DNA of 57,352 nt from Bdellovibrionales bacterium RIFOXYD12_FULL_39_22 (GCA_001770205.1 MEQL01000031.1:62001-119352), one strand, 5' to 3'. Shown: positions 1 through 57,352, counted from the stretch's first letter. Notes: generated by a model from the sequence alone, not told the origin. Translations and numbers: made by a program.

Positions 1-2
1 CT

Positions 3-2960
3 GTGTCTCCGGTGGATAATCCCGTTGTTATTTTAAGTACAGAGAGTCAGGGTTTTATTATTTCTGCGTCTGGAAATCCGCCCCTTGATTATGAATGGTC
101 CGTTAATCCTGGTGGTGTGGTTACTAGTTGTAACGGATTATCCACATGTTCACTAACTGGCGGAGATTTGACTCCAGGTAGTTATGTTTTTACTGCAACG
201 GTTATAGACAATATTGCGCTTACAGATTCGCATGATTTTAATGTGGTTATTAATGATCGGCCAAGTGTTTTGTTTAAATCGCCATCTAATGCAACAACTT
301 TAAAAATGAATTGTGGTGTTAGTAAAAATTTTCAAGTGACAATTGAAGACGATAACTTTGTTGATCCAGGCCAAACGTTCTCAATAGATTGGTTTGTTAA
401 TGGATTGCCAAATAACTCACTTGCGAAAGTTAACGATTTAGGGGTTTATCCAATGACCTCAAGTGCAACTTTTTCTCCCAATTGCTCAAGTGCACTAATT
501 GGAGATCTTGAAATCTCTGTAATTATTTCTGATGGATATGAGGCGCAGACGATTACTTGGGATGTTTCAGTAAATTATTTCAGTGAAACATGTAATAATT
601 TAACCGAACGAACGGCATGTACTTTGGTTGGAATGTTAGGTTTAGGCAGTGGCCTTGATGTAGTTGCTGATTATGATCAGATTCGTATGTATCCGGCGAA
701 TATATTACCACATCCAGGAGGTGGTTTTTTTATCTCTGATACTTTCAATCATGTGGTTTGGTTTTACAATAATTCTGGTGTGACAAAAACAGTTATTGGG
801 ACAATTGTGCCAGATGGCCATCTTTCCGTAGTGGCCGGGGTGGGAGGGGCCGGCTCCCTTGCCTCTTCTCAAAATGCGCTAGATTTTTATTTGAATACTC
901 CCAGTGGCCTGGCCTATCATAGTGTTACCGGAGATCTTTACGTTGCAGATTATTCCAATAATCGAATTGTAAAATTTGATTCAGCTGGACTGGGTACTAT
1001 TTTTGCTGGTGGAGGGGCCAGCAATGTTGATGGAGCTGCAAGAACTACGCATAAATGTAATAATCCGGAAAATTTAATCTTAGATGAAACTGCTGGGAGA
1101 TTGTTTGTTTCCTGTTATGGTAATAATGTGAACAATGTTGATGGAAGTTTAAAGTATTTTTTTACGGATACAAATACAGGATATACAGCATTACTTTATT
1201 CATTGGCCAATACTGCTGGAACAACAGGATTGGCCGGGACTGCGCGGACCAGACAGCTCTATTCGTTGGCCAAACATCCTTCACAAGATATTATCTTTGC
1301 AGCTGATTTACAGGCGTGTCAGATTATGGCCGTAAGCTATGGTGATACCGGAAGCTATTATGCGGGAGCAGTAAATTTATCAGCGGATAACATGGTACTT
1401 TTAACGCAAAATAGCGCTTGTGGAAACACGCTTAATCGATCCTATAATGACGTGGCGGGTGCCATTAGAACATATGGACTTGCTTTAAAAGTTAATGTGG
1501 GTGTGGTTGAAGGAGTTTTCTTTTCCGGGTTTGGTAGTCATAATGTTGGGCTTTTGAATTTAACTGGAGGCAATTTGTTTGTAGGTGGAAATACTATTGC
1601 CGCAGGAAAATATGATCGAGTATTTGGAACAAGTGTTGCTGATTATGGACGTGGCCGGCCAGCATATACAAGCGCGATGGTAAATTATCCGCTGGGGATA
1701 GATACTAAAAATGGAGTTTTATATATTGCAGATAGAAATAACTTTAAAGTTACGTTAATGGATTATACCGTGGCCAGTGGTACTCCGGCCGATTTAGTAG
1801 GTAATATTGCTCCTTATGGATACGATAGCGAATTGGATAAGTTGGCCAATAAAAGGAGGCTCTATTATCCAGAAGCAATGACTTATGATTTAGATAATCA
1901 TGCTCTATATTTTATGGACTACTCAAATTACAGAATAAGAAAGGTTGATTTAACTACCGGACGAGTGACAACAACTATTGGACGAGGTTCAAATGCAGCT
2001 TCGAATACAAATCCGGAGGAGGCATTATCAGAAGTTAATTTTCAAATGATGAGAGATTTAACGGTGATTGATTCTGGAAATGCCATTCTCTATACAGATA
2101 GTAACACCGGAATTACTGCAAATCTAAATTGTCTGATTCGTGCGTTTAATCAATCGGGATCAGAGCAAACTTATTTTAACCAAACATTTTTATCTGAACG
2201 TGTGTTTACCGTTGCCGGTAATTACGTTGAAGGATGTGGAACGTGGGCAGGACAGGGATATGATGGTGCAAATGCTATTATGATTAGGTTGCGTGATCCG
2301 TACGGATTGGCGGTAATGGATGATATGTCTAATTTTTATGTTAGTAGTAGAAATGATAATTGTATCCATAGAGTAACAACTAATGGAATTATTGATGATG
2401 TTATTGGCCTTTGTGGGGCCGCCGGCGCGGATGTAGACGGCGCATTTGTAGATGCACGAATAAATTCTGCTGGCGATTTGGACATTGATTCAAATGAAAC
2501 TTATCGCGATAATGGAAATTTCTTTTTAGTTGACCGTTCGCTGGCCACAACTTCATATATAAAATATGCTAATTTTAGTGCGGATGTTGTTTCGATAGCA
2601 GGGATTGATATCGCAGCTGGAGAAATTAGAAAAATTTTTTCTACAGACGGATATGTTGGTGGTGTTACTAGTTTTGATGATCAAATTTGTTATACTCAAG
2701 GGGCCGGTTCAACAATTTCTGCTAATGCAAACAATGTTATGTGTTTTAATAGAATTACGGGGATTCAGACATTAAGAGTTGGTAAATCTTCTGCTAGTAC
2801 GGTAAAAGGTAAAACACAATTATATAGTGAACAAGAGGGGGTTTTAGCAGAATCAACAACGTTAAATCGTCCGTGGGGAATAACTTTTGATAGAGACGGT
2901 AACCTTTATATTTCAGAATATGGCGCTAATGTAATTCGATTAATAAAAAAATGGTGGTGA
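3..2960 (+). CDS. Large extracellular Ig-like + NHL-repeat (beta-propeller) protein, 5'-truncated by window edge
   Basis: Repeated NHL motifs (LNTPSGLAY..GDLYVADYSNNRI, VNYPLGID..LYIADRNNFKV, LNRPWGITFDRDGNLYISEYGANVIR) after beta-rich Ig-like segments; the ORF is open at the window start. Confidence 0.85.
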   Translation: MSPVDNPVVILSTESQGFIISASGNPPLDYEWSVNPGGVVTSCNGLSTCSLTGGDLTPGSYVFTATVIDNIALTDSHDFNVVINDRPSVLFKSPSNATTLKMNCGVSKNFQVTIEDDNFVDPGQTFSIDWFVNGLPNNSLAKVNDLGVYPMTSSATFSPNCSSALIGDLEISVIISDGYEAQTITWDVSVNYFSETCNNLTERTACTLVGMLGLGSGLDVVADYDQIRMYPANILPHPGGGFFISDTFNHVVWFYNNSGVTKTVIGTIVPDGHLSVVAGVGGAGSLASSQNALDFYLNTPSGLAYHSVTGDLYVADYSNNRIVKFDSAGLGTIFAGGGASNVDGAARTTHKCNNPENLILDETAGRLFVSCYGNNVNNVDGSLKYFFTDTNTGYTALLYSLANTAGTTGLAGTARTRQLYSLAKHPSQDIIFAADLQACQIMAVSYGDTGSYYAGAVNLSADNMVLLTQNSACGNTLNRSYNDVAGAIRTYGLALKVNVGVVEGVFFSGFGSHNVGLLNLTGGNLFVGGNTIAAGKYDRVFGTSVADYGRGRPAYTSAMVNYPLGIDTKNGVLYIADRNNFKVTLMDYTVASGTPADLVGNIAPYGYDSELDKLANKRRLYYPEAMTYDLDNHALYFMDYSNYRIRKVDLTTGRVTTTIGRGSNAASNTNPEEALSEVNFQMMRDLTVIDSGNAILYTDSNTGITANLNCLIRAFNQSGSEQTYFNQTFLSERVFTVAGNYVEGCGTWAGQGYDGANAIMIRLRDPYGLAVMDDMSNFYVSSRNDNCIHRVTTNGIIDDVIGLCGAAGADVDGAFVDARINSAGDLDIDSNETYRDNGNFFLVDRSLATTSYIKYANFSADVVSIAGIDIAAGEIRKIFSTDGYVGGVTSFDDQICYTQGAGSTISANANNVMCFNRITGIQTLRVGKSSASTVKGKTQLYSEQEGVLAESTTLNRPWGITFDRDGNLYISEYGANVIRLIKKWW

Positions 2961-2969
2961 GTTTATTTT

Positions 2970-3326
2970 ATGACAAGAGTAATAAAAAAAATATTAGTAA
3001 TTGATGATGAGGAAGATGTTTTGATAATTGTTGAGGATATGTTGTTGCAGAATAATTTTCAGGTAGTAACGGCCACTTCTTTGGCGATGGCCAAAGAAGT
3101 TCTAATAAAAGACCAAGATATTTCCTTGGTTGTTTCCGATATTAATTTGGGGTCTTTCTCTGGAATTGATTTTTATAAAGAATTAAAGAAAGAGGGGATT
3201 TGTGCAATTCCATTTATATTTATGTCGGGATACGTTGATTCACAGGTCCTTAAAATAGACGACTGCCGATTGATAACGAAGCCATTTTCGGTAGAAGACA
3301 TTCTTGCGGCAATCAGGAGCTTGTAG
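2970..3326 (+). CDS. Single-domain response regulator (receiver)
   Basis: ILVIDDE, VVSDINL (phospho-Asp), FMSG, KPF. Confidence 0.9.
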   Translation: MTRVIKKILVIDDEEDVLIIVEDMLLQNNFQVVTATSLAMAKEVLIKDQDISLVVSDINLGSFSGIDFYKELKKEGICAIPFIFMSGYVDSQVLKIDDCRLITKPFSVEDILAAIRSL

Positions 3327-3339
3327 GAGATAAGTTATT

Positions 3340-5106
3340 TTAAGCGGCCTCTTTATCGTTGTCGTTTTTTTCGTTTGTTTCAGTGGCCTTAGCAACTTTT
3401 TCAATACCGGCAATCAATTTATCATCGTTATCCGAAGCTATGTTTTTGCCAAGTGCTTGCTTTTTATTTTCGCTGTCCAGAATGTTCTTGTAGGTGACTG
3501 CCATACTGTTTCGGATTGCCACTTGGGCCGTGATGTCAATTTTTCCATTATCAATATTTCGTAAATGACTGGAAAGGAGATAAGCTTTTTTACTATCTAA
3601 TCGTTCTATTATTTTGTTTCTAAGTTCATGTGAAGTATTAAATAAAACAATGGCCCAGTCTTTAATGGAATAAATACCAATTATTTGTTGTAATAGATGC
3701 GGTTCTCCATCAAAAACTTTATAAAAAGGGGGACGAATTTGTGTAAGAAATGAATCATCAGGCAAAGTTAAGTATATGTCTCTTTCAACCTCAACTTTAG
3801 CACATTGAATATACTCAATAAGGTCCTTATCTTTATGATATTGGGCCAGAGAGCTAATATCAAAACGTGGCTTTTCTCGCATTGCAAGTCTGAAAATTTC
3901 TTTGGCCTTTTCATCTAAAAGGGTAAAATTTTTTTTGTCTTGAGTTAAGAGTATTCCCCATGCCCCCGGATATATCTTCCTGGCCAGTGGAATACCGAAA
4001 GATTTTGGCATATCAAAAAGAATAGCAAAAACTTCATCTTGCTTGAACTGTTTTAAAAAATCAGGAGCCTTGTCACTTAATCTCCAAATTTGAGTCAATA
4101 ATGATCCCCAAATTCCTGGCGCGACGTTTTCTCGTATGCGAAGTAGGCGATCAAGAAGTTGAATACATCCATCGTCTAAACTTCCAGGTTCGCTAAAAAC
4201 AGTATACCATACATTGTTCACACCCAGCGAAAAGATTTTACGCTGGTATTCTATGGGAAATTCATAGAACAAGGCCCCTAGTGATTGAGGAGTTGTTTCT
4301 GCCATTTTGGCGAAAAGAATCATATCACTCAAAGTTGGAAAATTTTTATCTCTAATTAAATCTTGAATTTTTATATTGGCAATTTCTTTGAGCTTTATCG
4401 GATCTCGTAGATGAATATCTCCTGCCGCCATGCCCGGATTATTTGAAGTGGATCTATTGGTTGCATTTACGGGTGACGGCATGTCCATCGCAGAAGAGCG
4501 TGCCCCTCCCTCATTGCCGGGAGTAGTGTAATTAGAATTGATTGTGCGAAGAGATTTTTTGAAAAAAATAGTGAAGAATATGGCCGAAAATAAAATGGTT
4601 GCTGCAAGAATGAGTTCGCCGGGTATTTTATCAAAGATGCTTTCATTGCTGCTTGTCTGCCATGTTTTTTGCACTACCTCCATTTCATCTCGAACAGGAA
4701 CTAATTTGATAAAGGATAAAAGCTCCCTTTCGGTGTCTTCTACTTCTTTTATGTTGATACTGCTTGGAATTACAATTTTTACTCTTGCTTTTTTTATTCG
4801 AGGAATTAGATTATAAATGCTAATGTTTTGATCGTCCCATTCATCTATGATTTCTTCGCCTTGAAATTCATAATAGGGAAGGGATTTTTCTCTGGAAGTA
4901 TTGGAGGCAATTCTGCGAAGCGGATCAATTTCGATGGCGACGATGAAGGGTGTGTTGGGAAAGCGGCGTTGTAAAAAACTAGAAGCATCATTAATCAATT
5001 TTTCTTCTACTTCGGCAACACGAGGAAGTTTTTCGCCAGAAACTATTTGTGCGTTGGCCAAAATGGTAAAAAGGAAAACGAATAATCCTAAAAAATAATA
5101 CTTCAT
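3340..5106 (-). CDS. Signal peptide + FliF RBM3-like periplasmic domain + TM + cytoplasmic FliG-like region (putative FliF-FliG fusion)
   Basis: N-terminal signal peptide; IKKARVKIVI..RDEMEVV resembles FliF_C; TM LILAATILFSAIFFTIFF; WAIVLFNTSHELRNKIIERLDSKKAYLL resembles FliG_C; directly downstream of motB. Confidence 0.6.
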   Translation of the reverse strand: MKYYFLGLFVFLFTILANAQIVSGEKLPRVAEVEEKLINDASSFLQRRFPNTPFIVAIEIDPLRRIASNTSREKSLPYYEFQGEEIIDEWDDQNISIYNLIPRIKKARVKIVIPSSINIKEVEDTERELLSFIKLVPVRDEMEVVQKTWQTSSNESIFDKIPGELILAATILFSAIFFTIFFKKSLRTINSNYTTPGNEGGARSSAMDMPSPVNATNRSTSNNPGMAAGDIHLRDPIKLKEIANIKIQDLIRDKNFPTLSDMILFAKMAETTPQSLGALFYEFPIEYQRKIFSLGVNNVWYTVFSEPGSLDDGCIQLLDRLLRIRENVAPGIWGSLLTQIWRLSDKAPDFLKQFKQDEVFAILFDMPKSFGIPLARKIYPGAWGILLTQDKKNFTLLDEKAKEIFRLAMREKPRFDISSLAQYHKDKDLIEYIQCAKVEVERDIYLTLPDDSFLTQIRPPFYKVFDGEPHLLQQIIGIYSIKDWAIVLFNTSHELRNKIIERLDSKKAYLLSSHLRNIDNGKIDITAQVAIRNSMAVTYKNILDSENKKQALGKNIASDNDDKLIAGIEKVAKATETNEKNDNDKEAA

Positions 5107-5108
5107 AT

Positions 5109-5822
5109 TTAATCCTTCTGTGTGTCTGGGCCAATTACTAATAATATTTTACGATCAAAAGCATCCCACTTTTCCTTAATTGCAGGATCTGTTGACAATT
5201 CTCGTGAGGCAATAGTTCGTTGTATTGCTTTACTGACGCCGTGGCCGGCCAGTTGCATGCGATCAAGCGGAATTCCTGCCAATTGAAATACCCGCATGGT
5301 GGCAATTGAGCGGAGTGCAGATAGTTCCAGGTTATCTTTGAAGCGCCTATTTTCCTTGTACATAACTTTTTTGTTATCAGTGAATGCACGAATGGAAAGA
5401 ATATATTGTCCTGCGAAAGGCAAATAGATGTTAGCAAATTTAGCAAGTAATACGGAAACATCCTTTTTTGGATCAATTCCGCCTATTTCAAAAAAAGAGA
5501 TGTTGGGAAATTCAACAATGATTTGTTCGTCGACATTATGAATTTTTGTATTCAATTCTTTGAGTTCTGCTTTTATTTCGGGATTTATTTTATTACCGAG
5601 TGAAAGTTGCCCCTTAGGATATAGTTCGACACTGTTTAGATCTCGTAAGTTCATCATTAAGGTTTGATTGAGCTGTGCTGTTTTGTTGGCCTCAAAATCG
5701 ACGGTAAAAAACAAGACAAAAAAACTTAGAAGTAGCGTAATCATGTCCCCATAGCTAACGGCCCAGGAACCATCAGTATCAACATATTCATTATCTTGTA
5801 TCTGCTTTTTATTTTTTATCAT
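5109..5822 (-). CDS. motB: MotB-family stator subunit (OmpA-like peptidoglycan-binding domain)
   Basis: WAVSYGDMITLLLSFFVLFF with the conserved Asp; FTDN..NLELSALRS OmpA-like motif. Confidence 0.85.
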   Translation of the reverse strand: MIKNKKQIQDNEYVDTDGSWAVSYGDMITLLLSFFVLFFTVDFEANKTAQLNQTLMMNLRDLNSVELYPKGQLSLGNKINPEIKAELKELNTKIHNVDEQIIVEFPNISFFEIGGIDPKKDVSVLLAKFANIYLPFAGQYILSIRAFTDNKKVMYKENRRFKDNLELSALRSIATMRVFQLAGIPLDRMQLAGHGVSKAIQRTIASRELSTDPAIKEKWDAFDRKILLVIGPDTQKD

Positions 5823-6616
5823 GCGGCCAGCTCTTCGTTGATGCCTGTTTCTTGAGTTGTTATTATGTTTATTTGATCCTCCTCTTCTAAAAATGAGTTA
5901 AGTTGTTCTTGGGCCTCAAGAAGATTTGTATTATCGGCCAGAAGCATAATTGACTCTATTCCGATACTGGACAGCTCCAAATCATGCTTCATATCTTGAT
6001 GGACTGCTTCTCCTACGGGGTTTACAAAAAGATTAGCAATGATTAACCCATAAAAAGTAGCTACAAGAGCGATGGCCATTCGGATGCCTGTTTCTTTTGG
6101 ACTAACGCCGTCGGAGACTCCTCGCATTAGATGGATGAGCCCCAAGACAGTTCCAGTTAGTCCAAAGGCCGGGGGATATTTAGAAAGTCCACGCAACCAA
6201 TTCGCAACTAGTTCAACTCTTTTCCTGTGAGTTAAAATTCTATCTAGTAACATCTCCTGAACTTTATCTCTATTAAACCCCAAATCCAGAAGCTCAACGC
6301 CATCTTTTAGTATTTTGTTTTCTATCTTTGTTTTATCCAGTTTGGTGATTGTAGAATTATTATGGCCTACGATTTGAATGCAAAGATTTACAAATTCTTT
6401 TTTAGTTTTTTTTACGGCAAAGATAGAACTTAGAAGTGTTTTTAATGCTAAAATTTTCTTCGTTTTAGGAAAGGTTATAATGGCGACGGAAATTGTTCCC
6501 GCCCAGACGACACTAAGTGCAACAAAATCATAATAGTTGCTATAGGTTTGACCCAAGTGTTTTATTGCAAAGAAATACCCGACATTTGCTATGATCAGTC
6601 CGATTAAAAGTCCCAT
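5819..6616 (-). CDS. motA: MotA/TolQ/ExbB-family stator subunit, divergent
   Basis: PAFGLTGTVLGLI and MAIALVATFYGLIIANLFVNP; 4-nt overlap with motB. Confidence 0.85.
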   Translation of the reverse strand: MGLLIGLIIANVGYFFAIKHLGQTYSNYYDFVALSVVWAGTISVAIITFPKTKKILALKTLLSSIFAVKKTKKEFVNLCIQIVGHNNSTITKLDKTKIENKILKDGVELLDLGFNRDKVQEMLLDRILTHRKRVELVANWLRGLSKYPPAFGLTGTVLGLIHLMRGVSDGVSPKETGIRMAIALVATFYGLIIANLFVNPVGEAVHQDMKHDLELSSIGIESIMLLADNTNLLEAQEQLNSFLEEEDQINIITTQETGINEELAA

Positions 6617-6662
6617 AAATCTTTCTCCATCGTTATAAAAAAAACCAGTTGATCCGTCGCAT

Positions 6663-6689
6663 GTTTCGGTATCGGGGAATGAAATCTTA
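6663..6689 (-). promoter_or_regulatory. Possible sigma28 (FliA) promoter of the motA-motB-fliFG operon
   Basis: Minus strand TAAGATTT-N11-ACCGAAAC versus consensus TAAAGTTT-N11-GCCGATAA. Confidence 0.4.
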
Positions 6690-6927
6690 AGGATATTCCC
6701 TTTAATTTATTTAATTAAAACAAACCAAACTTGTCAGGCTTGTTCCTGAGTATTTTATTAATTCATAAGAATTTGATTAACTTAATTTGAAATTAAAATC
6801 TCCGAGTTATTTGGTTTGTGGCAATCTTCAAAATTACGTTCTTGCATAATCCGTCACTTAGAGGGGATAATATAAATGAACTTGTGAAAAAATATATCAT
6901 CACCAGAATGTTTGTGAGAGAGTCAAA

Positions 6928-8280
6928 ATGGGATTACTTAAATCCAAAAAAATCTTATTTATTGATAATTTTTGCTTTGATCGTGACATTATACTTACGG
7001 TCATTGAATCACAATTTGAAAATCAAATAGTAGAAGTTGATAGCGGGGAAGAGGCAATAAAAATTTTAACAAATGACTCTGAGTTTGCTCTCATCATTTG
7101 TGATTTCGGATTTAGTGATGCTGGCGAAAATGCTTTTTACTCATTTTTAAAGAAACAGGGAAATAAAGTTTCTGTGATTTTGATCAATAATAGTGATATC
7201 GGAAACTATTCAGAATTTTCTAATTTCTATAAAGACAACGCATTAAATGACTCCTTTAGTCGTCCAATTATGGAAAGAGATATTATCGACAAAGTTACTC
7301 TTGCCCTTGGATTAAATGTTTCTGCAGAGGCTGGTGCTAAAAAATATTTTAAAGTCAATATTGCCAGATTCATCGAGGTTAATAGCAATAAAATGGATAT
7401 CTTTATCAAATTATCGGAGGATAAATTCATAAAGGTAGTTGATAAAAACAATGAATATGACAAAGGAGCAATTGCAAAATATTTAAATAGAAATATTACC
7501 TTCTTCTATTTAACCAACGAGGGACTTGTTAGTTATTTGGCTCAGGTTGCCGCATATTCAGCGGCCGGAGCTATTGGGCAATTGGATATTGATATGGATT
7601 TGCAACTTACTTCGGTTGAGCAGATTCACGAATGTGTTCAGGCCCTTGGAATTAATGAGAGTACAGTCAAATTGGCCACAAGCGTAGTTGCCCTTGCGCT
7701 TGTTACTATCGAGAGTAATAAAAAGTTGGAGTATGTTTATAAACTTTTAAAATCAGGAACGAATTATATTTCTTTGCATGCACAGCTAACTTCTTATATC
7801 GCTTGTTCACTTGCAAGTAAGATGGAGTGGGGAACAACTCCTGTTTTGAATAGCCTAACCTTTGCTGCGCTTTTTCAGAATATTTCACTAAGCAACTCAA
7901 AGCATGCAATGATTCAAAATATAGACAGTGACACTTTTAAAAATATTTCGGAAGATGAACAGAGACTGATTAGAAATCATGTGTTTAAATCGGTAGAAAT
8001 GCTACAAGATTTGCCCAAATTTAATGAAGATGCTCATAAGGCAATAATTAATCATCATGAACGGCCCAACGGAAAAGGTTTTCCGCGCGGTTTGATGGCC
8101 GCACAGATTCCACCGCTGTGCTGTGTTTTTATTTTGGCATCACAATTTGCGCATGAACTAATTGTAAGAGGATCTTCTCGAGATAAAATCCAGTCGATTA
8201 TTAATGATTTTGAAAAAATATATAGTCATGGAAACTTTGATCGACCATTTTATGAATTCAAAAAAATGTTCTATGAATGA
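6928..8280 (+). CDS. REC + HD-GYP-like protein with degenerate HD site
   Basis: N-terminal receiver fold; HHERPNGKGFP present, but ALFQNIS replaces LLHDIGK. Confidence 0.8.
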   Translation: MGLLKSKKILFIDNFCFDRDIILTVIESQFENQIVEVDSGEEAIKILTNDSEFALIICDFGFSDAGENAFYSFLKKQGNKVSVILINNSDIGNYSEFSNFYKDNALNDSFSRPIMERDIIDKVTLALGLNVSAEAGAKKYFKVNIARFIEVNSNKMDIFIKLSEDKFIKVVDKNNEYDKGAIAKYLNRNITFFYLTNEGLVSYLAQVAAYSAAGAIGQLDIDMDLQLTSVEQIHECVQALGINESTVKLATSVVALALVTIESNKKLEYVYKLLKSGTNYISLHAQLTSYIACSLASKMEWGTTPVLNSLTFAALFQNISLSNSKHAMIQNIDSDTFKNISEDEQRLIRNHVFKSVEMLQDLPKFNEDAHKAIINHHERPNGKGFPRGLMAAQIPPLCCVFILASQFAHELIVRGSSRDKIQSIINDFEKIYSHGNFDRPFYEFKKMFYE

Positions 8281-8325
8281 AAAAGTTCTATTGCTAATGA
8301 TCGAGCGGTGATTACAACATAAAGG

Positions 8326-10332
8326 TTACTCAATGATTGCTATCGAGGCCGGTGTTCGCTCACTAGTTTCTCTACGATAGTTATCAACAATCCCCAGGCC
8401 ATCAAAGGTTCCTTCGCTGAAGTAATTTACAAAACTGCCATGATTGTTGGCCTGGACTCCATTAACAGAACCATTAAAAAAAACATTATTAGCTCCAAAA
8501 AGTTTTTTTAGCAATTCTTTCGAATCGCTTGTCTTATTGAAGGAGATAAGAAAATTCTTTAGAGGAAAGAGTGCTATCTCATGATATTTTTTAATGTAAC
8601 TAACATATTTTCGATAATCATCGCGTACATTATCAAAGCACTTGTGGGCACGGGCCTTGCTTATAAATTGATACCAGCGATAATCGTGATCGAGATGACA
8701 GGCAACAGAAATAATTTCTTCGGCATTATCGCTGGAGAGTTTATTAAAATGAATCATTCCATCGCGATTGATTCTGGCAACAGTGGCCAGGCGAAGTGGC
8801 CCGACTAATTTTTCTTGGTCGATAGAGCTTATAACTTCCGGGGAAATAGTTGTAAATTTCTTGGCAAAAGCAACGGCGTAATCTTTATAGCGTTCATAAA
8901 TTATCCCGGTGGTTTTATAAGTTTGAAATTCATTACTAATTGTTAAAGACAGTTTGTCCTCAGAATCGACAACGGGGCCACCATCGCGTATTTGACGAAT
9001 ATCTGCATACTCCATTTGAATATTTCTAATGCGCGAAATTTTATGCCGGAGAAAAAGTTCACCACCTAAGAAGTTTTTTGAGAAACCATTAAGAATGGTT
9101 TCCAAAGTTCCATCTACATATTTTACGCTTTCATAATATAATTTAAAAAAAGTTTTTGCGATGCCGTTTTTGCTAATTACAATTTGCTCACTGCTTTTTT
9201 GCCCCTGTGCCCCCCAGAAAAAGAGACGAAATTTGGATTGTTGATTTTCGCTTTCTCGCTCTTCTTGTGAGACAAGATAGTCTGCAATGGCCGAAGAACT
9301 CACACTATTTAGCGAGAGAAGATCGGTTATGGTATTAGAAAGTTTTTCATTTGATTCTAAATTTTCCAGATCTTCGCTGGTAAAGCTCAGAAATGTCTGA
9401 GTTCCATGTAAGTAGCTATAGGAGTACTCGTAAGAAAGAATAGTTAGTCGTAGTAGATTGTAAAAGTCTACTTCAAAAGAAATGTCAGCGTTGACGATTT
9501 TCTCTGCAACTTTTTCCACTGACAGGCGTAGTATTTCACCTTCGGCCGGATTGTCTTCGGGGCCTAGTGCTTGAATGGATACTGAAGACAATTTTTTCTT
9601 ATGAACTAATATTCCGGCCACCACATCAATTCCAGATCCTAAAGGGGCCATGGCGCCACTTCCTGCACGGGTGCAGATAAAATCCTCTTTGACGATGTAG
9701 TCATACTCATCAAGATAAAGAATCTCTTCTGTGCTAAATTTAGTAAAGGACATAAAGAGTTTATTAAAATCCTGCGTTAACCCATCTTCATAACTACTAG
9801 CAACGTGAATATAGCGATATTCGCGCTTAAAAGTTATTCCAGCAAAGGCCAAAAGTGTTGAGCGCGAAATGTCGATTACTCCCTCCTCTTTCAAATTGCT
9901 AAGATAGGAAAAAGCATCAACATTTAAAATAAAGCGATCGGTAACGAGCCATCTGTTATCGTCAAATAGATCAGGCGCAAGAGAGCGATCTATTCCGATA
10001 TTGATGCTACCCATGGGCCTTTGCCAGCTAAAACCCGAGCCGTTATATTTTCCCAGATTGAATTCATAATTTTTTTTCAAAACAGAGGCGGCCTGTTGAC
10101 TGCCAATTTCTTCGTAGCGCGGATAGAGATACTCAAAAATATTTTCAAACACACTTTTGTGCTGCTCTAGTGAAGCAGGCGGCATTTGCTCTTTGCTTTT
10201 TGTATTAGTGCTAGCGTTTTGTAATTTAAAATTGGTAAAAGAGATCTCTTCTGCGGAAGAGCAGTTGGAGAGAAAAAGTATTATAACAACTAAAATGGCC
10301 AGGATACTGCCGTCAGATAGTCGAGAACTCAT
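8326..10332 (-). CDS. Hypothetical secreted/lipoprotein, 668 aa
   Basis: Long ORF; hydrophobic N-terminus ending LFLSNC; C-terminal RTPAS; strong upstream promoter. Confidence 0.75.
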   Translation of the reverse strand: MSSRLSDGSILAILVVIILFLSNCSSAEEISFTNFKLQNASTNTKSKEQMPPASLEQHKSVFENIFEYLYPRYEEIGSQQAASVLKKNYEFNLGKYNGSGFSWQRPMGSINIGIDRSLAPDLFDDNRWLVTDRFILNVDAFSYLSNLKEEGVIDISRSTLLAFAGITFKREYRYIHVASSYEDGLTQDFNKLFMSFTKFSTEEILYLDEYDYIVKEDFICTRAGSGAMAPLGSGIDVVAGILVHKKKLSSVSIQALGPEDNPAEGEILRLSVEKVAEKIVNADISFEVDFYNLLRLTILSYEYSYSYLHGTQTFLSFTSEDLENLESNEKLSNTITDLLSLNSVSSSAIADYLVSQEERESENQQSKFRLFFWGAQGQKSSEQIVISKNGIAKTFFKLYYESVKYVDGTLETILNGFSKNFLGGELFLRHKISRIRNIQMEYADIRQIRDGGPVVDSEDKLSLTISNEFQTYKTTGIIYERYKDYAVAFAKKFTTISPEVISSIDQEKLVGPLRLATVARINRDGMIHFNKLSSDNAEEIISVACHLDHDYRWYQFISKARAHKCFDNVRDDYRKYVSYIKKYHEIALFPLKNFLISFNKTSDSKELLKKLFGANNVFFNGSVNGVQANNHGSFVNYFSEGTFDGLGIVDNYRRETSERTPASIAIIE

Positions 10333-10436
10333 AGAGGCCCCCGTGATGAAACGATAAATTTTTATCTGGTTGGAGTCTTGGCACGAACTTACATGCTGAG
10401 GGAGGAAACGTCCTGCGTTGCGTCAGAGTCAATATT

Positions 10437-10465
10437 AGTATAGTGGAATGGTTGGTTTTTGTCAA
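10437..10465 (-). promoter_or_regulatory. Near-consensus sigma70 promoter for the 668-aa gene
   Basis: Minus strand TTGACA-N17-TATACT. Confidence 0.75.
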
Positions 10466-10619
10466 AAAAGGTAGGTAATTTATTAATATTACATGTTCTT
10501 TGGGAAAAGAGAGAAGAATATTCCATCGTGAATATTAATTGTGTGGGTGTTAGAATTTACTTTGATCCTATAATTTTTATGAATGAATAATTATAAATGA
10601 ATAATACAGAGGTGGCACG

Positions 10620-12092
10620 GTGAGTAGTGACGAACGATATAAATTTTTAATGCAGATTTTTGAGGCCATCGATCACCCCTTCTATGTTATAAATGCGAAA
10701 AATTATGAAGTAGAAATGGCAAATAGTGCCGCAGGAGTATTATCTCCGGGAATTAAATGTTACCAGTTAACTCACCGGCAAGATACTCCCTGCTCAACTC
10801 GAAACGATCCCTGTGTAATAGAAAAAATTATTGCTAGCAAGAAACCGATGATTGCGCATCACACTCATTACGGTGCTGATGGAAAAGAGCGCAAAGTAGA
10901 GTTACATGGTTTTCCCATTTTAGATTCCCACCACGAGGTTTCGTTGGTGGTCGAATACGCCATAGACGTAACGGAAGCAGTTTTATCCAAACAAGATCTT
11001 ATCGCCAAGTCTCAGATGTTGCGAGAGACTTTTGAAAATGCCCCAGATGCCATTGTTTGGATAGATGTATTTTCCGCCGAAATAATCAATTGCAATCACG
11101 CGGCCTGTCGCTTATTGGAGCAGGGCCTGGATGAAATTATTAATCGAGATTTTCATTTTATGTTCCCAGAAAATCGTCAAGATATATACCGGCCAATTTT
11201 TAACGAGATGTTGGAAAAAAACATGAAAGAGGTAGAGGTCGAGATAGTGACTTCTGGGGGGGAGATAAAATATTGCAGCATGAGTACGGCCGTAATAATG
11301 TTGCAAGGCAAACTTATTTTTCAAGGAATTATTCGTGATAACACAGAGAAAAAGAAGGCCGAAAAAGAAAAAGAAGTTTTTAATCAAAAAATTTATGTTG
11401 CATCTAAAATGGCATCCCTTGGTGAGCTGGCCTCGGGAGTTGGACATGAAATAAATAATCCACTTACCGTCTTGAAGGGATACAATAAAGTCATTGCCGG
11501 GAAGCTAGAGAAAAGGGGAGTAGAGGCTGATGAAGTTTTAAAAATTGTTAAAGTCCAGGGAGAGATGATTGAACGGATCGCTGAAATTGTAAATACGCTG
11601 AGAGGATATTCTCACGCTAACGAGGGAGCTCCCACAAGAGTTAGCATAGCGATGGCCGTCGATGGTGCCGTGAAGTTATTAAAAAATATCTACCAAAAAG
11701 AGAATGTGCAAATTGAACTAGGTGAGATAAGTAAAAAAATAGAAGTAATGGGGCATCAGGGGAAAATTCAGCAAATTATTGTTAATCTGCTATCTAATGC
11801 CAAAGATGCCATATTGGAAAAGGGGCCGTCGGGAAAAACAAAAATAGAGGTTGTACTCAAAGGGGAGCGGGTTTGGGTAGTGGTAACAGATAGTGGAAAG
11901 GGTGTTTCTCAAGAAGATCGAAAAAAAATCTTTGACTCCTTTTATACTACTAAGCCCAAAGGAAAGGGAACTGGATTGGGTTTATCTATCTCGGCAGATT
12001 TGGCCCATCAGATGAGTGGGAAGTTGTTTTTAAATGAGAAGCATGAAGGGAGTGGCGCACAATTTATTTTGGAATTTCCACTAATGAGATAG
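10620..12092 (+). CDS. Cytoplasmic PAS-PAS histidine kinase (NtrB-like)
   Basis: Two PAS domains; GHEINNPL H-box, NLLSNAKDA, DSGKG, FYTTK, GTGLGLS. Confidence 0.92.
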   Translation: MSSDERYKFLMQIFEAIDHPFYVINAKNYEVEMANSAAGVLSPGIKCYQLTHRQDTPCSTRNDPCVIEKIIASKKPMIAHHTHYGADGKERKVELHGFPILDSHHEVSLVVEYAIDVTEAVLSKQDLIAKSQMLRETFENAPDAIVWIDVFSAEIINCNHAACRLLEQGLDEIINRDFHFMFPENRQDIYRPIFNEMLEKNMKEVEVEIVTSGGEIKYCSMSTAVIMLQGKLIFQGIIRDNTEKKKAEKEKEVFNQKIYVASKMASLGELASGVGHEINNPLTVLKGYNKVIAGKLEKRGVEADEVLKIVKVQGEMIERIAEIVNTLRGYSHANEGAPTRVSIAMAVDGAVKLLKNIYQKENVQIELGEISKKIEVMGHQGKIQQIIVNLLSNAKDAILEKGPSGKTKIEVVLKGERVWVVVTDSGKGVSQEDRKKIFDSFYTTKPKGKGTGLGLSISADLAHQMSGKLFLNEKHEGSGAQFILEFPLMR

Positions 12093-12104
12093 GAGTAAGT
12101 TGCT

Positions 12105-13505
12105 TTGGCATTAAAAATTTTAGTCTCTGATCCGGATAAAGATTGGCGTGAAAAAGCAAAAGACTTTTTGGATGCAGAAAATTTCCAATTAGAGGCAGCA
12201 TTATCTGGTAAAGAGGTTCAACTAAAGGTTTATCGCGAAAAATTTTATGCGCTGATTTTAGATATGAGCACTATTAATCATTCGGCCTTAGAAGTTTTGA
12301 AATACGTACGTCTAACCTCTCCCTCGGTTAAAATAATTATAACGTTAGAGAACAATAAAGTGCTCGAAGATATGGAGATGGAGCGAGAAGATGTTTTAAG
12401 ACTGGGTGTTAGTAGCGTAATCGTAAAGCCGTATAGTAAAGAGCAGTTACTGGAAGCGGTTAATGGTTCTTTAGAGCATAAATTGTGGAAAAATAGAATG
12501 GCCAATGCCAATCAGAACCATCCCCCGGAAGAAATTGTGGCCCGAGATGAAGAATTTACACGGATTAAAATTGCAGAGGCCTCGATTGGTAACCCTGCTA
12601 TTTTTAATTTGTATATTCGTTTGAGTGAAAATCACTATGTTAAAATTATTCATGCCGGAGATTTTTTTGATCAAGAAAAAATAAAAAAGTATAAAACGGA
12701 GCGACAGATCGATCATCTTTTTTTTAAAACAAAAGATCGTGCGTTATATGTTCACTTTGTTAATGATTTGTTGGAAAAAGTTTTAAAAAAAGGCGGTAAA
12801 GTTCCACAAGAGACCAAGGTCAATCTAGTAAAAAATCTGACAGAGAAGTTTGTGGAGGAAGTATATACTCAAGGGTTAAAGCCACAATTAATTGATGAAG
12901 GTAATCGGGTTTGTAAAAACATTACAGATCTTATTCGCACAGAACGTGGATTGAATAAAATTTTGCTGGAGTTCAAAAATTATGATTACTCGGCATATAG
13001 CCATTCTTTTTTGGTTGCCTTTTTTTCTGCTGCACTATGTACCGATCTGGAGTGGGCATCTTCTGGGACCTCTGAAAAGGTAGCAATGGGAAGCATTTTG
13101 CATGATATTGGAAAATTAAAACTTCCTTTTTACTGCTCCTCGCTAGATCCAGAACAAATGACTCCAGAACAGCTCAAAGATTATAAAACGCACCCGAGGT
13201 TGGGATTGGAGATGATTTCTAACTATACCGTGATTAATCAAGCAGTAACCCAAATAGTTTTTCAGCATCACGAACTACAAGATGGCTCGGGCTTCCCCGA
13301 TGGACTAACCGGCATGAAGATTTATCCCTTGGCGCAAGTGGTGGGATTAGTTGATGCATTTGCTAAAAGAATTGTGAAAAAAAAGCTCTCTCCTCGCGAG
13401 GGCCTTCGGGATTTTTTACTGGATAGAGAGGCCATCTCAAAATATAATCAGAAGTATGTTAAGGCGCTGGTAAACTCTTTTATGGATAGCAAAGTATTTT
13501 TATGA
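12105..13505 (+). CDS. REC + HD-GYP phosphodiesterase-family protein
   Basis: HS..ILHDIGK, HP..G, QHHELQDGSGFP; N-terminal receiver; TTG start after RBS AGGAG. Confidence 0.88.
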   Translation: MALKILVSDPDKDWREKAKDFLDAENFQLEAALSGKEVQLKVYREKFYALILDMSTINHSALEVLKYVRLTSPSVKIIITLENNKVLEDMEMEREDVLRLGVSSVIVKPYSKEQLLEAVNGSLEHKLWKNRMANANQNHPPEEIVARDEEFTRIKIAEASIGNPAIFNLYIRLSENHYVKIIHAGDFFDQEKIKKYKTERQIDHLFFKTKDRALYVHFVNDLLEKVLKKGGKVPQETKVNLVKNLTEKFVEEVYTQGLKPQLIDEGNRVCKNITDLIRTERGLNKILLEFKNYDYSAYSHSFLVAFFSAALCTDLEWASSGTSEKVAMGSILHDIGKLKLPFYCSSLDPEQMTPEQLKDYKTHPRLGLEMISNYTVINQAVTQIVFQHHELQDGSGFPDGLTGMKIYPLAQVVGLVDAFAKRIVKKKLSPREGLRDFLLDREAISKYNQKYVKALVNSFMDSKVFL

Positions 13506-15169
13506 GTAAAGGTAGAAATACAATTTTGTATATTGGAAATGATCAAATTTTTTTAGATGATCTGATGGCCTTTGATAAGGTTTTTTGGCCACAAAATACT
13601 AGTGAGGTTGTTCAGTTGCCAATTACTAGGGAGTGGTTGCAGGGGGCGCATGGACAGATTTTTACTAGAATGCCTCAACTGGTTTTTATAGATTTTTCTG
13701 ATGGGGCAAATTTTAAAATGCTCAATCCACAATTTTATGATTTGCTAAATTTTGTCAAAAAACATCCTTTGCTAAAGCGGACTCCAATTTGCGGGACGTT
13801 TATAAGTGAAGAGCAGTTAGCGGAAAATCGAAACCTTTTTGCTAGTGGACTCAGTTACGCTTATATAAAGGGAGATCTGTATACCACTTTGTTTGAAGAC
13901 TCTTATTATTTGGCATTTGAAGATAAAATTGCTTTTCCGCGTTATGCTATGGCCAGTGAGATAAATTTAGATTATCAGCTAAAGATGCCGGTTGTAGTGA
14001 AAAATATGAATGCTGATAAAATTGTCATTGAAAGTGATATCTCTTTTCGAGAGGACGAGGAAGTGGAGGGATCGTTTAATTTCTTTGAAGATTTTTCCGG
14101 AAAAAAATTCACCGTTGCTCGACATACTAGCTTGTCTTCACGAAATTTTTATCTTTGCGGACAAGAACTTTTTATAAAATATGCAGAACCTTGGGACGAG
14201 GTAACCGAAGATAGTTTTTTAAAAGAAACGGTTGAGACGTGGGTGGAATTCAATAAAGGGCGTTATGCCAAACTTTTTCCAGCCATCCTTCTTGTTAATG
14301 ATGACAATCTTTTTATCTATGATCTGACAGTGTCGGGACTGTCTGGTAAATGTGATTTATGTTTTAGTTACGAGTTAGAAAATCAGTTTCTGCAAGTAAA
14401 AAATAATCGCCCAACGATCATCATGCTGGAGCTAGACGAAAGCGAGATGACCGATGAAATGCTGGCCACCAAATATCGGGGGCGTAAAGATTATTTACGC
14501 AGTAACACTGATGCGCTTATGATGTTGACCAGTTTTATCAAAACACTGGAGTACTATAATCCTATTCTGGTGCTATTTAATAGTCCTTCCAAGAGTGAGG
14601 CCATTCGCAAGGTTTGTGGTTATAATAGTATTTTGGCGCACAATGAAAAAATGTCCACAGCGGTAATTGGAGAATTAATTAGCTTTTATCAGGCCAACAA
14701 GAAAAGTTCGGTAGATGATGATTCTCTGTCCATTCCGCTTGCCTCGCAAAAGAGCATGGCCGCTATTAATATTCCCGTAAAAATAACTGGATTAACAGAG
14801 CATGAAATAACTTTTTTATCATCATATTCGCTACCACTTTTTTCCATCCTAAAACTAGATGAGCCCTTTGAAATGTATTTGACAATTATGCCCTCTATTA
14901 GAGATTTGAAAATTGTTCCTGGTTTTCATCACTATATGGCCTTTATTAGTGGTACTAGTGAGACTCGTCTGCCAATTTTGCGTCAATTTATCACTCAACT
15001 GATTGATCATCCTCCAAAAGAGTTTAAGTTTTATCCTAACGAGGTGACAGAGGTTGATAAGGAAATTGAGGGCAAAGAAATTATAATAGAGAAAAAGGAA
15101 AAGAAAGTTAAAGTGGAGCGAATGGCCGTTCAGTGGGTGCGAGATGAAAAAGTTAAAAGTAAATTGTGA
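13502..15169 (+). CDS. Hypothetical protein with two degenerate receiver-like modules
   Basis: TILYIGND..LVFIDF and AILLVNDD..IIMLELD; translationally coupled to the HD-GYP gene. Confidence 0.6.
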   Translation: MSKGRNTILYIGNDQIFLDDLMAFDKVFWPQNTSEVVQLPITREWLQGAHGQIFTRMPQLVFIDFSDGANFKMLNPQFYDLLNFVKKHPLLKRTPICGTFISEEQLAENRNLFASGLSYAYIKGDLYTTLFEDSYYLAFEDKIAFPRYAMASEINLDYQLKMPVVVKNMNADKIVIESDISFREDEEVEGSFNFFEDFSGKKFTVARHTSLSSRNFYLCGQELFIKYAEPWDEVTEDSFLKETVETWVEFNKGRYAKLFPAILLVNDDNLFIYDLTVSGLSGKCDLCFSYELENQFLQVKNNRPTIIMLELDESEMTDEMLATKYRGRKDYLRSNTDALMMLTSFIKTLEYYNPILVLFNSPSKSEAIRKVCGYNSILAHNEKMSTAVIGELISFYQANKKSSVDDDSLSIPLASQKSMAAINIPVKITGLTEHEITFLSSYSLPLFSILKLDEPFEMYLTIMPSIRDLKIVPGFHHYMAFISGTSETRLPILRQFITQLIDHPPKEFKFYPNEVTEVDKEIEGKEIIIEKKEKKVKVERMAVQWVRDEKVKSKL

Positions 15170-15180
15170 GGTAGTTTGGT

Positions 15181-15609
15181 ATGAGTAAGTTAAATGCTAA
15201 GATTTTAATTGTGGATGATGAAGAGCATATTGTTAACTTCCTAGCGCTGACACTAGAGGATAGTATTTCAGAAATTATAAAGGCCTACAATGGAAGAGAG
15301 GCCTTGGAATTAGTGGCCAAACATCCAGACCTTGTTTGTATTTTAAGCGATATTAAAATGCCAGTAATGGATGGATTAGAACTAATTCGCGAAGTACGAA
15401 AGACAAACAAGAAAATTCCGTTTATCTTTTTTTCGGGATTTGGTAGTGAAAAATATATGGCCGAAGCTTTAAAATATGGTGCTTATGATTTTATTAATAA
15501 GCCTGATTTGGAAAATGCAGAAGAGGTAGTTTTACGAGCGGTAAATGAATCATTAAATGGACAGGCAGCTACAGGTAATTTGCAAAATAAACTAAAAGAT
15601 CTTTTTTAA
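15181..15609 (+). CDS. Single-domain response regulator
   Basis: ILIVDDE, ILSDIKMPVMDG, FSG, GAYDFINKP. Confidence 0.92.
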   Translation: MSKLNAKILIVDDEEHIVNFLALTLEDSISEIIKAYNGREALELVAKHPDLVCILSDIKMPVMDGLELIREVRKTNKKIPFIFFSGFGSEKYMAEALKYGAYDFINKPDLENAEEVVLRAVNESLNGQAATGNLQNKLKDLF

Positions 15610-15672
15610 ACAAGGCATAACACTCATATTCTAATAAATTCTTACACTGCAATCTTACATGAGAGTAGTTCA

Positions 15673-15702
15673 TTGACATCTCTTTTTGGAGATAGATATG
15701 AT
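15673..15702 (+). promoter_or_regulatory. Putative sigma70 promoter
   Basis: TTGACA-N18-TATGAT. Confidence 0.55.
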
Positions 15703-15759
15703 TTGGCAAATTCCGAGTGAGTGGGCATGGATGGCCCGAATTAAAACAAGGGAGTGTTT

Positions 15760-15963
15760 ATGAGTACACCCGGTTATAGGGATGACGTTTCTGTGGCAAC
15801 GGATGGCGATAAGGTTTCATTGGACTCATTGGCGCAGCTGACTGGTTTTCCAGCGAGCTACATCAAAAAAGAGTTACTAATTGATGGCAATGAAATTTCT
15901 GTTGAAAAGTTGAGATCCTTCGCCTTTGATTTTTTGAATTCTACGATGGGAAGGCCGAGCTAG
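15760..15963 (+). CDS. Small hypothetical protein (67 aa)
   Basis: ATG at 15760 after AGGGAG; own promoter and terminator; helical core LAQLTGFPASYIKKELL. Confidence 0.65.
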   Translation: MSTPGYRDDVSVATDGDKVSLDSLAQLTGFPASYIKKELLIDGNEISVEKLRSFAFDFLNSTMGRPS

Positions 15964-16000
15964 GTAATTGCTGATTTTTTTACTCGGCCTTTTCTTTTTT
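15951..16000 (+). terminator. Probable intrinsic terminator with a long loop
   Basis: AAGGCCGAG ... CTCGGCCTT followed by TTCTTTTTT. Confidence 0.55.
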
Positions 16001-16064
16001 GCCTAAAGCTCTTTTAGGTATGCCTGCATCATTTTCCTCTTTAGTAGTTTGCGATCTTCAATTC

Positions 16065-16091
16065 TAAAGTATTTGAAATAATATCCGTTAG
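16065..16091 (+). promoter_or_regulatory. Possible sigma28 promoter of the second motAB
   Basis: TAAAGTAT-N11-TCCGTTAG. Confidence 0.45.
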
Positions 16092-16128
16092 TTGGCCATA
16101 GAGAAAAATGATCGCGGAGGGCTTATAT

Positions 16129-16935
16129 ATGGATATCGCAACAATTATTGGTTTTACTGTTTGTATGGTGGCCTTGATTGGTTCAATCGTAACTAGTGCC
16201 GATATTATAATTTTTTATGATCTTCCTTCTGCGCTGCTAGTAGGACTGGGAGTTATAGGTGGAACGTTTATCAAATGGCCAATGGAAGTTTTAAAAGATG
16301 CAGGCAAATATTGCATGAAGATGATTTTTTTTACTCCGGCAGATCCGGTGGAGACCATTAATGAAATTGGAAAACTAGCAGAGACAGCAAGGCGCGAGTC
16401 AGTGTTTGCGCTGGAGAAGGTTCCCATAGAAGATGCTTTTTTAAAAAAGGCCATGGCCTTGGCGGCCGATAATCGGCCACCTGAAGTAATTTCCTCAATC
16501 TTACAATTAGAAATTGATGCTATGGCCGGCCGGCATAAGACGGGGGCAGATTTTATGGATGGAGTGGCCGACTCTGGCCCGGCCTTTGGAATGTTGGGAA
16601 CTTTGATTGGATTGGTTATCATGCTGCAAAATTTGTCTGATCCATCCTCCATTGGCCCGGCAATGGCAGTTGCGATTTTGACGACGCTTTATGGTTCAAT
16701 CATATCTAATGTTTTTGCAATCCCAATGAAAAATAAATTAAGTGTGCGCTCAAGTGATGAGGTTTTGAAAATGAATATTATTATCGCGGGGACGTTGGGA
16801 ATTGTGGCCGGAGAGAATCCGCGTTTGATCAAAGAAAAGTTAAATTCCTTTTTACCTCCAAGTCAGCGCTCTTTGGATGGAATGGAAGGAGATGGAGCTG
16901 CAGCAGGTGGTGGCGCAGAAAAAGGTAAAGAATAG
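16129..16935 (+). CDS. motA: Flagellar stator MotA/PomA
   Basis: ARRESVFALE torque loop; GPAFGMLGTLIGLVIMLQNLSDP; MAVAILTTLYG; RBS GGAGG before ATG 16129. Confidence 0.93.
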   Translation: MDIATIIGFTVCMVALIGSIVTSADIIIFYDLPSALLVGLGVIGGTFIKWPMEVLKDAGKYCMKMIFFTPADPVETINEIGKLAETARRESVFALEKVPIEDAFLKKAMALAADNRPPEVISSILQLEIDAMAGRHKTGADFMDGVADSGPAFGMLGTLIGLVIMLQNLSDPSSIGPAMAVAILTTLYGSIISNVFAIPMKNKLSVRSSDEVLKMNIIIAGTLGIVAGENPRLIKEKLNSFLPPSQRSLDGMEGDGAAAGGGAEKGKE

Positions 16936-16944
16936 GAGTAATTT

Positions 16945-17754
16945 ATGGGAAACAAATGTCCTCCTTGTCCGGCCTGTCCACCTAAGTGGATTGTTACTTT
17001 TTCCGATATGACAACTTTGCTTTTGACTTTTTTTATCTTGCTTTTATCATTTGCAAAAACAGAAACTTCTAAATCAGAAGCGGTTATGGGGTCAGTGCAA
17101 GATGCTTTCGGGGGAAATGTGTTGCGGCAAGGAGAGGTAATGGAGCGTGGAAAGTCGATGGATGATGCTCCTACCATGATTGAAGGGAAGGAACCGGTAA
17201 AACCATTTCCCATTGAGTTTTTAACCAGTGAAGGTTTGTTGGAAAAAAGGGAGATTAATCGGGCCTCAGAAGAAGATATGAAATTAATGAAGCGAGATCT
17301 ATCCGATATGGCACTTTCTGAGCATGCGGATCTTTACGAAATGCCGGAGTCAATAAAAGTAAGAATTAGAGAGGCCATCTATTTCAAGAAAGGAACCTTA
17401 GAGGTAGAAGATATATCAATAGAGGTTTTCGAAAAATTATTAAAGCTACTTGCACAAAAGCAGTGGATAGTATTTATTGAAGGCCATGCGAGTGTTGGAG
17501 AATCTTCGCCGGATGGTAAACTGGATGCGATTGCCTTGTCTTCACTGCGAGCGGCGGAAGTTTCGCGCAAATTAATTCAAAAAGGCGTTCCACCGAATAA
17601 AATTTCGACGGTGTTCTATGGAGATTCTCGGCCATTAAAAGGAGAAGGAATAAGTGCTGCGGCCGTGGACGCTAAAAATCGACGAGTTGAATTTATTTTA
17701 GGTAAAGTTGATTTGCGCTTTGAGGGGCATAAAGTAAATGCCACCGGAAACTAA
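16945..17754 (+). CDS. motB: Flagellar stator MotB/PomB
   Basis: WIVTFSDMTTLLLTFFILLLSF; IEGHA..LSSLRA..KNRRVEF. Confidence 0.92.
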   Translation: MGNKCPPCPACPPKWIVTFSDMTTLLLTFFILLLSFAKTETSKSEAVMGSVQDAFGGNVLRQGEVMERGKSMDDAPTMIEGKEPVKPFPIEFLTSEGLLEKREINRASEEDMKLMKRDLSDMALSEHADLYEMPESIKVRIREAIYFKKGTLEVEDISIEVFEKLLKLLAQKQWIVFIEGHASVGESSPDGKLDAIALSSLRAAEVSRKLIQKGVPPNKISTVFYGDSRPLKGEGISAAAVDAKNRRVEFILGKVDLRFEGHKVNATGN

Positions 17755-18643
17755 TTTTTCTTCGCTTCTTGATTATGATTCTGTTGAGGCATACTTGCAG
17801 CAGCTGTTTTTTCTGTCAAAATCGCAGTTAAAAAAAAGCGAGCTATCTAAAAAATTTTTGCAAAAGGCCGTGCACAGAAAAGATCAACTACAAATACCAC
17901 TGGATTTGGCCAACAATTTAGAAATTAATCCAAAATATTTGGGTAAAAAAATAGAGATTATTTTTAAAGATGATCAGGTGGCCATTTTTAACAAACCATA
18001 CAATCTCCACTCTCATCCCCTAAATTATACAGGCCAAGATAATTGTCTGAGTTTTTTTCGAAAAGGTGGCCGCAATCTGGGAGTCAATCTTAACATTAAT
18101 AAATTAAATTATGGACGGGGACTTTTGTATCGTCTCGACTATGGTACTTCGGGGGTGATGTTTTATATAAATGATGAAGGTCTGCTGCACAATTTGCGAG
18201 AAAACTTCAGCAAGTTGGTAAAAAAGAAAAGTTATCTGGCCATTGTATCTGGGGAAGTTCGAGGTGATGGCGCTATTGAGAGTTATTTTAAATATATCGG
18301 AAGCAAGGATAGCAAGGCCGAACTTTTGTCAAAAAATAATTATCTGGGCGGTGATTTTCCATTGGGAAAACTAGAATATGTGGTGCGAAATTACAACTCA
18401 AGTGAAAAAGTAAGTTTGTTAGAAGTCTCACTGATAACGGGACTTCGTCATCAGATTCGTGCTCAACTTGCCAGCATTGGCCATCCCATTTTAGGCGATA
18501 CTTTATATGGTGGCAAAGAGGCGGCCAGAATTTTTTTGCATGCTTATAAATACGAGGTGGAAATTGGCGAAAAAAAATATGTCGGAAAATCTTTAGATGC
18601 AGAATTATTTAGCAGATTCTTTGACCTTGACTGTGGCCTTTAG
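17738..18643 (+). CDS. RluA-family pseudouridine synthase
   Basis: NKP, YRLDYGTSG (catalytic Asp), TGLRHQIRAQL, GHPILGDTLYG, LHA. Confidence 0.92.
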   Translation: MPPETNFSSLLDYDSVEAYLQQLFFLSKSQLKKSELSKKFLQKAVHRKDQLQIPLDLANNLEINPKYLGKKIEIIFKDDQVAIFNKPYNLHSHPLNYTGQDNCLSFFRKGGRNLGVNLNINKLNYGRGLLYRLDYGTSGVMFYINDEGLLHNLRENFSKLVKKKSYLAIVSGEVRGDGAIESYFKYIGSKDSKAELLSKNNYLGGDFPLGKLEYVVRNYNSSEKVSLLEVSLITGLRHQIRAQLASIGHPILGDTLYGGKEAARIFLHAYKYEVEIGEKKYVGKSLDAELFSRFFDLDCGL

Positions 18644-19099
18644 ATGTTCTTGAATAAGTTTATCGTTATCTATACCAAATAATTTAACCACATCACTTCC
18701 TCTGGATACTCCTTCAACAATAAGTACGTCACTATGAAGAGAGACTACAACAAAGCGAACTCTCTCCAGGCTATCTCGCAATGTATTTTCGGAGATAAAC
18801 ACCATGCTGTTTGCTAGCTCTCGATAAAGCAGTTGGCGAGATTTAACAGGATCAGAGAGAAGCTCTGTTGGTATATCAACAGCGATTTCTACCATCATAT
18901 CTAGTTTTATGCAGGAAGTTTTCCAACTATCCGGCATGCGTTTGTTTAGCATGACGAGTGCTGAGCGACAGGAGTCTGGTTTTAAGCTCTCTTTGCGATC
19001 TAGCAATTTCCCTAGATCTGTCATGGAGAGTAACCATACTGCCATCATCATGAGGCCAATACCAATTAGGGGATATTTAGACATTAACTTTGCATACAT
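18605..19099 (-). CDS. Hypothetical membrane-anchored protein (start uncertain; ORF extends to 19162)
   Basis: N-terminal TM; Cys pair; 39-nt convergent overlap with the rluA-like gene. Confidence 0.65.
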   Translation of the reverse strand: MYAKLMSKYPLIGIGLMMMAVWLLSMTDLGKLLDRKESLKPDSCRSALVMLNKRMPDSWKTSCIKLDMMVEIAVDIPTELLSDPVKSRQLLYRELANSMVFISENTLRDSLERVRFVVVSLHSDVLIVEGVSRGSDVVKLFGIDNDKLIQEHLKATVKVKESAK

Positions 19100-19167
19100 A
19101 AGTTGATCAATTATGGCAAAGAAGTTGATAAAAATCACGAAAATCATTGGAAAATAATTCAAACAGC

Positions 19168-19195
19168 TAAAGTTTTTAGGCGAATTACCCGACAG
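19168..19195 (+). promoter_or_regulatory. Possible sigma28 promoter upstream of the WYL-like gene
   Basis: TAAAGTTT-N12-CCCGACAG. Confidence 0.35.
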
Positions 19196-19256
19196 GATTG
19201 GTATGAATTGCTTTTTTGAGCGGGCATAAAAATTGGGCAGTACAAGGGGAAGTTTA

Positions 19257-20096
19257 ATGTTGGATTCGTTATCTGAGCTGGATGAGTCTTTGATTAGACT
19301 TATGGATTCTATCGTTTTTTTAGAAAAAAGTACGCCATTGATAGAACTTTTGCGCCGATTTGATCTGGAAGAGCGAGACTTTGGAAAACTGCTTTATCTA
19401 ATGGAAAAAATAGGCCAGCGAGTTTTATTAACAGAAGAAAAGGATGGGGTTATTGTACATTGCTCTAGTCGTGATGCGGTAGATAGATATCGTCAGCTGC
19501 GTTATCCGCAGACAAAAGTTTCTCTTTCCGAAATTGCGACTAAAATTCAACAAGCAGTGCATAATCAGAAATCTAAATTAGTGCAAATTTCATTGGCAAA
19601 TCATGCACCACTTCTGGTTTATGTTCATAATTTGATATTTTTAGATGAGGCCCTCTCTTTGATATGCGAGAGATGTGACGATAAAAGTTTGCAGGCCTTT
19701 GATACTGATAAAATTGTGGAAATTTGTGAGGTGACAACCAGTAGTACCGGACGCTATTTTCCCACTTATTCTCCGATGGAGATCTCCAAATTTATCACTG
19801 AAATTCGCGCATTAAATGGTAAGGAAGAACGCTTGGTGATTAAAATTTTATCTTCGGCAGAAATAAACTTAAATCCACCATTTCACTATTGGGTTAACCC
19901 CTATGTGGCCATTAATGATCGAGATGAGCGGATTTGGGCGGCCTCGGTGGAGTTGTCGGGACAGCTTTTTGAATGGTTAAATTCGCTAAGGGGATATATT
20001 GAAATATTGGCACCACAGACAGTGCGAGAGGAGTTAGAGCTTTATCGCAAAAATAAAAATACCAAAATTATTAATTATTTGAAAAAGGTCTCTTAA
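19257..20096 (+). CDS. Divergent WYL/WCX-domain protein
   Basis: LQAFDTDKI (cf. FRLDRI) and C-terminal WLNSLRGYIEILAPQTVREEL (WCX); possible N-terminal wHTH. Confidence 0.7.
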   Translation: MLDSLSELDESLIRLMDSIVFLEKSTPLIELLRRFDLEERDFGKLLYLMEKIGQRVLLTEEKDGVIVHCSSRDAVDRYRQLRYPQTKVSLSEIATKIQQAVHNQKSKLVQISLANHAPLLVYVHNLIFLDEALSLICERCDDKSLQAFDTDKIVEICEVTTSSTGRYFPTYSPMEISKFITEIRALNGKEERLVIKILSSAEINLNPPFHYWVNPYVAINDRDERIWAASVELSGQLFEWLNSLRGYIEILAPQTVREELELYRKNKNTKIINYLKKVS

Positions 20097-20113
20097 TAAA
20101 GTATCCATTAGTA

Positions 20114-20761
20114 ATGGATAATACTCGTGGAAAATTATCAAAAAACATTTCTAAAAATTTTACCATAATCTCGTTCATTCCGGCATTTGCCTATTGGTAT
20201 TTAGAGGCAAACTATTCGGTGGCCATTGCTGTTTCAGGTGGACTCGTATTGGCGACATTAGAGTTGGCCGGAGAGTGGTTTTTTACAAAACACCTGCACT
20301 CCATATCAAAAATTAATTTTTTTCTTATCATCTTTTTGGGAGCACTATCTTTACTGGAAGGAGAAGGTGTTTGGTTTAAATTACAGCCGGCCATTACTGG
20401 TATTGGGATTGGGATGTTTGTGGGAATAAAATCTCGGAGGGGGGTGGGCCCGCTTGCGGAGATGTTAAATGATCTTCAGCAAAAGAATTTACCGCCATAT
20501 TTGGTTAAAATTTTGGAACGCGATATTGCCATTTTTTTTACAGCCTATGGCCTTTTTATGGTTATAGTGGCCCTGGCACTATCGTCTGGGAAGTGGCTTT
20601 TTTTCAAAACGGGCGGTTTTTATCTGGCCTTTATTTTGTTCATGGCCTTTGAAATTATTATGATTCGTCGTAAAGTTCGGCAGGTAGCTTTTTATGAACA
20701 GCGTCGCCAATTATTGTCCGCGATGAAAGTTAATCAAGATAGCTTTGACAAGATAAAGTAG
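20114..20761 (+). CDS. YciB/IspZ-family inner membrane protein
   Basis: Five TM segments; WFKLQPAI and WLFFKTGG resemble YciB FIKWKPT and WVNFK. Confidence 0.75.
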   Translation: MDNTRGKLSKNISKNFTIISFIPAFAYWYLEANYSVAIAVSGGLVLATLELAGEWFFTKHLHSISKINFFLIIFLGALSLLEGEGVWFKLQPAITGIGIGMFVGIKSRRGVGPLAEMLNDLQQKNLPPYLVKILERDIAIFFTAYGLFMVIVALALSSGKWLFFKTGGFYLAFILFMAFEIIMIRRKVRQVAFYEQRRQLLSAMKVNQDSFDKIK

Positions 20762-20830
20762 TTAGTCAAAAATTATAGCTTGTAAATAAAAATGAGTTTT
20801 TGATTTTATCAAATATTCCAGGGGGCCAAT

Positions 20831-21022
20831 ATGAATGATGCACAAAAAAAACATAAAAAACAAAAAGAGCGTGAAGAAAAAGTTAGACAGAAAAGAGAGC
20901 GAGAAGAGTTAAAGAAAAAAAATGATCCACAAGGCGACAAAGAGACCGGATTGACAAGGATCTATATCATGATTGGAGTGGTTATTGCCGCTGCCGGTAT
21001 TGTTTTTTATAATATCAGCTAA
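20831..21022 (+). CDS. Small basic tail-anchored protein
   Basis: K/E-rich N-terminus, C-terminal TM; G-rich RBS. Confidence 0.65.
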   Translation: MNDAQKKHKKQKEREEKVRQKREREELKKKNDPQGDKETGLTRIYIMIGVVIAAAGIVFYNIS

Positions 21023-21035
21023 CCATTTAATAAGG

Positions 21036-21431
21036 ATGTTTATAAACAATCAATGTAAAATCCTTTTTTTTGCCGGTATTTTGCTTCTGTTCAGATGCTC
21101 GTCGGAAAGTCGTCAAGCTACAGTTTATGCAGAAAATCCAAATATTATAAGAAAAATTCTATTGGATAATCTTCCGCTTTTTGAAAAATGTAATAACAAA
21201 ACACTCCGCAAATCTTCAACAATGGTTCCTCTCCATTTTACGATAGGGCCATCTGGGCATGTTACTTACGCAAGTATAGATGAAGTCACCGATTCTCTTT
21301 CCAGTGAAAATCGCGACTGTGTTTTAAAAGTTATTAGAGGTATTAAGTTTCCAGAACCCAGCGGGGGTGGTGTTGTTGAGGTTAATCAGCCAATGAATTT
21401 TGAAAAGACTTCAAGCAAACAGTCAGATTAA
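21036..21431 (+). CDS. Lipoprotein with AgmX/PglI-type (TonB C-terminal-like) domain
   Basis: Lipobox-like LLFRC; FTIGPSGHV..CVLKVIRGIKFPEPSGGGVVEVNQPMNF. Confidence 0.8.
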   Translation: MFINNQCKILFFAGILLLFRCSSESRQATVYAENPNIIRKILLDNLPLFEKCNNKTLRKSSTMVPLHFTIGPSGHVTYASIDEVTDSLSSENRDCVLKVIRGIKFPEPSGGGVVEVNQPMNFEKTSSKQSD

Positions 21432-21671
21432 TTGAATCTCTTTAAACGGTAGATAGAGCACGATGAATATTTTTTTAGGATCTCATACGACTGTGCATTT
21501 CGCTCTGAAAAATTATGAAAAAATTACAAAATTAAAATTTTTTGATGGTCTGCATCGCCTGGTCTGACTATAATTACATATGCACAATTACATAGAATTT
21601 TTAAACTGGATTGGATATTAATCGTTTGATTTGAAAATAAGGATATTACCACGCTTACGCCTTGGAAAAAA

Positions 21672-22460
21672 ATGAGATTAATAATTTGCATTGCCATTAT
21701 ATTAAATTTGCAAGGTGTCTGTTTCGGATGGGTTCATCTTCGTGAACTTCGCGGAGAATATTATAAATCGCATCTGACATACAAGATTTTTAATGATCGA
21801 CAAATTGACTACTGTATTCAACTATCAGACCGTTCCTGGAATGAAGATTCTCTCGATATTCAAATTGTTATGGCCATAGAGACGTGGTTAACAAGTAATC
21901 CAGATTTTTTTGCAATGCACGTAGCAATCAACAAAGTTGGGTGTGATGATCCGAATATGGATCTGCAGGTTTTAATAGGAAAAGACGACGAAAGATGGCA
22001 GTTGGGCGCTTTTCAATCGGCCACCAAAATAGGTACTCACTACTTTTCTCGAATCCAGATTATTAGTGATTTTCAATGGAAAGATAATGGTACCGGGAAG
22101 ATATATTTTTTTCAAAATTTCATGGAGCTTTCTCCGGCGTTTGATTCTCATTTTCTAGAAGAAATTTCAATTAAAGGCAAAGCGACATTAGAACAAGTTG
22201 CTAAAAATTCCGATGTCGATTACTTTCAGATTTTCTGGAGCACATATCGAGTGTTGTTACATGAATTAGGACATTCTTTTGGATTAGGAGACACCTATAC
22301 TCCGGAGATTGATAAAAGCGGAGATCGTGAATTTAGAAGCGAGAAGCATCCCAGTAGTATGATGAATGACTCGAATTATTTTTACATTACAGACGATGAC
22401 AAGGATGGCATAAAAAGTCTTATTTTACGATTTGGCCAAATAAAAACTCACCCCCAATAA
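21672..22460 (+). CDS. Secreted metzincin (matrixin-like) zinc metalloprotease
   Basis: Signal peptide; HELGHSFGLGD; Met-turn SMMND. Confidence 0.8.
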   Translation: MRLIICIAIILNLQGVCFGWVHLRELRGEYYKSHLTYKIFNDRQIDYCIQLSDRSWNEDSLDIQIVMAIETWLTSNPDFFAMHVAINKVGCDDPNMDLQVLIGKDDERWQLGAFQSATKIGTHYFSRIQIISDFQWKDNGTGKIYFFQNFMELSPAFDSHFLEEISIKGKATLEQVAKNSDVDYFQIFWSTYRVLLHELGHSFGLGDTYTPEIDKSGDREFRSEKHPSSMMNDSNYFYITDDDKDGIKSLILRFGQIKTHPQ

Positions 22461-22588
22461 TTATAAACTCATCAAAGTAATAATTTATTTCGTTGTCCTC
22501 GCACGTTTAGACAATAGGTTGTTTAATATCAGTTAAAACTATTAATTGATTGCCGCCTTAAAGGCCGCAATTTACGATCTTTAAAGAA

Positions 22589-22849
22589 TTAGGCGGCCTT
22601 CTGTCTGGCCTCCCATAAGTCGTATTCAGCTTGCATCCTGACCCACATGGCAGCAGAGGTGCCAAGTGCTTTTTCTAGAATAATTGCAAATTCTGCCGAC
22701 ACACCTCGCTTGCCATTAATAATTTCATTTATCTTGCGAGGTTGGCATTCGCATAATTTTGCAAGAGTGGTTTGATTTAATCCCATTTCTTCCATGTAAA
22801 TGGATGCCAAAACTTTTCCTGGATGCAGTGGTGATGGATTATTGATCAT
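22589..22849 (-). CDS. higA: HigA-family antitoxin (XRE HTH)
   Basis: HPGKVL..INEIINGKRGVS..WVRMQAEYDL. Confidence 0.92.
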   Translation of the reverse strand: MINNPSPLHPGKVLASIYMEEMGLNQTTLAKLCECQPRKINEIINGKRGVSAEFAIILEKALGTSAAMWVRMQAEYDLWEARQKAA

Positions 22850-22863
22850 AGTATACTCCGATA

Positions 22864-22911
22864 TTATCCTTGATGGTAGTTTTCGATTTTAACGTCAGAA
22901 AACTCACCATT
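22864..22911 (-). pseudogene. higB: C-terminal relic of a HigB (RelE-like) toxin gene
   Basis: Minus frame reads NGEFSDVKIENYHQG*, like the HigB C-terminus (..DGDAYDVDIEDYH); ends 14 nt before higA; preceded by an in-frame TGA. Confidence 0.7.
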
Positions 22912-22986
22912 TCATTTATGTCATTCGAAGAGTGCATTATAGTCAGCAACGCTTTACTCCAGAGATTGATGAAAGCGGAGATATTT

Positions 22987-23826
22987 CTATACCCAACTGT
23001 TTAGCAGAGAAATTTCATCCTTCCACCTGATGGGATCTGGCGTCTCGAGAATCAGGGGAATATTATCGAAGCGCTGATCTTTCATTACAAACTTAAATAA
23101 CTCTTGGCCGATGAATCCCTGTCCGATACTTTCATGTCGATCTTTTTTAGAATGCCATTCATTTTTTGAATCATTTAGATGCATTCCTCTTAAATATTTA
23201 AAACCGATAATACGTGCAAACTCCTTAAAGGTTTTTTCTATTTCCGCTACTTCATTTAAGGGATATCCGGCCGCAAAGGTATGGCAGGTGTCTATACATA
23301 CCCCCACTCTGCTTTTATCTTCAATTTGGGCAATTATCTGGGCCAGATGTTCAAACTTGTATCCTAAATTGCTTCCTTGTCCAGCGGTATTTTCTATTAC
23401 TAAAACAGCAGAAGTGGTTTTATCAATTGTGCGGTTGAGTGCTTCGGCCACAAAGCTCAATGATTCATCTTCACTAATTTCTTTCAAGTGACTTCCTGGA
23501 TGGAAATTGAGTAATTTTAATCCTAACTGCTCAACACGTTGCACCTCATCTAAGAAGGCCTCAAAGGATTTTTTTCGCAGCTCCTTTTTGGGACTTCCTA
23601 AGTTTATTAGATAACTATCGTGAGGTAAGACATGCTCTGGCCGAATATTGGCGGCCTGCAGATTTTTACCAAAGGCCAAGATACTTTCGGGGGAGAGAGG
23701 AGGGGCGGTCCACTGCCTTTGATTTTTAGTAAATAATGCCAACGCATTGGCACCGATTTCTTTCGCATTTAAGGGAGCATTTTCTACTCCGCCAGAAGCA
23801 CTAACATGGGCACCAATATACTTCAT
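22987..23826 (-). CDS. nfo: Endonuclease IV
   Basis: [53 protein letters not shown]. Confidence 0.97.
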
Positions 23827-23858
23827 ATTAATTATACTCCCTGGGTGGTTGGCCACAA

Positions 23859-25196
23859 TCATTGACAGTTAATATAATCATTTCCTCTAGGATCAAGGAA
23901 AAAACTATAGCGCTGATCTTCTTTATTTTTCCAGATTATATTGACGTTGCCGATTTCTTTTTGAAAATAAACATCGGTATCGCCTTTGAGCAGATCATCT
24001 GTTTTGTTGCGATTATTGGTAATTCCTTTTTCATAAATTATTCTGGCCGGATTTGTCAGATGTAAAGAGCGAGGAATTCGATACATTTTCTCAATGGCCT
24101 TGCTGGAAATATCTGGATACTCATTACTGCTTTGTATCGATTTGATGTTTTGGGATAAGATTTGACGAGGATCTCGTTCTGCTTGAGAAATAAGTAAGAA
24201 GTTATTTTTAGGTGAATAACAAAATGCCACGGGGTTGGCTTTTCCATTTCCGCTAAAAAGTAGACTATCTCCTAACGGAAGGGCCGAGGATTTATTTTCA
24301 TCTTGGGCACTGGCCGCCAAAAATACTTCGTGTGAAGAAATTATTCCAAAAAAATTGTATTTGCTCTCTTGCTCGTAGAGTTTAAAAAAAGTGGGATTAT
24401 AATTTTTATGATCAAAATTACAGCGGAGTTCGGCGATGGATTTTTGTGGAGGGATATTTGATTGGCCAACCAGAAATGATTCATCATCTGCGATGTAATA
24501 CGTCACTTTAGGAGTAGCAAGGTATCGCTTTATTATGCTAACCCAGTTAATGGCCGGAATAGTTTCGCCCTGTTTGATCAGTTGATTTCCTTTCGTGTAG
24601 TAACTCTTCAAGGTTTCATTTGCTTGGATCAAGGAAGCATTTTTGCGAATAAAAAGCATGGTTGGGCCATTGACACGAAAAGGATAGGCGTATTGTTTAT
24701 CTAGGATGGCCGCCAGCTGCATCAAACTTTTTTTTGTTTTCCTGCTTTTAAGTAAGGTGTCGAGGGAATAGAGAAAACTATATGCCTGGCCTTCATTGCT
24801 GCTGAAATTGGAGTGATAAAACAATGGAGATGATTTACCATCGTTTTGCAAAAACCATATTTGCAGGTTGGCGGTTGGAGAAGAGGCGTGGGGATAGTTG
24901 TTCATTTCAATCATGGCCATCATTACAAATTTTTCCACTAAGGATAGATCCCTGCCATGCTTAGCAAAAAAAAGTTGCAAATTTTCTAGGTGGTGTTTAT
25001 CTTGATGAATTAGTCGTATCTCATTGTCAGGTGTGGGAGAGCATGATTTATCAACAAAAGAATCTACGGTTTTAAGCTGCATTTCATTTTGTTGCTTAAC
25101 GATTTTATCAACTACCGAGCAACTTAAACAACCCAAAGCAAGCAGCAATGTCAGAAGCAATAAGGGTAAAGTGTAAGGATGTAATACTTTAGACAT
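23859..25196 (-). CDS. Hypothetical lipoprotein
   Basis: Hydrophobic N-terminus with LGC/LSC; 445-aa ORF. Confidence 0.7.
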
Positions 25197-25548
25197 GATT
25201 GTGTTCGCCTTCGTTTTCTTTTTCTTCTTCTAAGTGATAAATCTCTTCGGGAAATAGATTATTAGTAATCTCTTCTTCCAGTAGTAGCTTTTCGGCGGCA
25301 GAATTGATTGCCTCCACAATAATCATAACCCAGAGGCCGGACTGATCCTCCCCGTGGTGGGGTTGGATATGAGATGAGATTATTTTAAATCCCCGATTGA
25401 TGAAGTTATAGAATATTGTATCAAACTGTTTTTCTCGATAGCCGCGGCTTCGTTGCGGAGGTGCCGGAATGTAATAGGTAAAACTTTGCCGCCTATAAGA
25501 ATAGAAGGGAGAGATTCGTTTGAAAAAGTCTATCGTTTTAATCCACAT
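25189..25548 (-). CDS. Hypothetical protein
   Basis: 119-aa ORF overlapping the next gene by 8 nt; motif YYIPAPPQRSRGYREKQFD. Confidence 0.65.
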   Translation of the reverse strand: MWIKTIDFFKRISPFYSYRRQSFTYYIPAPPQRSRGYREKQFDTIFYNFINRGFKIISSHIQPHHGEDQSGLWVMIIVEAINSAAEKLLLEEEITNNLFPEEIYHLEEEKENEGEHNHV

Positions 25549-25739
25549 ATAATTGGCCTTTGTTTTCGCAATGTAATGATGATGTTAGGTTTTGTAATTA
25601 ATCCTTATCATCAATAGTCTAGCGTAAAAAAAAGATTGACGTCAAATTTAGTCAGACTCCGAAGTATTTATTTGTTCGGAAAACTTTTCCTAGAAAACTT
25701 TTTACTGTATTGGATTGGAAATTGGGTTATACTTGAAGT

Positions 25740-25810
25740 GTGGAGACAGGATGTTTCTACAAAATGGCAGGATGCCAGAAAGAGGGGCCTTTGCAGGGGC
25801 CCCTTTTTAT
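25740..25810 (+). ncRNA. Candidate CsrA/RsmA-binding small RNA
   Basis: TATACT -10 at 25728-25733; two hairpins each displaying CAGGATG; GC-rich terminator with a T-tract. Confidence 0.6.
25781..25810 (+). terminator. Intrinsic terminator
   Basis: AGAGGGGCCTT-TGCA-GGGGCCCCTTTTTAT. Confidence 0.75.
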
Positions 25811-26018
25811 TTTGTTTTTATCAAGTAAATTTAAATGGCGAAATGCGACGTATTGCTCCCGATTTTGCTATTTTGCCCTTTTGTAAATTCTGTGAAGAAA
25901 CTGGCCTGGTTTGAGCGATAGTTACTATCTATGAAGTAATAACTTCTAATAACTAGAAGCAATTACAAGAAAATGCTAGGATTTTACTACCGAGAACAAA
26001 TAAACTATTGGAGGTTAT

Positions 26019-26597
26019 ATGGATAGACTATTTTTGGCACTTTTTTTATTAACTATCTTCACTTACGGTTTTTCAATGGAGCATTATAATATCGATCAGA
26101 AAAAAAGTGAAGTACGCTGGAAGGGAAAGAAACTAACAGGAGAGCATTATGGCACGGTTAAAATTAAAAGTGGCATGGTTATGTATGAGGGAGAAAAAAT
26201 TGATAGCGGTGAGGTAATTATAGATATGGCATCCATTTTAAATCAAGATTTGAGCGATAAGACCAACAATGAAAAATTGGTTGGCCACTTAAAGTCTGAT
26301 GATTTTTTTAGTGTTGATAAATTCCCTGAGGCCAAGATCATTCTAACTAAGATTAAGGCGGTGAAGGGAGGGTACGATGCTCGAGGTGATTTGACAATTA
26401 AAGGTACCACTTCTTCCTTGGATTTTAAAATAGAGGAGTCTGGTACAGGAGCAAACAGGCTTTTAAAAATTAAAACCCAATTTGATCGCTCCAAGTACAA
26501 TGTAAAGTATGGTTCTAGTAAATTTTTTCCCAGCATCGGCGATAAAATAATTTACGATGATGTGGAACTTGATGTTATACTCTCCCTAGAAAAATAA
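26019..26597 (+). CDS. YceI-family protein
   Basis: SEVRWKGKK..HYG, LVGHLKSDDFFSVDKFP, GDLTIKG, DRSKYNVKYGS. Confidence 0.92.
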   Translation: MDRLFLALFLLTIFTYGFSMEHYNIDQKKSEVRWKGKKLTGEHYGTVKIKSGMVMYEGEKIDSGEVIIDMASILNQDLSDKTNNEKLVGHLKSDDFFSVDKFPEAKIILTKIKAVKGGYDARGDLTIKGTTSSLDFKIEESGTGANRLLKIKTQFDRSKYNVKYGSSKFFPSIGDKIIYDDVELDVILSLEK

Positions 26598-26608
26598 TAT
26601 AAACTATT

Positions 26609-27436
26609 GTGGAGAGTTTCGTGATTGTTTGGTTGAGTGAGCTAAATCCCGTTTTGCAAGCATTTATCGCCGGCCTTTTCACCTGGGGAGTAACTTCTCT
26701 GGGGGCGGCCGGTGTTTTGTTGATGAAAACAGTCAATCGTAAATTACTTGATTGTATGTTGGGATTTGCCGCCGGAGTAATGATTGCTGCTAGCTACTGG
26801 TCTTTGCTTGCTCCCGCCATAGAGTTGGCAGCAGACGATCCGTTATTTCCTCGCTGGGTTTCTCCCACAATTGGATTTTTATTTGGAGGCCTTTTTCTTT
26901 TTGCTATCGATAAAATCCTTCCGCACTTGCATCTTGGAGAGGATACCTCTTCGGCGGAAGGCCCCAAAACTAGCTGGCATCGCTCAGTTTTATTGGTATT
27001 GGCCATTACGTTGCACAATATACCTGAAGGCCTTTCAATTGGAGTGGCCTTTGGTGCGGCGGCCAGTGGATTACCCGGTGCAACTATTGCTTCCGCTGTT
27101 GTCTTAGCAATTGGGATTGGATTGCAAAATTTTCCCGAAGGATTGGCCGTCTCGGCACCACTTAGAAGAGAGGGATTATCTCCTGTGAAAAGTTTTTGGT
27201 ATGGCCAACTTTCAGGAATGGTGGAGCCCTTTGCCGCTATTGTTGGAGCGGCGGTAGTGATGATTGCCACTCCTATTTTACCTTATGCACTAAGCTTTGC
27301 CGCGGGTGCCATGATCTTTGTGGTAGTGGAAGAGTTGATTCCAGAATCTCAATTGGGTGGCAATAAAGATTTGGCCACCCTCTCTACTATGCTAGGTTTT
27401 TCTGTGATGATGGTACTAGATGTTGCCTTAGGATGA
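26609..27436 (+). CDS. ZIP-family (GufA/ZupT-like) metal transporter
   Basis: [37 protein letters not shown]. Confidence 0.95.
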
Positions 27437-27587
27437 AAATCAACGATGATTGTCTGACTTTTTTGCTACGGTGCTTGACAGTGAATTTTTCTGCAATTTA
27501 TTTAGATATAACCTTAATAAAATAGAAAAAGTGAAGTAGATTATTGTGTATTTAATTTTACACTAACTTTTAACAAGGATGATAAAA

Positions 27588-29099
27588 ATGGCCCAACCAA
27601 CAATTGTTCGCAATTTAAAATTAAAAGGGAGAGAAATTCTTTCATCTTATGCTAGCTTTACACTAGAGGGCGAGATCACGGCACAAGTACAAAGAGGAAG
27701 TGACAGTTGGTCTATGGTGGAGAGAAATGGAATTGCGAAAGGTACATCAGATGGTGATGCCGAGGCCATTTATATTCCCAATAATGAGGCCATTAAATCA
27801 ATGCATGAAAATATTGCCCCTCTTTTACCAAAAGAGATTGTAATAACATCACCACAAGATGTTTTTGATGCGGTGGCAAATTTTGATCTTAAGCTCGTGG
27901 AGAAGGCCGGGCCGAATAAGAAAAAGTGGGGGGGGAATGCTTGCTTGGCATCATCGACAACGCTATTTCAGCTTTTAATGAAGGCCGCTGGTTATGAGGC
28001 GTGGCAGATGAAGGCGCCAAAGAATATGAAGAAGTTCTACTTTCCTAATATTGCCTTCAATATGGTTTGTGGTGGAGAACATGTTCCTGGAACTAAGCAA
28101 GATATCCAAGAGATGTTTTTTTTCTCCATGAAAGACAAGAGCGTTAAAGATGTCTTTAAAACTGGAACAAGTTTTTTTCGACAGTTTGAAAAGAATTTAG
28201 TTCGCGACGGCAAACCAACTGGTACTGCTAAAGAACGTGGATTTGTTTTTCCTGTGGCCGATAACTTTGAAGGATTAAGTCGTATTAAAGAATGTGCTGG
28301 GCAGTTGGGACTGAAAATTAATGAGTGGGCATGTGGAACAGATAATGCTTTTTCTGAAATTCAAAAGACTGATCAGCTACGAAATGAAGGAAAATATGAT
28401 ATGCGTTTTTCTGGCCAAGGAATTAAAACGCGAGAACAGCTAATTGATTTTGATTGGTCGATTGTAAAAACTTCTCCTAATTTTGTAACCATGGAAGATC
28501 CAGGAAGTGAACATGATATTGAGGCACACCGTCTGATGACAGGTAAGTATGGGGATAAAGTGCAAGTGGTTTGTGATGATGCGGCCGTAACCCAGATGCG
28601 ATTTATTATTCCCTTTTTGGCCTCGCCAGATCGTAATAAGCGAGCAGGTAATTCTATTTTGATTAAATTAAATCAGGCAGGAACCTTCACCGAAACTTGC
28701 TTGGCATCTGAAATTGTTTTGGGCGTAGCAGATACTGCACGAGTTGAAAAATTTCTAGGAGCGCGAGGAGATTTGGATTATGTTATGGGCCAATTACAGG
28801 AGTTGGGAATTCACTCTCTGCAAGAAGCATTAGATAATATTAAAAATGGTGGCTTTTCTACATTCTTCTCCCATCGTTCGACAGAAGGTTCTTCTGAGTT
28901 TTTGGCCTACATGCCTCTAATCTATGGGGCAGTTTCTAATAAGCTTTGGTTTAAGGCCGGGGCCCCTAATGGAGAGCGTAATTTGCAAAACTATAATCCT
29001 CTAATTCGGGCGGAAGAAAAGATGATTGAAATGGGAGTTATGCCAGAGGTGGCAAACTGGAATGGTCTGCCAACAGAGGTAAAGATCGATTTGTCATAG
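27588..29099 (+). CDS. eno: Highly divergent enolase-family protein
   Basis: REIL, GGEH, DIQE, MEDP, VVCDDAAVT, NSILIKLNQAGTFTET, SHRS, FKAG, YNPLIRAEE align in order to enolase motifs. Confidence 0.8.
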   Translation: MAQPTIVRNLKLKGREILSSYASFTLEGEITAQVQRGSDSWSMVERNGIAKGTSDGDAEAIYIPNNEAIKSMHENIAPLLPKEIVITSPQDVFDAVANFDLKLVEKAGPNKKKWGGNACLASSTTLFQLLMKAAGYEAWQMKAPKNMKKFYFPNIAFNMVCGGEHVPGTKQDIQEMFFFSMKDKSVKDVFKTGTSFFRQFEKNLVRDGKPTGTAKERGFVFPVADNFEGLSRIKECAGQLGLKINEWACGTDNAFSEIQKTDQLRNEGKYDMRFSGQGIKTREQLIDFDWSIVKTSPNFVTMEDPGSEHDIEAHRLMTGKYGDKVQVVCDDAAVTQMRFIIPFLASPDRNKRAGNSILIKLNQAGTFTETCLASEIVLGVADTARVEKFLGARGDLDYVMGQLQELGIHSLQEALDNIKNGGFSTFFSHRSTEGSSEFLAYMPLIYGAVSNKLWFKAGAPNGERNLQNYNPLIRAEEKMIEMGVMPEVANWNGLPTEVKIDLS

Positions 29100-29100
29100 T

Positions 29101-29175
29101 AAAAAATGCCGCCTTTGACGAATATAAAATAGATTGTGTTATCAATTTTACTTTAAGATTTGGTGGCATTTTTGC
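29101..29175 (+). terminator. Possible long-loop terminator after eno
   Basis: AAAAATGCCGCC ... GGTGGCATTTTT inverted repeat immediately after the stop codon. Confidence 0.4.
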
Positions 29176-29482
29176 TAATTTACTCCGACTAATTTTCTAA
29201 TTTTTAGATAACCTTAAGGTGGATCTAAATTACTACACTAATGTTGTTTTTTTAATATCAAGAGTTTGTAAAAAATAAATCGAAAGAAATTTAAACCTCA
29301 GTGATACTTAAGGACGTTTAGTTTTTTTTTAAAGTCAAATCTGATTTTTATTATCAATCAAATTCAAAAAAAGTGATCTCAAGAATTTTTTTATTACCCC
29401 GAACGGGGCTTGCGCAAAATACAGACAAGTTTAGATTAAACACAAAGACGATTAACTGTTTAATGTTTTTATAGTGTGAATA

Positions 29483-31645
29483 ATGAGTGATTTTGAAAAT
29501 GATTTTTTAGCAGAACTGCAAATGGGCTTTATTCAAGAGGCCTCCGATTTGCTTTCCTCTTTAGAGGGATCTTTTTTAATTTTAGAAAAAGTGCCAAAAG
29601 ATAAGCAGGAGATTGATAAAATATTACGCATTTTTCACAATCTAAAAGGTTCGGCAGCGGCGGTAGAATTTGCAACGCTTTCAGCTTTTTGCCACAAAGT
29701 GGAGAGTTTTTTAGTTTTAGTAAAAAATGATGAATTTGATCTTAATAACACGGCCATTGATTTTTTGCTTAAGGCCTTAGATAAAGTAAATGGGGCCCTT
29801 GGGTTACTGCAAAATGACTTGAAGGCGCAAATTGATTTTTCAGATATTTCTGAGTGGTTTGTAAAAATAGTTCAAGGCAAGAAACAAGACAATAAAAATG
29901 ATGATAAAAACGATAATAAAAAAGTTGTATCAGACACATATTTGGCCTCTGCTTCCAAAGAGGCAGCACCATTTGTATTAGAGATTGATGCCAGATTGAT
30001 TGGGGATTATGTCGGAGAGTTAAAAGAACACTTGGATGCGGTAGATGCTGCGCTAATGATATTGGAAAAAAACAGTGGAGATAGTGAGCATCTAGATTCA
30101 CTTTTTAGATCATTTCACACCATAAAAAGTGCTTCTGGGATTTTAAATTTTCAAGCAATTTCGGCCTTCGCTCATACACTTGAGAGTTGCTTGGAGCCAG
30201 TTAGAGATAAGCAGCACTCTTTTGATGATCGAATTGCTGGTGTTTGTTTTGAGGCGGTATTGTTACTTCGAAAAATCTGTGAGCGTTTGATTGCCGGTGA
30301 TAGTAAAGCTGAGCAGGTGTATGAAACAGAAATGCGCGCGCTGGCCCAGCGCGCCCAATTATCGATACCACAGGAGAAAGGCAGGCCCTCTGAAGCTATT
30401 GCAGGCCCAGTCGCAGATAACGATAAGAAGCAAGAAAGTAGTAGTAATAGCGGCACTACTATTAGGGAGCCAATTAAGGTCGAGGCAGAGCGTCTTGATA
30501 GATTGGTTGATTCTATTGGGGAGTTAGTTATTTCTGAAACTATGGTATCTCAGTCTGATGATTTAAAAAATATTCCACCAGGATCTGCTATCTACAAACA
30601 TCTTGATCGGTTGAATAAGATTACTAGGAATTTGCAAGAAATCGGCATGGCACTTCGCATGGTCCCAATCAGACAAACGTTTAAAAAGATGGTGCGCATT
30701 GTGCGCGATATTTCTAAAAAGGTAGATAAAGAAGTTGTTTTTGAAACATATGGTGAAGAGACAGAATTAGATCGGACAGTGGCAGAAAAAATTGGTGATC
30801 CGCTGGTGCATATGATTCGCAATGCGGTTGATCATGGATTGGAAGCTACCGCTGATCGTCTGCGGTTAGGTAAAGATAGTAAAGGCCGTGTTAGTCTTGG
30901 GGCATACCACAAGGGCGGCAATATTTGGATTGAAATAAAAGATGATGGGCGAGGGTTAAATCGCGATAAAATTTTGACAAAGGCCTTAGAGAAAAAATTG
31001 ATTGAGGCGGCGGCAGTTAAGCAGATGACGGATGCTGATGTTTATGGACTTATTTTTCTTCCGGGATTTTCTACCGCAGAAAAAGTTACGGATATCTCTG
31101 GCCGAGGGGTCGGAATGGATGTGGTTCATCGAAATATTGTAGAGGAGTTACATGGCGCGGTTGATATTGAAAGTCGTTTAGGTGAGGGGACTACTTTTCG
31201 GATTCGCATTCCGAATACTCTGGCCATTATAGAGGGAATGGTGGTTACGGTTGGAAGTGAGCGCTATGTTATGCCCACCCAATCAATTGTGATGGCCTTG
31301 CGGCCAGAGGCAAAAAATATAGTTCACTCTGCGGGAACTAAACGTGAAATGTTATCTTTGGTCGGAGAAACCTTGGCCTTATTCCGAGTGGCAGAAATTT
31401 TTGATGTGGCCAATGCCATTACTGATCCGACAGAAGGAATTATTTTAGTAATTGAAGACAATCGCCGCAAGATAGGTTTGTTGGTAGATAAAATTTTAAA
31501 GCAACAACAATTTGTCATTAAAGGATTGGGCGAAAATATGAAGAATGTTCCTGGTGTTTCTGGAGGAACTATCATGCCAGATGGCCAGGTAGGATTAATA
31601 TTAGATGCAAGCTTATTATTGCAAGTACTAAGTAGAAGACAATAA
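29483..31645 (+). CDS. cheA: Chemotaxis kinase CheA with two HPt domains
   Basis: FHNLKGSA and FHTIKSAS; IRNAVDHG, DDGRG, GFSTAEKVTDISGRGVGMDVV; CheW-like C-terminus. Confidence 0.96.
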   Translation: MSDFENDFLAELQMGFIQEASDLLSSLEGSFLILEKVPKDKQEIDKILRIFHNLKGSAAAVEFATLSAFCHKVESFLVLVKNDEFDLNNTAIDFLLKALDKVNGALGLLQNDLKAQIDFSDISEWFVKIVQGKKQDNKNDDKNDNKKVVSDTYLASASKEAAPFVLEIDARLIGDYVGELKEHLDAVDAALMILEKNSGDSEHLDSLFRSFHTIKSASGILNFQAISAFAHTLESCLEPVRDKQHSFDDRIAGVCFEAVLLLRKICERLIAGDSKAEQVYETEMRALAQRAQLSIPQEKGRPSEAIAGPVADNDKKQESSSNSGTTIREPIKVEAERLDRLVDSIGELVISETMVSQSDDLKNIPPGSAIYKHLDRLNKITRNLQEIGMALRMVPIRQTFKKMVRIVRDISKKVDKEVVFETYGEETELDRTVAEKIGDPLVHMIRNAVDHGLEATADRLRLGKDSKGRVSLGAYHKGGNIWIEIKDDGRGLNRDKILTKALEKKLIEAAAVKQMTDADVYGLIFLPGFSTAEKVTDISGRGVGMDVVHRNIVEELHGAVDIESRLGEGTTFRIRIPNTLAIIEGMVVTVGSERYVMPTQSIVMALRPEAKNIVHSAGTKREMLSLVGETLALFRVAEIFDVANAITDPTEGIILVIEDNRRKIGLLVDKILKQQQFVIKGLGENMKNVPGVSGGTIMPDGQVGLILDASLLLQVLSRRQ

Positions 31646-31680
31646 ATAGTTTTTTTACTAACAACTAAAGGAGAGTCACC

Positions 31681-32238
31681 GTGAGTACAACTACTAGTCA
31701 AGGAAAAAAGGGGACTGCCCTTGCTCAAGGGGGAAAGTATTTAACTTTTCGCTTAGCGCAGGAGGAGTATGGACTGGAAATTTTGAAGGTACAGGAGATT
31801 ATTGGTATTATGCCAGTAACTCGTGTGCCCAAAATGCCCAGTTTCGTACGCGGAATTGTAAATCTTCGAGGAAAGCTAATTCCTGTTCTCGATATGCGCG
31901 AGAAATTTGGATTACCGCGGCAGGATGATACAGAAAAAACCTGTTTTATCGTTGTGCAAGTAAAGAGTGTTGATCAGACTCTGGTTATTGGAGTAATTGT
32001 CGATAATGTGTCAGAGGTGCTAAATGTGCAAGATTCACAAATCGAGGCCGCACCGTCTATTGGAACACAGATGGATACTGATTTTATTTTAGGCATTGGG
32101 AAAATTGGTGATCGGGTAGTAATTCTTTTAGATATTGATAAAGTGGTTACTCAACTAGAAACAAAAGAGTTATTGGCAGCACACACGGCAGTAAATAACA
32201 GTACCAATAATACAAACGTAGTTAGCAAAGCAAGTTAG
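31681..32238 (+). CDS. cheW: CheW
   Basis: YLTFRL..EEYG..VQEI, GIVNLRG, IVDNVSEV. Confidence 0.96.
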   Translation: MSTTTSQGKKGTALAQGGKYLTFRLAQEEYGLEILKVQEIIGIMPVTRVPKMPSFVRGIVNLRGKLIPVLDMREKFGLPRQDDTEKTCFIVVQVKSVDQTLVIGVIVDNVSEVLNVQDSQIEAAPSIGTQMDTDFILGIGKIGDRVVILLDIDKVVTQLETKELLAAHTAVNNSTNNTNVVSKAS

Positions 32239-32276
32239 TAATTTAGTAATAAAGGAATAATAACAAGGAGAATTTT

Positions 32277-34478
32277 ATGTTTCAGAATATGAAATTGGGA
32301 GTGAAGGTGGCAATATCACTAATCTCAGTGGCCATCCTTTTTTTAGTAACCGGTCTTTATACCACCGATAAAATAAAGTTGTTAGATGACTCGGACACTG
32401 CATTATATGAGCGAAACGTCATTCCGCTAGCACATGCGGGAGCATTAAATACCTATTTGCAGCGCTATGCTGGAAATGTGCGAGATGTTTTGTTGGCCCC
32501 CTCTAAAGAAAAGGGCGTTTGGCTAGAAAGAGTTGTAGCACGTAAGAAAAATGTTGAAGAGACAATAGTGCTTCTTGAAAATGATAAAAATCTGGATGAA
32601 GAGCGAAAAGGTATCGTGGATGGTTTCACTTCTAACTTTAAGGCCTATAGTGATGAGCTTACAAAAATTACAGATTGGTCGATGCGCGGAGATGACAATC
32701 GGGCCTTAGAGGCCTTTTTTGCGGCCAAAACAATCGAGGCGCGCGATAACATGGTGAAAATGGTGGAGCAGTTTGTTAAAATTTCCGAAGAGCGTGCGAA
32801 GAAGCGCTCGGAAGATAATACTGCAATGGCCAATAGTGTTTTAACCAGTGTAATGGTGATGGTGGGAGTTGCTCTGTTTTTTTCTATTTTTATGGCCATA
32901 GTACTTTATCGAAATGTAGATGGAATTATTAGAGGACTTCTCGATGAGGCAAAAATGTTAGTTGAGGCCGCAGTTGGGGGAAAACTTGCTACCCGCGGCA
33001 ATCCTCAAAAAGTTAATTTTGAGGTGCGAGGTATTGTAGATGGAATAAATTCTACGCTAGATGCCGTAATTGGGCCTCTTAATGTTACCGCCGATTATGT
33101 GGATAAAATTTCTAAAGGAAATATTCCCGAGAAGATCACCGATAATTATAATGGAGATTTTAATACCATTAAAAATAATCTCAATCGCTGTATTGAGGCA
33201 GTTAGTTTGCTCGTCGCAGATGCGGTAATGCTCTCTCAAGCGGCCGTGGATGGACGACTAGATACTCGTGCAGATACTTCCAAACATTTTGGAGATTTTA
33301 GAAAAATAGTAGAAGGGGTTAATCTAACCTTGGATGCAGTGTTAGATCCAATCAAAGAGGCAGCTAAAGTATTAGAGGATTTGGCAGCTAAACGCATGAC
33401 CTCACGAGTAAAAGGTGAGTACAAAGGAGATCATGAGAGAATTAAAATTAATTTGAATAATGCGGCAACTGCACTTTTTAATGCCTTAATTCAAGTTTCC
33501 GAATCAGTTGAGCAAGTAACTTCTGCAAGCACGCAAATTGCTTCTGGTAGTCAGAGTTTAGCAGAAGGATCAAATGAGCAGGCCTCAAGCTTAGAAGAAG
33601 TTTCTAGCAGCTTAGAAGAGATGTCTTCTATGGTAAAACAGAATTTGGACAGCGCCAATCAGGCAAATCTTTTGGCCAATGATGCTCAAAAATCGGCCAT
33701 CTCAGGTAACCAATCCATGGTGGAGATGAGTGATGCAATTAATAAAATTAAGGCCTCTGGAGATCAGATGGCCAAGATTATCAAAACTATTGATGAGATT
33801 GCTTTTCAGACAAACTTGTTAGCACTAAATGCGGCGGTAGAAGCAGCTCGCGCCGGTGAGGCCGGAAAAGGTTTCGCCGTTGTTGCTGAAGAAGTGCGCA
33901 ATTTGGCTCAGCGAAGTGCCGAGGCAGCAAAAAACACCGCTTCTTTAATTGAAGAGGCGCAGAAGAATGCGAACAACGGCGTGGCCGTTTCAACACAAGT
34001 TGGAGGTGCTCTAAAGCAGATCGTAGACGGCGCACAAAAAGTTGCCCAGCTTATAACTGAAGTTGCCGCAGCTACCTCCGAACAGGCCAAGGGTATTGAT
34101 CAGGTTAATACCGCGGTAGCAGAAATGAATAAAATTACTCAGCAAAATGCCGCGTTAAGTGAAGAGTCGGCCAGTGCTGCACAGGAGTTAAATGGCCAAT
34201 CGGAAGAATTGGCCACTATGGTAGGAACCTTTGATCTGGGAATAGCAAAAACTAGTAGCAAAAAAGATGTTAAACATAAATTAACACTACACACCAACGC
34301 ATCTCCAGTTAAAACAGTGCATGCCACTACGCCGCATGCTATGCCGCATGCGGTAAATGGTGCGCCGGTTGTTGATCATACTAGTGGTGCAAATGCCGCC
34401 CATGCAACAGGAAAAATGACAAAAAAGAAAGCGGAAGAGGCAATTCCATTAACAGAAGAGGAACTAAGGAAATTTTAG
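32277..34478 (+). CDS. Methyl-accepting chemotaxis protein (4HB sensor, poly-HAMP)
   Basis: Two TMs; repeated HAMP units; [37 protein letters not shown]. Confidence 0.97.
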
Positions 34479-34490
34479 TAAAGTGCGATT

Positions 34491-35300
34491 ATGGAGCAGC
34501 GAGTTTTTCAAGAATTTCAGAAGTTGATTTACGCTAAGAGCGGTATCGTTCTGCGTGAAGGAAAGGAGTCGTTGGTGGCCGCGCGAGTTAGTAGACGCTT
34601 GCGGGAGACAGGAATTGAAAATTATAAACAGTATTTACAATTTCTGGAATCGGATTTGACTGGAGATGAATTAGTTCATTTACTGGATGCCATTTCCACC
34701 AACGTAACTCACTTTTTTAGAGAAGAGGATCACTTTGTTTTCTTGGAAAAAATTTTAGACAATTGGCATGCCGCCGGCCAGAGGAAATTTAGAATCTGGT
34801 CAGCGGCATCTTCTTCGGGCGAAGAGCCGTATACTATCGGGATGGTGTGCTCCAAAGCATTAAATGTGCAATTGGTTGATTTGAAAATCTTGGCCACAGA
34901 TATTTCTACCAAAGTGTTGGGGCGCGCGGTGCAAGGAGTTTATTCAGCAGATGCCGCAAAGACTATTCCGCGAATATTTCAGAACGGCCGCTATTTTAAT
35001 AGTTGTAAAGATGATCCTTCTTGTTTTGAAATTGCCGATAGTGTTAAAAAGTTAGTATCATTTGCGCGATTAAATTTATCCTCTCCTCCTTTTCCTATGC
35101 AGGGGCCTTTCGATATAATTTTTTGTCGCAATGTTATGATCTATTTCGATCATGAGGTCCGGGCCCGTTTGATAAGGGAATTTGAAAAGTTAATAAGGAG
35201 TGGAGGTTTTTTAATAACTGGCCACTCAGAAAGCTTAAATGGCATCAACTCAAATTTTGTGGCAATAAGTCCATCAGTTTATCAAAAGGTAGCTCGATGA
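34491..35300 (+). CDS. cheR: CheR methyltransferase
   Basis: TNVTHFFRE, IWSAASSSGEEPY, DIIFCRNVMIYF, GHSE. Confidence 0.96.
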   Translation: MEQRVFQEFQKLIYAKSGIVLREGKESLVAARVSRRLRETGIENYKQYLQFLESDLTGDELVHLLDAISTNVTHFFREEDHFVFLEKILDNWHAAGQRKFRIWSAASSSGEEPYTIGMVCSKALNVQLVDLKILATDISTKVLGRAVQGVYSADAAKTIPRIFQNGRYFNSCKDDPSCFEIADSVKKLVSFARLNLSSPPFPMQGPFDIIFCRNVMIYFDHEVRARLIREFEKLIRSGGFLITGHSESLNGINSNFVAISPSVYQKVAR

Positions 35301-35791
35301 AATTTGAAGGTCGGCCAACAAGAAGTGTGGGGATTTCTGAAATGATTGTGAGTGATGAACCTAATGATGTCTTAGTGACATACTCTCTGGGATCATGTTT
35401 GGGTATTGTAATGTATGATCCGATTGTTAAAGTCGGAGGGCTGATTCATTGCATGTTGCCAGTATCAAAAGATGTGGCAGACGGCGAAAGTAGGCCTTTT
35501 ATGTTTGTGGCCACGGGTTTGGTGGCGATGTTAGATGAGTTATACAAAAAAGGGGCAGTGAAAAAAAATGTCATTTGCAAAATAGCAGGAGGTGGGTCGC
35601 CTTTAAATGATAACTCTTTTTTTAGAATCGGAGAGCGCAATATAGCTATTGCGCGAAAAATATTGTGGAAGAACAATATTATAATTTCAGGAGAGGATGT
35701 AGGTGGCACATCTGCCCGAACTCTTTTTTTTGATTTGAGTGATGGCACTATCATTGTGCGCCTAGATGGGCAAAATGAGAAAATGCTATGA
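35297..35791 (+). CDS. cheD: CheD deamidase
   Basis: TYSLGSCLG, HCMLP, IGERN, EDVGG. Confidence 0.95.
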   Translation: MKFEGRPTRSVGISEMIVSDEPNDVLVTYSLGSCLGIVMYDPIVKVGGLIHCMLPVSKDVADGESRPFMFVATGLVAMLDELYKKGAVKKNVICKIAGGGSPLNDNSFFRIGERNIAIARKILWKNNIIISGEDVGGTSARTLFFDLSDGTIIVRLDGQNEKML

Positions 35792-35804
35792 GGAGTTTTT
35801 AGAT

Positions 35805-36176
35805 ATGAATGTACTTATAACAGATGATTCAAGTATTGGAAGACAGTATATTCAAAAAACGTTAATGCTTTCCGGTGTCGCTTCGGAAAATATTTTTCAT
35901 GCCAGAAATGGAAAGGAAGCATTAGCTATATTAGATGAAAAAAAAATCAAGATAATTTTCTTGGATATTAATATGCCGGTGATGTCGGGAGAGGCGGTTG
36001 TGGATATTTTACAAGAGCGGGGAATGTTGTCTGAACTTACCGTGGTCATAACTTCATCCTTGGCCAACGAACAAAAAAAAATGGCCTTATCACAGAAAGG
36101 GGTTGGTTTTTTTTTAAAGAAACCATTTCCCCCGGAAGAGCTGAAGGCAATATTTGAAAAGGCCAGTGGGATATAG
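35805..36176 (+). CDS. cheY: CheY-like response regulator
   Basis: VLITDDS, FLDINMP, KPF; RBS AGGAG. Confidence 0.85.
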   Translation: MNVLITDDSSIGRQYIQKTLMLSGVASENIFHARNGKEALAILDEKKIKIIFLDINMPVMSGEAVVDILQERGMLSELTVVITSSLANEQKKMALSQKGVGFFLKKPFPPEELKAIFEKASGI

Positions 36177-36183
36177 GTGGTGT

Positions 36184-37690
<1,507 letters not shown>

Positions 37691-37704
37691 GTTTAGGGGG
37701 ATTT

Positions 37705-38235
37705 ATGGAAAGATTTTTTGATGCCTCGGTTTTGCTGGTAGATGATGAATCATTTATCTTAGATATTTTGCAGGCCACTTTGAAAAAGTCAGTGCGCACA
37801 ATACATATGAGTGAGCGCCCTAAAAAGGCCATTGAGATCGCAAGGAAAAAACAGATAGATTTGGCGGTGTTAGATATGAAGATGCCGGAGATGAGTGGCC
37901 TGCAACTTCTTCCTGAGCTTAGAAAAATTAATCCTGCGATGCGTGCCATTTTTCTTACTGGAAATGCGGACAAAGAACATGTGCAAGAGGCCTTGCGAAT
38001 GGGAGTGGATAATTTTTTAGATAAGCCGTTTGATAACGATCACCTAAAGTTTGTGGTGGCACAGTCGCTGGAAAAGTATGAGTATGATCGCTTGTTAAAA
38101 GATGTTTTAGAATTATTTATTTTGCACTATACTAAATTAGATGTTTCGAAGTTTGCTACAATGCCGTTGGCCGAAAGGGATAAGGCCATTCGCGCGGCCT
38201 TGGGGGTCGCCAAGCTTAAAATTCTAAATAAGTAG
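37705..38235 (+). CDS. Response regulator with short C-terminal extension
   Basis: LLVDDE, LDMKMPEMSG, LTG, KPF. Confidence 0.9.
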   Translation: MERFFDASVLLVDDESFILDILQATLKKSVRTIHMSERPKKAIEIARKKQIDLAVLDMKMPEMSGLQLLPELRKINPAMRAIFLTGNADKEHVQEALRMGVDNFLDKPFDNDHLKFVVAQSLEKYEYDRLLKDVLELFILHYTKLDVSKFATMPLAERDKAIRAALGVAKLKILNK

Positions 38236-38236
38236 T

Positions 38237-38824
38237 ATGAAAATTGATCTCCATGTTCACACAAAAATTTCACGCTGTAGTAATTTACCCTGGGAAGATA
38301 TTCTAAATAATGCCAAGTTGCATGGCCTAGATGGCGTATGTATCACCGATCATCATTCAATGGAAATTAAAAACTATATCTCCGAGGGGATTTTGGAAAA
38401 TGGCCTCTGTGTTATTTTTGGAATGGAGTACTCCACTGATGATGGGGATTTTCTTGTTTTTGGCCCTTATGAAAATCTACCTATGGGCCTTTCAGCGGAG
38501 AAATTATTAAAACATATAAATCAGAGTGGTGGCGTTGCGATTGTAGCACACCCTTTTCGCGCCTCTCGACCGGCCAGTGAACGGGTTGTTGCTTCTGGCC
38601 TTTGCAAAATAGTTGAGGCCATTAATGGTGGTAATCGCGTAGAAGAAAATGATGCCGTAAAAAAATGGAAAGAGCGTTATGATATAAAATTAACTGGAGG
38701 GTCTGATGCTCACGCATTAGTTGAGATGGGACGTGCCGCAACTATTTTTGACGATCCAATTAGTAGTCGCCAGGAGCTAATTTTGGCATTAAAAAATGGC
38801 AACTATCGGCCAGTTAGCTTTTAA
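38237..38824 (+). CDS. PHP-domain metallophosphoesterase
   Basis: DLHVHT, ITDHH, GME, AHPFR, GGSDAH. Confidence 0.92.
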   Translation: MKIDLHVHTKISRCSNLPWEDILNNAKLHGLDGVCITDHHSMEIKNYISEGILENGLCVIFGMEYSTDDGDFLVFGPYENLPMGLSAEKLLKHINQSGGVAIVAHPFRASRPASERVVASGLCKIVEAINGGNRVEENDAVKKWKERYDIKLTGGSDAHALVEMGRAATIFDDPISSRQELILALKNGNYRPVSF

Positions 38825-38937
38825 AAAGTAACACACCAAAAATCTCGGTTACTGCTAAAAATACTAATCTTCATTGTATCTTCACTAGGAAGCTAAAGGA
38901 AGCTAAAGAGTCCAATATTTTAACCGAAAAAGTATTC

Positions 38938-41900
38938 ATGAAGATAAAAAATAAGATAATCATAATTGTATTTCTCCCAATCTTAATTGTTGCCGGATTG
39001 TTGTCGACTTTGCCAGGACATCTTCCACAAATAGCGGTTGTAAAGCGCGATATTGCTAGCGTCAAATATAGTGAGTTTGAGCGACTTGAATATCTTTTAC
39101 AGCTTGATCGTTTTTTATATTATAAATCCAAATTTGTTGAACAATTTTCCGATAAATTATCTAAAGAAATCATTGGTGATATTGAAGCAATTGGCCTGCA
39201 AGATCTTTTAGATTTAGAGATTGATATAGAGTTTTTGGCCAAGGCGCAAAATTACGATGGGATTCTTTTTCAAATTCTGAAAGAGAAGGGGAGTTTGGCC
39301 AAGGAAGAGGAGATAAGTTGGGGATATAATTTTTTAAAAAATAAGTTAAATGATGCTTTCGTTGTAAAGTGGATAGATGAAAAAGAGGGTGATTTTTCAG
39401 TTGGCCCGACAGCTCGTCAGAATTATCTAAACATCGAGGTTCCGGCAATTAGCAAGGATGGGGCAACGATGGATGTCTCGCAATATATCTCTGATCGTAC
39501 GACGCGAGCTGTTTTTTGGGAGTCTTCCGAGGTGGGCCGCCCTATTGAATTTCATTTGGGCAATGAAAGAGTTTTTCGTAAGCATCTCGCGGTGACAGGT
39601 GGAAAAGTTTTGGGAGAGATTAAAACTGTTGCGAGAAATTATAATAAAATTTATCTTGTGCAGTATGCCGATGATGATACGGCCCACTTGGCAATCACTA
39701 GAGTCAATGGACTAGATCGCCTGGAACATCTCCTTTATGAGATAAATTTAGAAAATAACGGCCAGCAGATGGCCAAACAGGTGAGAGTATTTGGCGACTT
39801 GAAAGAGTATTTGACGGTAGAGGAGAAGCGTTTAACAGAGACGCTAAAGCAGTTACCACTGGCGGATCAGGTTTTTATTGGACAAAAACGCTATTTTACC
39901 AATTACTTTATGGCCGCAGAACAATTTTGCGCATTGCAGGAATACTTTAATAAACACCCTAACTCCCTTGCCCAAGTTCCAGAAAAGCAGCGCAAACAAC
40001 TAATAAAATTATTGGCTGCCAATAAAGTTGGCGAAGAAATAGATTTTCTAAAACAGGCCAGTTTTTTATCGGATCTTTTTGACAAGTATGAAAAAGAACT
40101 TTCTTTAATCGCAGGATTAGAACAATTTTCGTTGGAATCAAATGCGTTTGATGTTTCAGATATGTTGATTAAGAGTGAATCTGGTAAAGTATATCGCTGG
40201 CGTTTTGTATCCAACATGTGGGGAGATGAAGTTGTTCCCTTGGCGCGCGCTCTAAAAAATAGTGGACACAAAAATATAAATTACATTGGTACGGCCGGGG
40301 CCTTACCTAATAAAGGCCTAGATGTCGGAGACATCGTCATACCAAAGCATGCCTGCGATGATGTTTCCTGTGTTCCCATTTTAGGCAAACCAGTAACACC
40401 CAAAAACGTAAAATCAGGGCAAGGTGTAATTAAGGTTAGTTCTCCATTTTTAGAGAATTATTCTTGGGTAGAAAAGGCCTCCAGCAAGGCCGATGAAGTA
40501 GAAATTGAAACAAAATACTTGGCAGATATATTTTCAGAAAAAGAGGATAATTTAAAAGTATATCTTTTGGTGAGTGATGTTTTAGGATCCCATCAAACTT
40601 TAGATAATGCCTCTTCTTCTGCACGCAGTAAGGCCATTTCCAATCTTCTAATGGCCATCATGGAAGGAGAAAAAATTGGTTTTCCTGATGTAATTAATCA
40701 GGGGCCATCTTCTAGTGCAGGATTAGAAAAGATGTCAAAAAAAGTTGATCCGCTTTATGCTTATGTTACGGAGCAAAAAGTTGGTAAAAATTCAACGGCC
40801 AAAGGGCCAGTTTTTACCACTGAATTTTTCGAAAATAGAATTAATCTTGCGCAAGAAACACTTTATCGAATTAATCAAAAAATTATACAAGAAGTTGGGT
40901 TTATAAATTTTGCCATTAATAAGGATTTTGTGGATGGTAAATGGAATCCCAAAACTGATAATCTCGAAGTCTATTATCCAACAGAAGATTCTAAAGTTAT
41001 TGCGGCCATTGAAAAAATATTGGCGCAAGAGACGGCATCTTTGCAGAAAGCGGAGAAGACACTTCTTGTTCATGGTGCCAGGGCACCACCCGATGATAGC
41101 TTTTATCACTTTTCTTTCACTAAGACACCGCCTTTGGATTTTTTGTTGGAGATGTTTTCTCGTAATGCTTATCTAAAATCAGGCCTATATCAGGAAACCA
41201 CGGCAACAGGGAAGATTAAATTTAAATTTTTGCCAACGGATAAACATAGCACTTTGTGTAGCGGAGATTTTTGTAGTTTGGCATTTTTTGCGCCGGATGA
41301 GGCAACTAAAAAATTTTTAACAGTGGCAAAAAAAATAACACCGGAGGAGGGCCGTGCTGCTATCAATGGCCTGACGGCAGGAGTTAATCCCAGGCCGCGC
41401 AATAGAAATGTACTGCGAGAAGTTGAAATTGTAAAAAATTTACCAAACGGCAATTTGGCAGAAATAGTGCCAGAAATTGGAGATGGTGGAACGCTAGTGA
41501 TCAAAATGCGCTTTACGGAAGAGGGAATTTGTAATCCGTTGGTAGTATTAGAGGAGTCATATCATTATATCCAAATTTTAGGGCAGGCCTGGGGTAATAA
41601 TTGGCCAGTGATAGATGCGGTAATGTGGGCAGAACTTTCTTGGAATGCTAAAGCGGGAAATGCTGAGGCGCGACTTGCCTTGTTGCAGATCGAGATGGAT
41701 ATGGTGGAATATATCGCGAACAGATTTTTGGCCAGCCCCTTTATTCGAGGGATGGAAGATACCCTTGGTGATTATCTGAAGGCCCGAAAAGTTCATCTGG
41801 AAAAAATGTTGGCAGAGGCCACCTCTATGGTTAAGCAAAAAGAAAAAGAGAAGCGCAAGTTATGGATGGGGCAGCGTACATTTTTTGATGCGTTAGAAAA

Positions 41901-42723
41901 AAACAAAGAGAAGTTAGATTTTTATATTGGGCGAAACGATAGAGCTGCTGTTCGCAAATTACTTGAAGCTTATCTACCTTGGCCTCAAATGGGGGCCTCG
42001 GAAGTTACCGCTTGGCGTAATTGGTTGGAGGCCATTGAGCATCCGGGAGAGAAAAAGGTTGTGGCCTTTAGAGGATTGGCCGAAGACTATGTCCCCAAAG
42101 GAGAAAAAGGGCCTTTCCTTATGTCAAAAATTTTAGTAAAAAATCAGGGCAATTATAATCGTCGGCTGCGCTCGCTGGAAACCAAAAGGAAGCTTTTGGG
42201 TTTTTCGAATTATCCTAGGAAAATATCGGCCAGCACGCTTAGCAGTTTTTTTGACGAGCATGCCAGTAGTCCGCTAGCGTCTAGTTTTCTCTCTTTTTCA
42301 AATTATCGAGTGGCCGGATCGTTTTCACGCATTATTGATAAGAGTGGGGGGCCAGGCATGAATATTGTGGCAGTGGCAATTGATGAACGAAGAATGATTC
42401 CCAATGCAATAAGTTCTTTTTTGAGAGAGGATGAAATTCTTACGCCACTAATTGTCTTTCCAGATGAAATTATAGCGTTAGTTGACGAAAGAGAATTGGG
42501 GGTTGGTACTTTTAACGAGGGAGATTTTTTCGCCAAAATAGAAAAGAAAATAGGTCGGAAGTTAACTCCCGCAGAAATTGATGGAGATACTACGGACTTT
42601 ATTAAAAACTCAATGACCTATTGGCAAAAATATATAAAACCTCCAGAGAACATTGATGTTAAAAAATTTGGCCCGGCCAATGAACAGACATGCGCGCAAT
42701 TGGCCAGTTTGCTTTTAAAATAG
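38938..42723 (+). CDS. Large secreted multi-domain protein: nucleoside phosphorylase-like, zincin-like and ADP-ribosyltransferase-like domains
   Basis: Signal/TM N-terminus; YIGTAGAL..VGDIVIP..VEIET..VSD; LEESYHYIQ; AFRG..FLSFS..EDEIL. Confidence 0.7.
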   Translation: MKIKNKIIIIVFLPILIVAGLLSTLPGHLPQIAVVKRDIASVKYSEFERLEYLLQLDRFLYYKSKFVEQFSDKLSKEIIGDIEAIGLQDLLDLEIDIEFLAKAQNYDGILFQILKEKGSLAKEEEISWGYNFLKNKLNDAFVVKWIDEKEGDFSVGPTARQNYLNIEVPAISKDGATMDVSQYISDRTTRAVFWESSEVGRPIEFHLGNERVFRKHLAVTGGKVLGEIKTVARNYNKIYLVQYADDDTAHLAITRVNGLDRLEHLLYEINLENNGQQMAKQVRVFGDLKEYLTVEEKRLTETLKQLPLADQVFIGQKRYFTNYFMAAEQFCALQEYFNKHPNSLAQVPEKQRKQLIKLLAANKVGEEIDFLKQASFLSDLFDKYEKELSLIAGLEQFSLESNAFDVSDMLIKSESGKVYRWRFVSNMWGDEVVPLARALKNSGHKNINYIGTAGALPNKGLDVGDIVIPKHACDDVSCVPILGKPVTPKNVKSGQGVIKVSSPFLENYSWVEKASSKADEVEIETKYLADIFSEKEDNLKVYLLVSDVLGSHQTLDNASSSARSKAISNLLMAIMEGEKIGFPDVINQGPSSSAGLEKMSKKVDPLYAYVTEQKVGKNSTAKGPVFTTEFFENRINLAQETLYRINQKIIQEVGFINFAINKDFVDGKWNPKTDNLEVYYPTEDSKVIAAIEKILAQETASLQKAEKTLLVHGARAPPDDSFYHFSFTKTPPLDFLLEMFSRNAYLKSGLYQETTATGKIKFKFLPTDKHSTLCSGDFCSLAFFAPDEATKKFLTVAKKITPEEGRAAINGLTAGVNPRPRNRNVLREVEIVKNLPNGNLAEIVPEIGDGGTLVIKMRFTEEGICNPLVVLEESYHYIQILGQAWGNNWPVIDAVMWAELSWNAKAGNAEARLALLQIEMDMVEYIANRFLASPFIRGMEDTLGDYLKARKVHLEKMLAEATSMVKQKEKEKRKLWMGQRTFFDALEKNKEKLDFYIGRNDRAAVRKLLEAYLPWPQMGASEVTAWRNWLEAIEHPGEKKVVAFRGLAEDYVPKGEKGPFLMSKILVKNQGNYNRRLRSLETKRKLLGFSNYPRKISASTLSSFFDEHASSPLASSFLSFSNYRVAGSFSRIIDKSGGPGMNIVAVAIDERRMIPNAISSFLREDEILTPLIVFPDEIIALVDERELGVGTFNEGDFFAKIEKKIGRKLTPAEIDGDTTDFIKNSMTYWQKYIKPPENIDVKKFGPANEQTCAQLASLLLK

Positions 42724-42773
42724 TGAATACAAAACCTGCTAATGTATTATGTCACGGCATCCGATAAGTAGGC

Positions 42774-43541
42774 ATGAGAGATAACAGCGGAAGCATTTTT
42801 TCGACAACTGTTGATGATGAAAGGGATATCATTGCGGATAACAAACGCAAGGATAGATTATTTTTCCATGATCTAATTAATCAAACACACAGCATTAATC
42901 TTTTTTTAGAGAATAGAATTTCTAGCGAGAAAGAGATCACGCTTACCGATGCTTCGATGTTAAAAAAAGAGATCGCAATTATTCAGGCGCTAATAGAGAA
43001 TCATTTTGGATACAAGCACAAAAATCTCGTTTCGCTTACCGAGTTTGTTAATTTTGATTTGCTCAAAAAGCATGTTGTTACTTTATGTGACAATTATTTT
43101 AGGCCATCACATATTAAGTTTGAAATCAAATACGATGAAGCATTTGCGGAAACTCATGGTGGAGATGGATGCAAGGTTCATCACTCATCGTTCATTAGAA
43201 TCTTGACTAATTTGGTAAAAAATATTGCGGAGATAAAATCTTCTCACGTAATACTTCATTTTTATCAATCGGAAAAAGGGTTGGAATTTATCATCAAAAA
43301 TAAATTTATTCATTACAAAGAGGGAAGTGTTGGCCAGCAAGAACACAAGATGGGTGGACTGGGAATTGAATCAGTGGCATATTTGTCTACTAATCTAGGC
43401 GGCCAATATAAATTTTTTCTTGAAGGGGACTATTGGGTTAGTAACATCTTCTTGCCCAACGCTACTGTGGGCCAATCTGTTGGCGAAAATGACACCAAAA
43501 CGAAACCGTCATCTTCCCAGCAAGAAAAAAATGCTGCGTGA
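42774..43541 (+). CDS. Sensorless GHKL histidine kinase-like protein
   Basis: FFHDLIN H-box, ILTNLVKN N-box, GGLGIESV G-box; no DxGxG. Confidence 0.7.
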   Translation: MRDNSGSIFSTTVDDERDIIADNKRKDRLFFHDLINQTHSINLFLENRISSEKEITLTDASMLKKEIAIIQALIENHFGYKHKNLVSLTEFVNFDLLKKHVVTLCDNYFRPSHIKFEIKYDEAFAETHGGDGCKVHHSSFIRILTNLVKNIAEIKSSHVILHFYQSEKGLEFIIKNKFIHYKEGSVGQQEHKMGGLGIESVAYLSTNLGGQYKFFLEGDYWVSNIFLPNATVGQSVGENDTKTKPSSSQQEKNAA

Positions 43542-43572
43542 TTTTACTCTGTATCGCAAGTATACTAAAGAC

Positions 43573-44784
43573 ATGCTCAGAACGAAATTCATCAAAAATT
43601 TCAAAATGGCGTTCTTTGTCTTCTGCTTGCTGGTAGTTTGGGCCTTACCGCTACTAGCAGTAGAGATAATAAGCTATATTCCCAAAGGAGAATCCTTAGG
43701 TCGAAAGGCAATGGAGATTGGACTTGCAAATAATATTCACATGGCCACCGGATACTATTCAAGTAGCGGCGAACTATCGCTATTACCGACACAAACAACT
43801 TTTTATCAATTAGACTCTGAGGGATATTGGAAATATGGTGCTTCGGAAAACTTTGATATTTTGGCGGGGATAAAATATCGCTACAATCTTTCAGAACAAG
43901 ATGGCACAGATCAATCATCTTATAACTTTGAGTCTTATTCTTTGGGTGGGAAGTATATATTGCGTGATGATCTGAGTAAGTGGACTTTGGGACTATCCTT
44001 GGATTTTAGAATGTCACTATATTCAAATGAAAAAGCTTCTGCGGCGGATGAAAAAATGATTCTCGGAGATGCGGGGATGACTCTTTTGGTTGGAGGGCAC
44101 CTAAATTATAAGGTGATCAAATATCACAATTTATCTACTTCTATTTATTATCATCTGGCCCCCGATAAATTACGTGACGCAATTGTCTATAATGTAGAGA
44201 GTTCTTGGCCTTATGAAAAAATGGCCTTGGCCATAGGCGTGGATGGATATTATTCATTGTATTCATCGGCCTTAGATACTGGCACAGATTCTTCGGTGGC
44301 CCCCACTGCTATTTATAATACTGGAGCAACAACTATTTATAACAACGATATCCAGCGTTTTGTGGCCCCCTTTATTGCGCTTTATCTAAGTGGCAAATCG
44401 TGGACCTTGGGGGTTAAGGGAGCGCAACGATTTTTGGGTTATAATACAGATAAGGCCAATGAGGTGAGTCTATTTCTTCGCTACAACGATAAAGGGGTTT
44501 TGCCGCTAACAGAAAAAATTGAGCGCTACAAGGAGTATGAAGTAGAGGCGTCAATTATCAAACTTTCCCCCCGTGGAAAATTTGTTAAAATTGATCAGGG
44601 AACTTCCAGCGATATCAATATTGGAATGAAGTTTGATATTTTTAAAATGGATTACTTCGGTGGAAATATACTTATTGCTTCGGGAATGGTGGCAGAAGTA
44701 GGGGCCGACTGGGCCATTATCAATCTGATGCAGCGATTTAATAATATGGAGATCAAAGAGGGATTTGTGGCCCGTGGTTATTGA
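43573..44784 (+). CDS. Putative outer-membrane beta-barrel protein with a small C-terminal domain (start 43573 or 43606)
   Basis: Signal peptide; alternating aromatic beta-strands; C-terminal VKIDQG..INIGMKFDIF resembles FlgT C-terminal domains. Confidence 0.6.
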   Translation: MLRTKFIKNFKMAFFVFCLLVVWALPLLAVEIISYIPKGESLGRKAMEIGLANNIHMATGYYSSSGELSLLPTQTTFYQLDSEGYWKYGASENFDILAGIKYRYNLSEQDGTDQSSYNFESYSLGGKYILRDDLSKWTLGLSLDFRMSLYSNEKASAADEKMILGDAGMTLLVGGHLNYKVIKYHNLSTSIYYHLAPDKLRDAIVYNVESSWPYEKMALAIGVDGYYSLYSSALDTGTDSSVAPTAIYNTGATTIYNNDIQRFVAPFIALYLSGKSWTLGVKGAQRFLGYNTDKANEVSLFLRYNDKGVLPLTEKIERYKEYEVEASIIKLSPRGKFVKIDQGTSSDINIGMKFDIFKMDYFGGNILIASGMVAEVGADWAIINLMQRFNNMEIKEGFVARGY

Positions 44785-44849
44785 GATGCAATGTTATAGG
44801 TATAGGTTAAAATAAAAACGGTAATAGGATATTTTATTGCAAACAAGGA

Positions 44850-45599
44850 ATGGGTGAAATGATTAGAAAATTTATTATTTTTTGGGGGGTATGTTTATTA
44901 TTAATACCATCGGCATTTGCTAAGCGATTTTCCAGCCAATATTGTGAGTTTGAATTGGCCCCTGGATGGAATTGTAATTTGGAAGGTTCAGAATGGGTTT
45001 GTCAAAATGAGAGTAATGCTGATCGAAAAAAAGAGGCAATAATAATCTTGGCGGCCAAGGAGCGAGGTGAAGAGGATTCGCAAGATAAATATTTGGCCTA
45101 TCTAAAAAAGGCCAAAACCTTTAGTTTACCAGGCGGAAAGGTTCAGGTTTCTGAAGCAAAGTATGCGGAGTTAAAAAAGATAGGAGATCAGACGTGGATT
45201 GATTCGCTCCATTTGGCCAGTGAGGTTCCTGGTTTTTATACTCGTTATTTGGCCACCATTAAAGAGGATCTTGGAATTGCTGTTACGTTTTCAGTTTCCA
45301 AGGAGAGTTATCAAGATTATCAAAAAATATTTGACCTAATGATTGAAAGCTTACGCGTTTTTAGACAGACCAAAGTTGATCCTTCCAAGTATGCTTTGAA
45401 AAAAGATGATAAGTTGTTAGATAATTCGGTTTTTATTCCAGACACCGATCAACCACATGATCTAAGTGGCAATAGTGGGAAAAAAGTAAAAGGATCCTCT
45501 GGTGCGGGATCGGCAATATGGGTAATAATAATTGCACTGGGCGTTGCCGGATTTGTCCTGATCAAATTTAAAAAGAAGAAGAAGAAGGCAAAAAAATAA
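44850..45599 (+). CDS. Hypothetical exported protein with C-terminal membrane anchor
   Basis: Signal peptide (SAFA); C-terminal TM plus poly-Lys tail. Confidence 0.75.
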   Translation: MGEMIRKFIIFWGVCLLLIPSAFAKRFSSQYCEFELAPGWNCNLEGSEWVCQNESNADRKKEAIIILAAKERGEEDSQDKYLAYLKKAKTFSLPGGKVQVSEAKYAELKKIGDQTWIDSLHLASEVPGFYTRYLATIKEDLGIAVTFSVSKESYQDYQKIFDLMIESLRVFRQTKVDPSKYALKKDDKLLDNSVFIPDTDQPHDLSGNSGKKVKGSSGAGSAIWVIIIALGVAGFVLIKFKKKKKKAKK

Positions 45600-45624
45600 A
45601 GTGATTATTAACACCAAAGCAGTT

Positions 45625-45657
45625 AAGAAAAGGGCCCAAAAACTGGGCCCTTTCTTT
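45625..45657. terminator. Bidirectional intrinsic terminator
   Basis: AAGAAAAGGGCCCA-AAAAC-TGGGCCCTTTCTTT between convergent genes. Confidence 0.85.
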
Positions 45658-45697
45658 GTGCGATTATTAGATATACTGACGAACTTTGTAGAAGATA

Positions 45698-46342
45698 TTA
45701 TTCTTCAACAGGAAGGCGTCGTTGATGTTCTCCGCGAATCCAAGATAGATCCATCATTAAAAGTAGTCCGCCATTTTCTCCATTAACGTCATTGCTTACG
45801 ACTGACATATTTCCAACACGCTGTCCGTCTCCAGAGTAAAAACGATAAGAGAGAATAGTTCCTTCAATTCCTAAATTAGATGGTATAAACACACCAAAAA
45901 CTTCTGGCCCCATGTAGAAGGTCATATTGTGAAATTCTTCGATGGTAAAAGCGATTGCTGGAAGCGTTCCGGCCGCAACTCCTGGCAGCGGTCGTCCACC
46001 GGGGAGAGTTAGCGGGTTTTCTGTGGAGAAATCGCCCTCTAGAAGATCAAGGAAATCAATATGAATAGTAACCAGAGTTCCTTCGCTTGTTAAATCTGGT
46101 TTGATTTCAACATAGGAGTTTGGAAATTTTTCTGGATCTGGAACAATACGAACTTCGCCCTCAATGGTGATGTTTTTGAAAGCAGTATTGATAAGAATAC
46201 CACCGTCATTAGCAATAACGCTTGGGCCAGTTACGCCTTCAATTTGGAAATTACTGTTGCCTTGTGTACATTTGCTGGCACCAAACATAAAGAATGCTGC
46301 AAGCAGAGATAAAACCACTGACGTGGCAATTTTAAGTCTCAT
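45698..46342 (-). CDS. Hypothetical lipoprotein, paralog A
   Basis: Signal ending ASKC; LTLPGGRPLPGV shared with its neighbour; RBS GGAGG. Confidence 0.85.
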   Translation of the reverse strand: MRLKIATSVVLSLLAAFFMFGASKCTQGNSNFQIEGVTGPSVIANDGGILINTAFKNITIEGEVRIVPDPEKFPNSYVEIKPDLTSEGTLVTIHIDFLDLLEGDFSTENPLTLPGGRPLPGVAAGTLPAIAFTIEEFHNMTFYMGPEVFGVFIPSNLGIEGTILSYRFYSGDGQRVGNMSVVSNDVNGENGGLLLMMDLSWIRGEHQRRLPVEE

Positions 46343-46516
46343 AGATACCTCCGTGTATAAAAATAATTATTGAACAAATGTCGCAAGGTATTTTATACCA
46401 AATAGCGCCTGGCCCGGCAATAAATTTGGCAGAATGCCAGACGAATCGAAACACCAAATAGAAAAATGGGGTCTCGATTCGTCAAAAAGAGTCTTATCTC
46501 TGACCGATATGCTATA

Positions 46517-47191
46517 CTAAATTAACTTTTTCAGTTGCGATTTAACATTAGCGTTCATGTCAAGCATTAAAAGAAATCCGCCATTGTTACCATTATTATC
46601 TTCACCAATTATACTGATGTTCCCAGTGCGTCTTCCGGCAGAATAGAAGCGAGCGGTTACCATTGAGCCTTGCATATTAAGGCCACGCACCGGAATAAAT
46701 ATTCCAAAGACTTGCGGACCTAGATAGAATGCCATATTTTTAAATTGTTCAATGCTGAAGGCGACAGCAGGAAGTCTTCCAGTTTTAACTCCAGGTAGTG
46801 GCCGGCCACCAGGCAGAGTCAAAGGATCAAGCAGTTCTAATCCTCCTCCAAAAATATCTTCCAACGAGACAGAAATTGCCATCATGGTTCCTGCACTTTG
46901 TAAATCAGGAGAAACCTCAATATATGAGTTTTTGTACTTAGGTACAGCGTAGCGCAATCCACCATCCACGCGAAGATTTTCAAACACCATGGAGATTAAG
47001 ACCGTGTCACCTAGAATGTTTACGTTAGGTCCACTAACACCTGGAATAGTTAAATTGTAGGTGGAGCAGTTTTGGCCAGTCGACTCATCACACTTTCCGC
47101 AGCTATAGATCATGGAAAGATCTAGAAGAAGTAGCGAAGCAAGCATCAGGTATCTAACAGATACCGTAGAAAAAAGTTTAAATGTTTTCAT
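46517..47191 (-). CDS. Hypothetical lipoprotein, paralog B
   Basis: Signal ending YSC; colinear similarity to 45698..46342. Confidence 0.85.
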   Translation of the reverse strand: MKTFKLFSTVSVRYLMLASLLLLDLSMIYSCGKCDESTGQNCSTYNLTIPGVSGPNVNILGDTVLISMVFENLRVDGGLRYAVPKYKNSYIEVSPDLQSAGTMMAISVSLEDIFGGGLELLDPLTLPGGRPLPGVKTGRLPAVAFSIEQFKNMAFYLGPQVFGIFIPVRGLNMQGSMVTARFYSAGRRTGNISIIGEDNNGNNGGFLLMLDMNANVKSQLKKLI

Positions 47192-47281
47192 GGTAGACTC
47201 ACAAAAGAGACGTCGTCCCTTTTGATGCCTAGCACTCTCTTTTCCGCTAACGAACCACGATCAAAAGACGTCCAACAGAGA

Positions 47282-47297
47282 AGCAAGGCGGTGTCCA
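47282..47297 (-). promoter_or_regulatory. Possible sigma54 promoter
   Basis: Minus strand TGGACACCGCCTTGCT = GG-N10-GC with TTGCT. Confidence 0.45.
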
Positions 47298-47405
47298 AAA
47301 TAGGTCAAATATGCGCACACTCTCCCGGTTCTTTTATGATAACACTCTGCGCAAAAAGTTCAAGGAGATTTTCCTAAGGCCTACAAATTTTGTTCCTTTT
47401 TATAA

Positions 47406-48095
47406 CTAAAGGAAGTTTAATATTGTTGGTAAGACCTCGAAAATACGATGTTGTGTAAAGGCAGAAATTCGTACTGTTGGTATGCCAGCAGCAAGAGAAG
47501 CCGCAATACCCGTCGGGGAATCTTCAAAAGTGACCACCTTATTGCTCGCTAGACGAAAAAATCTTAAGGCGGCCAAATAGGGGGAGGGAGATGGTTTGGA
47601 GCAAGCAGTATCTATATTGCTTGCTATTAGATCAAAGCTGTCAAGAATTCCGATTTTAGCAAGCATCGCTTTAACTATTTCGGGTTCGCTAGCACTTATA
47701 AGGGCCAGCTTGCAGTCTATTTGATGTTGACGAAGATAACGTATAAAGGCAAGCACTCCGGGTGTGAGAAGGGAATTAATTTGAGAGTCAGAGGTATTAC
47801 TTAGAATATCTATGATGGCCCTATTTTTTATGGCCAGAAATTCGATACTTGAAATTATTTGTGTTGTATTGGGCCTTGCACGCACAAGTTCGTTGTATAC
47901 ATCTAGATCCGTTTTGCCAATTAACTCATCTTCTCTTGTAAGTAAATCATGGAGATCAATTTTTAAATCATTTAAAATTTTTATAATGGTTTTGGCATGG
48001 ATAGGTTCAGAATTGATTATGGTCCCATCCATATCAAAAAAAATGGCCTGCTTGTTTTCAATAATTGCCTGTAATGTTTTTGAAAGTTGATGCAT
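47406..48095 (-). CDS. HAD-family phosphatase (beta-PGM-like)
   Basis: FFDMDGT, KPSPSPY, FEDSPTGI. Confidence 0.92.
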   Translation of the reverse strand: MHQLSKTLQAIIENKQAIFFDMDGTIINSEPIHAKTIIKILNDLKIDLHDLLTREDELIGKTDLDVYNELVRARPNTTQIISSIEFLAIKNRAIIDILSNTSDSQINSLLTPGVLAFIRYLRQHQIDCKLALISASEPEIVKAMLAKIGILDSFDLIASNIDTACSKPSPSPYLAALRFFRLASNKVVTFEDSPTGIAASLAAGIPTVRISAFTQHRIFEVLPTILNFL

Positions 48096-48118
48096 TGTTG
48101 TGCCCACGCATTTTGTTT

Positions 48119-49123
48119 TTATTTGTTAGTAGATTCTTGCGCAGATTGATTCTGCAAGATTATTTCTAATTTTTGAAGAACATTTTGGGTAACATCCTCT
48201 ATATTGCCGAGCATATTTATTGCCGCCGCATGATGATGTCCCCCCCCGCCAAGGGCCTCAGCGATGGTGCTTACATCAATATTTCCAGTGGAGCGTAGAC
48301 TAATTTTTACATGATCACCTGTTTGGCGAAACAGGCAAGCAATTTTTAAATTATCCAAAACTAACAAGTTGTTGATGAAGTGATGGGTGTCTTCAGGATC
48401 AACATTAAATTTCTTCAAGGTTTTTTCATCCAAAGTTAGCCAGGCAATAGTTTCGTTAGAGTTGATTTTTGCTAGAGAAAGAATATTTCCCAAAAGATGC
48501 ATATCACTTATTTTTTTATTACAGTAAATTCGATTGTAGGCGTTAGATGGTTTCATGCCACTATCGATCAACTTGGCAATTAAGCGGTGAGTTTTTCCTG
48601 TGACGCTGGGATAACGAAAACTATTGGTGTCAATTAAGATGGCAGTATAAAGGAGAAAAGCAATGTTTTGGTTGAGTTCAACTCCGAGAGCATCAATAAG
48701 TTGGCCAACAATCTCTCCCGTGGCGGAGGCCGTGACATCAATACAGTGCAGAGAGCGCAATTCAACCGGAGCAGGGTGGTGGTCGATGAAAAGAAGATTT
48801 TTGGCGTTTTTTACAAGCTCTTCAATCCCTGTCCCAATGCGACTAAGAGAATTGGTATCAGTAACAATAAAAAGATCTACGGTCTCTTTGAAATCTAGTT
48901 TGATAAATTGTTTATAGGATAGGATGTGTGATTTTTTATCAAGATGTTTATATTTGGCGGAAGTAGGATGTTGGTTAATACAGAGAACCTTTTTGCCCAA
49001 TTGTTCCAAGGCAATCTTTAGCGCCATCTGAGAACCAATACCGTCGGCATCTGGATGTTGATGAGTAGTTATAAAAATATTCCTGGCCGTTTTAGTCAGG
49101 GATTTAAAAAGCTCAATATTCAT
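48119..49123 (-). CDS. nrnA: DHH/DHHA1 phosphoesterase (NrnA-like)
   Basis: HPDADGIGS, IDHH, DTNSF, SLRS, GGGGHHHAA. Confidence 0.88.
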   Translation of the reverse strand: MNIELFKSLTKTARNIFITTHQHPDADGIGSQMALKIALEQLGKKVLCINQHPTSAKYKHLDKKSHILSYKQFIKLDFKETVDLFIVTDTNSLSRIGTGIEELVKNAKNLLFIDHHPAPVELRSLHCIDVTASATGEIVGQLIDALGVELNQNIAFLLYTAILIDTNSFRYPSVTGKTHRLIAKLIDSGMKPSNAYNRIYCNKKISDMHLLGNILSLAKINSNETIAWLTLDEKTLKKFNVDPEDTHHFINNLLVLDNLKIACLFRQTGDHVKISLRSTGNIDVSTIAEALGGGGHHHAAAINMLGNIEDVTQNVLQKLEIILQNQSAQESTNK

Positions 49124-49200
49124 AGTTATTGTATTACTCGGAAAGTGATGGTTTAACTTTATACATTCTTTTATACTATTGGGCACAACTGAGATTTATT

Positions 49201-50169
49201 ATGGCCGAGATTATTCGTTTAAATAAAGTGTCCAAAGATTATGCAGGAAATCCTGCGCTGAATGCTGTTTCTTTTTGCGTGAATAAGGGAACTATTCATG
49301 GATTACTCGGGCCTAATGGGGCCGGCAAATCAACGGCCATGAAAATCATTGCGGGATTAATTCCCGCAACAAGTGGTGTGGTCTACATAAATGGGGTTGA
49401 TGTGGCAAGAAATCCAGCGCTGGCCAGACGGGCCATCGGATTACTTCCGGAAAATCCGCCCTTATATTCTAATATGCGCGTGGAGAATTTTTTGAAATTT
49501 GTGGCACAGATAAATGGCATTAAGGGTAAAAGAATAGATGCGAGCGCCCAGGAGGTGATGGGCCGCTGTGGGTTGTTAGAGGTTCGTCGTCGGGCCATTG
49601 GTAATTTATCAAAAGGATATAAGCAACGAGTTGGAATTGCGCAGGCCTTGGTGGCCGGCCCAGAGGTAGTAATTTTAGATGAGCCGATGGTGGGATTAGA
49701 TCCTAATGCGATTGCGGAAATTCGCGCATTAATTTATGACTTAAAAAATAGTTGTACAGTACTTTTTTCTACTCATCAATTATATGAGGCCAATAAACTT
49801 TGCTCAGATATAACCATAATCAATAAAGGCGCTATTGTGCAAAGTGGGCCGATTGGAGAAATTCATCAAACCTTTCGACAGCATCAAGTTATCTGGGCAG
49901 AAGTTTTACGTTGGGATGAGAATATTCGACAAGAGTTTAAAAGGGAATTTGATTTTGCAGATATTGAGGTGGCAAAAGTAGACAATAAGTTTGGACTTAA
50001 ATTTATTGCTCGTGGAGAATTAGATTTGCGTGATTTATTAAGTAATGCTTTAGTGCAAAAAGGATGTGGATTGCTTTTCTTTCAGGAAGAGAAGATGGAT
50101 TTAGAAGATATTTTTAAACTGGCAGTGCCGGTAGAAAAGAAAAAGGTAGTAGATGAACGCAATTTCTAA
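49201..50169 (+). CDS. ABC transporter ATP-binding protein (GldA-like)
   Basis: GPNGAGKS, LSKGYKQRVGIAQAL, ILDEP, STH. Confidence 0.93.
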   Translation: MAEIIRLNKVSKDYAGNPALNAVSFCVNKGTIHGLLGPNGAGKSTAMKIIAGLIPATSGVVYINGVDVARNPALARRAIGLLPENPPLYSNMRVENFLKFVAQINGIKGKRIDASAQEVMGRCGLLEVRRRAIGNLSKGYKQRVGIAQALVAGPEVVILDEPMVGLDPNAIAEIRALIYDLKNSCTVLFSTHQLYEANKLCSDITIINKGAIVQSGPIGEIHQTFRQHQVIWAEVLRWDENIRQEFKREFDFADIEVAKVDNKFGLKFIARGELDLRDLLSNALVQKGCGLLFFQEEKMDLEDIFKLAVPVEKKKVVDERNF

Positions 50170-50896
50170 TATTAAGATTTTATTATTCAAGGAATTAAAG
50201 GATCAGTTTACTTCTCCCTTGATATATTCTTTGACGGGATTGTTTTGTCTGTTGATTGGTTGGTTGTTTTTTAACTACATGGTTTTGTCGAAAGATTATT
50301 ACAATGAGACTCTGACTACTTCGGTTATTATTCCTATTTTTGCCAATATGAATTTTATCTTTGTTCTTATTGCACCTCTTATTACGATGCGTTCTTTTGC
50401 CGAAGAGAAAAAGCAAAATACCATAGAGTTACTTTTTCTTTCTCATCTTGGCCCTTGGCAAATAATTATCGGAAAATTTTTGGCCGCTTGGATCGTGGCC
50501 ATTTTTATGATTGCCTTCACGGGATTATTTCCTCTGGTGTTGGCCTTATCGGGATATTCTGATTTCGGAGTGCTTTTTTCTAGCTACGCTGGACTAATCT
50601 GTACGGTGGCCTGTTTTGTAGCGGTAGGTATTTTTACATCGAGTTTAACAAACAATCAGATTTTTGCGGCGCTGTTGGCATTTTTTTTGATATTCATTTT
50701 AATGCTTTTAGTTTTGATAATGAATGTCTCCTATAATTATTTGTTGGCCCAAATATTACAATACTTAAGCAGCTCATTTCATTTTCAAGATTTTGTAAAA
50801 GGAGTCATCAAAAGTTACAACTTGATCTATTTTATTTCCTTTATTTTTTTCTTTTTTTACTTAACTCATGAGTCATTAGATTCGCGGAATTGGTGA
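50153..50896 (+). CDS. ABC-2 permease (GldF-like)
   Basis: KELK..FTSP, PLITMRSFAEEKKQNTIELL, GKF, TNNQI. Confidence 0.9.
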   Translation: MNAISNIKILLFKELKDQFTSPLIYSLTGLFCLLIGWLFFNYMVLSKDYYNETLTTSVIIPIFANMNFIFVLIAPLITMRSFAEEKKQNTIELLFLSHLGPWQIIIGKFLAAWIVAIFMIAFTGLFPLVLALSGYSDFGVLFSSYAGLICTVACFVAVGIFTSSLTNNQIFAALLAFFLIFILMLLVLIMNVSYNYLLAQILQYLSSSFHFQDFVKGVIKSYNLIYFISFIFFFFYLTHESLDSRNW

Positions 50897-50902
50897 TAGA
50901 CG

Positions 50903-52444
50903 ATGGGGCAAACGTTCTTTAAATATCTTCTCTATTTTATAAATGCTATTTTATACTTACTGATTATCCCTCTGTGGATCTCCATTCCAGAGGAGCTGAC
51001 GCTAAATATTAGTATTTCTGCTGTTACCATATTGTTATCGGTGGTAATAATCTTTATGAATAGACAGAAATATGAAAAATATTATCGCAGTAATCACTTC
51101 AAGGCATTACTTTCCTCGGTGCTATCAATTTTTTTAGTATTTTTTATTTTAGGACTGATCAACTATTTGGCCTTCAAGCATCCACTCTATTGGGATTTTA
51201 CTAAAAACCAAGTTAACTCTCTCTCTAAGCAAAGCGAGAATGTATTATCACAAATTGATGGAGAGGTGATATTTAATGTTTTTGCTACGCGCGCAAACGC
51301 AAAACCGTTGTTGGATTTTGTTGAACTCTATCGTTCTAAAAATAGTAAGATTAAAGGTAATTATGTAGACATTGAACTTCGTCCAGAAGTGGTGGCCCAG
51401 TATAATATCACTACTCCCAATTCCGTGGTGTTAGAGTATCAAGAAAAAAGGATAACGGTACAATCAATAGACGAAGGGGCCATTACCAATGCTCTGATTA
51501 GATTAACGCGCAGTAAGGATCCTCTGATTTGTTATAGCGTTGGCCATGAAGAAGGCAATTTAAAAGATGATATCGGAGGTGGACTTTCCATGCTGGCGCA
51601 GGCCTTGGCAGATAACTATTATAAAGTTAATGAAATCAACTTGGCCACAGCGGAAGTTATTCCTTCCGAGGTAGATATCTTGATGCTATGGGGATCGCAT
51701 TCTGGATTTTTGAATAATGAAATATCCATGATCGATCAATATCTCAAGCGTGGAGGTAAGTTGCTGGTGGCCATTGATCCTAACCCGAATCAGGATGGCG
51801 CAGGCCCTTTGCGTGAACTTTTAGTGCAGTGGGGAATTAATGTTAGTAATGATTTGGTTGTGGATAAAATTGAACACATTAGCGGTTCTAATGGAACGGT
51901 TCCTTTAATTAAAAATTTTTCTAAAGAACATAAGATTACTAAAAATTTTGAGGGACAGGTTTTTTTTCCGTTAGTCTCCTCAGTGGCGGCAATTACCACG
52001 ATTAAGGCCGGTAGTTTTGAATCATTTGCTTTTAGTTCGGAATATCCTGCGAGTTGGGGAGACACGAATTTAAATGAACTATTTGAAGGAAAAATTGCTT
52101 TCAACGAAGGTGTAGATAAAAAGGGACCTATTTCTGTCGCGGCCAGCTGGGAAGAAGCGACTAACTCTGATAAGAAGGCGCGCATTGTGGCCTTTGGAAA
52201 TTCGACCTTCGTCATTAATAGCTATAGTAAGTTTTCTGGCAATTTTCAGATTTTACTTAATGCCCTATCATGGTTGGTGGATGAAGGAGAGGTATATAGT
52301 TCAGTAATTAGTGGAGAAAATTCCAATAAAGTTATTATTGGTAATTCGGCGATGGGAATAATTTTTTATGTTTCGGTTCTTTTGTCGCCGATAGTCTGTT
52401 TTGGTCTCGCTTTTATTATATATACCCGGCGTCGTAAATTATAA
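50903..52444 (+). CDS. GldG-family ABC auxiliary protein
   Basis: WDFTKNQVNSLS, GHEE, YLKRGGKL, NALSWL, C-terminal TM. Confidence 0.88.
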   Translation: MGQTFFKYLLYFINAILYLLIIPLWISIPEELTLNISISAVTILLSVVIIFMNRQKYEKYYRSNHFKALLSSVLSIFLVFFILGLINYLAFKHPLYWDFTKNQVNSLSKQSENVLSQIDGEVIFNVFATRANAKPLLDFVELYRSKNSKIKGNYVDIELRPEVVAQYNITTPNSVVLEYQEKRITVQSIDEGAITNALIRLTRSKDPLICYSVGHEEGNLKDDIGGGLSMLAQALADNYYKVNEINLATAEVIPSEVDILMLWGSHSGFLNNEISMIDQYLKRGGKLLVAIDPNPNQDGAGPLRELLVQWGINVSNDLVVDKIEHISGSNGTVPLIKNFSKEHKITKNFEGQVFFPLVSSVAAITTIKAGSFESFAFSSEYPASWGDTNLNELFEGKIAFNEGVDKKGPISVAASWEEATNSDKKARIVAFGNSTFVINSYSKFSGNFQILLNALSWLVDEGEVYSSVISGENSNKVIIGNSAMGIIFYVSVLLSPIVCFGLAFIIYTRRRKL

Positions 52445-52460
52445 GAGTAGTTGGAGAAGA

Positions 52461-53867
52461 ATGAAGAATTTTTTACTTTTTTTATTGCTGGTTGTTCTTT
52501 TGGTATTTGTCTATTTCTTCGAAGAATTAGGGTCTGTTTCTCGGCGTGAAAAAAAGGAACAAAGTCATAAAATATTTGATGAAAGAGTACTAGGTGAACT
52601 TAAAGGTTTTAAAACTGCGCGGGCCGAAATTATAAAGGGTGTTGGCAGCGGTAGTTTTTATACTTCAGAGCGACATGTTTTAGTTGATGAGTCAAAATTA
52701 AGCGAAGTTTTTGATATTTTGTCTAACATAAAAGTTAAGCGTTATTTTACGGAGAGAGAGATTAAAGATAAGTCTCGGTTGGATTATTTCCCGGAAGATA
52801 ATAATGAAATATTATTTTATTTTGAATCAGGAGAAGTTGCGTTTGTGTTAGGGAAGAAGTTGGATTTTGATCAGACGTTTTATATGGAAATTCAAAGCAG
52901 GGATCGCAGGCAGTGGGCCGTGGCCTATGATTCTTCAGAAAATAGTGGCCCTTACAATGCGGAAGAAGAAAGTAATAATCCTGGACGTTACAATAGAATT
53001 AAGCATGTTTTAAATTTAGATGAAGGTTTTTTTTATGATACTCATATTTTTAGATCAAAGCTTGGAAAAAAGATTGCAGATGTTTGGAGTGAAGTGAAGC
53101 TATCTTTGATTGATGGAAAATCATTTTCAATTAATTTTAATAATCGTACTACCAATCCACCTGTGTATGCCGGAATAGGATATTTAGGGCCATATTTTAC
53201 TGAATTATCACAAAAGTTTTTGGCCCTAAAAGGAACCTCGATGGTTTTAGATTTTCAACCAGTAGAGCTGGCCGAAGAGCTGGCCTCGCTGCAATTTAAA
53301 GATCTTAAAGGCGTGGAAGAAGAATTAAAGCTATATACTCGTTACATGAAACGAAGTGGACTCTTTGTGCGGGCCATGTTCTCTAATAATTTATATGAAG
53401 TTGATCGCCCGGTGGCCGACCTATTTTTGATAAAAGTTCAAGATCTCTGGGATAAAAGACTTTTTTCGCTTAATTCAGATATTGGTAAGCAAAATATTTT
53501 TTTCGAAATAAATTTTGAAGATCATGCTCCGGCGCAATTAAAAATTCCATTTAGCGAGACACTAACTGTTAATAGAATTGATCCAGGGCCACCGCCCAAA
53601 GTAGAGAATTTCAAAAAACTTTTTAGGTTTTTGACTCTTTCTATGGCCGATAGTGTAACTTTTTTTGACAAGACAGCGGACACAACTACTGCCGAGGCCA
53701 TGTTGGAGAAGACGCAGTTTAAAATGAAATTCGAAGATTTTGATGTCGCTCTTATTTTTGACAAAGGTGAAATTATAATTATTAATGAGAAATATAATAT
53801 TCAATTACATTACATTGTAGGAGAGCGTGATATTATCAAGTTTGCGTACGATGATTATTTCTTTTAA
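52461..53867 (+). CDS. Membrane-anchored periplasmic protein (DUF4340-like)
   Basis: N-terminal TM; occupies the usual fourth position after a gldAFG-like cluster. Confidence 0.6.
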   Translation: MKNFLLFLLLVVLLVFVYFFEELGSVSRREKKEQSHKIFDERVLGELKGFKTARAEIIKGVGSGSFYTSERHVLVDESKLSEVFDILSNIKVKRYFTEREIKDKSRLDYFPEDNNEILFYFESGEVAFVLGKKLDFDQTFYMEIQSRDRRQWAVAYDSSENSGPYNAEEESNNPGRYNRIKHVLNLDEGFFYDTHIFRSKLGKKIADVWSEVKLSLIDGKSFSINFNNRTTNPPVYAGIGYLGPYFTELSQKFLALKGTSMVLDFQPVELAEELASLQFKDLKGVEEELKLYTRYMKRSGLFVRAMFSNNLYEVDRPVADLFLIKVQDLWDKRLFSLNSDIGKQNIFFEINFEDHAPAQLKIPFSETLTVNRIDPGPPPKVENFKKLFRFLTLSMADSVTFFDKTADTTTAEAMLEKTQFKMKFEDFDVALIFDKGEIIIINEKYNIQLHYIVGERDIIKFAYDDYFF

Positions 53868-53896
53868 AGTGAATGTTGATTGATCGGAGAGAAAAT

Positions 53897-54583
53897 ATGC
53901 TCGCAGTAATAATAAATTTTTTAAATTTTGCCTTACACCCGTTTAAAGTGCATGGACTGTTATCCTCGGCCAGAACATTTGCTGCGAGAGAGGAGCGGAC
54001 AATAGAGGAAAATAATGAATCGATAGTATTGCCGATAAGTTTTTTTGAAATCGTTTCAATATCATGGTTATTTAAAGTAATCGAGACCCTCTATGTCGTG
54101 GTCTTTATAAAATTTGGATTTTTCGCCTTTGAGTCTATTGGCGAACAAAGTGGATTAGTTAGAGATATTTTTCGTAAAGAGTTTGAGTCCTTTCATTTTA
54201 TAATTATTTTTTGGGCACTAACAAAGGTAGTTTTGTATCCGGTTTTTGCCTACCTCTACGCAAAAATATGGGGAGTAATAATTAAATTTTGCATGGATAT
54301 CTTTGGGATTAGTATGAGTGCAGAGGCAAAGCAGTTGGCGGTACAAGAGGTCGTCGGTTATAGTTTTGTCTCTAATCTTTTTTTAATTTTCCCCGTTTTT
54401 GGAGATTTAATTAAAACGGTATCTTCTTTTTTCTATCTATTTTCGGGACTTAAAAGCAATCTGAAGATGAGCAATACTCAGAGCGTGTTGGTGCTTCTGG
54501 CACCATTCATTTTTATTTCCACCTTGTCTCTTTTTTTTATTATGTGGTTGGCATTAGTTATTACCTCAATAACTGGCCTATAA
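53897..54583 (+). CDS. Hypothetical polytopic membrane protein
   Basis: About five hydrophobic segments; RBS GGAG. Confidence 0.75.
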   Translation: MLAVIINFLNFALHPFKVHGLLSSARTFAAREERTIEENNESIVLPISFFEIVSISWLFKVIETLYVVVFIKFGFFAFESIGEQSGLVRDIFRKEFESFHFIIIFWALTKVVLYPVFAYLYAKIWGVIIKFCMDIFGISMSAEAKQLAVQEVVGYSFVSNLFLIFPVFGDLIKTVSSFFYLFSGLKSNLKMSNTQSVLVLLAPFIFISTLSLFFIMWLALVITSITGL

Positions 54584-54834
54584 ACTTCTTCCCTGTCCGC
54601 ACACAGTGGTACGATATTGTCTATTTGCAAAGTAGCGCCGTTACTTGATGCAGATAGTTTATCTTCGATGGGTTGATGTTCAAGATTAATAAGCGATATC
54701 GGTATGTTTCAGGTATTTGCTAAGTGGATGAGATTCTAAAATGTTATGTCTGTACAACTTTTGTACAGGGTATGTAATTGTAGACATAAAATTTTTTTCC
54801 ACAAATCGGTTTCGATTTGCATGCTACACTCACT

Positions 54835-54869
54835 AATGTAAGCGATTTATGAGTGTGTTTTGAATAATA
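54835..54869 (+). repeat. Intergenic repeat B, copy 1
   Basis: 28 of 35 nt identical to 56342..56376. Confidence 0.55.
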
Positions 54870-54907
54870 ATTGTTCGGTTTTAATACAATATCGAACAGG
54901 AGGCTCT

Positions 54908-55513
54908 ATGAACATATTTTCTTTCTTTCTGGTAATCCTCTTGTCTACGTCAGCAGTCTTTGCCAGTGTTGAAGATTGTGGAAAACAAAAACAATATAAA
55001 CAAGACTTGCTAGATGATATAAAAATTATCAAACAAACATTGACCGAAAAAAATGAACTGTTATCCGTGATGCAAAAAGATTTAAGTTCTAGTTCTCAAG
55101 ACACAAGAGAAAGGCAGATTACGGAAATTAGAATCGAGGATACTCAAAAAGAGATCACCCATATAGAAAATATTACGTTAAAGGTTAAGGAATCTTTTCT
55201 GAGAACGACAGAGGCAATGATTCGAGTAAAGTGCGGAGAAAACGCTACTGAAAACAATAATAGGAATTATTCGGAAATGCTTGCTTGTTTGGATAAAAAA
55301 TTATTTTCAAATAATGATTATGATGGCGAGTTTTGGATTAGTTCCGCAACATTTTCTAACATAGTCGAAAATTGCATGGGTATCGAGTATGGAAAAGTGT
55401 TGGATGCAAGTTTTGACTCGCATTTTGAAATTAATTGCTTACAGGGAGTCATGAGTGGTACAGAGATACTCCCAGCAGATTTTTCCAGTAAAGTACTTCA
55501 GCAGTGCTGGTAA
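54908..55513 (+). CDS. Secreted coiled-coil, Cys-containing hypothetical protein
   Basis: RBS AGGAGG; signal peptide ending AVFA. Confidence 0.8.
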   Translation: MNIFSFFLVILLSTSAVFASVEDCGKQKQYKQDLLDDIKIIKQTLTEKNELLSVMQKDLSSSSQDTRERQITEIRIEDTQKEITHIENITLKVKESFLRTTEAMIRVKCGENATENNNRNYSEMLACLDKKLFSNNDYDGEFWISSATFSNIVENCMGIEYGKVLDASFDSHFEINCLQGVMSGTEILPADFSSKVLQQCW

Positions 55514-55560
55514 ATTAGTCTATCGTTTCTCTAGTTGTAAGTGGCTGGTAACCGCAATCA

Positions 55561-55641
55561 CTGGCCGATAGTGTGCAATGCTCAGAAAGGCGAGCTTTTC
55601 TGAGCAAGAACATAAAAGTTGAGAAATAACAGGCATGGCCC
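55561..55641 (+). repeat. Intergenic repeat A, copy 1 (contains a 12-bp hairpin)
   Basis: Aligns to 56221..56303; TGCTCAGAAAGG-CGAG-CTTTTCTGAGCA. Confidence 0.85.
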
Positions 55642-55799
55642 AGATTTTTAATATTAAGTTTATACTCAAACTTTAACCGAGAAGATTTTACAAATTCAGA
55701 ACTAATATAATGGATAATTTTTTTAGATCTGTTATAAAGGTAAAAATATTATTAACAATCGATGATTTAAAATCATTAAGTTGAACAAGGAGTAATAAA

Positions 55800-56192
55800 A
55801 TGAAAAAACTTTTAATTGGTACATTACTGTTAACTTCTATATCCGCTTTTGCAGCAACAACCGATCAGCCCAATACTTACCTAATGAATGAAGCGAAGGG
55901 GGCTGTGGCATTAGCTTTCTCAGATGCCACGGCAACAAAAGGATGTTCTTTACAGCTATCCTCCGAAGATGCCGCAGCCAACATTGCCCAGTTAGTAGAA
56001 TTTACGATGTATGACGGAACGAAAGCAACTTTAGCCTATTACAAAACTGTTTCAGCTGCGGGCCTTAGCCAAACTGCCAATATGCGCATCTATCCAGGAG
56101 AATCTGTCGAAGAAGTTGGTAAAAAATTGGAAGAAGTCACCAAAGACGTTGGAGCGATAGAACTAATTTTGAATAGCTGTTACAAACTCTAG
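55800..56192 (+). CDS. Secreted hypothetical protein
   Basis: RBS AAGGAG; signal MKKLLIGTLLLTSISAFA. Confidence 0.85.
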   Translation: MKKLLIGTLLLTSISAFAATTDQPNTYLMNEAKGAVALAFSDATATKGCSLQLSSEDAAANIAQLVEFTMYDGTKATLAYYKTVSAAGLSQTANMRIYPGESVEEVGKKLEEVTKDVGAIELILNSCYKL

Positions 56193-56220
56193 ATTAATGA
56201 GTGAACCGTGAATGGAAACT

Positions 56221-56303
56221 TTGGCAGATAATAGGTGTTGCGCAGAAAGACGAGCTTTTCTGAGCAAGATCACGAAAGTTGTGCGAAATAACGGACATGG
56301 CTC
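56221..56303 (+). repeat. Intergenic repeat A, copy 2
   Basis: Shares CAGAAAGRCGAGCTTTTCTGAGCAAGA and GAAATAAC..CATGGC with copy 1. Confidence 0.85.
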
Positions 56304-56341
56304 GAATGAGCGACTGTCCGATTCTCGTCGAAATTTTGAAC

Positions 56342-56376
56342 AATGTAAATAATTTATGAGCGTGTTCTGGATATTA
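56342..56376 (+). repeat. Intergenic repeat B, copy 2
   Basis: AATGTAAnnnATTTATGAGYGTGTTYTGRATAWTA shared with 54835..54869. Confidence 0.55.
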
Positions 56377-56559
56377 TTAGAATTGTAATCACAAATTGCA
56401 ATTCTCTAAACGTTAATCATAACTTCTTTCAAACATGGCAAAGTAAAGTTGTCAGAATTAGGATTTTTTTTCCTCTGCAAATTTAAATTCTAACTGCATG
56501 ATACAATAACTAAGTATTTATATCTTGTTAGTCTGCTTAGAAGTATGGAGTGAATTTTA

Positions 56560-57264
56560 ATGAAAGTTTGTATTATCACTTTAATGTTAATAAATATTTT
56601 GGTCAGTAAAGATGCTCATGGAGAGATTTCAAAAGAAGAATACTCTTGGTTGAAGGCTAATCTTCCCAGTGTATTTGAACCAGCTGCATATCAATCCAGA
56701 GTTGCCGAAGCTTATTCGGAGAATTTAAAAAACGGAGACATAAACAGTTCCCCGGACTGCTTTCTTGCTAAGGAAAAAGTAATCAATCCAGATATAGCAA
56801 AAAAAATTGTCGCGGGATTTAAGTACTTGGCCCAAAATAATTTTATCCTTGGCCCTTTTGATGTCGGAACAAATCAACCTTCTGGTCAAATTATCACGTG
56901 GGAGAATGAAGAATATAAAATTATAAAAAAACTTTCGATTCCACTTAAAAACGTAGGACTTGAAAGTAATCTATCAACAAAGATGTGCTATTTATCGGAA
57001 ACAGATAAAGAGGAGGCAAAAAAAGCTTCTCGCAATGATCCTCCAGAGCAACGACAGATGATAAAATGTAATAATAGTATCGCTTGCAATTTTTTAAATT
57101 TATTATCATATATGGGAAAATTAGAAAAAGAGGGAATTGTCATATACAACGATAAATCTAACTCCTATTTACAGCCTAATGCTGTTATTAAGGATATTGA
57201 ATCGGAGGTGAATAATGCTACTTTACCTCCTGAAAAGAACTGTCCTGAAGATTGTAACCACTAG
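56560..57264 (+). CDS. Secreted hypothetical protein
   Basis: RBS GGAG; signal-peptide-like N-terminus; several Cys. Confidence 0.8.
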   Translation: MKVCIITLMLINILVSKDAHGEISKEEYSWLKANLPSVFEPAAYQSRVAEAYSENLKNGDINSSPDCFLAKEKVINPDIAKKIVAGFKYLAQNNFILGPFDVGTNQPSGQIITWENEEYKIIKKLSIPLKNVGLESNLSTKMCYLSETDKEEAKKASRNDPPEQRQMIKCNNSIACNFLNLLSYMGKLEKEGIVIYNDKSNSYLQPNAVIKDIESEVNNATLPPEKNCPEDCNH

Positions 57265-57352
57265 TACTGCGACAATTTAATTTTTGCCGGTTTTTACCCT
57301 ACTTTTTTTGGGCTTAATTCGTTTTAATACAAGAATATTTCGATCTTCAATA

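Follow-up and report, generated by a model that had tools for sequence, protein, structure and literature searches.

A stator-type gene pair and a 588-residue gene form one unit

The window analysed here is a stretch of 57,352 nucleotides from Bdellovibrionales bacterium RIFOXYD12_FULL_39_22. Near its start, three open reading frames on the minus strand form one unit in the ORF listing: a motA-like gene, a motB-like gene and a gene for a 588-aa protein that we call X. The first two overlap by 4 nt and X begins 2 nt past the motB-like stop codon, an arrangement already described in an earlier interpretation made without database searches (the sequence-only reading), and we take X to be co-transcribed with this dedicated MotA/MotB pair. 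A promoter and terminator scan returned a number of sites not above that of shuffled sequence. The features are:

1..2960, plus strand: 3' part of a gene for a giant NHL/Ig lipoprotein (1235 aa), which starts 748 nt before the window (NHL 1.7e-15; PKD-like)
2970..3326, plus strand: single-domain response regulator (Response_reg 1.4e-15), last gene of the convergent lipoprotein operon
3340..5106, minus strand: X, a 588-aa single-chain FliF(RBM3)-TM-FliG-like protein (AlphaFold2 model, Foldseek, VIA, hhalign)
3343..3417, minus strand: acidic, low-confidence tail of X (pLDDT <50), ending Ala-Ala
3418..4401, minus strand: cytoplasmic FliG-like region of X, residues 236-563 (Foldseek, VIA, PDB profile, PF01706 in the family)
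3466-3729, minus strand: FliG_C-like domain of X, residues 460-547 (VIA to 8ucs_H)
4540..4620, minus strand: transmembrane (TM) helix of X, residues 163-189 (model; aligns with FliF TM2)
4657..5034, minus strand: periplasmic RBM3-like domain of X, residues 25-150 (VIA, hhalign)
4819-4920, minus strand: conserved insertion within the RBM3-like domain, residues 63-96, where FliF bears its beta-collar
5044..5106, minus strand: putative signal peptide or first membrane helix at the N terminus of X, residues 1-21 (model helix 2-19)
5109..5822, minus strand: motB-like gene, 237 aa, stator B subunit with plug, TM helix and OmpA-like peptidoglycan-binding end
5745-5747, minus strand: codon of the motB-like channel Asp26 (the Asp of SYGDM)
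5819..6616, minus strand: motA-like gene, 265 aa, stator A subunit, flagellar-type but divergent (PF01618, PomA model, P173/P222, tree)

The window also holds a canonical motA and motB at 16108-17754 (Pfam scan; PomA model, 235 bits), in keeping with the separate pair that the sequence-only reading had placed near 16.1 kb. That reading also saw no export, rod or filament genes nearby, and Pfam found none between 1 and 12 kb nor in the 15 scanned ORFs of 150 aa or more that lie between 12 and 31.6 kb. The separate canonical fliF and fliG on which it depended are both present, adjacent to each other on contig 39, and thus on another contig than X.

X joins FliF-like and FliG-like parts in one chain

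The AlphaFold2 model of X (mean pLDDT 76.5) begins with a hydrophobic helix at residues 2-19, followed in the sequence by ANA|Q, which resembles a cleavage site. Residues 28-147 are modelled as an alpha-beta-[insert 63-96]-beta-alpha-beta domain; this is followed by a TM helix at 163-189 and then KK..R, in agreement with the one-TM topology proposed earlier, and by a disordered linker (190-233) and an all-helical region (236-563). Residues 559-588 have pLDDT <50, and the chain ends in Ala in 113 of the 124 family members compared, versus 2 of 22 canonical FliG proteins. The copy of X in the window has no Pfam match of its own. With a threshold of E<=0.001, its family comprises 209 representatives, almost all of them 550-600 aa long; W90, D140, W383, E441 and Y445 are invariant across 124 family sequences, and P77 is kept in 123 of them.

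The periplasmic domain proved to be FliF RBM3-like, as first suggested from the sequence. Comparison of residues 25-150 by VIA with the RBM3 targets, Salmonella FliF 233-437 and Vibrio FliF 261-452, gave Z scores of 11-11.7 and rmsd values of 2.5-2.8 A over about 95 residues (best, 11.7 to 8z5v_A and 11.4 to 7cg7_A, the latter being FliF 233-437) at about 12% identity, while the next unrelated fold, OsmC/Ohr, reached only Z 8.4. By hhalign, the profile of the C-terminal part of FliF matches that of X at E 8.6e-6, with X 101-155 pairing with the 'IKK.SVAV.VDG...RGD' region and the TM helix aligning with TM2 of E. coli FliF. X therefore has the RBM3 fold, the insertion at the beta-collar position and the subsequent TM helix that characterize this part of the flagellar rotor. 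The insertion, modelled with pLDDT <50, has about 34 residues versus about 110 in Salmonella FliF. Unlike FliF, X has a periplasmic part that consists of a single domain of about 125 residues, without the FliF arrangement of N-terminal TM helix, RBM1 and RBM2; a genome-wide search with PF01514 (RBM1/RBM2) found only the canonical gene on contig 39. Among the families listed, PF08345 matched no X-family member. The same alpha-beta-beta-alpha-beta ring-building fold occurs in SctJ/EscJ, PrgH/PrgK and SpoIIIAG, but these type III secretion and sporulation proteins score clearly below FliF RBM3 (EscJ versus X, Z 8.2; SpoIIIAG and the Shigella inner-membrane ring versus a 657-aa paralogue of X, Z 6.8 and 6.7) and, unlike X, come without a FliG-like domain or a stator.

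When four copies of residues 24-152 were predicted together, the score was 0.68, compared with 0.00 for the best of 3 controls; of proteins with solved structures, 20 of 30 that are pairs of one chain attain this mark, as against 1 of 23 that are single chains. Contact agreement between runs was at least 82% and partner pLDDT at least 78, and the copies are predicted to chain head to tail, one of them using different faces to contact two neighbours. FliF itself assembles into rings of about 33-34 subunits, and since such rings have known structures, this pass may reflect likeness to them only.

Foldseek placed full-length FliG at the top for X (9n49_G, 316 columns, E 8.3e-4); among the matches listed, 12 of the first 13 rows are FliG chains and the other is a FliF model, with a run of FliF S-ring chains next. 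By VIA, X 330-547 matches FliG 100-320 (M and C domains) at Z of about 10-11, and X 460-547 matches the FliG_C of 8ucs_H at Z 10.9 (rmsd 1.9 A, 86 of 88 residues). Since Z 10-11 lies below the VIA caution line of about 13 for helical repeats, the FliG call leans on sequence profiles. These are consistent: the X-family profile against the PDB gave FliG at E 2.2e-4, with all six best matches being FliG, and the canonical FliG profile matched that of X at E 9e-5 over 196 columns, pairing X 345-545 with E. coli FliG 116-318. PF01706 (FliG_C) was matched at E<=1 by 43 of 75 family members (best, 3.3e-7) and at that threshold not by the window's own X, and MgtE_N, a family related to FliG, by 16 of 75. 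X thus has the three-domain armadillo-like fold of FliG, with the N domain explicit only in the 657-aa paralogue, and the FliG-like cytoplasmic part claimed by the sequence-only reading is borne out. The four segments which that reading quoted sit on stretches that pair with FliF RBM3b and FliG_C in profile-profile alignment, and at the level of sequence their resemblance to these proteins exceeds chance.

The EHPQR motif of FliG_M binds FliM. The 22 canonical FliG proteins compared all have E125, H126, Q128, R160, G194 and G195, but in the alignment of 124 X-family members neither the EHPQR motif nor the Gly-Gly linker is found: the former aligns with F354, K355, D357 and Q389 of X, the latter with residues that include no Gly-Gly, and these columns vary across the family. 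X shares with FliG the MotA-facing torque helix, whose charged residues in E. coli FliG are K264, R281, D288, D289 and R297. At the position equivalent to R281 (506 in X), 123 of the 124 family members have a basic residue, Lys or Arg. The place of D288 is taken by Glu in 76 of the 124, with Ser in the window's X, and the equivalents of K264 (Phe or Asn columns) and D289 (variable) are not conserved in the family. PMC12505986 names R281 and D288/D289 of FliG as MotA contacts.

X is thus a natural one-chain homologue of the flagellar rotor, consisting of RBM3, one TM helix and FliG-like N, M and C domains, and in this fusion it departs from the flagellar core, in which FliF and FliG are separate proteins. 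Engineered FliF-FliG fusions of Salmonella and Vibrio alginolyticus likewise place both proteins in one chain, but they are laboratory joins of full-length FliF to FliG within a normal flagellum, whereas X occurs in nature, has no counterpart to the first two thirds of FliF and lies outside flagellar gene clusters. For the Vibrio fusion, PMC11481574 and bioRxiv 10.1101/2023.02.06.527414 report purification of the MS-ring and a solved structure of the S-ring, which shows that a fused rotor subunit is able to build a ring.

The linked stator pair is of flagellar type

The motA-like product matches MotA_ExbB (PF01618, 3.4e-18) in Pfam, and among NCBIfam models it matches PomA, MotP and MotA over its full length (PomA, 87 bits, below cut-off, residues 4-248 of 254 positions), with only 14 bits for TolQ. 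As all its NCBIfam scores fall below the curated cut-offs, it does not qualify as an equivalog of a named stator. In a quick tree, X-linked MotA proteins form their own group, apart from eight canonical-type MotA proteins; a split with 100% support places them with the flagellar proteins and separates them from the TolQ/ExbB-like paralogues. Both the NCBIfam scores and the tree therefore group the A subunit with flagellar MotA and not with TolQ/ExbB. The equivalents of E. coli MotA P173 and P222 are retained in 48 of 48 X-linked MotA proteins. In a poor alignment, the R90 column is R/K in 6 of 7 canonical-type paralogues and mixed in the 48 X-linked proteins (Q 7, R 7, S 5, K 4, others), and the E98 region is not alignable.

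The motB-like product matches MotB_plug (1.2e-9), and its OmpA domain scores 8e-4, below cut-off, with the B. bacteriovorus orthologue above cut-off at 33 bits. All 33 rows that cover its column have the channel Asp of SYGDM, and the peptidoglycan-binding motif DNLELSALR is conserved. By sequence, the pair is of flagellar lineage with intact channel residues, and shares with the flagellar stator the channel Asp, the plug, the prolines and the peptidoglycan-binding end.

X belongs to a conserved six-gene set with a patchy distribution

The sequence-only reading described a compact three-gene machine; the conserved unit is larger, with six genes encoding a PEGA/TPR lipoprotein, MotA, MotB, X, a small outer-membrane barrel and a giant NHL/Ig lipoprotein, and is kept in about 50 Bdellovibrionota loci. 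Among 58 related loci, 55 have a motB-like gene adjoining X and 52 a motA-like one. Where these neighbours are missing, the contig ends in all but one locus (L048), whose genome carries an X-type MotA elsewhere (39% identity, E 5e-51). Where enough flank was available, the TPR lipoprotein was found in 44 of 49 loci, the barrel in 42 of 45 and, with enough flank on both sides, the giant lipoprotein homologue in 21 of 25. In the present genome these three genes converge on the X operon and occupy the sequence immediately upstream of the window together with its first 2960 bases (TPR lipoprotein and barrel, C31:60103-61266, just before the window; full gene of the giant lipoprotein, L082:9253-12960, with the lipobox IISC). 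The response regulator is not a conserved member of the set, having homologues in only 6 of 59 loci. No other gene family recurs beside the cluster in more than 6 of 59 loci, and there were no flagellar genes among the Pfam-scanned neighbours.

One could ask whether X is a decaying remnant of a duplicated flagellar cluster without present function, given its strong divergence, the missing Pfam match of the window's copy and the lost EHPQR and Gly-Gly. This already disfavoured explanation is very improbable: the frames are open and full-length in the 209 representative clusters, five residues are invariant as described above, the six-gene synteny survives rearrangements and the stator channel residues are intact.

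Of 401 genomes sampled across the phylum, 55 carry X (49 of the 337 of high quality), as do 16 of 100 in its own family; with this distribution the X module is accessory, and it belongs to a wider class of fusion-plus-stator systems. The genome encodes at least one distant paralogue, a 657-aa protein beside its own motAB and TPR lipoprotein (hhalign to X, E 2.8e-13), which matches FliF RBM3 at Z 10.7 and, over residues 334-637, FliG 3-329 at Z 10.5 (284 aligned). Each of the two paralogous systems has a giant non-flagellar protein, with NHL in one and fn3 in the other.

An accessory envelope motor is the preferred reading

We consider the X system to be best read as an accessory, non-flagellar rotor-stator machine of the cell envelope, at a probability of roughly 0.55. 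It looks like an undescribed motor made from flagellar parts in a predatory-type bacterium with normal flagellum genes. A literature search found no published description of the arrangement and no paper describing it as a flagellar component, the circumstance that the sequence-only reading had named as counting against itself. The structural part of that reading held on all tests run; its compactness did not, nor did its rotary, non-flagellar role as written, since that role goes beyond what was observed and FliF is present in all 53 X carriers tested. Gliding, attachment and secretion, which that reading put forward with reserve, are candidate functions.

This presence of FliF speaks for a different explanation, in which X and its MotAB work at the single polar flagellum, either with X as alternative rotor subunits in the S-ring that offer a FliG-like face to a specialised stator, or as an extra ring or scaffold in which the TPR lipoprotein and barrel resemble the motor discs of Vibrio and Campylobacter. 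TPR and outer-membrane proteins do build motor discs in other species, and the MotA is of flagellar lineage. Bdellovibrio-like bacteria with one flagellum have 1-4 motAB pairs as isolated gene pairs, according to PMC11323537, which also favours such a role. We nevertheless regard it as unlikely. X is patchy even within its own family, its cluster has neither flagellar neighbours by Pfam nor another recurrent family, the FliM site is lost, and the paralogous systems each carry their own giant non-flagellar protein; at about 12% identity to FliF RBM3, co-assembly with FliF looks unlikely. ESM Atlas look-alikes, as leads only, also come from phyla that are mostly non-flagellated. Within the phylum, X was found in none of nine genomes of each of families f3 and f7, and FliG_M in 0 of 5 and 0 of 4 of their members in a 41-genome sample. 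Against our reading, FliF accompanies X in every carrier tested and X was not found in these families without a FliG_M match, so that its independence from the flagellum within the phylum can only be presumed.

The gene set also parallels Tol-Pal, which comprises an inner-membrane motor and anchored partner, a beta-propeller, an outer-membrane protein and a TPR protein. Like the X set, TolQR-TolA/Pal, ExbBD-TonB, AglRQS-Glt, GldLM (of the type 9 secretion and gliding system) and ZorAB combine an ion motor with envelope partners, and lipoproteins, barrels and TPR proteins of the outer membrane or periplasm are common to both. Instead of forming a turning ring, X might be a membrane anchor or lever on which a 5:2 motor pulls, as in Tol-Pal or Ton, or serve as a docking site where stator units are retained and regulated; either way, an outer-membrane complex would be energised. 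Rotation of X is itself a conditional element of our reading. Such non-rotary use seems quite unlikely to us: X has no long periplasm-spanning arm of the TolA or TonB kind (its model contains no extended arm), and in contrast to the periplasmic arms of TolA, TonB and GldM, the presumed motor partner is a cytoplasmic, FliG_C-like domain, as in the flagellar motor, on a ring-building protein. In addition, the periplasmic domain is the ring-forming module of FliF with predicted head-to-tail chaining, and the MotA has a large cytoplasmic domain and is of the flagellar lineage rather than TolQ/ExbB. PMC12505986 classes the 5:2 motors listed above as generic ion transporters, distinct from those of the flagellar 'FIT' clade, and the A subunit of the X set differs from them in lineage.

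The homology of the parts, their fusion, the conserved gene set and the intact channel residues are observed; for the preferred envelope machine, we infer ring formation, stator-rotor contact, rotation, an output and independence from the flagellum. X would oligomerise through its RBM3-like domain into an inner-membrane ring bearing a crown of FliG_C-like domains. Peptidoglycan-anchored units of MotA5B2 type would pass ions at the invariant MotB Asp and push the FliG_C-like helix carrying Lys/Arg at position 506, so that the ring would be turned or loaded. RBM1, RBM2, the EHPQR FliM site and the export, rod and hook genes are missing, and the ring would thus be one without secretion gate, switch complex or axle. 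Unlike the flagellar core, the X unit has no FliM/FliN, export, rod, hook or filament genes and is accompanied instead by the TPR lipoprotein, the small outer-membrane barrel and the giant NHL lipoprotein. Gene neighbourhood points to these three envelope proteins as the recipients of the ring's output; the ring would probably serve to move or actuate the giant protein, whether at the surface or in the periplasm, in adhesion, in prey handling or in movement over surfaces.

The look-alike clusters in the ESM Atlas, again leads only, contain FliG_C, FliG_M and YscJ_FliF_C in one chain and come from several phyla, including Bacteroidota and Balneolota.

A conserved six-gene set includes a single-chain rotor-like protein

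The ORF listing of the window bears out the coordinates and layout proposed in the sequence-only reading for a motA-like gene, a motB-like gene and a gene encoding a 588-aa protein with FliF- and FliG-like parts, here called X. With their neighbours on the same contig (contig 31), these genes are:

contig 31, 60097-60702, plus strand: lipoprotein, just before the window
contig 31, 60715-61269, plus strand: outer-membrane barrel, just before the window
window, ending at 2960, plus strand: NHL lipoprotein, 1235 aa
window 2970-3326, plus strand: response regulator, after the NHL lipoprotein
window 5106..3340, minus strand: X, 588 aa; start 2 nt past the motB stop
window 5822..5109, minus strand: motB-like, 237 aa; 4-nt overlap with motA; MotB_plug 1.2e-9 and a weak OmpA domain
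window 6616..5819, minus strand: motA-like, 265 aa; MotA_ExbB 3.4e-18 (Pfam)

The four plus-strand genes converge on X across a gap of 13 nt. Scans for sigma-70 promoters (14 sites, 14.5 expected) and terminators (4 sites, 3.5 expected) taught us nothing about operon limits. Ten metagenomic DNA runs, of groundwater and soil, contain the stretch, and no RNA run was listed as doing so.

The linkage of motA, motB and X held when related loci were compared, while the conserved unit proved to be six genes rather than the three first proposed. Relatives of X number 209 representatives at E<=0.001, nearly all of 550-600 aa, and we compared 58 related loci (51 labelled Bdellovibrionota, 6 with uninformative labels, 1 labelled as a Streptomyces MAG). 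Direct BLAST found a motB-like gene next to X in 55 of the 58 loci and a motA-like one in 52; loci lacking them beside X are contig ends, with the single exception of L048. Neighbour clustering, whose motA and motB counts are lower bounds as gene calling missed some real copies, placed the lipoprotein first, then motA, motB, X and the small outer-membrane protein, and a giant protein immediately before or after these. Where enough flank was available, the lipoprotein was found in 44/49 loci, the small outer-membrane protein in 42/45 and the giant protein in 21/25. The lipoprotein carries TPR repeats (20/20 members) and in some cases PEGA (6/20), and the giant protein combines Ig/PKD-like and NHL repeats. 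The small outer-membrane protein is barrel-like, with a weak OMP_b-brl match, and profile searches found no solved relative (best E 0.04, an unrelated lectin, and 0.26, Opa). That the six genes have been kept together through inversion argues for a functional tie between them. The full cluster also occurs in a cultured carrier, the B. bacteriovorus strain of locus L019.

Several loci and neighbouring genes deserve mention. At L048 (7902-17111), alone among loci with plenty of upstream sequence, no motAB adjoins X; the barrel and a 2275-aa giant ORF still lie downstream of X, and elsewhere in that genome, on a separate contig, an X-type MotA is encoded (39% identity, E 5e-51). L056, labelled as a Streptomyces griseus MAG, has the complete set of giant protein, lipoprotein, motA, motB, X and barrel; as all its close relatives are Bdellovibrionota, the name probably reflects mistaken binning or labelling. 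Three of the ORFs between the X operon and the canonical motAB of the window (6928-8280, 10620-12092 and 12105-13505) encode two receiver-HD (HD_5) proteins, of the c-di-GMP phosphodiesterase type, and a 490-aa product whose motifs, judged by eye, resemble those of histidine kinases. Receiver-HD homologues occur in only 3 of 59 loci, so we regard these proteins as local neighbours outside the conserved set. For a 668-aa ORF (8326-10332, minus strand), hydrophobic near its N terminus, Pfam and NCBIfam gave no family.

X joins a FliF-like ring-building domain to FliG-like domains

An AlphaFold2 model of X, built with 20 relatives in the alignment (mean pLDDT 76.5, pTM 0.52), shows a hydrophobic helix at the N terminus (residues 2-19), followed in the periplasm by an alpha-beta-[insert 63-96]-beta-alpha-beta domain (28-147), a membrane helix (163-189), a disordered linker (190-233) and an all-helical region (236-563). 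In a Foldseek search of the PDB, FliG chains made up 12 of the first 13 listed matches, the thirteenth being a FliF model, and FliF S-ring chains came in a run after these; the best match, 9n49_G (FliG, E 8.3e-4), covered 316 columns of a 319-residue chain. With VIA-align, X 25-150 superposed on Salmonella FliF 233-437 and Vibrio FliF 261-452 at Z 11.0-11.7 (rmsd 2.5-2.8 Å, ~95 residues), ahead of OsmC/Ohr, an unrelated fold (Z 8.4), and EscJ (8.2). X 460-547 matched 8ucs_H, the FliG_C chain of a MotAB-FliG complex, at Z 10.9 and rmsd 1.9 Å over 86/88 residues. X 330-547 matched FliG 100-320 at Z 10.2-11.1; because this helical match falls below the VIA-align caution line for helical repeats, we sought support for it in sequence.

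Neither Pfam nor NCBIfam gives a meaningful match for the window's X; RE_endonuc (0.0015) and other chance-level matches were rejected because the deeper profiles all led to FliG. A profile of 124 X-family members found FliG_C in the PDB at E 2.2e-4, with all six best matches being FliG, while a 20-sequence profile reached only E 0.06. Scanned singly, 43 of 75 members matched PF01706 (FliG_C) at E<=1, the best of them at 3.3e-7; MgtE_N, a family related to FliG, was matched by 16 of the 75. When a canonical FliG profile (22 sequences, 21 from the phylum plus E. coli) was aligned with that of X, E. coli FliG 116-318 fell on X 345-545 (E 9e-5, 196 columns), and a profile of 22 FliF C-terminal parts put beta2-alpha2-beta3 of ring-building motif 3 (RBM3) on X 101-155 (E 8.6e-6). 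These family-level comparisons supersede hhalign runs against single E. coli sequences, which found the right regions at weak E values (0.03 for FliG, 0.048 for FliF), and they align the very segments first picked out by eye. X is thus homologous in its parts to FliF RBM3 and FliG, fused in one chain; RBM1 and RBM2 are absent from it, and a PF01514 search of the genome returned the canonical gene only.

Whereas canonical FliG has an invariant EHPQ...R motif and a Gly-Gly, the X family keeps neither. The equivalent of FliG R281 is Lys or Arg in 123/124 members and that of D288 is Glu in 76/124 (Ser in the window's X), while those of K264 and D289 are not conserved.

Four copies of X 24-152 were predicted to bind one another with a score of 0.68 (runs 0.64, 0.68 and 0.68), the best of 3 controls scoring 0.00; in a calibration that used two copies and its own alignments, the 0.68 mark was reached by 20/30 proteins solved as pairs of one chain and 1/23 solved as single chains. 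Contact agreement between runs was at least 82% and partner pLDDT at least 78. In the prediction, one copy touches two neighbours through different faces (28-56 on one; 40-51, 94-99 and 118-134 on the other), which is the head-to-tail pattern expected of a ring arc. Since FliF rings have already been solved, this pass may reflect likeness to them rather than actual binding. A non-rotary lever or dock, in which X would meet its stator without turning, fits the predicted ring arc less readily; we consider it improbable.

The linked stator appears competent and is of its own kind

The motA-like A subunit aligns end to end with the PomA, MotP and MotA models of NCBIfam at 75-87 bits, all below the curated cut-offs, versus 14 bits for TolQ. 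Equivalents of MotA P173 and P222 are present in 48/48 X-linked MotA proteins, the channel Asp of MotB in 33/33 rows retaining the column (17 rows were lost to trimming), and the peptidoglycan-binding motif of MotB is kept. With the channel residues intact and the six-gene set conserved, the loss of the FliG motifs hardly makes a decaying remnant credible.

We drew a quick maximum-likelihood tree (IQ-TREE) of 64 MotA-family proteins: the E. coli protein, 48 X-linked ones and 15 paralogues encoded in this genome or in B. bacteriovorus Bd5, with three TolQ-like paralogues and a mis-called ORF excluded. TolQ/ExbB-like proteins separated with 100% support. The tree placed 46 of the 48 X-linked MotA in one group (support 89) and the eight canonical-type MotA apart from the X-linked ones (branch support 100%).

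Flagellar-type MotA number five in this genome and four in Bd5. Three Bdellovibrio motAB pairs were reportedly described by Morehouse in 2011. The cluster MotA of Bd5 lies at 1.086 Mb and the other three far off (128.7 kb, 2.91 Mb and 3.17 Mb); judged by gene position and gene-number order, these are probably the published MotA1-3, of which bd3021 and bd3254 are named in PMC11323537. Two further flagellar-type motA-motB pairs lie outside flagellar clusters in the present genome, at contig 39, 129163-134090 (locus L093, 4163-9090), and contig 7, 145195-147882 (locus L094, 6195-8882); one adjoins a 1032-aa no-family ORF and a pilin-like gene, and the other is followed by a HEAT-repeat protein.

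The genome also encodes a canonical rotor. Separate fliF and fliG genes, for which the sequence-only reading had suggested a search, lie side by side on contig 39 (FliF, 568-aa frame, PF01514 207 bits; FliG, 354-aa frame, PF01706 139 bits), and the canonical motA-motB, likewise separate from the X operon, occupies window 16108-17754 (PomA model, 235 bits). Pfam identified no rod, export or filament genes among the ORFs scanned up to 31.6 kb of the window. On contig 4, 54537-54968 (locus L095, 6538-6969, minus strand), a 143-aa ORF standing alone exceeds the Pfam cut-off for FliG_C with 55 bits.

The module is accessory and has paralogues

Of the 401 genomes sampled in the phylum, 55 have X (49 of the 337 rated high-quality), as do 16 of 100 in its own family; the module is therefore accessory. 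All 53 carriers tested also have FliF, and within this phylum X was not found without a flagellum. This co-occurrence is what a flagellar accessory would show, while the patchy occurrence of X and its lost EHPQ...R motif sit less well with it; on balance we think such a role unlikely.

A paralogous system lies at contig 23, 27686-38992 (locus L092, 4687-15993). Besides a 218-aa TPR lipoprotein and a 657-aa protein of FliF-RBM3/TM/full-FliG-like build, it has motB (312 aa) and motA (266 aa) in convergent orientation, a 566-aa ORF, two ORFs of no known kind and a 1257-aa fn3 protein. The profile of the 657-aa protein matches that of X at E 2.8e-13 over 478 columns and PDB FliG at E 2.4e-7; its model matches FliF RBM3 at Z 10.7 and full-length FliG 3-329 at Z 10.5 (284 residues aligned), and it occurs in 53/401 phylum genomes. 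The MotA linked to this paralogue groups with that of the contig 7 pair (support 99). The 566-aa ORF was ruled out as X-like (hhalign probability 0.3%); by eye, its C-terminal end has the look of an outer-membrane barrel. The 657-aa protein has a second match in this genome at contig 55, 73054-74373 (E 1.4e-40, query residues 205-646 only), inside an open frame of 743 aa and with another TPR-lipoprotein paralogue ~1 kb away. In the ESM Atlas, look-alike clusters with lengths of 480-720 aa, which are leads without alignments, combine FliG_C, FliG_M and YscJ_FliF_C in one chain and come from Bdellovibrionota, Cloacimonadota, Pseudomonadota, Elusimicrobiota, Myxococcota, Balneolota, Bacteroidota, Fidelibacterota and Thermodesulfobacteriota.

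A proposed accessory rotor-stator machine

Our main reading, to which we assign a probability of roughly 55%, is an accessory, non-flagellar rotor-stator machine of the cell envelope. X would form an inner-membrane ring whose FliG_C-like domains face peptidoglycan-anchored MotA5B2-type units, and ion flow would turn or load this ring. Having no gate, switch or axle, the ring would pass its work to the lipoprotein, barrel and NHL partners. The analysis establishes the homologous parts, their fusion, the conservation of the six genes and the intact residues of the channel; the ring, its contact with the stator, rotation, output and independence from the flagellum are inferred.

More tentatively, the cassette could be a self-contained, non-flagellar rotary engine, in which the dedicated MotAB spins the single-chain ring and, with no axle or secretion gate, motion is carried across the periplasm through the outer-membrane barrel and lipoprotein complex to the giant surface protein. 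A cell may hold several such engines (here at least two, possibly a third from the partial match), each serving a different cargo protein, and similar designs may occur in several phyla, some of them non-flagellated. If so, the engine would represent the flagellar torque core put to new use or else a surviving relative of a pre-flagellar rotor-stator module, and this question of origin would become directly testable, because intermediate forms would exist in nature. As a minimal rotor-stator pair that is compactly encoded, it would also suit structural and single-molecule studies.

To our knowledge, FliG and flagellar-type MotAB work only in the flagellar motor. A conserved cassette that keeps only the torque core (ring-building domain, FliG and stator) and couples it to outer-membrane partners would represent a novel type of envelope machine. 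It would do so in predatory bacteria, for which surface motility and the handling of prey have only partial explanations. The parts are known flagellar torque parts and their assembly appears to be new. Our search, which covered literature other than subscription journals and supplements, found no published account of the motA-motB-X arrangement; the accessible parts of a MotAB phylogeny (PMC12505986) and of a 2026 preprint on flagellar gene history (PMC13277936) do not mention it, and the published FliF-FliG fusion work that we found, as far as titles and abstracts go, concerns an engineered Vibrio protein.

A C-terminal Ala (window 3340-3348; locus L098, 3466-3474), mostly as Ala-Ala, is found in 113/124 members of the X family and 24/25 of the paralogue family, and in 2/22 canonical FliG sequences only. 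It may act as a degradation or docking signal. The window's MotA-like protein ends in Leu-Ala-Ala.
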